Assembly (NCBI RefSeq): GCF_006345805.1 | Contig: NC_043007.1 | Coordinates: forward strand, 18,786,001-18,850,000 | DNA from: Octopus sinensis | Taxonomy: Eukaryota | DNA length: 64,000 bases | Direction of reading: 5' to 3' | Shown: positions 1-64,000 of the stretch, one piece after another | How the letters are laid out: every line of letters starts with the position of its first letter | How positions within the stretch are numbered: the first letter of the stretch is position 1 | The notes under the pieces: model-generated | Seen by the model: the letters and a program-made list of their open reading frames with translations, nothing else | What the model was told of the DNA's origin: nothing | Database searches by the model: none | Position numbers and translations under genes: made by a program

Positions 1-7
1 GATAAAT

Positions 8-402
8 AGGCGCAGGAGTGGCTGTGTAGTAAGTAGCTTGTTTACCAACCACATGGTTCCAGGTTCAGTCCCACTGCGTGGCACCTTGGGCAGGTGTCTT
101 CTACTATAGCCTTGGGCCGACCAAAGCCTTGTGAGTGGATTTGGTAGACGGAAACTGAAAGAAGCCTGTCGTATATATGTATGCATATATATATATGCGT
201 GTGTGTTTTTGTGTGTCTGTGTTTGCCCCCTAGCATTGCTGGTGTGTTTATGTCCCCCGTTACTTAGCGGTTCGGCAAAAGAGACCGATAGAATAAGTAC
301 TGGGCTTACAAAGGAATAAGTCCCGGGGTCGAATTGCTCGATTAAAGGCGGTGCTCCAGCATGGCCGCAGTCAAATGACTGAAACTAGTAAAAGAGTAAA
401 AA
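8..402 (+). mobile_element. Family A tRNA-type SINE (most abundant family in the window)
   Basis: Head aggcgcaggagtggctgtgtggtaag...ggttcagtccc, internal TA/TG microsatellite, tail gcggtgctccagcatggccgcagtcaaatgactgaaac..gtaaaagag. More than 12 related copies in the window. Confidence 0.85.
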
Positions 403-429
403 AGAGAGAGAGGTAAAATAAAGGGGAAC

Positions 430-650
430 TGGTGTTAGAGCGTCGGATAGAATGCTACGCGGTATTTGGTCTGCCGCAACGTTCTGAGTTCAAATTCCGC
501 ATAGGTCGACTTTGCCTTTCATCCTTTCGGAGTCGATTAAATAAGTACCAGTTACGCACTGGGTCGATATAATCGACTTAATCCGTTTGTCTGCCCTTGT
601 TTGTCCTCTCTGTGTTTAACCCCTTGTGGGTAGTAAAGAAATAGGTATTT
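430..650 (+). mobile_element. Family B SINE (central gtcgactttgcctttcatcctttcggggtcgat..aagtaccag domain)
   Basis: The same head (gttctgagttcaaattcc), core and tail recur more than 15 times. The core resembles the conserved central domain of Nin/Meta-type SINEs (recalled, not searched). Confidence 0.75.
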
Positions 651-1317
651 GGTCTGATCCTCGGTGTTCCAAGTTCAAATCTTACCGAGGTCAACTTTGC
701 TTTTGCTCCTTTCAGGGTCAGGTAAAAAAAAAGGATTAATACGGTTAGGTGTATTGCTGGAATTGTAAGAAAGACGAGTTGGATGTCTTGTAGTATTTAT
801 TCCAGATTTTCGCATTTTCAGTGAAAATCCTGCCATGAGCTTCGCCTGCGGTAGATTGAATACCTCACCTAGTTTAACACCAACCCTTGGTCCTTGGTAT
901 CTGATCGAAGAACGGCCCTGAAACGATCCAATATGGGAAGAACTATGTTGTTGTTTGACCTGCTCGAAATAGCGAAATCTCTCTGAAATTACGCCCTACA
1001 GCATTAGAAAAACAAATAATGAAAATACATAAGATGATGTAGTTCTGGGCATAGACTGTACTTAACAAACCGATGAGATGGTCACGGCTGGAATGTCCTT
1101 GATCATAGGTCTGCTTGATCAATCCTCATTTAGGACTAGGCGACGACAACGCAGAAACTGCAAAACAATTTTCAGCCGGTGTCCTACTTATGATTGTTCC
1201 TTTTAACTCCTTGTTCCATGAATACTTGGTAATTATCGTTTTGTATTTTCACATTTCTTGTGGGAACCTTCGTTAGAAATCTTGACTCTCTCTCTCTCTG
1301 TATATATATATATAATA

Positions 1318-1377
<60 letters not shown>

Positions 1378-1732
1378 ATATATGTATATATATGTATATA
1401 TGTGTATATATATGTATATATATAATTTTTTTCGTAATGAGACAAAAACCAAGGGTGTGTAGTTTTAGAACATTTATAGATAGAAGTCTTACAGCTGTTT
1501 CCAGGATATTTATTATATTCCTTCATCGGAGACGGTGTGAGAGGACGGTTAAGTAATAATTTAGATAAGAGACAAATTAGAGAGTGAGGTGGATGAAAGA
1601 AAATAGATGTGAGATATGTAGAGATATTGTATTTGTAGATCCATATTTTTAGGCAGAATGGTACACATATAAGATTCCAATACCTTGTGAGTAAAATCCA
1701 ATAGTATTTATACATACATACATACATATATA

Positions 1733-1778
<46 letters not shown>

Positions 1779-2083
1779 AAACTTACTTGGAAAGTCGTGT
1801 CTCGCCTTTACCTTCCAACGCGGAGTAGACGAACGGAGGCGGCGAAGAGGGAACTTTCCTTGTGTTGTATGTCTTGAACCCTGTTTTTTTTTTAGTTGTT
1901 TCAAAAAATGTCCGTTTCCATGGTTTCTGCTTTTATGTTTTCGTTTCTCATTGTGTTCGACTTTTTTGTTTTTTATTTTATTGGTGTCCTGTCCCCATAT
2001 ATACACGTATATATACATATAGATGTAGGTACGTACATATATTATGTATATCTTTGTTTTTTATTATTTTGTTTATTATATAT

Positions 2084-2127
<44 letters not shown>

Positions 2128-2129
2128 CG

Positions 2130-2424
2130 AGGCGCAATGGCCTAGTGGTTAGGGCAGCGGACTCGCGGTTTCGATTCCCAGACCGGGCGTTGTGAGTGTT
2201 TTTTGAGTGAAAACACCTAAAGCTCCATGAGGCTCCGGCAGGGGGTGGTGGCGATCTCTGCTGTACTCTTTCGCCACAATTTTCTCTCACTCTTTCTTCC
2301 GTTGGCCTGCTCGCTTAGCCAGCGGGGTGGCGTCATTTGAAGGCTAAAACAATGCGAAGCGCATTGTGACCAGCGAGGTGTAACGACATCTGATGGCCTG
2401 GTCGGTCACGGTGATCACGGTGAT
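2130..2424 (+). mobile_element. Family D tRNA-derived SINE with an RTE-LINE-like 3' tail
   Basis: A-box-like tggcctagtggttag and B-box-like ggtttcgattcc. About 50 bp of the tail is homologous to the RTE 3' end at 50715-50771. Confidence 0.8.
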
Positions 2425-3195
2425 ATATATAATGTGTGTGTGTGTGTAGTCTTAGTAAAAATATTTTGAGAAAGACTAGCTGCTACGAACTCTTTCCGAA
2501 TGTACTTGTTTTATGCCGTCCTCATTTTAATTGATACATTTAACTTATTTTCCCGTCCTCTCATCACTTGCAGTGTATTTTACTTCATAGATTTCATTTT
2601 GTGTGGAATGATTCTTTCACACACTGAAATCCCCAGCTTATAAGTTGTTACTGATAGCTGCTAATTGCTTACGTTTATCATTCATCAATAACTTTACGCA
2701 CATCATAATTCAGTCTGAAGTCTATGGGGGCTCCAGAAAATCTATAGATGCTGGCGTTCATTTTAAAAATCTTTACTTTTTGTTGCTGTTAGTCACACAG
2801 GCGTGGCTGTATGATAAAGTATTTGCTTCTCAACCACATGGTTCCGGGTTCAGTCCCCACTGGTCGAGTACTTTCAACTTTAACCTCAAGCCGACCAAAG
2901 CCTTGTGAGTGGATATGGTAGACGGAAACTTGAAGAAGCTCGTCCTATGTATGTATGTATATATGTATGTGTATGTGTGTGTCTTTGTCTCTGTGTTTCG
3001 GCCTCATCACTGCTTCACAATTGCTGTTCATTTATTTACACCCACATAACTTACTGGTTTCACAAGAACAAACTAATAGAATAAGTACTAGGCTTATCAA
3101 CATAAAAAAGCACTAGGTTGTGTCTCATATTTTTGTTTGCCCACTCAGTTGTATCTATCAATTTATCTTTGTATGTGTGTGTGTGTGTGTATATC

Positions 3196-3785
<590 letters not shown>

Positions 3786-3802
<17 letters not shown>

Positions 3803-5112
3803 CACCCTAATGGGAGCCTTAACTCCCAAATTTTAGTCATTTTTTATGATTCAAAACGAGGTCAAATGTACTAAATGGAACTTTATGAAATTTGGAAATT
3901 ATATTCTATGCATAAGGGCCATAACCCCTATGACAATTCATATATTTTTGCTGTTGATGAAATTTTAATCATAGATATTAGACACAAATGAAGTAATATT
4001 TATAAAATTTCATCTTACAAGTTAGAAAGACTCCTCCATGGGGACTTAACACCCACAATTTTGCCATTTTATCTAAGCTAAAACGAATACAGTTGTGCTC
4101 TTGGAAGCTGTAGGGTTACCCGAGCATAAAAGTTGGGCATTATTTCTAATTCAATGGTACACCAGTCTAACAGTTTGCTTTGACATACACTTACATTGTG
4201 ATTTCTGCAATGTGGTGCATAAATTGCCAAGTAAATGAGAGGCATCTTTGCCTCCACTGATTCAGTTGCAAAGTGCTGAGTAAAGTTATTTGATTGCGGA
4301 CCTCCTTTCAGTCTTTTTATTATCCCTCGGTCACACATAGTCCCCAGATGGTAACATTGATTTCAAGGCCTTTCCAGATGAGCGACTGGTTATTCAAAGA
4401 CATTTATAGATTTTAAATTTATTCTGTCCAGTTGCGTATCAGTATAGTGTTCATTTGCAAACTCCAGAGGTGACACTTTAATTTCTCCTTAGCCCTCACG
4501 TCACACAGTTGTTAATGTTGATTTCAGTTGGGTCACGCCCTTCCACTTGCTATAGATTCGTAATGCATCTTACGACTGTGCCTGTCACCTGAATGGTGAG
4601 GAATCCTACATTGGGAGTGGTAATGACTAGGGTAGGGTAACTGACTGCTTATTGTGATCATTCGTCTTTTGGTTTCCTGTAGCTTTACTCTCTTTTACAA
4701 ACCCAGTGAACATATATTTCCTATTTCAAAGAGATTCAAACAATAGATATAAGACCCAAGTTAAAAAGATTGTCAACAATTTAACTTCTCTGGTTGACAT
4801 TAAGATGCCCACCCCCAACAGGGGACTTAACTCTCACATTTTAGAGCTCTATAACCTTCATTTTTCAGGAGCAAAATCTTTTTAACAGGTTCAATAACAC
4901 TGGAATTTTGGAATATGCGCATAAAAATCAGTAGTATAGGATACATTTGGCACGATTACAATTCTTTTAGGGTGTGTAAAGAGGGAAATAACCCTAATCT
5001 GCAATTTTGATGAAATTCGAAACATAGATATTCCAGTTCATTACAGAAAATATAACAGAAAAGTCTAATTCTTCAATTGAATGTAACCGAGCAACGCGCG
5101 GGTATCTGCTAG
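3786..5112 (+). mobile_element. Non-autonomous Helitron-like element
   Basis: 3' end gtaaccgagcaacgcgcgggtatctgCTAG|t (GC hairpin plus CTAG before T). A candidate 5' A|TCTATATAT lies at 3786. Internal repeated gg(g)gacttaac motifs. The 5' boundary is uncertain. Confidence 0.55.
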
Positions 5113-5120
5113 TATATATA

Positions 5121-5167
<47 letters not shown>

Positions 5168-5192
5168 TATATATATATATCTAATATATTAA

Positions 5193-5240
<48 letters not shown>

Positions 5241-6455
5241 GTATATATTTACATATATATATGATTGTATGCATGTGAATGCCTATATGCGTATAGGAAT
5301 AATAAATACGCAGACCTATCTATCTATGTATGTATGTATGTATGTATGTATGTATGTATGTATGTATGTATGTATGTATGTATGTATGATGTATGTATCT
5401 ATATTTATACGCACTCACAAACTGTAGCTAGTGTACAATTACAACACTATAAGAAATGTGGTTATACATATTTTCTATATTTCTATATTAGTAAATAACG
5501 ATTTGCCTCTGAGTTACACATTTTATTTTTATACGGAAGAATGAGCGAAAGGAAGGAAGAACATAAGAAAACAGCCAACATAATTCAATCATATTTCAAT
5601 CATATTTTTCACAAGAATTTTCTTCATAGTTTTAAATTTCGACTGACGTATTATATTATTTTCGTCTGTTTCATTTAAACTACCAATTCTTTTTTTTCGT
5701 TTTTCCTTTGTCTTTTGAAAAACATCATTGTGAGAAAATGACGAAATTATGAAGAAAACATTGCATGCAATCATATTTTTGCTTAATATTACTTCTTTAA
5801 AATATTTTCTATCGATTTAAAATTATTTTTGAAACTTTCATCCATTTTTATTCTTAAAATAGGAAAAAGAAATCAAAACAAAACTATTTAGAGAATTTAA
5901 CTATTTAGTTTAAATTTTTAAATTCAAACAAAAAAAAACAGAAAAAATCCAAATTCGTGTTTTATAAAATTTATGGAAGAATCATATTTTGAAGAAACAG
6001 CGATGACGTCATCCTTTTTATTTGTTATGCACAATCATAAGTCCACTCCTTGTTGCGGTATGTTGGTTTGTGTGTCCCGAAGGCCCCGGGAGCTATGCCA
6101 GTGGAATACAAACTCCTGGTGGTTTCTCCCGTTCAGGAGAGGGCCAAAGGATTGACACCAGACCAATATGGACCACCTCTTCCCACATGTAAAAATGGGT
6201 TTGCGTAGGGTCGACAAACCTATAGGTGACAATTCACTCTCCAGGGAAAGAGAGTCCAGGTTTGAGAACAGTGCTGAAAAGTTGTCGATGGCGTGTTGCT
6301 CCTTAGAGAGAGAAAGGCTTAATTTGTGATGGTGAAGCGAGATTTTCTTTGCGCTGTAATGTACAAACTATGAATCAGGCAGATTTAGCACCACACACAT
6401 ATACACATATCATATCAACTTTGTCTTTCATCATCCCGGGATCAATAAAGACCCG

Positions 6456-6631
6456 GAGACTGTTTTAGCTGAAGAATGGACACAAATTCCTTTTGAAACA
6501 ATTCAAAATTCATACGAGTTCATTCCTCGTAGAATTCAACCTTTAATTACTGCCAAAGGCGGTCCTACGCAAATATTAAAATAAATTTGTTTTAAATTTT
6601 AAGGTGTGTTCATTATTTTGTCCAACCTCTG
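6456..6631 (+). mobile_element. Tc1-like transposon 3' remnant
   Basis: Translates as ETVLAEEWTQIPFETIQNSYEFIPRRIQPLITAKGGPTQ, typical of a Tc1 transposase C-terminus. Ends ...ccaacctctg|TA. Confidence 0.65.
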
Positions 6632-7769
6632 TATATATATATATACTTAATTTAATAAAATCAACAAATTTCACCTAGTAGTATTTCGGTATGGAAAAGG
6701 ACCATATTCAGTAAAAATTTGAATAATTTTTTCGGCAGTACTATTTTGTGACTCACGTGGTAGAATTCTGGAGGGAAATACGAATTCACTTATCTATGTA
6801 AATGTGGATATGCTGGTTGGCTTTTATATTTTTCGAAAATATAAGAGGTAAGTTTTTTTAGCATTTCTAGATTTATGAGGAATATTATGTTGATAAAGGA
6901 AATGAACAAAAAGAAATAGTAGTCTTTTGGCTGCTATTTCTAAAATTTTTTGTGGGTTTAAGCAACTTGTTGCAAAAAACCCTTATTATATATATATTAT
7001 ATCTATATAATATATATATATAATATATATATATATTATATATATATATATGTTGAAGCAGTCATTGATGCCAACGGAGGTTTCACTGGATAGGTGTGAT
7101 AAAAGGATTTCCAAAATTATTTGCACCAATTGATACAAATGACTTCAAAGAAACTGACGCATCCTGTTATAGTAAACTAGATGTATTTTACATTTTCAGA
7201 TCCATACTTCTCTGTCGTCACTGAAATCGAAATGTCACTCAACATATCACTCATTTTTATGAGTGGCACACTCGATATATAGGATACATAAACCATTACC
7301 TTTTGTCTACATAATTCTTTCTGACATTTGGGGGAGGGGACAAGTCGATTATATCGACCCCAGTACTTAACTGGTACTTAATTTATAGACCTCTGAGAGG
7401 ATGAAAGGCAAAGTGGACCACGGAGGAATTTGAACTCAGAACGTAAAGACAGACGAAATATCGCTAAGAATTTCGCCCGGCGACCTAACGATACTGCCTG
7501 CTCGCTACCTTCTTTTCTCTGGTGGGGACAAACACGCATAGAAAGAACACATGTAGGCACACACACAGATACACACACAGAGGACGGGCCTCCCTTCAGT
7601 TTACGTCTACCGAATCCACTTACAAACTTTGGTCGGCCATGTGTTATAGTAAAAGACACATGCCCAAGGTACCATGCAATGGGACTGAACCCGGAACCAT
7701 ATGGTTGGGAAGCAAACTTCTTGACCCACACCAATATATGTTATTTAATATATAATATATATATAGGGA

Positions 7770-7971
7770 GATTTTACGAAAAAAACAAAAGACGAAGACA
7801 GGTGGTGTACGAAACAAACAGATGTATTAGTATAACGCTCAGGAATAGAAAAAGTCTTTTACGTTTCGAGCCTACGCTCTTCTACAGAAAGAGACACAGA
7901 AAAAACAGGGAGAGAAATAAGGAGAGAAAAAGAGAGAAAAATGTGTGTAGTGGCTAACGATCTATTATGGC

Positions 7972-7975
<4 letters not shown>
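7770..7975 (-). mobile_element. Solo Penelope-type terminal repeat with a hammerhead-shaped motif
   Basis: Homologous to 23800-24010, which lies downstream of the GIY-YIG ORF. Confidence 0.65.
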
Positions 7976-8011
<36 letters not shown>

Positions 8012-8013
<2 letters not shown>

Positions 8014-8186
8014 GGCGCAGGAATGGCTGTGTGGTAAGCAACTTGCTTAACAACCACATGGTTCCGGGTTCAGTCCCACTGTGTGGCACCTTGGGCAAGT
8101 GTCTTCTACTATAGCCTCGGGCCAACGAAAGCCTTGTGAGTGGATTTGGTAGACGGAAACTGTAAGAAGCCCGTCGTATATATGTA

Positions 8187-8243
<57 letters not shown>

Positions 8244-8450
8244 ATGTTTGTGTGTCTGTGTTTGTACCCCCAACATCGCTCGACAACCGATGGTGGTGTT
8301 TTTACTTTCTCGTAACCTAGCGGTTCGGCAAAAGAGACCGACGGAATAAGTACTCGGCTTACAAAGAATAAGTCCTGGAGTCGATTTGCTCGATTAAAGG
8401 CAGTGCTCCAGCATGGACGCAGTTAAATGACTGAAACAAGTAAAAGAGTA
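8012..8450 (+). mobile_element. Family A SINE
   Basis: Full head-to-tail match to 8-402. Confidence 0.85.
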
Positions 8451-8454
8451 TACA

Positions 8455-8773
8455 CAGATACATACATACATACATACATACACACATACATACACGTATA
8501 CATATACATACATACATACATACATACATACATACATACATTCATGCATACATACATTCATGCATACATGCATACATACATACATACACACATACATACA
8601 TACATACATACATACATACATACATGCATACATACATACATACACACATACATACATACATGCATACATGCATCCATACATACACACAAACATACATACA
8701 TACATGCATACATACATAAATACATACATACATGCATACATACATAAATACATACATACATACATATATACAT
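8455..8773. repeat. (CATA)n/(TACA)n microsatellite, left flank of the LINE
   Basis: Direct inspection. The same repeat resumes at 11794-12000. Confidence 0.95.
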
Positions 8774-11700
8774 GTTAGTTAGTTAGTTAGTTAGTTAGTT
8801 AATTTGGCTCAAAAGCAAATAGCAAGGCCATGTAGGGGGACATGGAGTTATGTACAGGGTGGTGTTCATGTAAAGAGTTCAGGCCACTTGAGGTCCAGGG
8901 AGGCTTTGAACAAAGCGGTCGTCGGCATCTTCACCATCTCGTCTGGCAGCTTGTTCCACGGATCCGCACCCGGACGGAGAAAGCTCCTCTCCTTCGATTG
9001 AGATGAAATCGTCGCAGGTAGAGCTTTTCGGAATGACCCCCGCAGCCGACGCTCCGGAGCAGGAGTGAAGAACAGCTCTTTCGAGAGGTTACACTTCCCG
9101 CTTATGATGTTGTGGGCGAGAATGAGATCACCACGGCGGCGGCGTTTTTCAAGAGAACAAAGGTCGAGCGTCCTCAGCCTTTCTTCGTAGGACAACTTTT
9201 TGAGACCATGAACCATGCGGGTAGCCAGCCTCTGGACTCTTTCGAGGTGCTGTATGTCTTCGAGGAGATAAGGAGAAGAGGCTTGAATCCCGTACTCCAA
9301 TATGGGTCTCACCAGCGTGACATAGAGTGGCAGGAATATGGCTGCTGTGAGCATTCCGAATGACCGTCGAATCAAAAACAGAATTCCGCGCGCTTTGTTG
9401 GCAGCATGGACGCACTGGGCCGAAGCGAAAGGAGGAATCCACCAAGATACCAGGTCCTTTACCTGATCGGTCCTCTCCAGCAGCAGACGACCCGGCTCGA
9501 AATCAAGTTGAGTTGCAGGAGTAATAGCCGACAGGCAGATGACAGACACTTTGACACGTTCAGACACAGGTCCCAATCGTTAGACCACTTCCAAATTTGG
9601 TGGAGGCATCGACGAATCCTCTATACTACCGCGAGGAGCGACCAGTTTGATATCGTCGCAAATAGAAGGGTGTGTTGCGTGAGGTCGTCGGCAAGTCATT
9701 TATGAAGACTAAGAACAAAAAGGGCCCAAGCACTGAACCTTGAGGCCGCCACTGCTCGCACTGGAGACGTCGGACCGCGAACCATTAACTTGAACTTGGA
9801 AGGAGCGATCTGAGAGGAAGGCACCAACCCATCGTACAATATCCGGATGGAAACTATATGCTTGAAGCTTGACAAGTAGTAGGCGGTGGTTTACCGAGTC
9901 AAAAGCTTTGGCAAAGTCCAATAAAACGATGTCGACAGCATCACTATCATCGAGGATGCGCGTCACCAATTCTTCCATTACTAGTAAGTTGGTCAAGCAT
10001 GATCTCTTCGGTACGAAGCCGTGTTGGGAATCAGTGATCGAGGCTGTGTTTAGGAGGCGGAGCATCATACTTTTCTTAAGGATGGTTTCGAACATCTTGC
10101 TGATTATTGATGTAAGGGAAACCGGTCGGTAGTTAAGCGGGTCTTCGCGGCTCCCTTTCTTGAAAATTGGGCAGATTATCGCTGTTCTTCAGTCTGCAGG
10201 TATAACACCCGTCGCCAATGACATATTGAATAGTCGTGTTAAGGGCTCGCAGATGACCGGAGCCAACGCTTTGATAACCCGTGGGTGTATGCCGTCAGGG
10301 CCGTGACCCTTGTTGACATCGAGGCCTTGAATAACACGTTTGACTTGGTCCCGCGTGATGATCAATCGAAGCATTGGAGGTACCGATCTATCAAATGGAG
10401 GGGGTTCACGACCATCATCTTGTTTGAAAATAGTTGAAAAAGCCTCGGCAATAATTGACTCTGTTGATAAGGGTCCTCAATCGATACGCCTGTTGAGTCT
10501 ACCAACGTTGCAATCTGGTTGTTCAAGCGGGAATTCCGCTGGACATGGGCAAAGAAGGTTTTTGGATTGCTACTGGCATTTGCCGCGATTTTGTATTCAT
10601 AACTGAAGCGTTCTTTCTTTTCAATTTTCACGGCTCGGTCTCGTTGAGTTTTGTACACCTCAAAAGCTGCAGTCGAATCCAGATTTTTGAATTCAGCCCA
10701 AGCAATATCTCTGAGTCGACGTTCTCGTTTAACCTTCTTCGTCACTCAGGGCTTGTGTTTCTTCCTCTTGGGAAGTCCAACGGGAACTGCCTGGTCAGTC
10801 AAACAGATTACATATGCTTTGAGGGATGACCATAGTTCGTCAACTGAGGACAACGTCATCAGGGAACGCCAGTCCAGAAGCGCGGAAGCCTCGGTTAGAA
10901 TTTCAAGATTAATTGCAGAGAAGACTCTACGTGGCAGCGAAGTAATCGTGGGCGTGGAAAAAGTTGTGTGCATGACGAACTTCAGGACCGCATGATCACT
11001 CTTGGCAGAGGGGCGCACACAGATACGTCTGACACTGATCTTGGATAGCGGGAGAATACCAGATCTAGCATAGATGGCTGCTGCCCAGACCGATGCCTTG
11101 TCGGATATTCAACATGTTGCGATAGAAAACAATCTTCAGCCACGTCAAGAAGGGCCTGGCCGAACCGGGAAGATGTTGTACAATTGATGCGGGCCAATCG
11201 ATCGTGGGAGCGTTGAAGTCGCCTAGTACCAAGCAGTCATGCGAAGCTGAAACGAATCTTATCGCTTCGAGTAGATGAGCATCGTCCTGGGGGTCGGCTA
11301 GAGGCGGCCTGTAGACAGCCAACACGGGCAGGCAAAACTCAGATAGGCTCAGCTTGCAATAAACGGCATCGAATTTGGTTGTAGGTTGAGCATTTGTGGG
11401 TAGAATACCGCAGGACGGTTTGTGCTCAGACTTAACATACACAGCAACACCTCCACCTCGCCTTTTTCCTCTGTCACATCTGAAAAGGACGTAGCCCTGC
11501 AGGTGGATCTCTGAGTCCTTTACTGCTGGAGTCAGCCAAGTCTCGGTGATAGCTATCACATCAGGGGAGTCGCGTAGGGCCAATGTAAATAGTTCACTGA
11601 ACTTTGGGAATAAGGAGCACGAGTTGGTGTAGACGATGCTGAGCTGTGAAGTCTGAGGGGCGGGAGTTGGGGAACAAGCAGAATAAAGGGCATCAGAGAT

Positions 11701-11793
11701 AGCATCGTTGACGGGGGTATCAACTTCACTTCGATTTGCCCTCACATCACTTTCCCTGTCAGCACTACAGCATGGGACCAGAGGTAGGACTTG
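8774..11793 (-). mobile_element. CR1-group non-LTR retrotransposon, near-complete APE+RT ORF broken by frameshifts, (TAAC)n 3' tail
   Basis: APE motifs IVYTN, AITETWL, GGGVAVYV and SDHAVL. RT motifs QHGFVPKRSCLTNLL, LDFAKAFDSV, G(V)PQGSVLGP (frameshifted) and F(A)DDIKL. C-terminal RRRRGDLI and WNKLP. Tail (TAAC)n at 8774-8801. Confidence 0.95.
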
Positions 11794-12951
11794 TACATAC
11801 ATACATACATGCATGCATACATGCATACATACATATATACATACATACATACATACATACATACACACACATACATACATACATGCATACCTGCATACAT
11901 ACATACATACATACATACATGGATACATACATACATACATACATGGATACATACATACATACATACATGCATACATACATACATAGATACATACTTACTT
12001 ACATATATGCATATAAGTGTCTGGGTGTCTGTGTCTATATATATCTCCAGGGCAACGCTTTCCAATATGTCCTCCTTTTTAAATTCCCTTTTAAGACTCT
12101 TTCATCAAAAGCACTCCATCCATCCATCCATCCATCCATCCATCCTCCATCCATCCATCCAGCCAGCCAGCCAGCCAGCTAGCCAGCCAGCCACAGCCTG
12201 CTCAGTTACTAAAAGACGTCCACATCTGCGTTATCCACACGCGTCCTTCCTTGCTTAAAACCCGACGATTAGATTTCATAGTGATTTGACCGCGCTTTCT
12301 TGAAGGTCAACATGTTACAACGGAGGCTGCAACATGGGTCGGGGGGTTGCGAATATGCTTAATATAGCTGAGAGGCAACAGGGGGGAAAATCGAATTACA
12401 ACAGAAATGAAGTCTAAAGAGAAAGAACAGAAGGAAAGAAAGAAGCGACATTAATCTTACATCGCCAGATTTCGCTCTTCACTTAGAATCAGTTTTCTGT
12501 AAGGAATAAATTGAATTTCTTTTGATTCTATAGAATGCAGCATGTTCATTCCGTTATGGGCAGGATTATTCGTTTCTGCAAAGGATTATCTCTGACTACA
12601 GGAGATTATTCTTGTCTACATGCCATTATACATATTATAAAATTATGAAAAATTAAAACGTTACTCTTTTAACCGGTAAACTCGTCGGATGTGTGTGTGT
12701 CTGTGTCTGTGTGCGTGTGTGCGTGTGTGCGCGCACGCTTGTGTGTATATATATATATATGCGTATATAATGTATACATACATATACTATACATATCCGT
12801 CCATACGTACAAACGTACAAATACACGCATACACTCTCATGGACATATATATATCAACGCAAGCCTATGCATACGCGCTGCTATTAGGGTTAGGGTATGT
12901 ATGCACGTGAGTGTGTATATGTATATATATATATATATACAAATATTTATA

Positions 12952-13030
<79 letters not shown>

Positions 13031-13074
13031 TATATATATATATATATATATACACGCATATGTATATAATGCAT

Positions 13075-13130
13075 ATAATAATAATAATCTTAATGAAATT
13101 ATTGTATACAGTGCTCAGTTGCACCACAAC
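13075..13130 (-). mobile_element. Very short 3' tail fragment of the LINE found at 27660-28200
   Basis: gtggtgcaactgagcactgtatacaataatttcattaagattattatt matches 28157-28200. Confidence 0.7.
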
Positions 13131-13203
13131 ATATTATAATACATCTATGTACGTATGTATCTATCGATATATACATATGTATTTATATATATATATATAA
13201 AGA

Positions 13204-13254
<51 letters not shown>

Positions 13255-14049
13255 TCTACTCTCTCTTTCCTTTTTCTTCTTTCTTTCTTTCCTTCTCTCT
13301 CTTTCTCTCTTTCATCATCTTCATTCTCTAATGAAGTCCCACAGCCTCACGTTTCCATTTTTTTCTTTCCATTTCCAGCCTTCTTTTACCCGCCTCATTA
13401 TTTTTACTCTTTCCCCTTCATGACTTTATGCTTCACTCTCTCTCTCCCTCTCTCCATCTCCCTCTCCCCTCTCTCTCCCTCCTCCTCTGTATCCCTCGTT
13501 TTCTATTCTCTAATTAAATCAATCAGCCTCTCGTCCCTGTTTTGTTTTCCTCCCTCAAAAGCAACGAGCTTTTCTTACTTACAATCTCCTCGTTCTTACG
13601 TATCTCGTTCTCATCACAGCCTTGATGAAATGACTGTTGTATCTCTAATTAGAACGCTTTAATTAGATTATATATATTTCATTCCAATCTCCTGCATTCG
13701 ATCTGTTATTTTAAATTGATTAATTGCTCAGTGCACCGAACAGGGTACAGCAATTTCACAATTACAGAAAATTTATTAATGCGGATAAATAAATTTCCTT
13801 GCATTTGTTCTTCCCCTTTTATAATCGATCCTTTCCGATTTCGATATTACAACCGGATTTAAGTAATCTCATTTTTACTTCGGAGGAATATTACTAATGT
13901 AATATGGAATCAGAGGAGGCATGTTTTTGTTTTTTTTTACTTTCATTTCTTTCTAATTTTATAGTGATTGATTTTGGTTTGTTACAGAGGCAAATATTAA
14001 ATTCTAGAGATGTATAGGTAATGGAATGGCTCCCGGTATGCTGATGATA

Positions 14050-14283
14050 CGGCGAACTGGCAGAACCGTTAGCACGCCGGGCGAAATGCGTAGCCGTCTA
14101 TCGTCTGCCGTTACGTTCTGAGTTCAAATTCCACCGAGGTCCACTTTGCCTTTCATCCTTTCGGGGTCGATTAAATAAGTACCAGTTACGCACTGGGGTC
14201 GATGTAATCGACTTAATACCTATGTCTGTCCTTGTTTGTCCCCTCTATGTTTAGCCCCTTGTGGGCAGTAAAGAAATAGGTAT
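14050..14283 (+). mobile_element. Family B SINE
   Basis: Head-core-tail match to 53066-53298 and 59438-59675. Confidence 0.8.
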
Positions 14284-14659
14284 GCTGATGATACGTATTG
14301 TAACACTTTAAGAACCACCGAGAGAACCTCTATGTGGGTGAGGGCTGAACCCGGATCCTTGAGCTTGGGAAGAAAGCTTCTTACCACACGGTCACATCTA
14401 CGTCTTTGTCAACGTTTATTTCGGTTTTATCCAGAACCAAACGACAACGACGTCTCTACTTATACTTGGTATCGCCAGTATAATTTCTAAATCTTCCTCA
14501 ATCTGTTCTGTACTTCCTAAAAAAATGAATGAATGAATGACCATTTTGAATTATGTAATCCTGGATACATTGAATGGAAGTAAAATAAATTGGTCATAGA
14601 ACGCGTGTTTGGTCAGAGCTGAGCTGGAGCTAGACAACTACGATAACGACAGCAACGGT

Positions 14660-15027
14660 CGGAGGATCGCGGTTTCGATTCCCAGACCGGGCGTTGTGTG
14701 TGTTATTGAGTGAAAACACCTAAAGCTCCACGAGGCTCCGGCAGTGGGTGGTGGTGACCCCTGTTGTACTCTTTCGCTCCAACTTTCTCTCACTCTTTCT
14801 TCCTGTTTCTTGTCCCCGACTTCCTACGCAACCGCTGAGCCTGGATGCGCATTCATCCATCCGTCGATGTTCTCGGTGTCGGGGGGTTGACCTGCTTTCT
14901 CTTCTGCGGGTCTTACGAATAGCAAAGGACCACGTTTCGGACTTCTCCCACTACAATCCTGAGGCGCGATCTTGCGAGCTCTGGGACGAAGACCGCTTCG
15001 CTCAACAAACAAACAAAACAAACAAAC
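14660..15027 (+). mobile_element. Family D SINE head and body with a different 3' tail ending in (CAAA)n
   Basis: About 130 bp is nearly identical to 2160-2295, then unrelated GC-rich sequence ends in ctcaacaaacaaacaaaacaaacaaac. Confidence 0.7.
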
Positions 15028-15379
15028 AGTAACAGTAGCATTATGCATAATTTGGAGTGGTGTTCCCATCTTGATCGCTGTTTTTACTAGGTTTCGGTTG
15101 TGTAAGTTCCGGCCTTTTTTCTTCCGTACGGTGGAACATTCACAACCCAAACGTAGTCAAAGCAACAATAAAGATGAGGATACCACTCCGACTAGTAAAA
15201 CATGATATAAAATTCGCCATCTCAGAAATATAGAATTGAAGCATGATCGGGCTATGATACAATGAGGGTGTATATATGAGGATGCTCATCTGACTAAGTA
15301 TAACAGTCAAATCTTCCTGAAATCAGATCTTACTTAATTAAAAGACGAAGGATACCATTTGATTATGTCTGTCTGCTTG

Positions 15380-15478
<99 letters not shown>

Positions 15479-16096
15479 GTCTGTCTGTCTATTTATCTAT
15501 TTGTCTATCAATCTGTCTGTCTACATGGATACATATTAAATTTGAACTGTGTTTATTTCTACATACAGCATTATAAACTACAAACCACAGAAAGGAATTT
15601 TCGACAATCCATCAATATCTGTGTATTCAGCACTTTTAGTGAATCTAAACGTTATCATAATTAGGACGCCTGTGAGATCCACAGGTTCACATACTTCGTT
15701 CATGACAAACAACTCACTAATAAAATTAATTTCGAAGAAAATAACCATTCAAATATTTTCTAAAATGACTGAAAGGAGAAAACTGAAGAGAAGGACAGTA
15801 CCTGTGAGCCGTCTAGGTTACTTCTGAATTAGGTGAAAGCTCGAGGTAAAACCAGTGAAAGATGGATAAGTAGACAGATAGAGAGATGGCATTTCCTACC
15901 GTGAAGAAAGTATAGTGTTAAACTTTAATAAAGAAAAACGAATGGTTTGTTCGTAAGTTTTCTTATGCGAAATTTAAAGAACGGAGATTAATAATTTTCT
16001 TTTCTTTACGTAACAAACGTTTTTTTTTTAAAAGAATAAATTTTCTGTTTTCGAAAGTTGTTGCTCTAATGTGTTTAGCGAGAAATTATATGCGTG

Positions 16097-16196
16097 NNNN
16101 NNNNNNNNNNNNNNNNNNNNNNNNNNNNNNNNNNNNNNNNNNNNNNNNNNNNNNNNNNNNNNNNNNNNNNNNNNNNNNNNNNNNNNNNNNNNNNNN
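16097..16196. other. Assembly gap (100 N)
   Basis: Run of exactly 100 N, likely a placeholder of unknown true size. Confidence 0.99.
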
Positions 16197-16280
16197 AAGT
16201 AAATAAACATCTTTTAAAATTGCATTTTCAAACCTTCTTTCGTTATAATTCCACTCGTGCGATACCCCACAACTCAACTT

Positions 16281-16322
<42 letters not shown>

Positions 16323-16559
16323 TATACTCTTTACTCTTTTATTTGTTTCAGTCATTTGACTGCGGCCATGCTGAGCACCGCGTTTAGTCGAGCAATGGAC
16401 CCCATGACTTATTCTTTGTAAGCCTAGTACTTATTCTATCGTTGCCTTTTGCCCAAACCGCTAAGTTACGGAACGTAAACACACCCACCATCTGTTGTCA
16501 AGCGATGTTGGAGGGACAAATACAGACGCACAACATATACACCATACATACATACATAC

Positions 16560-16850
16560 ATACCTCATTGTCCCGGTTTCGTCTATTCCGAAACGCGGAG
16601 AAGACGAAACGAGGTTCGAAACGCGGAGAAGACGAAACAGGGGTAGCTGAAGAAGGGGAATATTCCTTGTGTTGTATGTCTTGTACTCTGTTTTTTCGTT
16701 GTTTGAAAAAAGTCCGTTTCCGTGGTTTTGTTTTCGTTTCTCATTGTGTTCGACGTTTTGTTTTTGATGTCCTGTACCCATATATGCATGTATATATACA
16801 TATAGATGTAGGTATGTACATATATTCATGTATATATGCATATACTTATA
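16560..16850. repeat. Dispersed repeat, second copy at about 1790-2050
   Basis: Shared ttccttgtgttgtatgtcttg...cgtttctcattgtgttcgac...catatagatgtaggta. Class unassigned. Confidence 0.7.
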
Positions 16851-16948
16851 TATTATATAATGATCGAACACCACGCATCCATTTCCAAGTAAGTTTTATT
16901 AATCTATCTCTATCTATCTATCTATCTATCTATCTATTCTATATATAT

Positions 16949-17009
<61 letters not shown>

Positions 17010-18307
17010 ATGCACATGCATATATGGGTACATGACGCCCAATATGTAAACAACATGAAATACGAAACAAACGATTTAAATATGCAAACAACGAGGAGAA
17101 ACAAATGGAAAACAGGACAAGTAACACGAAGAACGACCCTTCATCAGATGTCTATCTACTGTTGTTCAATAATAGTGAAATATCGATATGTACAATTCGC
17201 GGTGATTCCAAGGCGACTTGTCTCACCTGGCCTGTGGCATTCAGGTGTTCTTTAACACTCGATGTCGTATAGGGAGCTCTCTCTGTACGCCATCCCGCAA
17301 CAAATTTGGTGTATAAACAAAACACATAGACTCTGTATGTGCGACCGAGAATACTTACACACACACACACACACACGCACACACACACGCATACACACAC
17401 ACTGCCTGTATACGCATGCACGGGGCGCGCACAAGTATATATATATATATATATACTTACACACATACATACATACACATATATATATACATACACATAC
17501 CTACATACACACATACATACACACTTACATACACAAACATACATGCATACACACACATACATACACACATACATACACAAACTTACACACATACATGCAT
17601 ACATACATACATACATACATACATACATACATGCATGCATACACATACATACATGCATACACACACACACATACAGCGCGCGCGTGCATACAAACGCGCA
17701 CATACACACGCGCACAGATCCCCGGATGCTATTCGTGTTGTCCTTACTCCATGCCACGTCCCACTTTATCTTATCATGTAAGCCATATTCTTGACTGGCA
17801 GCGTAGTAGCCCCATAGGGGGTTGCAGCGGCCGGTGGGGGGGGGGGAGAGGGAATGGTGGTGGTGGTCGTCGTCGTCGTGGTGATGTAAAGGGCTCTGCA
17901 TTTTTCTGGGATCAGCCGAGATAAAAAGGGAAAGGCAACTAGATTCCAACAACAGCAACATCTCGCTGCAGGGAAATGGGGACACAGCTGTTGACGACCT
18001 GTAGTAGTAGTAGTAGTGGTGGTGGTGGTAGTGGTAGTAGTAGTAGTTGTAGTAGCAGCAGCAGCAGCAGTAGCAGCAGTATAGTAGTGTAGTTGCTCTT
18101 TTTCCTACTATTGCTATTGTGGTGGTGGTGTTTGTATTTGTTTAACCCTAGGTCATCGTTCATCGGCAAATCTATGACATTTTTTATTCTGAGGAATAAT
18201 ATACCTCGGATTACATCATCCTAAGTGTCGTTTCTCCTCAGGCGCTCGCGTGTGATGTAGCCCGTCGTGTATATATATATATATATATATAATATATATT
18301 ATAATAT

Positions 18308-18350
<43 letters not shown>

Positions 18351-19642
18351 CACGAGGGGCGTTCAATAAGTAATGCCCCTGACCCACTTCCATATAGCAG
18401 TAGAGTAACGAAACTTGGAACAGTTATTAGTCTTTTTCTACATAGGAACCACCCAGAGTTACGCATTTCTCCCATCGTTTGATGCAGCTCTGAAGACCGT
18501 TTTTGTAGAAGACCCCAGCTTGGTCCTCCAACCACGACGTGACTTCAGAAATCAAGGCTGCATCATCTGGGAAACGCTTTCCTTTCAAAAACAACTTCAT
18601 GGCTGGGAAGAGGTGAAAATCAGAGGGTGCAAGGTCAGGAGAGTAGTGGGGGTTGGAGGATGAGTTCATAGCCGCACGCCTGTGCTTCTGATCTGGCGAC
18701 ACGCGAGTTGTGGATCGGAGCGTTGTCCAGCAGGAGGAGGATGTCTTTGCTGATCTTGCCCCGCCTCTTGATTTTGATAGCTTTTCTTAATTTCCTCAAA
18801 AGTGAAGCATAATAGACTCCTGTAATTGTGGCACCCTTTGCCAGGAAATCTGTCTTCACTACTCCGTCCTGGTCCCAGAAGACTGTAGGCATGACCTTGC
18901 CAGCGGAGGGCTGCACCCTTGCCTTCTTTGGAGGTGAGTCACGGTGCTTCCACTGCATTGACTGGGCTTTGGTCTCTGGATCATAGTGATGGACCCAGGT
19001 TTTATCCTATGCAATCAGTCTTTTGAAAAATTTTGACTCATCTTCTTGGCACATCTCCAAATTCATCCTCGAGCAATCGACGCGTTCTTGCTTCTGGAAA
19101 GGTGTGAGCAACCTGGGAATTCATCTGGCAGACACCTTTTGCATATGCAAATGGTCATGAATGGTAGTTTCCACAGACCCGGTACTAATCTTGACCTCAT
19201 GGGCTATTTGGCGAATAGTTATGCGTCGATCTTCCAAAATGGCAGCTTCAACTTGACAGACAGATGCCTCATCAATGGCAGAAGGGGGCGACCAGATATG
19301 GGAGCTGTTTCCACAGAGTTCCGACCATGTTTGAATTCACAATGCCAGCGTTTTACAAGGTCATATGATGGGGCATCATCACCATAAGTTACTTTCATTT
19401 CATCAAAGTCTCCCGTGGTGTGCGTCCTTTCAAATACAAAAACCGGATCACTGCTCGACACTCAACATGGTCATTTCACACTTGACTCAGTTCAAACACC
19501 TGTAAATCGGAAACCAAATTAGTTCAGAGCTGTTAATTACCAGTTAATCTATAGAGATATAAATAATTGCACATGCAAAATTTCAGCTAGATCAAACAAT
19601 TGCAAGTGGGTCAGGGGCATTACTTATTGAACGCCCCTCGTG
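18351..19642 (-). mobile_element. Full-length mariner transposon (1292 bp, irritans/Himar-like), transposase pseudogenised
   Basis: Perfect 39-bp TIRs at 18351-18389 and 19604-19642 with TA on both sides. Motifs AVIRFLYLKG, (W)IPRLLT, WVHHYDPETK, SAGKVM.TVFWD, LDNAPIH and YSPDLAPSDFHLF, spread over several frames with stops. Confidence 0.96.
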
Positions 19643-19674
<32 letters not shown>

Positions 19675-19905
19675 TATGCTGTTGGCCCTTAAGTTGCTCT
19701 TTTGCTTCTGCTAAATATTAATAAAAAATATAATCATATTTTGAGTTCTATTTTTTCTGTTAATATCATCATACCCCCCTCTCTCTCTTTCTCATAGAGA
19801 AAGAGAGAGAAAACAAAACGAAAATTTGAATACAACTATTTTGATTCATACATGTAACCCCCAGTAAATTTGTTGAGTGCCCCTCTTTGGTTTGTCCACT
19901 CACTC

Positions 19906-19950
<45 letters not shown>

Positions 19951-19954
<4 letters not shown>

Positions 19955-20212
19955 TCAATTAGGGTAGCAAAAAATTCAATAGAAATTTATCGCTACCAGC
20001 GGTCTAGTGTGGAAAGAGAAAATAGTCAAAGACTATATATATAAATTCAACAACAATTAAGGAATGGCCTTAATAGGCCATTCGGCCCACTAGAAGAAGC
20101 AGCCAGGACTCAAACCGCTAAGTAGTAGTAATTCAGAAATTAAATGAAAATTTAAAAACATTACCATATATATATATATATATATATATGGTAAATGTTT
20201 TTACCATATATA

Positions 20213-20266
<54 letters not shown>

Positions 20267-20406
20267 AATGTTTTTAAATTTTCATTTAATTTCTGAATTA
20301 CTACTACTTAGCGGTTTGAGTCCTGGCTGCTTCTTCTAGTGGGCCGAATGGCCTATTAAGGCCATTCCTTAATTGTTGTTGAATTTATATATATAGTCTT
20401 TGACTA
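19951..20406. repeat. Fold-back element: about 143-bp inverted arms (20022-20165 / 20263-20406) around a (TA)n spacer
   Basis: The arms are reverse complements except for a 1-nt indel. Confidence 0.9.
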
Positions 20407-20434
20407 TATATATAATATATATATATATTATTAT

Positions 20435-20600
20435 ATGTAGAAAAATACAAACTGGGACAAGAACGTAAAACATTTAGTAGACGATACAAAAAAGACGGAC
20501 GGGACATTCGAAGCCTTCAATCTTCAGTCAAGAACCGGATCATCCTCGCAATTTCGGCTGATTAATCTTGAGATCCCTCCGATCCGGCCAGCCCCAAATA
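20435..20600. repeat. Dispersed repeat homologous to the arms of the fold-back at 50780-51194
   Basis: Shared acggacggg.cattcgaagcctt.aatcttcagtcaagaaccggatcatcct. Confidence 0.8.
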
Positions 20601-20659
20601 TATACATACATACATGCATACATACATACATGCATACATACATACATACATACATACAT

Positions 20660-22592
20660 AAGAGCTTGCTACATGCAATCAAGCAATATGCATGGCACTC
20701 ACTGAAACGCACCTAGTCCCTGATGTAACAGATGCGGAAGTGCACATACCAGGGTATGCTGTATTTCGTACAGATAGAAGAGAAAGAAGCCACGGTGGAG
20801 TTGCTACGTACATCTGTGAAGATGTCACACCTCTTGTATTACTGTCACATTCGAACTCAGTTTGTGACACATTAATAATACATATAAAGCAAGCTGATGT
20901 AGTTGTATGCACAGTATATCGTCCGCCGAATACCACAAAATATGATGGAAAATTTAAGGATAGCCTCAAATACATCGAAGAAGTATTAACAAACCTAGAT
21001 CAGAACATCAACATACTCTTCCTGGGTGATTTCAAACTCCCACATGTCAAATGGCCAGAAGGTTTTAGCATGAACAAAAGCATGTAGAGTCATTACTTGA
21101 AAACTTACAAATAAGCTGTTCATGGAGCAAGTGGTACTCCGGCCAACCAGGGGAAGCAACATATTGGACGTATGCTTCACAAATAATGTGGACCTTATCC
21201 ATAATGTGAAGGTGACACCAACGGCAATCTCAGATCACAAAACTGTTGAACTAACTATGTATGGTCCTGGGCGAACTGTTGGTATCTACCCTATCAGGAG
21301 GGCTCAAGCCTAATCCAACCTGAAATTCCATAAGGCAAAAGGGGAATCAATCCACAAAGAGATCCACAAACGAAACTGGTCCAGCATTCTGTGTATGCAA
21401 GACGTTGACTTGAAACTCAGCCAGTTTATGTCAACAGTGCATGCTATATGCACACTGACAAACAAGATTCCCAGGGACAGAAAAATCCTCATGAGACGTG
21501 GGTCAAAGATCTCAAAGCGGTTGAATAGGCAACTGAAGGATAGAGAGAAGTCTCTCTTAACATGGATGCTCCTAAAAATTGAAAACAAGATCAAACTCCC
21601 TCACGAAAGGGAAAGAAGTGAGCTGTGGAAAGCATAAGAATAAATCCCAAAGCTTTCTATAAATTCGCAAAGAAAACAGCCACAATACCATATAAAATGG
21701 GACCATTGTTCCAAGGGAATGAATCACTGACGGTGGACCCAGGAAGGATAAGTGAGATACTCAGTGAACAATTTAAAAGTGTCTTCACTTCCCCCCTTGG
21801 ACACTTGCAGATAAAAAATCCGGCTGAATTCTTTGATATTGCAGCTCTAAAAAAGGTGGCGCCAGCGATTGATTACATCAACATTGAGGAGACATGTGCA
21901 GAAATGGTCACCATAGATGAAATGTGCTCATGCTCTACAACTGGTCTTGATGACTTCTCAGCTATTCTCCCAAAGTCATGTAAGCAGGCTTTAGCGAAAC
22001 CACTTCAGATCCTTTTCCAAAGTTCCCTGTTATACTTCCTAAAAAGCTGAAAGAAGGCATTATATACCCTTCTCACAAAGGTGGAAGCAGAGCAGAGGCC
22101 AAAAACTACAGACAAGTTTCTCTGACTTCACATGTCAGTAAAGTCATGACGCGAATCATCAGAAAGAAGTTGATAATGTTCCTAGAAGAAAATGACCAAA
22201 TGAACAATACTCAGCATGGCTTCCGTCCAAGATGAAGCTGCCTCACACAGCTCCTTCAGCACTATGACTAAGTTTTGAAACAGCGGCTTGACCCTTCAGA
22301 TGTCTGTGTGGTATACCTTGACTTTGCATTTGATAAGGTAGATCACGGCATGATGAGTCGTAAGCTACGAGACCTTGCCATTGCTGGTAAACTGGGAGAG
22401 TGGCTGCATGAATTACTTAAAAACAGAAGTCAGGTAGTTGCAGCCAATGGTGCCCTTTCTGAAGAAACTCAAATCCTAAGTGGCGTCCCCCAGGGAACTG
22501 TTCTGGGGCATTACTGTTCATAATAGCCCTCTTAGACATGCCCACGATCACTCGGACAGCCAACGTCACTAGTTATGTCGATGATACAAAAT
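20660..22592 (+). mobile_element. Decayed CR1-group LINE (APE and partial RT), 3'-truncated
   Basis: ALTETHL, RSHGGVATYI, FLGDF, AISDHK, QHGF, YLDFA.FDKVDH, SGVPQGTVLG and YVDDTK, with many stops and frameshifts. Confidence 0.9.
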
Positions 22593-22763
22593 TATATATA
22601 TATAAATTATTAAATTATATATATATATATTTTACTCGTTTCACTCATTAGACCACAGCCATGCTGGGGCACCTCCTTGAAGTATTTTTAGTCAACAGAA
22701 TCAACCCCAGTACTAATTTTTTGAAGTCTGGAATTTATTCCATCGATCTTTTTTGCCGAACTT

Positions 22764-22804
<41 letters not shown>

Positions 22805-22807
<3 letters not shown>

Positions 22808-23115
22808 TTTTATTCTTTTACTTGTTTCAGTCATTTGACTGCGGCCATGCTGGAGCACCGCCTTTAATCGAGCAACTCGACCCCGGGACTTATTCTTTTG
22901 TAAGCCCAGTACTTATTCTATCGGTCTCTTTTGCCGAACCGCTAAGTATATATATATATATGAACCACAAACTTCTTTTCTCTGTTCCAAATCCTCTGAC
23001 AATGTTTTGGTCGAGGCTATAGTAGAAGACACTTGCCCAAGGTGCCACGCATACAGTAAAACTCAAACCAGAACCATGTAGTTGGGAAGCAAGCTTCTTA
23101 CCACACAGCCACGCC
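22805..23115 (-). mobile_element. Family A SINE (internally deleted or rearranged)
   Basis: Tail at 22805-22947 and head at 23010-23115 match family A. Confidence 0.75.
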
Positions 23116-23789
23116 TCAGCTCGTCGGTGCGTGTAGATAGTCCCTGTAACTTAGCAGTTCGACAAAAACATGCCGATAGATTAAGTAACCAGAGTTTTAA
23201 AACAAGTATTAGGGTCGATTTGTTCGGCTAAACCCTTCAAAACAGTGCTCCAGCATGGCCACAGTCCACCGCTGAAATAAATAGAAGAGGGCAGCTTACT
23301 CTCAAGGGAGGTAACTCTTAACTACAAAACATTTTCCTACTTGTTACTAGTCCAATAAGTAAAGGGAAATAACTTATAAATGCCAAGGGAGATAATGCCT
23401 ACCATCTCATTGAATGCCATTTGGATATTACAGCAGTTATTTTCTGAGCCAGTCTCTTCGTGGTTATTTCAGATAATATATACAACAGGGAACTGTGCCT
23501 CCTCAAAGAATACCTTTCACATCACCTAGAAACACCTGAAGAAATATCATTTGTTTATGTTTTTATTCAGGTATGATAGTTTTTTTATTCTTTTTCTTGT
23601 TTCAGTCATTTGACTGCGGCCATGCTGGAGAACTACTTTTAGTCGAATAAATCGACCAGAACTTATTCCTTGTAAGCCTAGTACTTTATCGGTTTATTTT
23701 TCCAAACCACTAGTTTACGTCCCCGTAAACTCACCAACATCGGTTGTCAAGCGACGGTGTGCGAACAAACACAGATATATATATATATA

Positions 23790-25181
23790 TATATATATAT
23801 AACGGGAAGCTTTATGAAAATAAACAAAAGACGAAGGCAGGTGGAAAACAAACGAACAATTGTATTAGTATGGCGCTCAGGAAATATAAATAAAACAAGT
23901 CTTTAACGTTTCGAGCCTACGCTCTTCAACAGAAAGATACATAGAGAGAGAAAAACACAGAAAGAAGGAGAGAAAAAAAATGCGTGCAGTAGCTAACGAA
24001 TCAACATGGCGATCTGATTCGGCCAGAGGTCAAAGATCAAACATGAGACGCGAGAGCGAAATAAGGGGAGATAATAGGGTTGATAAATGGGTTGAGGGAC
24101 CAGCTAAAAGTGCGTGGGAGGGGTCTGGATGTGTGTATGTATAGGGTTGGTGTATGTATTAGTATGTATAAGGGTGTGGTGTGTGTGTGTGTGGTGTGTA
24201 TGAGAGAGTATTAGTGCGTAAGATTGGTCTGGACGTGCGTATGTATGGGGTTGGTGTATGTATTAGTATGTATTAGTATGTATTAGTACGTATTGGTATG
24301 TATAGGTGTGTTGTGTGTGTGTGTGAGAGAGTATAAGTGCGTATGCGGGGTCTGGACGTGTGTATGTATAGGGTGGTGTAAGTATTAGTATGTACTAGTA
24401 TGTATTAGTACGTATTAGTATGTATTAGTTGGTGTGTGTATTAGTATGGCACATCATATGTGATGTGATGTGTAAAGTCATGTGGTGTAGTGAGGAGAAG
24501 AGGGGAGGGGGAGAAGAGGGGGAGAGAACGGGAGAGGAAGAAGAGGGGGAGGAGAAGGGGGAAGAGGAGACGATGGGGGAGAAGGAAGGTGAGGAGGGGG
24601 ATGAAGGAGGAAAGAGGGAGAGGGGGAGAGAGAGAAGGGGAGAGAGGGAGTGAGGGAGCAGAGGGAAGGGGAAGAGGGAGGGAGAAAGAGGGAAGAAGGG
24701 AAGGGGAGTAGGGGTGAAAGGATGAAGGACTGAAGAAGTAGGGGTCGGGGGGAGAAAGGATAGGTGAGGAGGGGGGAGAGGGGGGTTAGATGAGGAGGGG
24801 GGAGAGTTGAGACCAAATGGCGTATAAGAGCGAAGAGAGAAGATTAATTCCTGTTCACGGCGCAAACGGGAATCCGGATGGCCTCTGTGTAAGGACAAAC
24901 CGAACACAGATAGGTGTTGCAAGGAGTGACCGGTGGAGCGGAAATGGCGTGAGACCGGTGTGTCGTTCGCAAGGTGGATGTCACGAAGGTGTTCCGCGAA
25001 CCGGTCAGCCAAGCGGCGTCCCGTTTTTCCGATGTACAAGGAATTGCAGAGAGAGCAAGAGATGCAATAGATAATATTGCTGGAGGTGCAGGTGAAGGAG
25101 TGGATGATGGGATAGGGTCGATGGTGGGTGCTAGTGAGGCGGGTGGTGTTGGAGAGGTAAGGGCAAGTGCGGCAACGTGGG
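23790..25181 (-). mobile_element. Penelope-like element 3' part: GIY-YIG endonuclease domain, purine/pyrimidine tract, minisatellite and terminal repeat
   Basis: Minus strand reads PRCRTCPY...FTCTSSNIIYCISCSLCNSLYIGKTGRRLADRFAEH...RLRREQELIFSLRSYTPFGLN (CxxC plus IY/YIG plus the conserved R, E and N). It is cut at 25182 by a family A SINE fragment. Confidence 0.92.
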
Positions 25182-25449
25182 CGGGCTTCTTTCAGTTTTC
25201 ATCTATCAAATCTATTCGCAAGGATTTGGTCGGCCCGAGGCTATAGCAGATGACACTCGCCCAAGGTGCCACGCAGTGGGACTGAACCTGGAACCATGTG
25301 GTTGGTAAGCAAGCGTATATCTAGGATAACAGTGGTAAGCTTTAACTCCATTCACTCCGGTAACTTCAACTTCAGCAACCGGCTTTGTATGTCACGGAAT
25401 ATTTGTATGAGACAGAAGTCCAAATGGACTTTTACAGCTATGTTATAGT

Positions 25450-27964
25450 AAATTATTGACCATCTTACAAAGTTTGAGCACCTTTTCAAACTCCACCTGT
25501 CTAACACATGTGGACATGCTTACAAAGTCAGAAAACAGCACAGCTCCCATGACTTTCGGAAACATTTTTCATGCTAAGAGTTGCTGAAGCATGGAACAAA
25601 CTGAAGTATGGAACAAATCTTCAGCAACATGCAGCCAAGAGAATAACCTCCATCCGGTATTTGCCATATTTTGAACGCCTTACTTCCCTGGGCATGGACA
25701 CATTGAAACTCCGACGTCTGGCAGCTGACTTGGCAGACACCCATAAAATTATTAACCATCTTACTAACAATAACTCTGAGCACCTTTTCAAACTCCACCT
25801 GTCTAACACCCATGGACATGTTTATAAAGTCAGAAAACAGCACAGCTCCCATGACTTTCGGAAACATTTTTCATGCTAAGAGTTGCTGAAGCATGGAACA
25901 AACTGAAGTATGGAACAAATCTTCAGCAACATGCAGCCAAGAGAATAACCTCCATCCGGCATATGCCATATTTTGAACGCCTTACTTCCCTGGGCATGGA
26001 CACATTGAAACTCCGACGTCTGGCAGCTGACACCCATAAAATTATTAACCATCTTACTAACAATAATTCTGAGCACCTTTTCAAACTCCACCTGTCTAAC
26101 ACCCATGGACATGTTTATAAAGTCAGAAAACAGCACAGCTCCCATGACTTTCGGAAACATTTTTTCATGCTAAGAGTTGCTGAAGCATGGAACAAACTGA
26201 AGTATGGAACAAATCTTCAGCAACATGCAGCCAAGAGAATAACCTCCATCCGGCATATGCCATATTTTGAACGCCTTACTTCCCTGGGCATGGACACATT
26301 GAAACTCCGACGTCTGGCAGCTGACACCCATAAAATTATTAACCATCTTACTAACAATAACTCTGAGCACCTTTTCAAACTCCACCTGTCTAACACCCAT
26401 GGACATGTTTATAAAGTCAGAAAACAGCACAGCTCCCATGACTTTCGGAAACATTTTTTCATGCTAAGAGTTGCTGAAGCATGGAACAAACTGAAGTATG
26501 GAACAAATCTTCAGCAACATGCAGCCAAGAGAATAACCTCCATCCGGCATTTGCCATATTTTGAACGCCTTACTTCCTGGGCATGGACACATTGAAACTC
26601 CGACGTCTGGCAGCTGACACCCATAAAATTATTAACCATCTTACTAACAATAACTCTGAGCACCTTTTCAAACTCCACCTGTCTAACACCCATGGACATG
26701 TTTATAAAGTCAGAAAACAGCACAGCTCCCATGACTTTCGGAAACATTTTTTCATGCTAAGAGTTGCTGAAGCATGAACAAACTGAAGTATGGAACAAAT
26801 CTTCAGCAACATGCAGCCAAGAGAATAACCTCCATCCGGCATATGCCATATTTTGAACGCCTTACTTCCTGGGCATGGACACATTGAAACTCCGACGTCT
26901 GGCAGCTGACACCCATAAAATTATTAACCATCTTACTAACAATAACTCTGAGCACCTTTTCAAACTCCACCTGTCTAACACCCATGGACATGTTTATAAA
27001 GTCAGAAAACAGCACAGCTCCCATGACTTTCGGAAACATTTTTTCATGCTAAGAGTTGCTGAAGCATGGAACAAACTGAAGTATGGAACAAATCTTCAGC
27101 AACATGCAGCCAAGAGAATAACCTCCATCCGGCATTTGCCATATTTTGAACGCCTTACTTCCCTGGGCATGGACACATTGAAACTCCGACGTCTGGCAGC
27201 TGACACCCATAAAATTATTAACCATCTTACTAACAATAACTCTGAGCACCTTTTCAAACTCCACCTGTCTAACACCCATGGACATGTTTATAAAGTCAGA
27301 AAACAGCACAGCTCCCATGACTTTCGGAACATTTTTTCATGCTAAGAGTTGCTGAAGCATGGAACAACTGAAGTATGGAACAAATCTTCAGCAACATGCA
27401 GCCAAGAGAATAACCTCCATCCGGCATTTGCCATATTTTGAACGCCTTACTTCCCTGGGCATGGACACATTGAAACTCCGACGTCTGGCAGCTGACACCA
27501 TAAAATTATTAACCATCTTACTAACAATAACTCTGAGCACCTTTTCAAACTCCACCTGTCTAACACCCATGGACATGTTTATAAAGTCAGAAAACAGCAC
27601 AGCTCCCATGACTTTCGGAAACATTTTTCATGCTAAGAGTTGCTGAAGCATGGAACAAACTGAAGTATGGAACAAATCTTCAGCAACATGCAGCCAAGAG
27701 AATAACCTCCATCCGGCATTTGCCATATTTTGAACGCCTTACTTCCCTGGGCATGGACACATTGAAACTCCGACGTCTGGCAGCTGACTTGGCAGACACC
27801 CATAAAATTATTAACCATCTTACTAACAATAACTCTGAGCACCTTTTCAAACTCCACCTGTCTAACACCCATGGACATATTTATAAAGTCAGAAAACAGC
27901 ACAGCTCCCATGACTTTCGGAAACATTTTTTCACGCTGAGAGTTGCTGAAGCATGGAACAAACT
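25450..27964 (+). repeat. Tandem array of about 8.5 units (294 or 303 bp) derived from the C-terminal coding end of a CR1-type LINE
   Basis: Units start near 25604, 25906, 26200, 26494, 26786, 27079, 27371 and 27663. Each encodes ...RITSIRHLPYFERLTSLGMDTLKLRRLAAD...RKHFFMLRVAEAWNKL. Confidence 0.96.
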
Positions 27965-28202
27965 GCCGGCATCAGTTGTTAGTTGTCGGAGCACTGCATC
28001 CTTCAAAACTTCCATGCTTCTTGAGATTCGCCAACACTACACCTGATTTTCTCCCCTCCATACACACACAAGCATTTATCTGACTCATACAGTGTTCGCT
28101 TCCCAGACATTTGTACATTACTGCATTTACTCTATATACACTTTCTGACAAGTTGTGGTGCACCTGAGCACTGTATACAATAATTTCATTATTATTATTT
28201 AA
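27663..28202 (+). mobile_element. CR1-type LINE 3' end (last unit runs into the native stop at 28046, 3' UTR and (ATT)n tail)
   Basis: WNKLPASVV C-terminus, then UTR ending cacctgagcactgtatacaataatttcattattattatt. Confidence 0.9.
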
Positions 28203-28489
28203 ACAATACTTACGAAAAAGAAATGAGTGCATCACATGAGATGTAATCCGCACAAAATATATCCAGAACTTCTGAATAGACACGCTTCACCATACCGCCG
28301 GATCATGTAACCCAAGAGTATAGCTAGACTGACCGATTTCAGAAACGGAGAGGAGGAACACTCAACGTTTTGTCCTGTTTGGTTATGAAGAGTAGTTTCC
28401 CTTGGATTCGTTACAGTTTATGTTCCAAGGACGACAAATATTTATTTACCACTCAAATGCACGAAATAATCTTTTCTACTCTAGGCACA

Positions 28490-29030
28490 AGGCCCGAAAT
28501 TTTGGGGAAAGTGGGGACCAGTCGATTAGATTGACAGCTGTACGTAACTGGTACTCAATTTATCGACCCCGAAAGGATGAAAGGCGAAGTCGACCTCGGC
28601 GGAATTTGAACTCAGAACGTAACGGCACACGAAATACCACTAAGCACTTCGCCAGCTCGCCGCCTTGAATGCAATTTTGGGGAAGTGGGGACCAGTCGAT
28701 TACATCGACCCTTGTATTATGTCGATTATGCTACAACAGAATGAAAAATATCACGTTTTCAGCAACTGCCTAATAATGTCTAAGATACAACTTTCTGTGA
28801 CATGAGATATTTGCTTAAATTAGTTATAATATTTATTTCTTTATTGCCCTCAAGGGGCTAAACATAGAGGGGACAAACAAGGACAAAGGGATTAAGTCGA
28901 TCCCAGTACGTAACTGGTATTTATTTAATCAACCCAGAAAGGATGAAAGGCGAAGTTGACCTTGGCGGAATTTGAACTCAAAACGTAACGGCAGACGAAA
29001 TACCACTAAGCATTTCGCCCGGCGTGCTAA
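28490..29030 (-). mobile_element. Cluster of family B SINE copies
   Basis: Repeated gaaaggatgaaaggcgaagtcgacctcggcggaatttgaactca. Confidence 0.75.
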
Positions 29031-29631
29031 CGTAAAAAGCTCCAACCGATAGTTTGCCAGCCTCCCCTGGCCCCTGTGCCGGCGGCACGTAAAAAGCACC
29101 CACTACACTCACGGAGTGGTTGGCGTTAGGAAGGGCATCCAGCTGTAGAAACACTGCCAGATCAAGATTGGAGCCTGGCGCAGCCTCCTGGCTTCCCAGA
29201 CCCTGGTCGAACCGTGTAACCCATGCTAGCATGGAAAACGGACGGTAAACGATGATGATGATGATACCATTGCTGCAATGGGAAATTATTGTTCTGCTTT
29301 ATGAGTTTTCACTTTACGAGCGTCCTCTGGGAACAAATAACTCGTATAACGAGACCTGTCTTGTTTAAGGGAATAGAAAGAGACAAACGTCTGTGGTAAA
29401 ATATTCGTTCGTAAAACCATCCATGCACCGGGCTTTATAACAACGGGTTTGCATGAAAACCTAGAAATGCTGGGTTATCAGAGAAGGAACGACGCACACT
29501 TATGCACATCTTCGAAATCCAGGCGGTGAGCAGGATGGCAGGGGTGAGTGTGTATGGGGTGGGGTGGGTTGGAGTTCTGTGAAACATTACAAATCACTGA
29601 AATTATAATTTGCAAACAATCAACACATTTG

Positions 29632-29665
<34 letters not shown>

Positions 29666-29959
29666 CACAAACACACACTAATTGGTTGATCCTTTAATGA
29701 CTTCTCTAGATGTGAAAAAATAAGTCCAACTACTTATTGGAATTAATAAAAGGTTAGATATTTCTGGAGAGACATTGTAATTAAAAAGAGCCAACCAGAA
29801 ATTCTTGTTGCTTCTCACGTTCTTCAATAGACAACTGACATTTCTATTTATAGACTTTGAAACCAATAAACAGGCAAAACGGCTTGAAAAGACTAATCCT
29901 CCACCGAACTCATTTAGTCTTTGTTTAAATATTCACAACGTATGGAACAGACGGACAGG

Positions 29960-30340
<381 letters not shown>

Positions 30341-30851
30341 ATGACTGAAACAAGTAAAAGAGTAAGAGAGAGTATCCACTTCCAAATTTAGAGATTACAA
30401 CAGGAGTCATTTGTTTTTTTTTACTATCATTATAAATAATATATTTTTTTCTTTTTAAACAATATATTTCAAATGATTTTATTACACCAAGTTTACACAA
30501 ACCACCTCTGTTGTTCTTGGCATCGATTATTACGTGGAAGACTCTACGAATGATCTGAAAATAGAAAAGAATACAACACTGTTATTATTATTATTATTAT
30601 TATGTAAGAATCACCACCACCACCATTATTATTATTAGGGCGGTGAGCTGGCAGAATCAAAAGCACTTCTGGCAAAATGCTTAGAGGCATTTCACCTGTT
30701 TTCATGTTCTGAGTTCAAATTCCGCCAAGGTCAATTTTGCCCACCATCCTTTTGAGGTTCATAAAATAAGTACCAGTTATGCACTGGGGTTAATGTAATC
30801 AACTTAGCCCAAAATTTCAGACCTTGTACCTATTGTAGAAAGGATTATTAC

Positions 30852-30884
<33 letters not shown>

Positions 30885-31159
30885 TATTATTATTTATTTA
30901 TAAATTTCTTTATTGCCCACAGGGGGCTAAACATAGAGGGGACAAACAAAGACAGACAAGGGGATTAAGTCGATTACATCACCCCCAGTGATTAACTGGT
31001 ACTTATTTATTCGACCCCCAAAAGGATGAAAGGCAAAGTCAACTTTGCCTTTCATCCTCTCAGGATCAATAAAATAAGTACCAGTTGCGTACTGGAGTCG
31101 ATGTAATCAACTAGTCGTTATCAAAATTACTACCCTTGTGGCAAAATTTGAAACCATCA

Positions 31160-31367
31160 TACTCTTTTACTTGTTTCAGTCATTTGACTGTGGCCATGCT
31201 GGAGCACCACCGTTAGTCAAGTAAATCGACCCCAGGACTTATTCTTTGTAAGCCTAGTACTTATTCTATCAGTCTCTTTTGCTGAACCGTTAAGTTACGG
31301 GGACGTAAACACACCAGCATCGGTTGTCAAGCGATGTTGGGGGGGACAAACACAGACACACACACAA

Positions 31368-31408
<41 letters not shown>

Positions 31409-31580
31409 TATATACGACGGGCTTCTTTCAGTTTCCGTCTACCAAATCCACTCACAAGGCTTTAGTCGGCCCGAGGCTATGGTAGAAGTTACTTGCCCAA
31501 AGTGCCACACAGTGGGACTGAACCCGGAACCATGTCGTTGGTAAGCAAGCTACTTACCACACAGCCACTCCTGTGCCTAT
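31160..31580 (-). mobile_element. Family A SINE
   Basis: Full reverse-complement match to 8012-8450. Confidence 0.85.
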
Positions 31581-31819
31581 CATCATCAGCAGCAGCGTTT
31601 TTATTATTTTTATTATTATTATTAATTCTTTCTTGTTTGTTCTAATCCTACAATGACTAACCTTGTTTCTTGGCTACCTCCATATACTTATTTTGTACTT
31701 TCCGCTAGATAACTCCTTGTTTGCTATAAACCCTTAAAATGACCTTTTGTGTCGGTGATCGGTGATCATGCCCCAACCTTTCCCACTCCTGCCACCAATA
31801 CCGGAAGTCTCTCCCTTTT

Positions 31820-32992
31820 TCTCTGTAGTTGGGATGGTTGCTTCGAGAGTGTAATGACTAGAATAAGAATAGCCTGGGCAAAGTTCAGGGAGCTCCTACC
31901 TCTGCTGGAAACGATGGGCCTCTCGCTCATGGTGAAAGGTAGACTATACAATGCATGTGTGTGAACTGCCATGCTACATGGCAGTGAAACATGGGCCATG
32001 AATGATGAGGACATGCATAGGCCTGAAAGAAATGAAGCTAGTATGATCTGCTGGATGTGTAATGTCAGTGTGCATACATGACAGTGTAAGTGCCCTGAGA
32101 GAAAAGTTGGGCATAAGAAGCATCAAATGTGGTGTGCAAGAGAGGTAACTGCACTGTTATGGCCATGTGTTATGTATGAATGAAGACAGCTGTGTGAGGA
32201 AGTGCCACTCTCCAACTGTGGAAGAGGTAAACCCAGGAAGACATGGGATGAGGTGGTGAAGCATGACCATCGAACATTGGGCCTCACAGAGGCAATGACA
32301 GAATACCAGGACCTTTGAAGATATGCTGTGATTGAGAAGACCTGGCAACTAAAGTGAGATCACAGCCACACATGTCCAGCCCTGTTAAGAATACTCTTGA
32401 TGTTTTGGGCGATATGACATGCTTGAGAAGACCTGTTCAGTCAAGTAAAACCAATATTGTAGCTGGGGCCAGTGCCCCATGACTGGCTCTCATGCTGGCA
32501 GAGCATAAAAAGCACCCTCAAGATGTGGTCAATGCCAGGTCCACCAGACGGGCCCCAATGCCAGTGGCACATAAAAAGCACCAACTGAACGTGACATGCA
32601 GTACATCCAGACTGGCTCCCGTGTCGATGGCACATAAAAAGCACCATCCGAATGTGGTTGATACCAGGTCCACCTGACTGGCTCCTGTGCTGGTGGCACA
32701 TAAAAAGCACCAACCAATCATGACTGATGCTAGTACGCTCTGACTGGCTCCTGCGCTGGTGACACGTAAAAAGCACCATCTGAACATGATTGTTGCCAGG
32801 TCCACTTTGCCAGTGGCTCGTAAACAGCCCCCCCCCTACACTCTCGGAGTGGTTGGCATTAGGAAGGGCATGGAGCTGTAGAAACTCTGCCAGACTAGCT
32901 TGGAGCCTGGTGCATCCGCTGGTTCTCCAGACCTCAGTCAAACCATCCAACCCATGCCAGCATGGAAAACTAACGTTAATCAATGATGATGA

Positions 32993-32995
<3 letters not shown>
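31820..32995 (+). mobile_element. RTE-clade LINE 3' part with a minisatellite-containing 3' UTR and (GAT)n tail; source of the family C fragments
   Basis: RIRIAWAKFRELLPLL, KGRLYNACV, MLHGSETW and GKPRKTWDEVV. The UTR has units of about 62 bp (aaaaagcacc) and ends ccaacccatgccagcatggaaa...gatgatgat. UTR fragments recur near 29060, 35610, 41635, 42440, 44860, 45240, 52640, 54150 and 55540. Confidence 0.88.
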
Positions 32996-33035
<40 letters not shown>

Positions 33036-33259
33036 CATCATTATTATAGCTATTGTTCTTATTTGCAAGTTCTAAGTCAAAATCCCCCAACATCCCAGTT
33101 AGATGTCCCACTTTGCAATCTATTTTCTGACCTCTCTTATCTCTTTGGTTTTTTTATCTGAAACAACGAATACAATAAGTGTCAACATGGCAACCAAAGA
33201 ACAACACACTTCAACACAAGCATTTCAGATAAAAAAAAACATATCACATGCTAAAGATT

Positions 33260-33260
33260 T

Positions 33261-33323
<63 letters not shown>

Positions 33324-33545
33324 ATATACTCACACATACATATCTATATGTGTATATATACACATACATATACATACACACACACACATATATATATATG
33401 TGTGTGTGTGTATATATATATATACATATACACACACACACATATATATATGTGTGTGTATATATATATATATACATATATATATACATACATATACATA
33501 CACACACACACACATATATATACATATATATACATACGTATACAT

Positions 33546-33578
<33 letters not shown>

Positions 33579-33624
33579 CATATATATACATATATATATA
33601 TACATATATATATATACATATATA

Positions 33625-33670
<46 letters not shown>

Positions 33671-33750
33671 TATATATGTATACAGACATATATATATACA
33701 TGTATCCACATATGTACACGTACATGTATATACATGCATACAGACATGCA
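33260..33750. repeat. Compound (CA)n/(TA)n microsatellite
   Basis: Direct inspection. Confidence 0.95.
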
Positions 33751-34200
33751 TAGAAAGTGTGTTCAGAAAGTATCCAACTTTATTTTTATTTTTTCCCATC
33801 AAAACTAATGCTGTGTGGCCAAAATCCTTTGGGTGGGAGGTGACACCACCCTTCCAGCACACGTATGAAGATTTTTGCACCAGCAGGCCGCAACAATTCC
33901 CGTGCTATGCCTAGAGTAGAGACATGTAGTGTGAGCTCATCGTATTTTTGTTGTCACCAAACGCATTGAACAGAGATGTTGCATTATGTTTAGCCAAAAG
34001 CTTGGTCATACACAAGCTTAAACCATCGGCAGTCCATTGGCGATGATGCCATGAACGAAGCTCAGATCAAGGAATGGTACAAATGTTTCAGACATCGCCA
34101 CACCTGAGTGGAGAGTGAGGCATGCTCAGGTAAGCCATCCACAAGCCAAAATGAAGAGCCAATTGAGAAGGTTCAGCAAATAGTTGTGGTAGGCCATTGA
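33750..34200 (+). mobile_element. Mariner 5' remnant (N-terminal HTH region)
   Basis: IEQRCCIMFSQKLG, GDDAMNEAQIKEWYKCF and SGKPSTSQNEE..EKVQ, frameshifted. Confidence 0.7.
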
Positions 34201-34898
34201 GTAACAATCCAGCCCTAGTAAATATCGTTTCCTGTTGGACTTGACATATTTCCTGCGTCCTTATGTTTTCAAAGCGGAGACAAGCACCTTTAAGCTTGTC
34301 TCTCCAGGAGCTAAATAACAGTAGCATTCTTCCCTTTCATGGGACTGTCATATTAAGTTAACAACATACTATCACTTTATCGTGTTATTACTGTATAAAT
34401 CTCTTGGAGAGATTTAGAAATGTATTAATTTCTATTTTCAAAAATCAGTGAATGTATTTCAATTGAAATATATATGTTTTCAAAGGCAGATGGGCATCGA
34501 CAGCTAGCAAGCCATGCTACTCCAGACTGATGATGAGCAATGACTCTGAAACTAGTCTCTGAGTGCTGGCTTTGCTGGGTGGAGGTGGTTATCTCCCTTT
34601 TGGAAACAAAGACACAGAAAATGTGTCATGGCCAGCTGGAAACGGTGTTTCCTGGGGCTAAATAACAGTAGTATTCTTCCTTTTCATGGGACTGTCACAT
34701 TAAGTTGACAACATGCCATCACTTTATCATTCTGCTACTGTATAAATTTCTCTGAGAGATTTAGAAATATATTATTTCTATTTCCAAGCTGTGGGGTCAG
34801 GAAGCAAATGTCTGACCTCACAATAACACCAGCATTGAGACAACTGCAGTAAATAGATATTCAACTAATAATTAGCACAAGAGATTAAATGGTGTTGC

Positions 34899-35030
34899 TT
34901 ACTTGACGACAGAGGCAAAATTAGGTGCACTGTGCAGGTGTTTGTGTCCATAACCAAAGCTTTTGTCGAATGGCACTAACTGCAATTGTCCACTGGTTTT
35001 GGGCCGTGATTCCATACCTGCCATATAAAG
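34899..35030 (-). CDS. ABHD12: ABHD12-like exon 11 (LYMAGMESRPKTSGQLQLVPFDKSFGYGHKHLHSAPNFASVVK*), catalytic His
   Basis: tttccattgcag| acceptor, GYGHK motif. The 3' end reads GTC AA|gtaagc, so it is either a donor at 34903 or read-through AAG TAA (stop at 34899). The end is uncertain. Confidence 0.88.
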   Translation of the reverse strand, partial: LYMAGMESRPKTSGQLQLVPFDKSFGYGHKHLHSAPNFASVVK

Positions 35031-36049
35031 CTGCAATGGAAATTTGAAAAAATAAGGATTATACATATATGCATATTACCTGTCTGTATCAGCGGTTCCC
35101 AACCTGGGGTCTGCAGACCACTAGGGGTCCGTAAAAGTAGTACTGGGGGCCTGGGAACTAAATTCAAAATTTCATATATGTCCAACCCATGCTAGCATGG
35201 AAAACGGATGCTAAACGATGATGATGATGATGATGATGTACATAGGGGTAAGCATGTTAAAAGGGGCCCGTGGGAAAATACGTTTGAATAAAAGGGTTGA
35301 AAATCACTGTTGGGAACCACTGTGAAAAGGATGAAAACAACTGATGTGTGTGTGCACGCCTATTCTTTTATTCTTTTACTTGTTTCGGTTATTTGACTGT
35401 GGCCATGCTGGAGCACTGCCTTAAAGGGTTTTAATGGAAGAAATCGACCACAGGCCTTATTCTTTGGAAGCCAAGCACTTATTCTATCGGTTTGCTTTTG
35501 CTGAACCGCTAAGTTATGGGGACATAAACATACCAGCATCAGTTGTCAAGCGAAGGTAAGGGGACAAACACAGACACACATAAATATATACATGCACATA
35601 TGTATATACATTTACTACACACTCGGAGTGGTTGGCATTAGGAAGGGCATTCAACTGTAGAAACTTTGCCAGATCAGACTGAGCCTGGTGCAGCCTCTGG
35701 CTCACTAGTCCTCAGTCAAACCTTCCGACCCATGCCAGCATGGAAAGCAGACGTTAAACAATAATGATGATGATGCAAGGGACTTCTTTCAGTTTCCATC
35801 TACCAAATCTATTCAAAAGGCTTTGGTCGGCCTGAGGCTATAGCAGTAGACACTTGCCCAAGGTGCTACACAGTGGGACTGAACCTGGAACCATGTGGTT
35901 GGGAAGCAAGCTTCTTACCACACAGCCACGTATGCTGTCAGATATATCCACAAACTTGGTTACTGTGGCAGAACAGCAAGAAGGAAGCCACTTCTTTGAC
36001 TAACCCCTACCAAGTGGAGAAAAGATTGGGCTAGTGAGATGATGGAATG

Positions 36050-36360
36050 ACAAGTAGCATTTCAAGTGGGGCTACAACCCCCTATATGGGCAAGGGCCAA
36101 AATTTGATCCCCCTAGAACCTTCCCCAAGTAAGGACAAACTTTCATGCCAAATTTGGTTTTATACTACTGAAAAAAGCATCAGAAAGATCATATGGTGGG
36201 GGGCACAGCCCTCAATATAGGCAAGGCCTGAATTTTCCCCCTCCCCACCGAACATTCCCCAAATAATGAAAAATCTCCATGCCAAATTTGGTTCAGCTTA
36301 ATCCAGAGTTTTGGCCATGCATAGAGGAAACACACACACAGAGTGAATTTTATAATATAT
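36050..36360 (+). mobile_element. Non-autonomous element with repeated atgccaaatttggtt motifs (Helitron/Helentron-associated type), followed by an RTE fragment to about 36560
   Basis: Two internal subrepeats, then acacacacag...ttttataat. The class is inferred from architecture only. Confidence 0.4.
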
Positions 36361-37645
36361 CAGATGGTCATGTAATGTGTATGGATGAGGGTAGCTGCAT
36401 AAAGAAGTGCTGGACTCTAACTATGGAGGGAACATGTGGAAGGGGTAGCCCCATGAACATGTGGAATGAAGTGGTGAGAATGGATCTTTAGATGTTGGGC
36501 CTCACAAAGGAGATGACAAGGGGCTGGAGACCTGTGGCAATCTATTGTGCTTGAGATGACACATCATGCTAAATAAATAGTGGCCATCAATACACACAGG
36601 CATGTCCTTTACGGCCATGCCCACCACTCCCTCTCTCAGTCACGAGGTCCTTGTCTTGTGAGTTCATCCTTTAGCTTTTAAACTAGCCATATCTGACCTC
36701 TCACACCTACCCTACAATGTCATTCTAAAAATGAACAATCACAACATCAAAATTTCAAACCTACAAAACAATGCATGATTAAATCTAAGATAATCCTTTC
36801 TATTGAAGGCACAAGGCCTGAAATTTCAGGGAAGCGGGTGAGTCGATTACATCAACCCCAGTAAAGCACTGGTACCTAATTTATTGCGCCTGAAAGGATG
36901 AAAAGCAAAGCTGACCTCAGCAGAATTTGAATTCAGAATGTAGCAACAGACGAAATACCTATTTCTTTACTACCCACAAGGGGCTAAACACAGACGGGAC
37001 AAACAAGGGCAGACAAACGGATTAAGTCGATTATATCAACCCCAGTGCATAACTGGTATTTATTTAATCGATCCCGAAAGGATGAAAGCCAAAGTTGACC
37101 TCGGTGGAATTTGAACTCAGAATGTAGCGGCAGATGAAATACTGCTAAGCATTTTGCCTGGCATGCTAATGATTCTGCTAGCTCGTCACCTTATGATTAA
37201 TTCAAAATAATATGAATAAAATTAGCATCATGTTTGACAGAGTAATTTGAATGTTAGAGGATTAAAGCAGTATTTCTCAAAATGAAATTGGATGGGCAGG
37301 ACAGGAATGTCTTTGATGGTAAGGCAACTCAGTCTGGGCTGACTTGGTGCTTAACAACAATGTGAATGTACAATTGAATTTCCATCAAGGTCACCAGATC
37401 TGCCAGAGATATCCATGAGAGTACCTTGAAATGGTACCCTGGCCATTATCAAATTAGAAATATATGGAGTGTTATGTGAACCAGGTGGACTTGTACCTAT
37501 TTGAAGAAGACAAAGATCAAGGCTGGAAAGTTTTTAATCATAGGTCTGTTGTATGTACATGGGTGAGCTAGGGGTAAAATAACAACAAATACTCAAAGAA
37601 TGGAACAAAAAAAAATACATAAAAAGGTTAAAAAGTACACCATAC

Positions 37646-37724
37646 CTTCATGGCAAGCTTTATGGGTATAAGTCCATCATCTTCTGCATGGAGGATTAAT
37701 ATAGGACTTGTTACATCTTTGATA
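37646..37724 (-). CDS. ABHD12: ABHD12-like exon 10 ([26 protein letters not shown]), catalytic Asp
   Basis: tttactccacag| acceptor, AAG|gtatgg donor, 79 nt. LILHAEDD motif. Confidence 0.95.
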
Positions 37725-37820
37725 CTGTGGAGTAAATAAAATAAAATAAAATAAATATATATATATATAATACACACACACACACAGAGGAATTGATAGA
37801 TAGGAAGACAGATAGAAACC

Positions 37821-37872
<52 letters not shown>

Positions 37873-38189
37873 AAGATAGAAAGATAGATAGCTAGACAGA
37901 CAGACAGACAGGCAGATAGATAGACAAATAGATAGATAAATAGATAACCAGACAGAGAGATAGATAGGTAGATAGATAGAAGTAATGTTGGGGTAAACAA
38001 GTTGCTAAAAGTCTACATTGGAATGACAACAAGCTTATATAAATTTAGATACAATTTCCACACTTATGCTTTTAGAAATATTATTAGAACTAACAAGAGA
38101 TCATGAGCTATGTACACTTGAGAAATAAAAAACTAAATCTCCTCGAACCAAGATGAAAAAAAAATATAAAAAAAAACAAAGAAAAGAAA

Positions 38190-38640
38190 ACATTGTGCTT
38201 GGGAAAAGGGGGAGAGAGAGAGGGAGAGAGAAAGAGAGAGATGAGAAAGAGACAGAGAGGGAGAGATGAGAGAGACACACACAGAGAAAAAGAGAGATAC
38301 ATAGAGAGAGAAAGGAGAGAGAGACAGAGAGACAGTGAGGGAGAGGTGACAGAGACAGAGACAGCCAGAGAGGGAGAGATGAGAGAAAGACACACATAGA
38401 GAGAGAGAGAGAGATGAGAAAGAGAGACACACAGAGGAAGAGAGATACAGAGACAGGGAGGGGAGGAGACAGAGAGAGAGAGAGAGAGAGAGGTGAAAGA
38501 GACAGCCAGAGAGGAAGAGATGAAAGAGAGAGACACACACAGAGAAAGAGAGATACATAGAGAGAGAGAGAGAGAGAGAGGTGAGAAACAGACAGAGAAG
38601 GAGAGAGACAGACACACAGACAGACAGATGAGAGAAATAT
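38190..38640. repeat. GA-rich low-complexity tract just downstream of exon 9
   Basis: Direct inspection. Confidence 0.9.
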
Positions 38641-38686
38641 CCCAAAATTGAAGAATTATTATTTTGAAAATTGCTTTTGTCTTTAC

Positions 38687-38769
38687 TTTTGGTCACTGGC
38701 AAATTCTGTTCCACATCTTTCGACAGAGCTGAGAATCATGTAACTCAGTGGCCGGAATGGTCTGTATAA
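38687..38769 (-). CDS. ABHD12: ABHD12-like exon 9 (LYRPFRPLSYMILSSVERCGTEFASDQN)
   Basis: ctctttcccacag| acceptor, AA|gtaaag donor, 83 nt. Ends in the F.SD.N pattern of the family. Confidence 0.88.
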
Positions 38770-39869
38770 CTGTGGGAAAGAGAAAGAAAGAGAGAAAGAT
38801 GAGTGAACGAATGAGAAGAAGAGAATATGAATGATTAAGAGAGAGAAATGGAGTAAAAATGCAGAACCATAAAAGAGGGAATGGACACACGCTGAAGAAG
38901 TGTATTGTTAAAAAAAAAAAAAGCCAAAAACTCCAGAAAATTCCTAATTCATAGGGAGAGAGAAGTGGGGAGGAGACAGACATTGTTCTCTCTTCTGTTC
39001 ACCTCTTTGGACACTTGCCTTGAGTGAATGGACATCTCAGAGAAATGAATCTTCTTTGGTCTTAAGAGAGAAAAGGTAACCTCATTAGTGCCGGTGCTAT
39101 TGTATAATGCATCCCACAAAGAAGTAAGTAAATGGACAGAGACTGCATACTTGTTCTACTTGTACTCGTGGCAGTATTCACCCGAGTTGTGTTGATCCGG
39201 TTCTGACCAACAAGTTCCCCACATCCCTCATGAATGCTGGCCACATCCGACAGTTGAGCCTAACGTTCCAACAAGCAAAGTAATGCTTCTGCTCGTGATC
39301 GAAAAATCCAGCTTGCAAATTTGACAAATACTGTGAGAGCAAGCATGTCAGACACTGTGGACACCATAGCCGTACCCTTCATACATTGCCGAGGAGTAGA
39401 GGTCATGTTCGGAGTGTTAGTGGGAATACAAGTTCACATGTGGTCCCCAGTCACATGCATACACACATTGGGATAGTGAGATCCGTAGCAGCTCATCTTG
39501 CCATCAATTGATGACTGTCTCAGAGGATTCACAGACAAATCACTGCCGATTATCACAGCAAACACAGCTTGGATGTGAGAGACAGCATAGTGCTCAGAGG
39601 AGAATTTAGTCTTGCCAAAAACATGACAACCTCTCTAGGGCTGGTGCAAAGATAAAATATGCCCTGTACACTCCATAAAGTGATTGGTGATGGGAAGAAC
39701 ATCCAGTTGCGGATACAGAGCTGAAAGTGAAACATAAGAGCAAGGGGTCAGCTTTCAGATCCTTTAAGAGGGCAGAAACAAAAATTCACAATTGGTTGGA
39801 CTGTGATGACATGTCCAGTTTATAGAAAACAGATATTAATGTTGTTTGTTCCTTCTCGAGCCATATAGG

Positions 39870-40100
39870 TTCCCCACCTGGATGAGACACTGGTCCGTCA
39901 CAGGTGAGCTGCAAGATGCAGGAGGAAAGAGTGAGAGAAAGTTGTGGCGAAAGAGTCAGCAGAAGTTTGCCATTACCTTCTGCCGGAGCCGCATGGAGTT
40001 TCGCTCATAAACACACACATCGCCCGGTCTGAGAATCGAACCCGCGATCCCTCGACCGCGAATCCGCTGCTCTAACCACTAGGCCATGTACCTCCACAGA
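39870..40100 (-). mobile_element. Family D SINE with a third type of 3' tail
   Basis: Head tggcctagtggttagagcagcgg...gttcgattctcagaccgggcg matches 2130, while the tail (cagctcacctgtgacggaccagtgtctcatccagg) differs. Confidence 0.75.
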
Positions 40101-40310
40101 TATTAATGATGATGACAAGAGGATAACAACAACGATGATGATGATGATGAAATATAAATCAAAATATATCCATAAACACATATACATGGATACATGTGTT
40201 TATGCATGTGGTAAAGAGTCATGTGTTTATGCATGTGGTAAAGAGTCATGTGTGTGTTCATGGAGGTCATTGCTTGCTCCAATAAAAGAGTAACAAACTG
40301 TAATACTCAC

Positions 40311-40390
40311 AGAGAATGGCGGCAAATTTGCTGAAGCTTCCAGGATGTTATTAAACGGTGACTCCAAGACGAGAGCAGAGGGTGGCATGC
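40311..40390 (-). CDS. ABHD12: ABHD12-like exon 8 (MPPSALVLESPFNNILEASANLPPFS)
   Basis: ctattccag| acceptor, TCT|gtgagt donor, 80 nt. LESPF motif. Confidence 0.94.
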
Positions 40391-40431
40391 CTGGAATAGA
40401 CAAGGGTACAGTGCATCAGTTTTTAGCTCTA

Positions 40432-40681
40432 TGTATGTATGTATGTATGTATGTATGTATGAATGCATGTATGTGTGTATGTATGTATGTATGTGTGTAT
40501 GTGTGTATGTGTGTATGTATGTATGTATGTATGTGTGTATGTATGTATGAATGCATGTATGTGTGTATGTATGTATGTGTGTATGTATGTGTGTATGTAT
40601 GTGTGTATGTATGTATGTGTGTATGTATGTATGTGTGTATGTATGTATGTGTGTATGTATGTGTGTATGTATGTGTGTATG

Positions 40682-40712
<31 letters not shown>
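40432..40712. repeat. (TATG)n/(TGTG) microsatellite about 40 bp upstream of the exon 8 acceptor
   Basis: Direct inspection. Confidence 0.95.
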
Positions 40713-40713
<1 letters not shown>

Positions 40714-41484
40714 CACACCTATGTTGGTGTGTTTACGTCTCCCATAACTTAGCAGTTCGGCAAAAGACACCGATAGAATAAATACCACGCTTGATAAAAA
40801 TAGGTTCTGGGCTCAATTCAATTGACAAAAAAAAAAATTCAAGGTGGTGCCCCAGCATGGCCACAATCTAATGACTATAACAAATAAAAAAAAAATCAAA
40901 GATAACAGATACAGATGTCACAAGATGTAACCTAGAAGAGTGACACTGAGAAAAGAAAATGTCTAACATACTGTATCTCTGTTTTTCTTGGAGATCCATA
41001 GATTTGTTAGCATTGTTCTTATGCAAAAGTGTCGTAAGTCCAAAACGTTGCTTTTTTTAGGAAATGAAAAAATAGTTTCCCCATTCCATTTCTTATTACC
41101 TTAACAACAGTTTCAGCTGAACAATAATACTTTGTTGGGGGCATAAAATCCTAACTCCATGCATGTAGGATATTTTCAGTCAGAAATATTTTTGCAAAAC
41201 CGTCATATGTGGGACTTACTACACTTTTGAAAAAATGCTAAACCATTGTACTACACATTGGCAATTTTCATATCTTGGCATCTGAAGCAGCTGGAGATAC
41301 GATAGTTTGACCAAAATAACTGGCTACTGCAAGCGAAATTAAATATGGAAAAAAAACACATTTGGCAAAATTTGGTCATATGACAGTTTAACATAATAGC
41401 AACGATATATTTTTACATTTACAAACACACACACACATATGAGAGAGAAAGTGAGAGAGAGAGAAAGAAAAATAGGCTACTCAC

Positions 41485-41522
41485 CACCATCACACAAGAT
41501 CTTCGCTAATCTTGTAGCAATT
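41485..41522 (-). CDS. ABHD12: ABHD12-like exon 7 (IATRLAKILCDG)
   Basis: attattcag| acceptor, G|gtgagt donor. This 38-nt micro-exon bridges phase 2 to phase 1. Confidence 0.9.
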
Positions 41523-41563
41523 CTGAATAATATAATAATAATAATAATAATAATAATATAATC

Positions 41564-41595
<32 letters not shown>

Positions 41596-42191
41596 CATAA
41601 TAATAATAATAATAATAACAATAATAATATGTAAATACACTCAGGGAGTGGTTGGCGTAAGGAAGGGCATCCAGCTGTAGAAACACTGCCAGATCAGACT
41701 GGAGCCTGGTACAGCCTCTTGGCTTCCCAGACCCCGGTCGAACCATCCAACCCATGCTAGCACAGAAAATGGACATTAAACGATGATGATGATGATGAAA
41801 TAAGGTTTGGTTGAATTAGGTACCTATGTTGAGGCACCTTGTGAGTTTGGTCTAATTTGTACACCCAAACAATATCAGGTGAATATCAAACTCTCTGCAG
41901 AAGTGTCTGCAGTCGATATATTTTTGCAGTGTATGCAGATAACACGACCCAACTTAGTGAAGAGATCCGCTCCTTGGCTATTCAGACATGTGCTTTATAT
42001 AAACATACAAAAATTACTTTCGATAAAATTTTCCAAAGTGGAGATCCCAAGGGAGGTGAATAGAATATATATATATACACACATACATACATACATATTT
42101 GCACACGTACATACATACACACAAATACACACACATATATACACACATACATACAAAGATCTACAAGTGTCATTTCACGTACATCTTTGCC

Positions 42192-42229
<38 letters not shown>

Positions 42230-42255
42230 TAATAATAATAATAATAATAATGATG

Positions 42256-42291
<36 letters not shown>

Positions 42292-43058
42292 TGAACGAAC
42301 TATTGAGTTTGGTTTAATGGCCTACCAATGTATACTATGAGTTTCTTTGCCCTAGGAGTCGGGAAGACACTCGGCAAGAAATGGAAGCAAATTTGAAAGA
42401 AGAAAAAAAAAAATAATAATAATAATAATAATAATAATCATTATCATCATCATTTAACATCTGCTTTCCATGCTGGCATGAGTTGGACAGTTTGACTGAG
42501 GACTGGTGAACCAGATGGCTGCACCAGGCTCCAATCTGATCTTGCAAGGTTTCTACAGCTGGATGCCCTTCCTAACGCCAACCACTCCAAGAGTGTAGTG
42601 GGTGCTTTTTACGTGCCACCAGTATGAGGGCCAATCAGGTGGCACTGGCAACGACCCACACTCGAATGGTGTTTTTTACATGCCAATAGCATGGGAGCCA
42701 GTCAGGTGGCACTAGTTACTCCTTTATATTTTATATAGGTGCAAGCATGGCTGTGTGGTAAGCAGCTTGCTTCCCAACCACATGGTTCTAGGTTCAGTTC
42801 TACTGCGTGGCACCTTGGGCAAGTGTCTTCAACTATAGCCCCAGGCTGACCAAAGCCTTATGAGTGGATTTGGTAGATGGAAACTGAAAGAAGCCCGTCA
42901 TATATATATATATACCACACAGCCACACCCATCCCTTGGAGTGAAATTGGAAGACAATAATGGAAACTGTTAGGGTTAAAATAAAAAATATATAAATAAA
43001 AATATCAATAAAAATAAACGAACAAAAATACATCAAAAGCAATAAAAAAACCACCTAC

Positions 43059-43191
43059 CCAGTTCCTAAAGAATGTCCCCATAAGATAATGGGTGTGTCT
43101 GGGGATACTTTTGATCTAATCCAGTTGTATACAAAAAGACTGTCTTCAACAACACCATCTTCGAAGGGGATACCAGTAGATTCACCAAATC
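43059..43191 (-). CDS. ABHD12: ABHD12-like exon 6 (GFGESTGIPFEDGVVEDSLFVYNWIRSKVSPDTPIILWGHSLGTG), catalytic Ser
   Basis: tggatacag| acceptor (poor pyrimidine tract), GG|gtaggt donor, 133 nt. GHSLG nucleophile elbow. Confidence 0.95.
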
Positions 43192-44702
43192 CTGTATCCA
43201 TAGCAACAGCAACAACAACAACATTGACATGCATGTGACAACACACAGCCAGGGAACATGTACACGAAAGCAAAATAAAAATAAATAAATAAGTAAATAA
43301 TAAACAAATAAATAAATAAACAGATATAAAAATACGACATATACGCTCATACCTTGGTACTACGGACCTCCCTTTAAAGGATTTCAGAAGCAGCAGACAA
43401 AATCTGGGGCATCCGACCCAATTTGATAGTCCCACCAGCTACAGGTGGTCACTTTGTTTACATCAGTTTAACAACACATGTAGCTCATGTGTCACCAGCA
43501 GGGGAGCCAATCAGTAGCCCTGGCAACGATCATGCTCAGATGGTGCTTTTAACGTTCCACTGGCACAAGTGCCAATTAGGCGGTACTCTCATCGGCCACG
43601 TCAACGATTTATATTTAAAATCATAAAATCAGTAAGTATTACAGGTGAATACAAATTTATTATTTCTATATGATTTTCATATGATTACAGTTGTTTCGTA
43701 ATGGAGAGGAACTTTCTAGGTGCAATCCCATGGTCATTCATGACCAAAGAGGGTCTTTACAGCTGTTTTGTAATCTTCTCCACATTATATTATTAATAAC
43801 AACATTTCAATGCATATTCACACAGAGATGTATAATAGATAAAACTAAGTCATCTGATCATATGTACCAGAATATCATGGATGTATCCAGGTTTCAACTG
43901 TTAGAGTTGAGGAGAGATGAAAAGTGTATGCCAGGTCATATACTTTTAATATAAACCCTATGAGACCACCATAGTTTCAAATCTCATAAACTTTATGAAG
44001 TATTGTTATTCAATAGAAACCTCTGAAGAAAGTTGTGGGGATTTGAAACAATTAACCTCTAAACAAATATTGTCCTTACTATGAAGGACGCTCACACAAG
44101 TATGGTGTAATTTATTTGAATAAATAAACCCATAAATCAAGAAACCAAGGACCCTTAAAACAAGTTTAGCCCTTTGGGAATTAGAATATCAATGAAGGAC
44201 AACTCAGAACCACCACAGTCAACAAGCACATCAAAAGTATATATCCATCATCAGCTACCTAACAGATATCATTATGGTTTTGACACCTAGGCAGAACCTT
44301 TCAATGCAAGGGTGGCATCAGCATTAAAAACATTACACACACACACACACACACAGATACACTTATATCCATGTATATAAGCATAGGCATGTCTGTATAC
44401 AGCCTACAAATCCTTTCATAAAAAATTATTCAATCACATTACAACAATGATTCACAATAATGATGTATTAAAGGAAAAGAAACCATACAATACTTATAAG
44501 ATCACAAGACACAGATCAGCCAAAATAAGAAAAGAAAGCTGATTTGGTTCAACACTCCATTTATGTATACAGAGACATGCACACACTGTGTGCATGCATG
44601 TAAAGGCACACATTTATATACAAGCAGACCAACACACTGATGATATATATAGGTGTGCATGCAAATTGCAAGACAATGAACAACACCAAAGACTGAACTT
44701 AC

Positions 44703-44779
44703 CGCGATAATCAAAAGTTATTATGTGATAATTCATCTGTGATAAACGATGATACAGTTTGACACGGTGACTGCAGGCC
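44703..44779 (-). CDS. ABHD12: ABHD12-like exon 5 (ACSHRVKLYHRLSQMNYHIITFDYRG)
   Basis: ttttcttgcag| acceptor, G|gtaagt donor, 77 nt. HRV.LY and FDYRG motifs. Confidence 0.95.
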
Positions 44780-45726
44780 CTGCAAGAAAAAGCAGATTCA
44801 TGAAACGCAGATGATTTCATTGGTTGTGCCATGTTAAAAGCATCCAGTCCACACTGTAATGTGGTTGGCATCAGGAAAGGTGTCCAGCTGTAAAAATCAT
44901 GCCAAAACTAACCTCACCTGTGCTTGTGCCACGTAAAAAGCCCTGATTCCACTCTGTGGAGTGGTTGGTGTTAGGAAGGGCATCCAGCCGTAAAATCCCT
45001 GCCAAAACAGACACAGTAGCCAAGGGTAATTTTTGCTACCTGGCTGGCTCTTGTCAACCATCCTACCCATGACTACATAGAAGATGGACGTTAAGCGATG
45101 ATACTGATGATGATATTAGACCAAGGGCATATTCTATACCCCAAGGGTATATTATAGCTGGGGCATATACTGTAATATTTACAAAGAAATGATGGCTTCA
45201 TTTCTGCTATTTGTCTCTCCTTATTTTACTTCATCATCACCAACATCATCATTATTTAACATCAGTCTTTGATGCTGGCATGGGTTGGATGGTTTGACAG
45301 GATCTGGCAAACCAGAGGATTGCAAGGGGCCCCAATGTCTTCATTAGCATGGGTTTTACGACTAGATGCTCTTTCTAATGCCAACCCTTTTATAGAATGT
45401 ACAGAGTGCATTCTTCATGGTACCAGCATGAGTGAGGTTGTCCAGTAACTCACAAGATAAAAGAAGACCCTTGTCAACTGAATGGCACCAGCAGAGAGGA
45501 AGATGGTAATATGCCAGATGCATGAGGCCCAACACAAGAAAGGAATTCACCTCCGTGAGGCCCAATGCTCAAAAGGAACTCAGCCACTTTGCTTCCACGT
45601 GTGTATATCATTATGCATTTGTGTATAGATATCGGATGCATATATGCAGATCAAACACACACACTTATATACATTGCAATTCATTCATATTTATGTGAGG
45701 TACAAATATAAAAAGGCAATTCATAC

Positions 45727-45849
45727 CTGGAACCGGAGTTTCCGTGCATATACATCACAATTGGTGCTCCAGACTTTTGAAGACTTTTCTCAAAGTCATT
45801 ATCACTAAAATCTTTGCCCTTGCTCCTTAAATTATCAGGAAGTATATGC
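45727..45849 (-). CDS. ABHD12: ABHD12-like exon 4 (HILPDNLRSKGKDFSDNDFEKSLQKSGAPIVMYMHGNSGSR)
   Basis: tttctctacacag| acceptor, AG|gtatga donor, 123 nt. HGN oxyanion-hole motif. Confidence 0.95.
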
Positions 45850-45935
45850 CTGTGTAGAGAAATAAATTAATAAATATAATTTAAATACAGAATATACAAA
45901 TACGTATATATATATATATAATATATATATATATA

Positions 45936-48456
45936 TTAATTAATAAGGGTGAGAGAAATAGATACTATTTAAAATAGTATATCCATTCAACACCAAGTGG
46001 CCTAGTGGCTCCGAGAAACCTGGATATTATAATATTTTATAATATATTATAATATTGTTACAAAATAAATATAAGAGAGTGGTCACTATATGGCTCACTC
46101 TAGCACCAGTTAATCCAAAAGGTTTCAACCACTAAAAATACATGTTTTCCATGAAAGTCAGTACGATTGTTAGCTCACACGGACAGGGCAAATCAAAAAT
46201 TAACAAATACAGATTATTTTGGGACAATTGTTTCGCTATTAATGAATTAAAGTAATTTTACTTACAAAAAAATCCACTTGTAGCTCATCGGCCAAAACTA
46301 TCTGGATGAAATCCACTCAATCACACGCCAGATTTTACCATAACGATAAATACGCGTGTGGTTCAATGATTACATCCGATGTTATAATTCAAATGCCCCA
46401 ACTAACAGCGCGCCAAACTTTCACGGAAAACAAATATACAGCATTTAGAAATAAATGCAGCATAATTATAATTAATTAATAAGGGTGAGAGAAATAGATA
46501 CTAATTTAATAGTATATCCATTCAACACCAAGTGGCCTAGTGCTCCGAAGAGAAACCTGGATTATATAATATTTTATAATATATTATAATATTTTTACAA
46601 AATAAATATAAGAGAGTGGTCACTATATGGCTCATCTAGCACCAGTTAATCCAAAAGGTTTCAACCACTAAAAATACATGTTCCCATGAAAGTCAGTACG
46701 ATTGTTAGCTCACACGGACAGGGCAAATAAAAAATAACAAAAATACAGATTATTTTGGGACAATTGTTTCGCTATTAATGAATTAAATGTAATTTTACTT
46801 ACAAAAAAATCCACTTGTAGCTCATCGGCCCAAACTATCTGGATGAAATCCACTCAATCACACGCCAGATTTTACCATAACGATAATACGCGTGTGGTTC
46901 ATTGATTACATCCGATGTTATAATTCAAATGCCCCAACTAACCAGCGCGCCAAACTTTCACGGAAAACAAATTACCATTTAGAAATATGCAGCATACCAT
47001 TAAATTAATTAATAAGGTGAGAGAAATAGATACTAATTTAATAGTATATCCATTCAACACCAAGTGGCCTAGTGCTCCGAGAAACCTTGATTATTATAAT
47101 ATTTTATAATATATTATAATATTTTTACAAAATAAATATAAGAGAGAGTGGTCACTATATGGCTCACTCTAGCACCAGTTAATCAAAAGGTTTCAACCAC
47201 TAAAAATACATGTTTCCCATGAAAGTCAGTACGATTGTTAGCTCACACGGACAGGGCAAATAAAAAATAACAAAAATACAGATTATTTTGGGACAATTTG
47301 TTTCGCTATTAATGAATTAAATGTAATTTTACTTACAAAAAACTCCACTTGTAGCTCATCGGCCAAAACTATCTGGATGAAATCCACTCAATCACACGCC
47401 AGATTTTACCATAACGATAAATACGCGTGTGGTTCAATTGATTACATCCGATGTTATAATTCAAATGCCCCAACTAACAAACAGCGCGCCAAACTTTCAC
47501 GAAACAAATACAGCATTTAGAAATAAATGCAGCATATTATAATTAATTAATAAGGTGAGAAAATAGATACTAATTTAATAGTATATCCATTCAACACCAA
47601 GTGGCCTAGTGCTCCGAGAAACCTGGATTATTATAATATTTTATAATATATTATAATATTTTTACAAAATAAATATAAGAGAGTGGTCACTATGAGCTAC
47701 AAGTGGATTTTTTTGTAAGTAAAATTACATTTAATTCATTAATAGCGAAACAATTGTCCCAAAATAATCTGTATTTTTGTTATTTTTGTTATTTTTTATT
47801 TGCCCTGTCCGTGTGAGCTAACAATCGTACTGACTTTCATGGGAAACATGTATTTTTAGTGGTTGAAACCTTTTGGATTAACTTGTGCTAGAGTGAGCCA
47901 TATAGTGACCACTCTCTTATATTTATTTGTAAAAATATTATAATATATATAAAATATTATAATAATCCAGGTTTCTCGGAGCACTAGGCCACTTGGTGTT
48001 GAATGGATATACTATTAAATTAGTATCTATTTCTCTCACCCTTATTAATTAATTATAATTATGCTGCATTTATTTCTAAATGCTGTATTTGTTTTCCGTG
48101 AAAGTTTGGCGCGCTGTTAGTTGGGGCATTTGAATTATAACATCGGATGTAATCAATTGAACCACACGCGTATTTATCGTTATGGTAAAATCTGGCGTGT
48201 GATTGAGTGGATTTCATCCAGATAGTTTTGGCCGATGAGCTACAAGTGGATTTTTTTGTAAGTAAAATTACATTTAATTCATTAATAGCGAAACAATTGT
48301 CCCAAAATAATCTGTATTTTTGTTATTTTTTATTTGCCCTGTCCGTGTGAGCTAACAATCGTACTGACTTTCATGGGAAACATGTATTTTTAGTGGTTGA
48401 AACCTTTTGGATTAACGGTGCTAGAGTGAGCCATATAGTGACCACTCTCTTATATT

Positions 48457-48462
<6 letters not shown>
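45936..48462. repeat. Tandem array of about 535 bp (3.3 units) followed by an inverted segment of about 770 bp, inside an ABHD12-like intron
   Basis: Units start at 45936, 46472, 47005 and 47543. The orientation flips at about 47692 (cactat|gagctac) and the reverse copy runs to about 48462. Confidence 0.93.
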
Positions 48463-48501
<39 letters not shown>

Positions 48502-48562
48502 TATATATATTTCGTTTTTGGATTTGTTTTGTGCAAGATTCTTTATATGAGTTTGTGTGTCT

Positions 48563-48783
48563 GTTGTGTCTGGGGAAAGTCATTCTCTTTTGGTGCCTTA
48601 TTATTCAACACACGCACCGGTAAAATTTCCACTTAGTTCTAATTTTTTATTTAAAAAAAAATTTTTTATTACTTTTATTTATTTATTTTTTTTTATTAAA
48701 AATAAGAAATAAGTGGAAATTTTACCGGTGAGTGTGTTAAATAATAAGGCACTAAAAGAGAATGACTCTCCCTAGACACAACT
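48563..48783. repeat. Fold-back element with arms of about 85 bp
   Basis: 48563-48650 and 48698-48783 are near reverse complements around an AT-only spacer. Confidence 0.85.
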
Positions 48784-49519
48784 GTATATACAAATATGTA
48801 TACATATATATATATATATATATATATAGTTTTCATACACACACACACATATATATATGAGGTTTTTACCCTATTTTTGTGTGTTGTGTTTGAATTATTA
48901 TACTGTATTCGTTTTTTAGTCTTTCATTATGTAATTGCTGATTTTAGCCACTACTAACGTAACCTGACCTTGGTGTCGGTACTTATGGACAATCGCCTTC
49001 ATCAGACTGATGTTCCCCATTTTAGTCATGGTAACAAAACACTCTATCTTAATCTCTTGACTTAATCTCTTGCCCCAAATCTCAGTACTTATGCTTCTAG
49101 TAGAAAGGATTATCATCATCGTTATTATTATTATTGGCAGAATCATTAGCACACCAGGCAAAAATGCTTAGTGGTACCTTGACTGCCATTACGCTCTGAG
49201 TTCAAATTCCACTGCAGTCAACTTTGCCTTTCATCTTTTCAGGGTCGATTAAATAAGTTATGCACTGGGGTTGATGTAATTGACTTACTCACCCTCACCC
49301 CAAATTTAAGGCTTTGTGCCTATAGTAAAAAGGGTTATTATTGTTGTTATTATTAAAGTGATGAGCTGCCATTTATGTCAGGAGTTCAAATTCTGCTCAT
49401 GTTAATTTCAGTTTTAATTATTTCAGGGTTGGTAGAATAAGTATCAGTTAAATTCTGGGGTCAAGGTAATTGACAAGCCTCCTTCAATAAAATTGCTGAT
49501 CTTGTGCCAAAATTTGAAA

Positions 49520-49722
49520 AAATTATTATTATTATTATTATCATTATTACAATTATTATTATTATTTTTATTATTATTATTATAATTATAATTATTATTA
49601 TTATTATTATAATTATTATTATAATTATTATTATTATTATAATTATTATTATAATTATAATTATTATTATAATTATTATTATAATTATTATTATAATATT
49701 ATTATTATTATTATTATTATGT
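49520..49722. repeat. (ATT)n/(ATAATT) microsatellite
   Basis: Direct inspection. Confidence 0.95.
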
Positions 49723-49899
49723 CTATGGTTTATATATTGTTTTCAATGCCGGTTTTCCATACATAAAACAGATGCATTTTTCCTTGAAATGGTCCTTATC
49801 TGATAGCCTCTGGGTAACAAAAATAGAAACAAATATATACTTTTGTAATGTTAGAAAACACAAACACACACACGGACATGCGCATACACACATGCACAT

Positions 49900-50019
<120 letters not shown>

Positions 50020-50074
50020 TCATACATAAACCTCACAATGTATCTCATATCCTAAACAGTAACTGGAACCTTAC

Positions 50075-50180
50075 CAAGCACCCAGCTTAATATTCCGCTT
50101 TGACTGGAGAAAGAAATTTCTGGTATAATCCAAACCGAAAGAGTGAGGGTCACTCAAATTCGCGAAAACTGTCCACTTTA
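50075..50180 (-). CDS. ABHD12: ABHD12-like exon 3 (KWTVFANLSDPHSFGLDYTRNFFLQSKRNIKLGAW)
   Basis: attcttgcag| acceptor, TG|gtaagg donor, 106 nt, phases 1 and 2 match its neighbours. Confidence 0.92.
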
Positions 50181-50374
50181 CTGCAAGAATAAAAGAGAAT
50201 TTATTGGTTCAGTTAGCGTTACCGTATTTCATTCTGTGAACATTACAAACATAATTAACAATAAACTAAAAAATAATGCCTGAATATTACTGTCTTGTGC
50301 CCTTAGTGCTCTTAGGGCGCCAGAACCTTGTGAGTGGATTTGGTAGACAGAAACTAAAAGAAGCCCATCAAGTG

Positions 50375-50771
50375 TGTGCCACAAAGAAAGAAGAGCAAAG
50401 ACTGGTAACGGCTCAAAGAGCCATGGAAAGGTCAATGTTTGGAATCTCGTTAAGAGAGCACATCAGTAGCAAGATTATCAGAAAGAAGTCCGGCGTGAGA
50501 GATGTCATTGCAGAGTATACACGCAGTAAATATAGATGGGCTGGACACATCGCCTGGCTCACCGATAATCGGTGGACCCACGCAGTTGTCGAGTGGTACC
50601 CGCGCGAGCGGAAAAGACCACCTGGAAGACCTCCACGACGGTGGAGTTACGATTTCAGGAGGACGATTGGGATCATGTGGATGAGAAAGGCGCAATCCAG
50701 AGAGGAGTGGACAGCGTGCTGTGACCAGCGGTGTCAAATGGACGCCTGATGGACTGGTCGGTCAAGGTGAT
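50375..50771 (+). mobile_element. RTE-clade LINE 3' fragment (a second RTE family)
   Basis: AQRAMERSMFGISLREHI, KYRWAGHIA.LTDNRWT, KRPPGRPPRRW and MRKAQSREEW, ending ctgatggactggtcggtcaaggtgat. Confidence 0.9.
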
Positions 50772-50779
50772 ATATATAT

Positions 50780-51193
50780 AAAACACAAAATGGTACAAGA
50801 ACGCAAAACATCGAAATAGATGATACAAAAAACACGGACGGGTCATTCGAAGCCTTTAATCTTCAGTCAAGAACCGGATCATCCTACAATTTCGGCTGAT
50901 TAATCTTGAGATTGCTCCAATCTGGCCAGCTCCAAGGAAACACTAAGCTAAGAGCATTAGATTCCTTGGAAAAAAGCTTTGAATGTATACGAAACAAGGA
51001 CAGAAAAATGGACGATGTTACACGAATATAAATACACAAAAAAAAAATAATACGAATATAAATGCAAAAACACTTAGCTGAAATTGCGAGGATGATCTGG
51101 TTCTTGACTGAAGCGTAAAGGCTTCGAATGACCCGTCCGTGTTTTTGTATCATCTATTTGGATGTTTTGCGTTTTTGTCCCATTTTGTATTTT

Positions 51194-51194
<1 letters not shown>
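50780..51194. repeat. Fold-back element with inverted arms of about 120 bp and a unique spacer of about 170 bp
   Basis: 50780-50903 pairs with 51074-51194, and both ends lie in (TA)n. Confidence 0.85.
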
Positions 51195-51236
<42 letters not shown>

Positions 51237-51253
51237 GCATACATCCACTTTTG

Positions 51254-51326
<73 letters not shown>

Positions 51327-51892
51327 ATATGTGTTTGTCCTTCCCACCATCGCTTAACAACCGATGTTGGTGTGTTTACATGCCCGTAACTTAGCTGTTC
51401 GGCAAAAGTGACTGATAGAATAAGTACTGGGCTTACAAAGAATAAGGCTTATAAATCGAACTGGGGGTCGATTTGTTTGTTCGACTAAAGGTGGTGCTCC
51501 AGTAAGGGCCGCAGTCAGATGAGTGAAAAATTAAAAGAATTACAGAATATATGTGTATATATATAGTAAATCCAAAAAAAAAGAACAAACCAGAAAAAGC
51601 AATAACGCGAGGATGTGGTACAAGTACTGTATTATCAGATGCTCAGAAAGGAAAGAAAGAGCATTTTAAAGTTTCGAGCCAAGCACTTCTTGAGAAATAG
51701 AGTAAAGTCCAAAGGAAGGGAAGACGGAGGAAGATAATCGCCAATGATACACACGCGGTTACATTTTGAAATGACTGGATGGGAATGGGTGAAGAACAAG
51801 TTCTTTCTAAGATAGGAGAGTGTAAGAGAAGGAGATATCAGTGTGTATGTGTGGATATGTACGTGCATGCAGGTGTGTGTGTGCGTATGTGT

Positions 51893-51937
<45 letters not shown>

Positions 51938-52391
51938 ACCGCATGTATATCGTTGATGATTTTTTTCCCTCCGTCTTCCCTTCCTTGGATCTTTCCTTTT
52001 TCTATGTTTCTGACGAAGAGCTCTGCTCAAAAAGTTAAAACCTCCTTCCATCTTTCCTTTCCTGAGTGTCCAATAATACTATATTTGTTCTACGTCCTTG
52101 CGTTATTGTGTTTTCTTTTTGTATTTTCATGTTTGGATTAACTTCATATATATATATATATATATATATATGAGCTGCAAAAATGGCCTCCAAAGAGACA
52201 GGTGTTGGTCTGTGTCAGCAAGACTTGCTGAAGGTGTCCAAAGTAGGACTGAACCAGGAGCCATGTGGTTAGGAGGCACAACTTCTTAACTACACAGCAA
52301 TGTCACACCTACCCATATATATATATATCACAAATACAAACAACACACAAGCATTTGGTTGATAATGTTAAAAAGAAGCTATGTTACATAC

Positions 52392-52522
52392 GTCGGTTTG
52401 AGAATATCACAAAGTTGCTGATTTCTGGGAATGTCCAGAAGAAAACTGGAAGCAAGCCATGTGTGCAGAAAACAATAACCAAGAGGAGATAAAAGAGGCT
52501 TTTAAGACCGGATAGACATGCC
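52392..52522 (-). CDS. ABHD12: ABHD12-like exon 2 (ACLSGLKSLFYLLLVIVFCTHGLLPVFFWTFPEISNFVIFSNR), contains the transmembrane segment
   Basis: ttcttcattccag| acceptor, C|gtatgt donor, 131 nt. Hydrophobic stretch followed by a P..I...VIF.N pattern like the ABHD12 post-TM region. Confidence 0.88.
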
Positions 52523-53065
52523 CTGGAATGAAGAACACAGAAAGATGAGAAACATTGGTAAAATTCATAAGAGAAACAACAGGCAACAATTTGAAAGAGA
52601 AAACAGCAATAGGCTTACCAGTGGGATTCGAAACCTGCATCTACTCATCATCATCATCATCGTTTAAATTTGTTTTCCATGCTAGCATGGGTTGGACGGT
52701 TCGACCGGGGTCTGGGAAGCCAGGAGGCTGCACCACTCTCCAATCTGATCTGACAAAGTTTCTACAGCTGAATGCCCTTCCTAACGCCAACCACTCCGAG
52801 AGTGTAGTGGGTGCTTTTACGTGCCACCAGCATGGGGGCCAGTCAGGCGGTACTGGCATCAGCCATACACAAAATGGTGCTGTTTTTATGTACCACCAGC
52901 ACAGGAGCCAGTCTGGCAGCACTGGCAACGACCATGCTCGAATGGTGCTGTTTTTATGTGCCACCGGCATGGGAGCCAGTCAGCAGTCCTGGCAATGGTC
53001 ATGCTCGAATGGTGCTTCTAATGTTCCACCAGCATGGGTGTCAATCAGGCGGTACTGTCATAAAG

Positions 53066-53298
53066 GCGGCGAGCTGGCAGAAGCGTTAGCACGCCGGGCG
53101 AAGTGATTTGCGGTATTTCATCTGCCCTTACGTTGTGAGTTCAAATTCCACCGAGGTCGACTTTGCCTTTCATCTTTTTGGGGTCGATAAATTAAGCACC
53201 AGTTACGCACTGGGGTCAATGTAATCGACTTAATACCTATGTCTGTCCTTGTTTGTCCCCTCTATGTTTAGCCCCTTGTGGGTAATAAAGAAATAGGT
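53066..53298 (+). mobile_element. Family B SINE
   Basis: Full head-core-tail match. Confidence 0.82.
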
Positions 53299-53299
53299 A

Positions 53300-53640
53300 C
53301 TGTCATTGGCCACAACAACAATTTCACTTGCCTCAACAGGTCTTCACAAGTTTATTATCCAATGATTGAAAGGGTACTCTTAAATGGTCTGGTTATACAG
53401 CACAGGCATAAGTCACAGTCATGGTCTCACTTGGCTTGCTGGGTCTTCTTGAGCACAGCATATCTCCAAAGGTCTCAGTCACTTGTCATCACCTCAGTGA
53501 AGCCCAATGTTCAAAGGTCATGCTTCACCACCTCATCCCAGGACTTCCAGGTCTACCTATTCTGCAGGTTCCCTCAACTGCTAGGATGTGACACTTTTTC
53601 ACACAGCTGTCTTCATCCATTCACAACACATGACCATACC
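53300..53640 (-). mobile_element. RTE-clade LINE 3' fragment
   Basis: Reverse-complement homology to 32200-32450. Confidence 0.7.
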
Positions 53641-54319
53641 ATTATATCATTCATTTATATTTCATACACATTTGCATTTGATGCTACAGTTTCACAAAAA
53701 CTAAAATGTTTATTATTGCAATTCAATAAAGAAGGATAAATATTCTTTTTTTTTTCAGCGATCCCCAATTGGGAGTTTTCGAAAAATTTATCATAATTTC
53801 CAAAATAATTCACATATGAAGAAAATTTAAATACTATATATTATTTTAACTCCTAAGACACCTGGCAAAACCCAAATATATGAATGAAAAAATTTGGTAG
53901 TTTATGGGTTAATGTAAACAAATATTAGTCTCAAATCGTTGGCACAAGGCCAGTAATTCTAGGGAGGGGCACGGTCAATGAAATTGAACCCAGTGTTAAA
54001 CTGGTACTAAATATTATCAGTTTGGAAAGGATGAAAGGCAAAACTGACCATGGCAGGATTTGAACTTACAACGTAAAGATGGACAACATGTCGCTGAACA
54101 TTTTTTGCCCAGCATGCTCCCAACTCTGCCAGCCCATAGCCTTACCATTATCATCATTTAATGTCCACTTTCTATGCCTGGCATGGGTTGGACGGTTTGA
54201 CTGAGGACTGGCAAGCCAGAAGGTGGCATCAGGCTCCAATCTGTTCTTGTAAGGTTTCTACAGTTTGATGCCCTTCCTAATGCCAACCACTCTGAGAATG
54301 TAATGGGAGCTTTTTATGT

Positions 54320-54840
54320 GCCACCAGCATGGGGGTCAGTCAGACAGCACTGGCATTGACCACACTCAAATGGGGCTTTTTACATGCCACCGGCACAGGA
54401 GCCATTCAGGGTGGGAGGGCTGGCATCAACCATGTTTGGATGGTGCTTTTTATGTGCCACCAGCATGGGGGGCAGTCAGACAACAGTGGAATTGACCACA
54501 CTCAAATGGTACTTTTTATGTGCCACGAGCACGGGAGCCATTCAGGGTGGGAGGGCTGGCATCAACCATGTTCAAATGGTGCTTTTTATGTGCCACCAAC
54601 ATGAGGGTCAATCAGACAGCACTAGCATTGACCACACTCAAATGGTGCTTTTAACGTGCCACCAGTATGGGGGTCAGTCAGACAACAGTAGTATTGACCA
54701 CACTCAAGTGGTGCTTTTTACATGCCACGAGCACAGGAACCATTTGGGTTGGGAGGGCTGGCATCAACCATGTTCAAATGGTGCTTTTAATGTTCCACCG
54801 GCACAGGAGCCATTCAGGTGACACTGGCATTGGCCATGAA
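54320..54840 (+). repeat. Minisatellite of about 63 bp with two alternating unit types, within an RTE 3' UTR fragment
   Basis: Unit order is A-B-A-B-A-A-B plus a partial unit. A contains cagtcagacagcac and B contains cattcagggtgggagggctggcatc. Confidence 0.85.
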
Positions 54841-54869
54841 TAAACAAATATTAAAAAACAATCACTCAC

Positions 54870-55219
54870 TTGGTACATTTTGAGCTCTTCTTTTTGTTGT
54901 TGCTTTTGTTGCTGGCTTTGTTGTTGTTGTTGTTGGCTTTATTGCTGTTGGCTTTGTTGTTGTTCGCAGTTTTATTGTTGTTGTTTTTGTTGGCTTTATT
55001 ATTGTTGTTGCTATTAGCTTTATTATTGTTGTTGTTGTTGGCTTTATTGTTGTTGTTTTTGTTGGCTTTATTATTGTTGTTGTTGTTGGTTTTGTTATTG
55101 TTGTTGTTGTTGGTTTTGTTATTTGGTTTGTTATTGTTTTTGTTGGTGTTGTCTGTTTTGTTGTTGTTCTTTTCAGTTTTCTTTTTGTTCTTATTTTTCT
55201 CGTTTGTATTTTCTCCCAT
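54870..55219 (-). CDS. ABHD12: ABHD12-like coding exon 1: Asn/Lys-rich N-terminal tail (MGENTNEKNK...KKSSKCTK)
   Basis: ATG at 55219 in an A-rich context (aaaaATGG). Acceptor ttttctttcacag puts the exon start at 55242. Open frame of 116 codons, then AA|gtgagt donor at 54870. Phase 2 matches the next exon (AA+G = Lys). Confidence 0.8.
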
Positions 55220-55799
55220 TTTTTTTCAATTTACGGCAGCAACTGTGAAAGAAAAGGCATGAAATTACCAGACGCCACATGGCAATCGACAGACAACAGC
55301 ATATCACATGCAGCACCACAAACACCATGTACTAAACCAAACAGCTTGAGAAAAAAACTGAACCGCACTAGTGTGCACCACATTACACTGCACTATAGCG
55401 TCGCATATCACACCAGTTTGCAAACACAACACCACACTGCATGAGCTCCAACTGTGTTAAAAACAGTGCCGCCTGACTGGCACCCATGGTGATATACTGT
55501 GCTTGTATTGGCCTGTCATGCCAAGTTAGACTGTAGTTATGGCCAATACTGGTATCAGGTCAATGGCACCTGTGCCAGTGGCACATAAAATGCACCCACT
55601 ACACTCTTGGAGTTGTTGGTGTTAGGAACAGCATACAGTCATAGAAACATTGCCAAATCAGATTGGAGCCTGGTTCAGCCTACTGGCTTGCCAGTCCTCA
55701 GTCAAACCGTCCAACCCATGCCAGCATGGAAACTGGACGTTAAATGATGATGATGATGATGATGATGAGTGGGGATGACTAGTGCAAGTGATTATTTGG

Positions 55800-56170
55800 C
55801 CAATAGGCATTAATTTGCATGGACGCTGCAGATTTGAAGAGAATATAATTGGTGCATTTGAAATGTGGGTGCACAGGAGAATGTTATGTGTCTCTTACAA
55901 GGACCATCGGACAGAAAGGTACAGGATGACAACTCCTGAACATAGTGAGAACTATTTTGGCCATATTCGAAGAAGCAGAGGTTTGAAACATCATCACCAT
56001 GGAAGGAGGAGTAGAAATAATAGACTAAAAGGTGGACAAAAAATGCAACGGGTGGTCAATATCATGAAATGGTTGGACAAAGGTAGCAAGGTGGCTGGAG
56101 AACTTGCGCTAAATGAGAAAGACTTTCGTTGCAGTGTCATCAATGTACTGCAGGCGTATGATACATGATG
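55800..56170 (+). mobile_element. Decayed RTE-like LINE 3' fragment
   Basis: IGAFEMWVHRRMLCVSYKDHRT and YFGHIRRS.GL. Confidence 0.6.
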
Positions 56171-57063
56171 ATGACAATGACACTGCAGGAAATTAGACTG
56201 CTAAATATCATACAGTACAACACCCCTGCATCATGCTAATCAGCATGGCACTGCATTGCACTGCATGTCACTGGAATTCAGCACACCACACTATACAAGA
56301 CATATACCTTACCATCTTGCATGGCACTCATTGCACTACACAATACTGCACTATAGTATCCATTCTATTTGGTTGTTGTTGATATTGCTTTCCTTCAACT
56401 CCCATATATAACTAGACAAGGCTGTATTTTTTTAACTTGTTCATTTGCACATACATGGATGTATGCTGAATAAAAACAACAACCATAAAATAACATGAGG
56501 AATAGGGTGTCTTAATATGGTCCCTCCCTCAAAACTTTAGTCTTAAGAAATAAAGGACATATGTAAGAACTAATGTGATAACTTATTCTTTATTTTATTA
56601 TTAGAATCGGCAGAGGAAAGAGTAACTTAAAAATATTAATTTTTCAAATTCCTAATCTTTGTATTTTTGTGTATTTTACACTACATTGTCTAATCTGTCC
56701 TTCGTTGATAAGACTTTAGAGACGAGTGGTTTGAGGGAGATTTAACTACTAGTATTTCTAGCATGTAGAGTGACCACATCGAGGTCTCATTCCCTCGTGT
56801 TGTCTGCTGGTTGTTGTTTTGGTGTTTTTACTCAACATACATCAACATATGTACAAAATGAATGAATGAGTTGAAAACCCTCCTGTGTTTGTTTCCAAGT
56901 GGGTGTGGGTTTATAAAAAGGGGGCAGAGAAAGAAAGAAGGGGCAATTCTTTTAAATTTGAAATTTTGAAAATCACTTGGCCTTTTTTTCTCAGAATTAT
57001 ACTCTCTGTATTTTTAAATCCCTCACCCCACCTGCCAAAAACTTACAGAATAAAAATGAATAA

Positions 57064-57477
57064 ATAGGCGCAGGAGTGGCTGTGTGGTAAGTAGCTTGCT
57101 AACCAACCACATGGTTCCGGGTTTAGTCCCACTGCGTGGCATCTTGGGCAAGTGTCTTCTGCTATAGTCCCGGGCCGACCAATGCCTTGTGAGTGGATTT
57201 GGTAGACGGAAACTGAAAGAAGCCTATTGTATATATGTATATATATATATGTGTGTATATGTGTTGTGTGTGTGTGTGTGTTTGTCTCCCTAGCATTGCT
57301 TGACAACCGATGCTGGTGTGTTTACGTCCCCGTCACTTAGCGGTTCGGCAAAAGAGACCGATAGAATAAGTACTGGGCTTACAAAGAATAAGTCCTGGGG
57401 TCGATTTGCTCGACTAAAAGGCGGTGCTCCAGCATGGCCGCAGTCAAATGACTGAAACAAGTAAGAGAGTAAAGAGT
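57064..57477 (+). mobile_element. Family A SINE (close to consensus)
   Basis: Full-length match to 8-402. Confidence 0.88.
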
Positions 57478-58453
57478 ATAGTCTCTCTCACACACACACA
57501 CACACATAAAATAAAATAAAAGAAATTAAAAAATAGAAACAAAGAATTTAAGGAGCAGGGGACATTGAAACTTTTAAAATGCACATTTTTAGGGCAAAAT
57601 CATAAATTTTGTTGCTCAAAATATAGGAATCTAAAGAAAATAAAAAAATAAATAATAAATAATAATAATAACAATAAGAATAATAGTGAACAGCTGACAC
57701 TGTAGTACATCTCCAGTGTTAGAATCTGAGTCAGGCACAAGACCAGTAATTTCCGAGATGGGTAGAGGTCAGTTGGCACCATCACTCTCAGTACTGGACT
57801 GCAAAGTGAATATAGTGAGTGATGAACAAGGGTGGAGGTGCAGGGGCCTGGGAAAAAATAGGTAGGGAAAACTGCTCTAAGGCATTCAACATACTAGCAA
57901 CAGCAGCCAAATCTTCCTTTAGAAAGAAAAAGAGTTTTAAAAAATCGTTCCTCACTAGAGCAAAAAATCAGATACATTGGACAAAATAGTTCTCAAGTCT
58001 TAAAAATAGGTTGAACAATCACAGCTTTGACTATAAGGTCTACACAATCTGGACTGATCAAGAGTTGATTTATAGCCAGACAATAAGACAATAAACAGCT
58101 CCAATATCAATACATGGCAAGGTATTTCTTCCAATGTTCTAACATTTCAGCTTGCTCATTACCCTTAATGGTTTGTAATTTAGGCAGAAAGCCATCGGTT
58201 TTGAAGGGAAGGGATCTACTCAATTACATCGATCTCAGCACCCGACAGGCATTTTATTTTATTGACCCCTCCTCTTCATCCCCAAAGAGTGAAAGACAAA
58301 ACCGATCCTGGTAAAATTTGAACTCAGAATGAAAAGCAACATATAAATGGCACTAAGCACTTTGTCCAACACGATAATGGTCCTGCTAGCTCACTGATTT
58401 GATAATTCTTTCTAATTTTGGCACAAGGACCTGAAATTATATATATATATATA

Positions 58454-58587
58454 CTTTATTTAAAGCAGCAGAAAATTCAACAAAACCTGTTACTCTGAGT
58501 TTCACGTTCCCGTTTGTCGGATAGTTTTTGCTAATGTGAAACTCAGAGTAACAGATTTTGTTGAATTTTCTGCTGCTTTAAATAAAG
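58454..58587. repeat. Hairpin with 52-bp arms (1 mismatch) and a 30-nt loop
   Basis: 58454-58505 pairs with 58536-58587. Confidence 0.92.
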
Positions 58588-59189
58588 CATATTACTCTAC
58601 CACTGGTATTTGAGTACTCTTTTTTTCCACCTTGTTTCACATTTATGTGTTTACTCTGGTATATATATATATATATATATATAGGCGTAGCTGTGTGATA
58701 TTAAAGTTGCTAAAGAAAAACGAAACAATTTATTACTGGGGTCGATTCATTCCACTAAAAATTCTTCAATATAGTGCTCCAGCATGGCCACAGTCGAATG
58801 ACTGAAACAAGTAAACGATATAAGATAAGGGGATGGGGGAAGTAATCGACAACTCCGAAAGCAAATCACTTAAAACCTTCTTTAAAAAGTATGCATTTTT
58901 GACGGAAGTTTAGAAGGAAAAAAAAATTAGCGTTCAGGATGCGGGTGAACTGGGGCACTAAACTGTAGTTATGCCTAATGAGATAGTTACAGTTGTTAGA
59001 TATCTGCTGGCTATTCATTGATGTGGAACTAGATTTATACAATTGTAAAGATTGAATGAATGAATGGCTAAGTCAAGGAAGGGTCGATAATGTTATATTG
59101 ACCCCGAAAAGAGAAAAGGGAAAATGGACTTCAGAGGGATTTAAATTCGAAATGTAATGAATCGGAAGAAATGCAACAGGCGAGCTAAC

Positions 59190-60590
59190 GTTGCTTATTT
59201 CTTTACTGCCCATAAGGGGCTACACACAGAGGGGACAAACAAGGACAGACAAACGGATTAAGTCGATTACAACGACCCCAGTGCGTAACTGGTACTTATT
59301 TAATCCACCCCGAAAGGATGAAAGGCAAAGTCGACCTCGGCGGAATTTGAACTCAACGTAACGGCAGACAAAATACCTATTTCTTTATTACTCACAAGGG
59401 GCTAAATACAGAGGGGACAAACAAGGACAGACAAAGGTAAGGCGGCGAGCTGGCAGAAACGTTAGCACGCCGGGCGAAATGCTTAGCGGTATTTCCTCTG
59501 CGTTACGTTGTGAGTTCGAATTCCGCCGAGGTCGACTTTGCCTTTCATCCTTTCGGGGTCGATGAATTAAGTACCAGTTACGCACTGAGGTCGATGTAAT
59601 CGACTTAATACCTATGTCTGTCCTTGTTTGTCCCCTCTGTGTTTAGCCCCTTGTGGGTAATAAAGATATAGGTATTGAGTCGATTATAACGACGTAAGTG
59701 CGTAACTGGTACTTCATTTATCGACCCGGAAAGGATGAAAGTCGACCTCGGCGGAATTTGAACTCAGAACGTAATGGCAGACGAAATACCGCTAGGCATT
59801 CTGCCCGGCGTGCTAACGGTTCTGCCAGGTCGCCACCTTATTTGTGATTCTGCCAGCCTACCACCTTAATATAATAATAGGCAAAAGTAAAGAATACGTA
59901 ACACCCGGTGGTTATGGTTTAGGGTTAGGATTAGGGTTTTTGTTACGTCGAAAACGGGTGGTGTACGTATTGTTTGCTTCCGCCATAATAATGATAATAA
60001 TAATAACAGTTTCAAATTTTGCCACGAAGGTAACTATTTTGGGGAAGGGGACTAGTCGATTATATCGACCGCCCAGTGGTTGAACTGGTACTTAATTCAT
60101 CGACCTCGAAAGGATTAAAGGCAAAGTCGACCTCGGCGGAATTTGAACTGAGAACGTAGTAGCTGACGCAAAAATAATGATAAGAAGAATAAGAAATAAT
60201 AATCTTTTCTAAAAAGTCACAAGGCTTGACATTTTGGAGGCGGTAGGGCGTGACAATTGATTGTATCGACCCCAGTGCTTAGTTGGTACTTATTTCACGG
60301 ACCCTGGAAGGATGACAGGCAGAGTAGACCTCGGCGAAATTTGAATTCAGAATCTAATGAACCGAAAAGGCGGTACCCCAGCGTGGCCACAGCTCGTGAG
60401 CTGAAACTAAATGAAATTTAAAAAATATATATTTAATGAAATAAATCCTTTCTGCCATAGGCACAAAGCCTGAAATTTTGTGAGAAGGCGGCCGGTCGAG
60501 AGAGCATCGGCCTCATTGCTCAGCTGGTAACTTATTTCATTAACTCCCGAAAGGCCGACCTCGGCGAAATTTGAACTCAAAATGTAATGA
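59190..60590. mobile_element. Dense cluster of family B SINE copies in both orientations
   Basis: Minus at about 59190-59435, plus at 59438-59675, minus at 59676-59835, further minus pieces at 60030-60590. Confidence 0.8.
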
Positions 60591-60659
60591 GAATAAAAAT
60601 GATAATAATGAGGGGGAAAAAAAGGCAAAAATCGAACTGAATAAAAAATAATTACTTAC

Positions 60660-60720
60660 CAGCAGTGATAAAAGATCAATCAGAGAAGCAGGAGCGAGTT
60701 TAAATAAAGATAAAACCGGG
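60660..60720 (-). other. Possible non-coding first exon (5' UTR) of the ABHD12-like gene
   Basis: Unique sequence ending in a consensus donor CTG|gtaagt at 60660, upstream of the acceptor at 55242. There is no transcript evidence and the upstream boundary is a guess. Confidence 0.33.
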
Positions 60721-61209
60721 AAGTAAATGAGAATATATACACATATATATATCTATCTCTCTATGTGGATATTGACATTGACGTGTGGCCTTTTTTATTC
60801 AGCTCTCTTCTCTTATTTTTTTCCCTTCTTGCCCCCGCTTTTTTACTGCAGTCAACATCCAAGTCCACGAAAGAAAAGAAAATATATATTAGAAAGTGGT
60901 TCAACTTGTATTGAAAAACGAATTTTTTTTTTCTCACACACCTTTATAATTTGGTCTCTTTTGATTTGTTATCAGCCAAGTCATATCGTATGGCTGAGTT
61001 TCGTTTTTTAAATGGCTGAGGTCAAAGCTCAAACTGCAGTAAACGACAGCAACTTAAACAGCAGCAACAACAATTACAACAACAACAGCAGCAAGAACGC
61101 ATCGAAAGAGCTGGGACGTTTCGGTGAAATTTAAACTAGAAAATGGAAGAAAAAAAAAGTAATTTAGAGGTTATGTATATAGGTGTGTATGTATAAATAT
61201 ATATATATC

Positions 61210-61262
<53 letters not shown>

Positions 61263-61271
61263 GTGTGTGTG

Positions 61272-61317
<46 letters not shown>

Positions 61318-61385
61318 GCATATATATATGGCGGTGCCCCAGCATGGCCACAGCTCATGAGCTGAAACTGGAAAGTCAAATCAAA

Positions 61386-61420
<35 letters not shown>

Positions 61421-61505
61421 GCGAGAAAGAAGCAACAGAATGGATAGGTTTTTAGTACAATCGATTGTACTAAAAACCTATCCATTCTTGTTGCTTCTTT
61501 CTCGC
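61421..61505. repeat. 85-bp loopless palindrome
   Basis: Centre aatc|gatt at 61462/61463. The 42/43-bp arms differ by one bulged base. Confidence 0.93.
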
Positions 61506-61631
61506 TTATAATCCCCCACATTACTGTATTGTTAAAACAGTATAGTTTTTTTTGGTGCATCTAAGTTAGGTACCATATTCAAGTAAATTCATTTAAATTA
61601 ACTTGAATCTTTATTGCTTTTTGTATATATA

Positions 61632-61687
<56 letters not shown>

Positions 61688-61699
61688 GTAAACGGATTG

Positions 61700-62090
61700 G
61701 TAAGTAGCTAGGTCAGAAGTGGCTGTGTCGTAAGTAGCACTTACCAAGACACTTGCCAAGGTGCGTGGCACCTTGGGCAGGTGTCTTCTACTTCGGGCCG
61801 ACCAAGCCTTGAGTGGATCTGGTTGACGGAAACTGAAAGAAGCCCGTCGTAAATATGTATATATATGTGTGTGTGTGTGTTTGTGTGTCTTTGGTTGTTC
61901 CCCTCCCAACATCGCTTGACAACCGATGTTGGTGTGTTTACGTCCCCGTAAACTAGCGGTTCGGCAAAAGAGACCGATAAGATAAGTACTGGGCTTACAA
62001 AGAATAAGTCCTGGGGTCGATTTGCGCGACTAAATCGGTGCGCCAGCATGGCCGCAGTCAAATGACTGAAACAAGTAAAAGAGTAAAGAG
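61700..62090 (+). mobile_element. Family A SINE (divergent head)
   Basis: Body and tail match family A. Confidence 0.8.
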
Positions 62091-62127
62091 TATATATAAA
62101 GTGGAAATAGCTATATATAGGTACTAT

Positions 62128-62287
62128 TTTAGAAGAGTGGTCCCGGTGCGCGCATCCGCTCTAGCTAGACGTGACAAGTCGATCCTTTGTGTTTTATTTA
62201 CTTTGCCAGGTAGTCGTTGTAGTATCGACTAGTCACGACTAGCTAGCGCGGATGCGCGAGTGCGCGCACCGGGACCACTCTTCTAAA
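62128..62287. mobile_element. MITE-like, CpG-rich element with 27-bp perfect terminal inverted repeats
   Basis: tttagaagagtggtcccggtgcgcgca ... tgcgcgcaccgggaccactcttctaaa, with imperfect pairing continuing inward for about 30 bp. Confidence 0.7.
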
Positions 62288-62298
62288 TATTACCATAT

Positions 62299-62342
<44 letters not shown>

Positions 62343-62837
62343 TTATTTTATAGAAGGAGCTTCTACAGGACTAGAACTGTTTCATTCAAATGAAATCATG
62401 TATTGAGTACCTTATTTACTGTGGTTAACCCCGACTCAACCCGGACCTACATATATATATATATATATAACACACACATCCATTCATATATATATATATA
62501 CACACACACACATCATTCATATATCTATATATAATATATAATAATATATATATGAATGGATGTGTGTGTGTGTATATATTATATATCTATATATATATAT
62601 ATAAGTAGATGTATGTGTGTGTGTTTTTATGAGAATGGGGTAAAAAGATATGGGTGTGTTCACGTGCGTGTAGGTAAACACATGTTATGAATAGTTTAAA
62701 GCGTGAGAACACAAATTGTTCCAGTTTGTAAAAGAAAAAGTAAGAATTGTAAGCAGTGGGTGTCGTGAGAGAGAGAGAGAGAGAGAGAGAGTTGATAGAC
62801 AAAGATAGGTAGATTGATAAGAGACGGATAGATAAAT

Positions 62838-62894
<57 letters not shown>

Positions 62895-62938
62895 CAGATT
62901 GATAGATAGATAGATAGATAGACAGATTGATAGATAGA

Positions 62939-62970
<32 letters not shown>

Positions 62971-63589
62971 TAGAGAAAGAATGTGGACGAATAGAGAGAG
63001 GCACAGATAGCGATGTAGTCACATGCTCTCACAGAAAATAATAAACTTATTTAATTTTGTAGCCAAGGAAAGCAATTAAAAAAAAATAACAAAAAAAAGA
63101 GGCTCCATAACTTAGCACTTGAGTTATATCTTTTTATCAATTAATTACTGGCTAACCTCCATAGTTCCAAGGTGTCATCTCAATGTAGAAGCCTCCACCA
63201 TCAACAACATCGCCACCGTTCGAGAGAGCCCAAAACCATATCTATTTATTTAACCACTTTGGTGCCGTGGTAGCTAGCTGCTCCTCCTGCTAAGAATACC
63301 AACCAACCATTCTGGCCAAACAACTCTTTCCACCAGTCCCAGTAAAACTGATGGAAACTAGAACACAGTCTGCACGGCAGCCACCCCTATAATTAAAGCC
63401 AAGACAATTAGTAGTAAGCCAGTATGGTCTACTGTTGTGTTTAGTGTTTGGTACAGTTGCTATACTACAATGAATGGTGTTAAGTTTTTTAGTAGTGACA
63501 GGACGCGCAACAATGGTACGGTCTTCTCAGCCAAGCCATGGTTTTTTTAACTATGGCACCATCCCCGCGAAAGTGAGAGTTGGCGACAA

Positions 63590-64000
63590 AGTCATGGAGA
63601 GAGAGAGAGAGAGAGAGACTGAGAGGGAGAGAGAGAGAGAGACCAAGAGACTGGTAGACAGAGAGAGACTAAGAGAGCGATAGACAGAGAGAGAGAGAGA
63701 GACTAAGAGAGCGATAGAGAGAGAGAGAGAGAGACTAAGTGAGCGATAGAGAGAGAGAGAGACTAAGTGAGCGATACAGAGAGAGAGACTAAGTGAGCGA
63801 TAGAGAGAGAGAGAGACTAAGTGAGCGATAGAGAGAGAGAGAGATTAAGAGAGCGATAGACAGAGAGAGAGAGAGAAGAGAGACTAAGAGAGCGATAGAC
63901 AGAGAGAGAGAGAGACTAAGAGAGCGATAGACAGAGAGAGAGAGAAAGACTAAGAGAGCGATAGACAGAGAGAGAGAAAGACTAAGAAAGTGATAGACAG
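63590..64000. repeat. Minisatellite (GA)n-ctaag[a/t]gagcgata, variable unit of about 22-30 bp
   Basis: About 12 recurrences of actaag.gagcgata separated by (GA)n. It runs off the window end. Confidence 0.92.

What the first reader, a model, noticed from the sequence alone, without database searches (positions are those of the whole stretch)
25450..28202. In-frame tandem satellite built from the C-terminal coding end of a LINE
Seen: about 8.5 head-to-tail copies of the last roughly 100 codons of a CR1-type ORF2, and only the last copy continues into the native stop, UTR and (ATT)n tail. Intact unit lengths are multiples of 3 (294 and 303) and the junction has no stop, so the frame reads across units (240-aa ORF at 25873-26595). 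The remaining breaks are mostly 1-nt homopolymer indels. Every junction carries a 17-bp imperfect duplication (ctgaagcatggaacaaa / ctgaagtatggaacaaa). The first and last full units keep a 9-bp segment that the six inner units lack, the pattern expected from homogenisation of the interior. Inference: a young TE-derived satellite made by RT template jumping, rolling-circle amplification or unequal crossover, which could encode a novel repeat protein of up to about 800 aa if transcribed.
Basis: partly seen in the sequence, partly recalled or inferred. Interest (0 to 1): 0.7.

Follow-up and report, generated by a model that had tools for sequence, protein, structure and literature searches.

The report
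Tandem array from dead LINE tail
A broken, 5'-truncated CR1-like jumping gene in an octopus genome has had a ~294-bp piece of its coding end copied head-to-tail 8.4 times; this is an ordinary kind of transposon-derived repeat, is not a gene, and is mainly useful because it shows clearly how such arrays start and grow.

Summary
Window 25447-27962 holds one partial and eight full head-to-tail units (292-303 bp, 97% alike) of the C-terminal domain of a CR1-like LINE ORF2. Only the last unit runs into the native stop, 3' UTR and (ATT)4 tail. The host is an octopus; the closest matches are Octopus vulgaris proteins at 93-94% identity. All eight junctions carry the same complex scar, a 17-nt templated filler, so they descend from one founding event. 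Diagnostic sites show an old 1.5-mer whose left and right copies differ by ~8%. Its inner units are right-5'/left-3' chimeras, the product expected of unequal exchange. Units U1-U8 differ by only 0.3-1.4%, so the expansion is recent. A 9-bp-deleted variant fills the six inner units. The coding idea fails: the LINE frame is broken in six of the eight full units, conserved residues have decayed at CpGs, and no database protein carries the junction. The only two other genomic copies of this LINE family that I could fetch also carry out-of-register 3' duplications. Their breakpoints cluster at the same three short sites, which hints at reverse-transcriptase template switching as the seed. It is a new member of a known kind. 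Copy number and the 1-nt indels need read support.

The parts
25447..25600 (+). U0: partial leftmost unit (3' ~154 bp of the unit). It is the 5'-truncation point of the LINE fragment and is diverged from the other units (8 private substitutions plus a 6-bp deletion).
   Evidence: The upstream flank is not LINE: a SINE copy lies at 25182-25314 and unique DNA at 25315-25446.
25601..25902 (+). U1: full unit of 302 bp. It keeps the native 9-bp TTGGCAGAC and has T5 instead of T6.
25903..27659 (+). U2-U7: six inner units (294, 294, 292, 293, 292, 292 bp). All lack the 9 bp, which removes the near-invariant D-L of the domain. They differ from one another by 0.3-1%.
27660..27962 (+). U8: last unit of 303 bp. 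It keeps the 9 bp and the native CACGCTGAG at its 3' end, where U0-U7 have CATGCTAAG.
25584..25617 (+). Founding junction scar: CTGAAGCATGGAACAAA followed by CTGAAGTATGGAACAAA. The same doublet recurs at 25886, 26180, 26474, 26767, 27059, 27352 and 27643.
   Evidence: Comparison with native copies (L001 6376-6425 and 6650-6690) shows the second 17-mer is a templated filler and not native LINE sequence.
27963..28046 (+). Native end of ORF2 (PASVVSCRSTASFKTSMLLEIRQHYT plus stop), present once.
28047..28200 (+). Native 3' UTR and (ATT)4 microsatellite tail (28188-28199).
   Evidence: The same terminus is present as a 48-bp extremely 5'-truncated copy at 13083-13130 (-).

Best explanation
This is a dead, 5'-truncated insertion of a CR1-like LINE in an octopus genome. 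Its 3' coding end became a local tandem array in two stages. Stage 1 was old, at or near the time of insertion. A single out-of-register template switch joined position B, just after ...GCTGAAGCATGGAACAAA and 27 codons before the stop, to position A about 300 nt upstream, near CTGGAAGCCGTTCAG. It left a 17-nt templated filler. The result was a 1.5-mer: a partial left copy (today U0), the junction, then a right copy running into the native stop, UTR and (ATT)n tail (today U8). The most economical route is reverse transcriptase jumping back once during target-primed reverse transcription and then aborting; this step is inferred. Stage 2 was recent. Unequal homologous exchange between the left and right copies made a chimeric full unit with a right-type 5'/middle and a left-type 3' end. 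One copy then lost 9 bp, and that variant was amplified to fill the interior. The array is non-coding DNA with no required function.
For: The array and its register are shown. LINE identity: 93-94% identity to Octopus vulgaris proteins, with the native upstream sequence seen in P0010/L001. The domain lies at the extreme C-terminus of 900-970-aa APE+RT proteins, and the hits include CR1 fragments from a bird. Single founding event: all 8 junctions share the same complex scar, including its C-to-T mismatch. Chimeric inner units: U0-U7 share the derived CATGCTAAG while U8 and the L001/L002 copies keep CACGCTGAG. U1-U8 share three derived states (CTTACT, CCCATGG, TTTAT) where U0 keeps the ancestral A and C and shows an independent CpG decay (CATGTGG). 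Two time scales: U0 and U8 differ by ~8-9%, while U1-U8 differ by 0.3-1.4%. Early founding: two of the three CpGs in the overlap were still intact when the copies split. RT origin favoured: the left copy starts mid-unit and abuts non-LINE DNA. A DNA-level duplication of an already truncated insert cannot produce that without an extra deletion. L002 has the same architecture with different breakpoints. In L001, a 121-bp x 6.9 array of the same LINE abuts a 5'-truncated LINE of another family exactly at the unit boundary, and no remainder of the first LINE follows it. Breakpoints in the three loci pair up at three sites; the chance probability is 0.003-0.012, judged post hoc.
Against: Only three loci of the family could be examined, and they were ascertained through the repeated region itself. 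A more distant copy (L003) has no duplication. No target-site duplication of 7 bp or more flanks the insert, so the insertion boundaries rest on homology alone. The filler and microhomology would equally fit a replicative polymerase switching templates. Gene conversion could mimic the chimeric pattern. The excess of 1-nt homopolymer deletions, about equal in number to the substitutions and all of them deletions, suggests consensus errors, so fine details and copy number may be wrong.
Confidence: 0.7

Rival explanations
1. The founding duplication arose after insertion, at the DNA level, by replication slippage, microhomology-mediated template switching or unequal recombination between the CTG(G)AAGC motifs. 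A later deletion removed the 5' part of the left copy. Expansion then proceeded as in the main model.
For: Sites A and B share CTG(G)AAGC, and the junction has a templated filler typical of replicative template switching. Octopus DNA in the window and in the fetched loci holds several other mid-size tandem duplications.
Against: It needs an extra 5' deletion here, and independently another in L002, to explain left copies that start mid-unit next to non-LINE DNA. The two halves are about as diverged as unrelated family members, and CpGs were still intact at the split, which places the event near insertion.
Confidence: 0.17
2. A newer LINE copy was joined out of register by microhomology to an older resident fragment of the same family, with loss of the intervening target DNA. 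Under this reading U0 is a separate, older insertion.
For: U0 has more private changes than the U8 lineage (8 against 4). At two sites (ACA, GCT) it matches more distant subfamilies L003 and L004.
Against: The asymmetry is not significant (8 against 4). About 0.6-0.9 chance matches to outgroup states are expected, a hand estimate from the alignment. U0 shares the family-specific states CCTGTCT and TTTCGG with all units. No remainder of an older copy follows the tail.
Confidence: 0.08
3. Assembly artefact: the array, its copy number or its 1-nt indels are products of mis-assembly or poor polishing in a repeat.
For: Every 1-nt difference is a homopolymer contraction, and these are about as numerous as the substitutions. 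That is unusual for real divergence and typical of noisy long-read consensus.
Against: The units carry ordered, unit-specific variants: the 9 bp in U1 and U8 only, the A/T variant in U2, U3 and U5, a C deletion shared by the neighbours U4 and U5, and distinct edge states. A spurious expansion would not create these. At 2.5 kb the array is shorter than ordinary long reads. Comparable arrays exist in an independent assembly (L001, L002).
Confidence: 0.05
4. The array encodes, or is evolving into, a repeat protein built from the LINE C-terminal domain.
For: The intact units are multiples of 3, the junction has no stop, and the open reading stretch across units U2-U4 is 246 codons, with a 240-aa ATG-initiated ORF inside it.
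Against: The LINE frame hops between all three frames. The conserved VQRRATK has become LQQHAAK and TRGH has become THGH, by CpG-type changes. The inner units have deleted the near-invariant D-L. No database protein has the junction, and exact look-ups of four array ORFs found nothing. The minus strand has similar-sized ORFs in every unit, so open frames here carry little weight.
Confidence: 0.02

Closest known systems
TE-derived satellite and tandem repeats from LINE ORF2 or 3' regions: the chicken HinfI repeat with a partial CR1 ORF2, PROsat and Pvc20 from L1 ORF2, and the common cetacean satellite from the L1 3' end (review PMC9659126)
   Same: The tandem unit is an internal fragment of a LINE that includes ORF2 coding sequence. 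The array is non-coding and evolves in concert.
   Different: Here there is one 2.5-kb euchromatic-looking array still attached to its parent LINE tail, not an abundant genome-wide satellite. Because it is at such an early stage, both the founding junction and the first exchange product can still be read.
Amplification of a single founding junction by unequal exchange: the tandem-like R1 arrays of Drosophila melanogaster with identical junctions (PMC2718515), and TE dimers as seeds of satellites (McGurk and Barbash 2018, PMC5932611, listed and known to me; not read here)
   Same: Identical junctions between units imply one original event that was then amplified. A dimer provides the homology for later expansion.
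   Different: Those dimers come from double insertion of whole elements at one site. Here the dimer is an out-of-register internal join within one LINE 3' end, so the unit has no tail or UTR.
RT template jumping or switching by non-LTR retrotransposon reverse transcriptases, and chimeric or rearranged LINE insertions: R2 end-to-end template jumping (Bibillo and Eickbush 2004, cited in PMC3510499), and L1 chimeras and 5' inversions by twin priming (my own knowledge)
   Same: Microhomology and extra nucleotides at the junction. A 5'-truncated second pass. In L001, one LINE family is joined to another at the unit boundary.
   Different: The known cases mostly give chimeras, inversions or deletions. 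A backward jump on the same kind of template that seeds a direct 3' duplication at recurrent sites is only inferred here, from three loci.

Membership tests
CR1-type (CR1/L2-like) LINE, 3' end of ORF2 | The C-terminal domain (VQRRATK...Y.ERL...RR..DL...TRGH...RK.FF..RV...WN.LP..VV) is homologous to the one at the extreme C-terminus of APE+RT ORF2 proteins, including avian CR1. | tested here: met
   6096 hits at E<=1e-3. The match lies at residues ~790-950 of 900-970-aa proteins. Hits from the bird Mycteria americana reach E ~1e-18. P0022 has Exo_endo_phos plus RVT_1.
CR1-type (CR1/L2-like) LINE, 3' end of ORF2 | Continuity of this domain with a reverse-transcriptase domain in the same element lineage. 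| tested here: met
   P0010 and L001 extend the native sequence upstream. The O. bimaculoides protein P0013 overlaps that stretch at 70% identity and carries RVT_1.
CR1-type (CR1/L2-like) LINE, 3' end of ORF2 | The 3' end carries a short microsatellite tail instead of poly(A), and copies are 5'-truncated. | tested here: met
   (ATT)4 lies at 28188-28199. A 48-bp copy with the same terminus and ATT repeats lies at 13083-13130. L002 ends ...TTTCATTATATTTA.
CR1-type (CR1/L2-like) LINE, 3' end of ORF2 | Placement inside the CR1 clade proper, rather than L2, Rex1 or another related clade, by RT phylogeny. | not tested
   No full-length copy of this family was available and no reference tree was built.
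Satellite DNA (TE-derived) | Head-to-tail array of near-identical units with concerted evolution: a homogenised interior and divergent edges. | tested here: met
Satellite DNA (TE-derived) | Abundant: long arrays and/or many arrays across the genome. | not testable with these tools
   No octopus genome could be scanned. There is no second array in the 64-kb window or in L001-L004, and no junction-bearing protein.
Protein-coding tandem-repeat gene | An uninterrupted reading frame across the units. | tested here: not met
   The frame changes between or within most units, and the longest open LINE-frame stretch is 246 codons. This depends on the assembled 1-nt indels being real.
Protein-coding tandem-repeat gene | Purifying selection on conserved residues of the domain. 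| tested here: not met
   Conserved R, R, T, R and D-L are replaced or deleted, mostly by CpG transitions.
RT template-switch retrocopy (seeded at insertion) | The second-pass copy is 5'-truncated inside the unit and abuts non-element DNA. The junction shows microhomology or extra templated bases. | tested here: met
   Window. L002.
RT template-switch retrocopy (seeded at insertion) | The whole composite is bounded by one target-site duplication, with an empty site in relatives. | tested here: inconclusive
   No shared k-mer of 7 or more at the two edges. TSDs are often short or absent in this kind of LINE (my own knowledge). No orthologous locus was available.

The most novel reading that the evidence does not exclude
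This octopus CR1-like LINE family may seed its own tandem arrays. During target-primed reverse transcription the RT would switch backwards at a few preferred sites: A (CTGGAAGCC), B (CTGAAGCATGG) and C (ACAAGCATG). That would create out-of-register 3' dimers or multimers at insertion, and these would later expand by unequal exchange. This would be a built-in LINE-to-satellite route that could feed the repeat-rich cephalopod genome.
Probability: 0.25. Interest if true: 0.55.

Novelty: new member of a known kind. Interest (0 to 1): 0.3.

Why it matters
TE-derived tandem repeats are common, but the first steps are rarely caught. Here the parent LINE tail, the single founding junction with its templated filler, the divergent edge copies and the chimeric first exchange product are all still readable in one 2.7-kb locus. 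That makes it a clean worked example of how a satellite can be born from a retrotransposon fragment. If the recurrent breakpoints seen in three loci hold up genome-wide, they would point to a specific RT template-switching habit as the seed. That can be tested with existing octopus assemblies.

Tried and rejected
(1) Pfam gave no family for the unit peptide, because the domain is not modelled there. I established homology through sequence searches instead.
(2) Exact-product look-ups of four array ORFs (138, 240, 94 and 97 aa) found nothing. There is therefore no independent assembly or read support, and the source assembly was not identified.
(3) A second homolog search, using the segment upstream of the unit to get an unbiased sample of copies, returned only 3 proteins. 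A family census was not possible.
(4) I considered that U0 comes from a different subfamily or is significantly older. After polarising with outgroups, the private changes are 8 against 4, which is not significant, and only about 2 outgroup-like states remain. My first cruder count of 3 against 11 mixed chimeric units and was dropped.
(5) I looked for an RNA structure explanation of the breakpoints. The MFE fold of the 3' 546 nt has z = -3.2 but places nothing telling at sites A, B or C. The 11-nt inverted repeat GAAGCATGGAA/TTCCATGCTTC shows no compensatory change in L003 or L004.
(6) No TSD was found.
(7) Rolling-circle amplification has no specific support. The mosaic of variants among the inner units and the edge chimeras fit exchange better, but it is not excluded for the U2-U7 block.
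(8) I found no paper on a cephalopod satellitome or on this array.

Full report
**1. Observation**

Tandem Repeats Finder reports a single strong array at 25475-27965: period 294, 8.4 copies, 97% matches, score 4666. It also reports a 17-nt doublet at each unit boundary.

I anchored on CTGAAGTATGGAACAAA and aligned the units. This gives a partial unit U0 (25447-25600) and eight full units U1-U8 of 302, 294, 294, 292, 293, 292, 292 and 303 bp.
- The 9-bp TTGGCAGAC is present only in U1 and U8.
- All 1-nt length differences are deletions in short homopolymer runs.
- Only U8 continues into PASVV...QHYT-stop (stop at 28044-28046), a ~140-nt UTR and (ATT)4 at 28188-28199.
- The 240-aa ORF at 25873-26595 is real.

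So the description is accurate. One correction: the unit is not the last 100 codons. It ends 27 codons before the stop.

**2. What the unit is**

The unit plus native end matches Octopus vulgaris predicted proteins at 93-94% identity, and ENA-derived fragments at 66-82%. P0010 and its locus L001 give the native sequence upstream of the unit...HLEFASPVWNPFLAQDINRLEAVQRCATKRITSIR....

An exhaustive profile-free search finds 6096 relatives. The match lies at the extreme C-terminus of 900-970-aa proteins. One of these, P0022, has APE and RT domains. The hits include CR1 fragments from a bird, Mycteria americana. An O. bimaculoides relative links the upstream stretch to RVT_1.

The tail is a short ATT microsatellite. 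The same terminus occurs as a 48-bp, extremely 5'-truncated copy at 13083-13130.

'CR1-type LINE ORF2 end' is therefore supported in the broad sense. Clade-level phylogeny was not done.

**3. The insert and its flanks**

Upstream of U0 there is no LINE sequence. A SINE copy lies at 25182-25314 (at least 10 copies in the window), followed by 132 bp of unique DNA. The native LINE segment upstream of the unit is absent from the whole window. No target-site duplication of 7 bp or more is seen.

The object is a 5'-truncated LINE fragment. Its leftmost copy starts in the middle of the unit.

**4. The junction**

The native sites are:
- Site A: ...ATCAATCGTCTGGAAGCCGTTCAGCGATGTGCAACCAA...
- Site B...GAGAGTTGCTGAAGCATGGAACAAACTGCCGG... 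(L001)

The array junction reads ...GTTGCTGAAGCATGGAACAAA | CTGAAGTATGGAACAAAT | CTTCAGCAACATGCAGCCAAGAG... The A-side homology resumes at CTTCAG (native GTTCAG). The middle 17-18 nt are not native. They are a copy of the preceding 17 nt with one mismatch.

Both native sites carry CTG(G)AAGC, and CTG also follows site B natively. This is a microhomology junction with a templated insertion, the signature of a polymerase switching templates.

All eight junctions carry the same scar. They therefore descend from one event. The same logic has been applied to identical junctions in tandem-like R1 arrays (PMC2718515).

**5. History read from diagnostic sites**

I used L001, both L002 copies and the more distant L003 and L004 as outgroups.
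- U0-U7 share the derived CATGCTAAG at the unit's 3' end. U8 keeps the CACGCTGAG seen in the L001 and L002 copies.
- U1-U8 share three derived states in the middle: CTTACT, CCCATGG and TTTAT.
- At those sites U0 keeps the ancestral A and C. At ACACC[CG]TGG it shows an independent CpG decay, TG where the other units have CA.

The ancestral state was therefore a 1.5-mer: L (U0), junction, R (U8). The inner units are chimeras with an R-type 5'/middle and an L-type 3' end. That is exactly the product of an unequal crossover between L and R within the ~50-bp identical stretch between the diagnostic sites.

L and R differ by ~8-9% (8 private substitutions and a 6-bp deletion in U0, 4 in the U8 lineage). 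U1-U8 differ by 0.3-1.4%. So the founding event is old and the expansion is recent. The 9-bp deletion arose in one unit and was amplified into U2-U7. Two of three CpGs were still intact when L and R split, and their divergence equals that between unrelated family members (4-7%). This places the founding event at or near insertion.

**6. Other copies of the family**

L002 (O. vulgaris OX597841.1) has the same architecture with different breakpoints. A left copy starts mid-element next to non-LINE DNA and ends in the UTR at ...AAGCATGTATCTGAC. It is joined directly to a right copy that starts at AACCAAGAG (near site A) and runs to the tail. The two copies differ by 4.4% in substitutions, or 7.6% with gaps.

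L001 (CATOCA020000001.1) has a 121-bp x 6.9 array whose unit runs from AAGCATGG (site B) to CACACAC, just before AAGCATG in the UTR (site C). That is a 7-nt microhomology. This array abuts a 5'-truncated LINE of another CR1-like family, with an (AACT)n tail, exactly at the unit boundary. No remainder of the first LINE follows it.

The six breakpoints pair up at q19/32, q290/303 and q416/425. For random breakpoints P = 0.003-0.012, judged post hoc.

A more distant copy, L003, has no duplication. L004 has a 5' inverted duplicate, which looks like twin priming.

A left copy that begins mid-unit at non-LINE DNA is what RT gives if it jumps back once and then aborts. A DNA-level duplication of an already truncated insert needs an extra deletion to produce it, here and again in L002. 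I therefore favour an RT template switch as the seed, at roughly even odds against all the alternatives together. The sample is small and was ascertained through the repeated region itself.

**7. Coding idea**

The LINE frame hops between all three frames, and the longest open LINE-frame stretch is 246 codons. Against the family alignment, VQRRATK has become LQQHAAK and TRGH has become THGH. The inner units have deleted the near-invariant D-L. Most of these changes are CpG transitions, which indicates neutral decay.

No protein in the searched collections contains the junction, and exact look-ups of four array ORFs failed. The minus strand also has 78-97-aa ORFs in every unit. The repeat-protein reading is very unlikely.

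**8. Caveats**

The 1-nt homopolymer deletions are about as numerous as the substitutions, and all are contractions. Some may be consensus errors. Copy number needs spanning reads. Genome-wide abundance could not be checked, because no searchable octopus genome was available.

**9. Comparison and verdict**

LINE-derived tandem repeats that include ORF2 fragments are known: the chicken HinfI/CR1 repeat, PROsat, Pvc20 and the cetacean satellite (PMC9659126). Expansion from a founding dimer is an established route (PMC5932611, from my own knowledge of the paper; PMC2718515).

This is a new member of a known kind and a tidy early-stage example. It comes with one modestly novel lead: recurrent out-of-register 3' junctions at three sites in this LINE family. 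Interest 0.3.

Noticed in passing
L001 6665-7500 and 7500-7885: An independent 121-bp x 6.9 tandem array of the same LINE (ORF end plus start of the UTR). It has two junction types in blocks, and TRF also reports a 360-bp, 3-unit higher-order period. It is joined exactly at a unit boundary to a 5'-truncated LINE of another CR1-like family with an (AACT)n tail. The rest of the first LINE's UTR is missing downstream. This may be a chimeric retrocopy.
   Followed up: partly
L002 5716-6512: A 1.75-mer of the same LINE: a mid-element left copy ends in the UTR and is joined to a right copy that starts near site A and runs to the tail. The O. vulgaris annotation calls the two halves as separate genes (P0006 and P0001).
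   Followed up: partly
window 13083-13130 (-): A 48-bp, extremely 5'-truncated copy of the same LINE 3' terminus with ATT repeats, embedded in AT/TA microsatellite.
   Followed up: partly
window 8866-11976 (-): A second, different CR1-like LINE, about 30% identical in the C-terminal domain. The ORF at 11065-11976 hits Exo_endo_phos. The C-terminal-domain ORF lies at 8866-9576. It has an (AACT)n-type tail followed by an (ATAC)n tract at 8450-8773. The middle part is interrupted by stops.
   Followed up: partly
window 27948-27958 and 28010-28020: A perfect 11-nt inverted repeat, GAAGCATGGAA / TTCCATGCTTC, with site B as its 5' arm. It is weaker and shows no compensatory change in the distant copies L003 and L004, so it is probably incidental to the EAWN and SML codons.
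   Followed up: yes
window 24425-25039 (-) and 24494-24806: An ORF beginning MYIGKTGRRLADRFAEHL..., which from memory resembles a GIY-YIG nuclease motif of Penelope-like elements. Pfam gave no hit at E<=1. It is followed by a long purine-rich, low-complexity tract just upstream of the array's flank.
   Followed up: partly
window 25182-25314 and 28520-28653, with many other sites: Two abundant SINE-like families flank the array, with at least 10 and at least 20 copies in the 64-kb window respectively. The region is very TE-dense.
   Followed up: partly
window 32504-32805, 52815-53057, 54309-54733: Three arrays of 66-136-bp units that share one sequence family by eye (GCTTTTTATGTGCCACCAGCATGG... 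and its reverse complement). This suggests another dispersed element with internal tandem repeats.
   Followed up: no
P0018, P0021, P0146 (Mycteria americana predicted proteins): Bird CR1-derived predicted proteins contain two tandem stretches of the same C-terminal domain. In P0021 the end of the ORF is joined directly to a point about 110 aa upstream. Out-of-register duplications of CR1 ends may not be restricted to octopus.
   Followed up: no
L004 80-221 (-) next to 229-622 (+): A copy of a related subfamily with a 5' inverted duplicate segment, the pattern expected from twin priming. The contig is only 654 bp.
   Followed up: no
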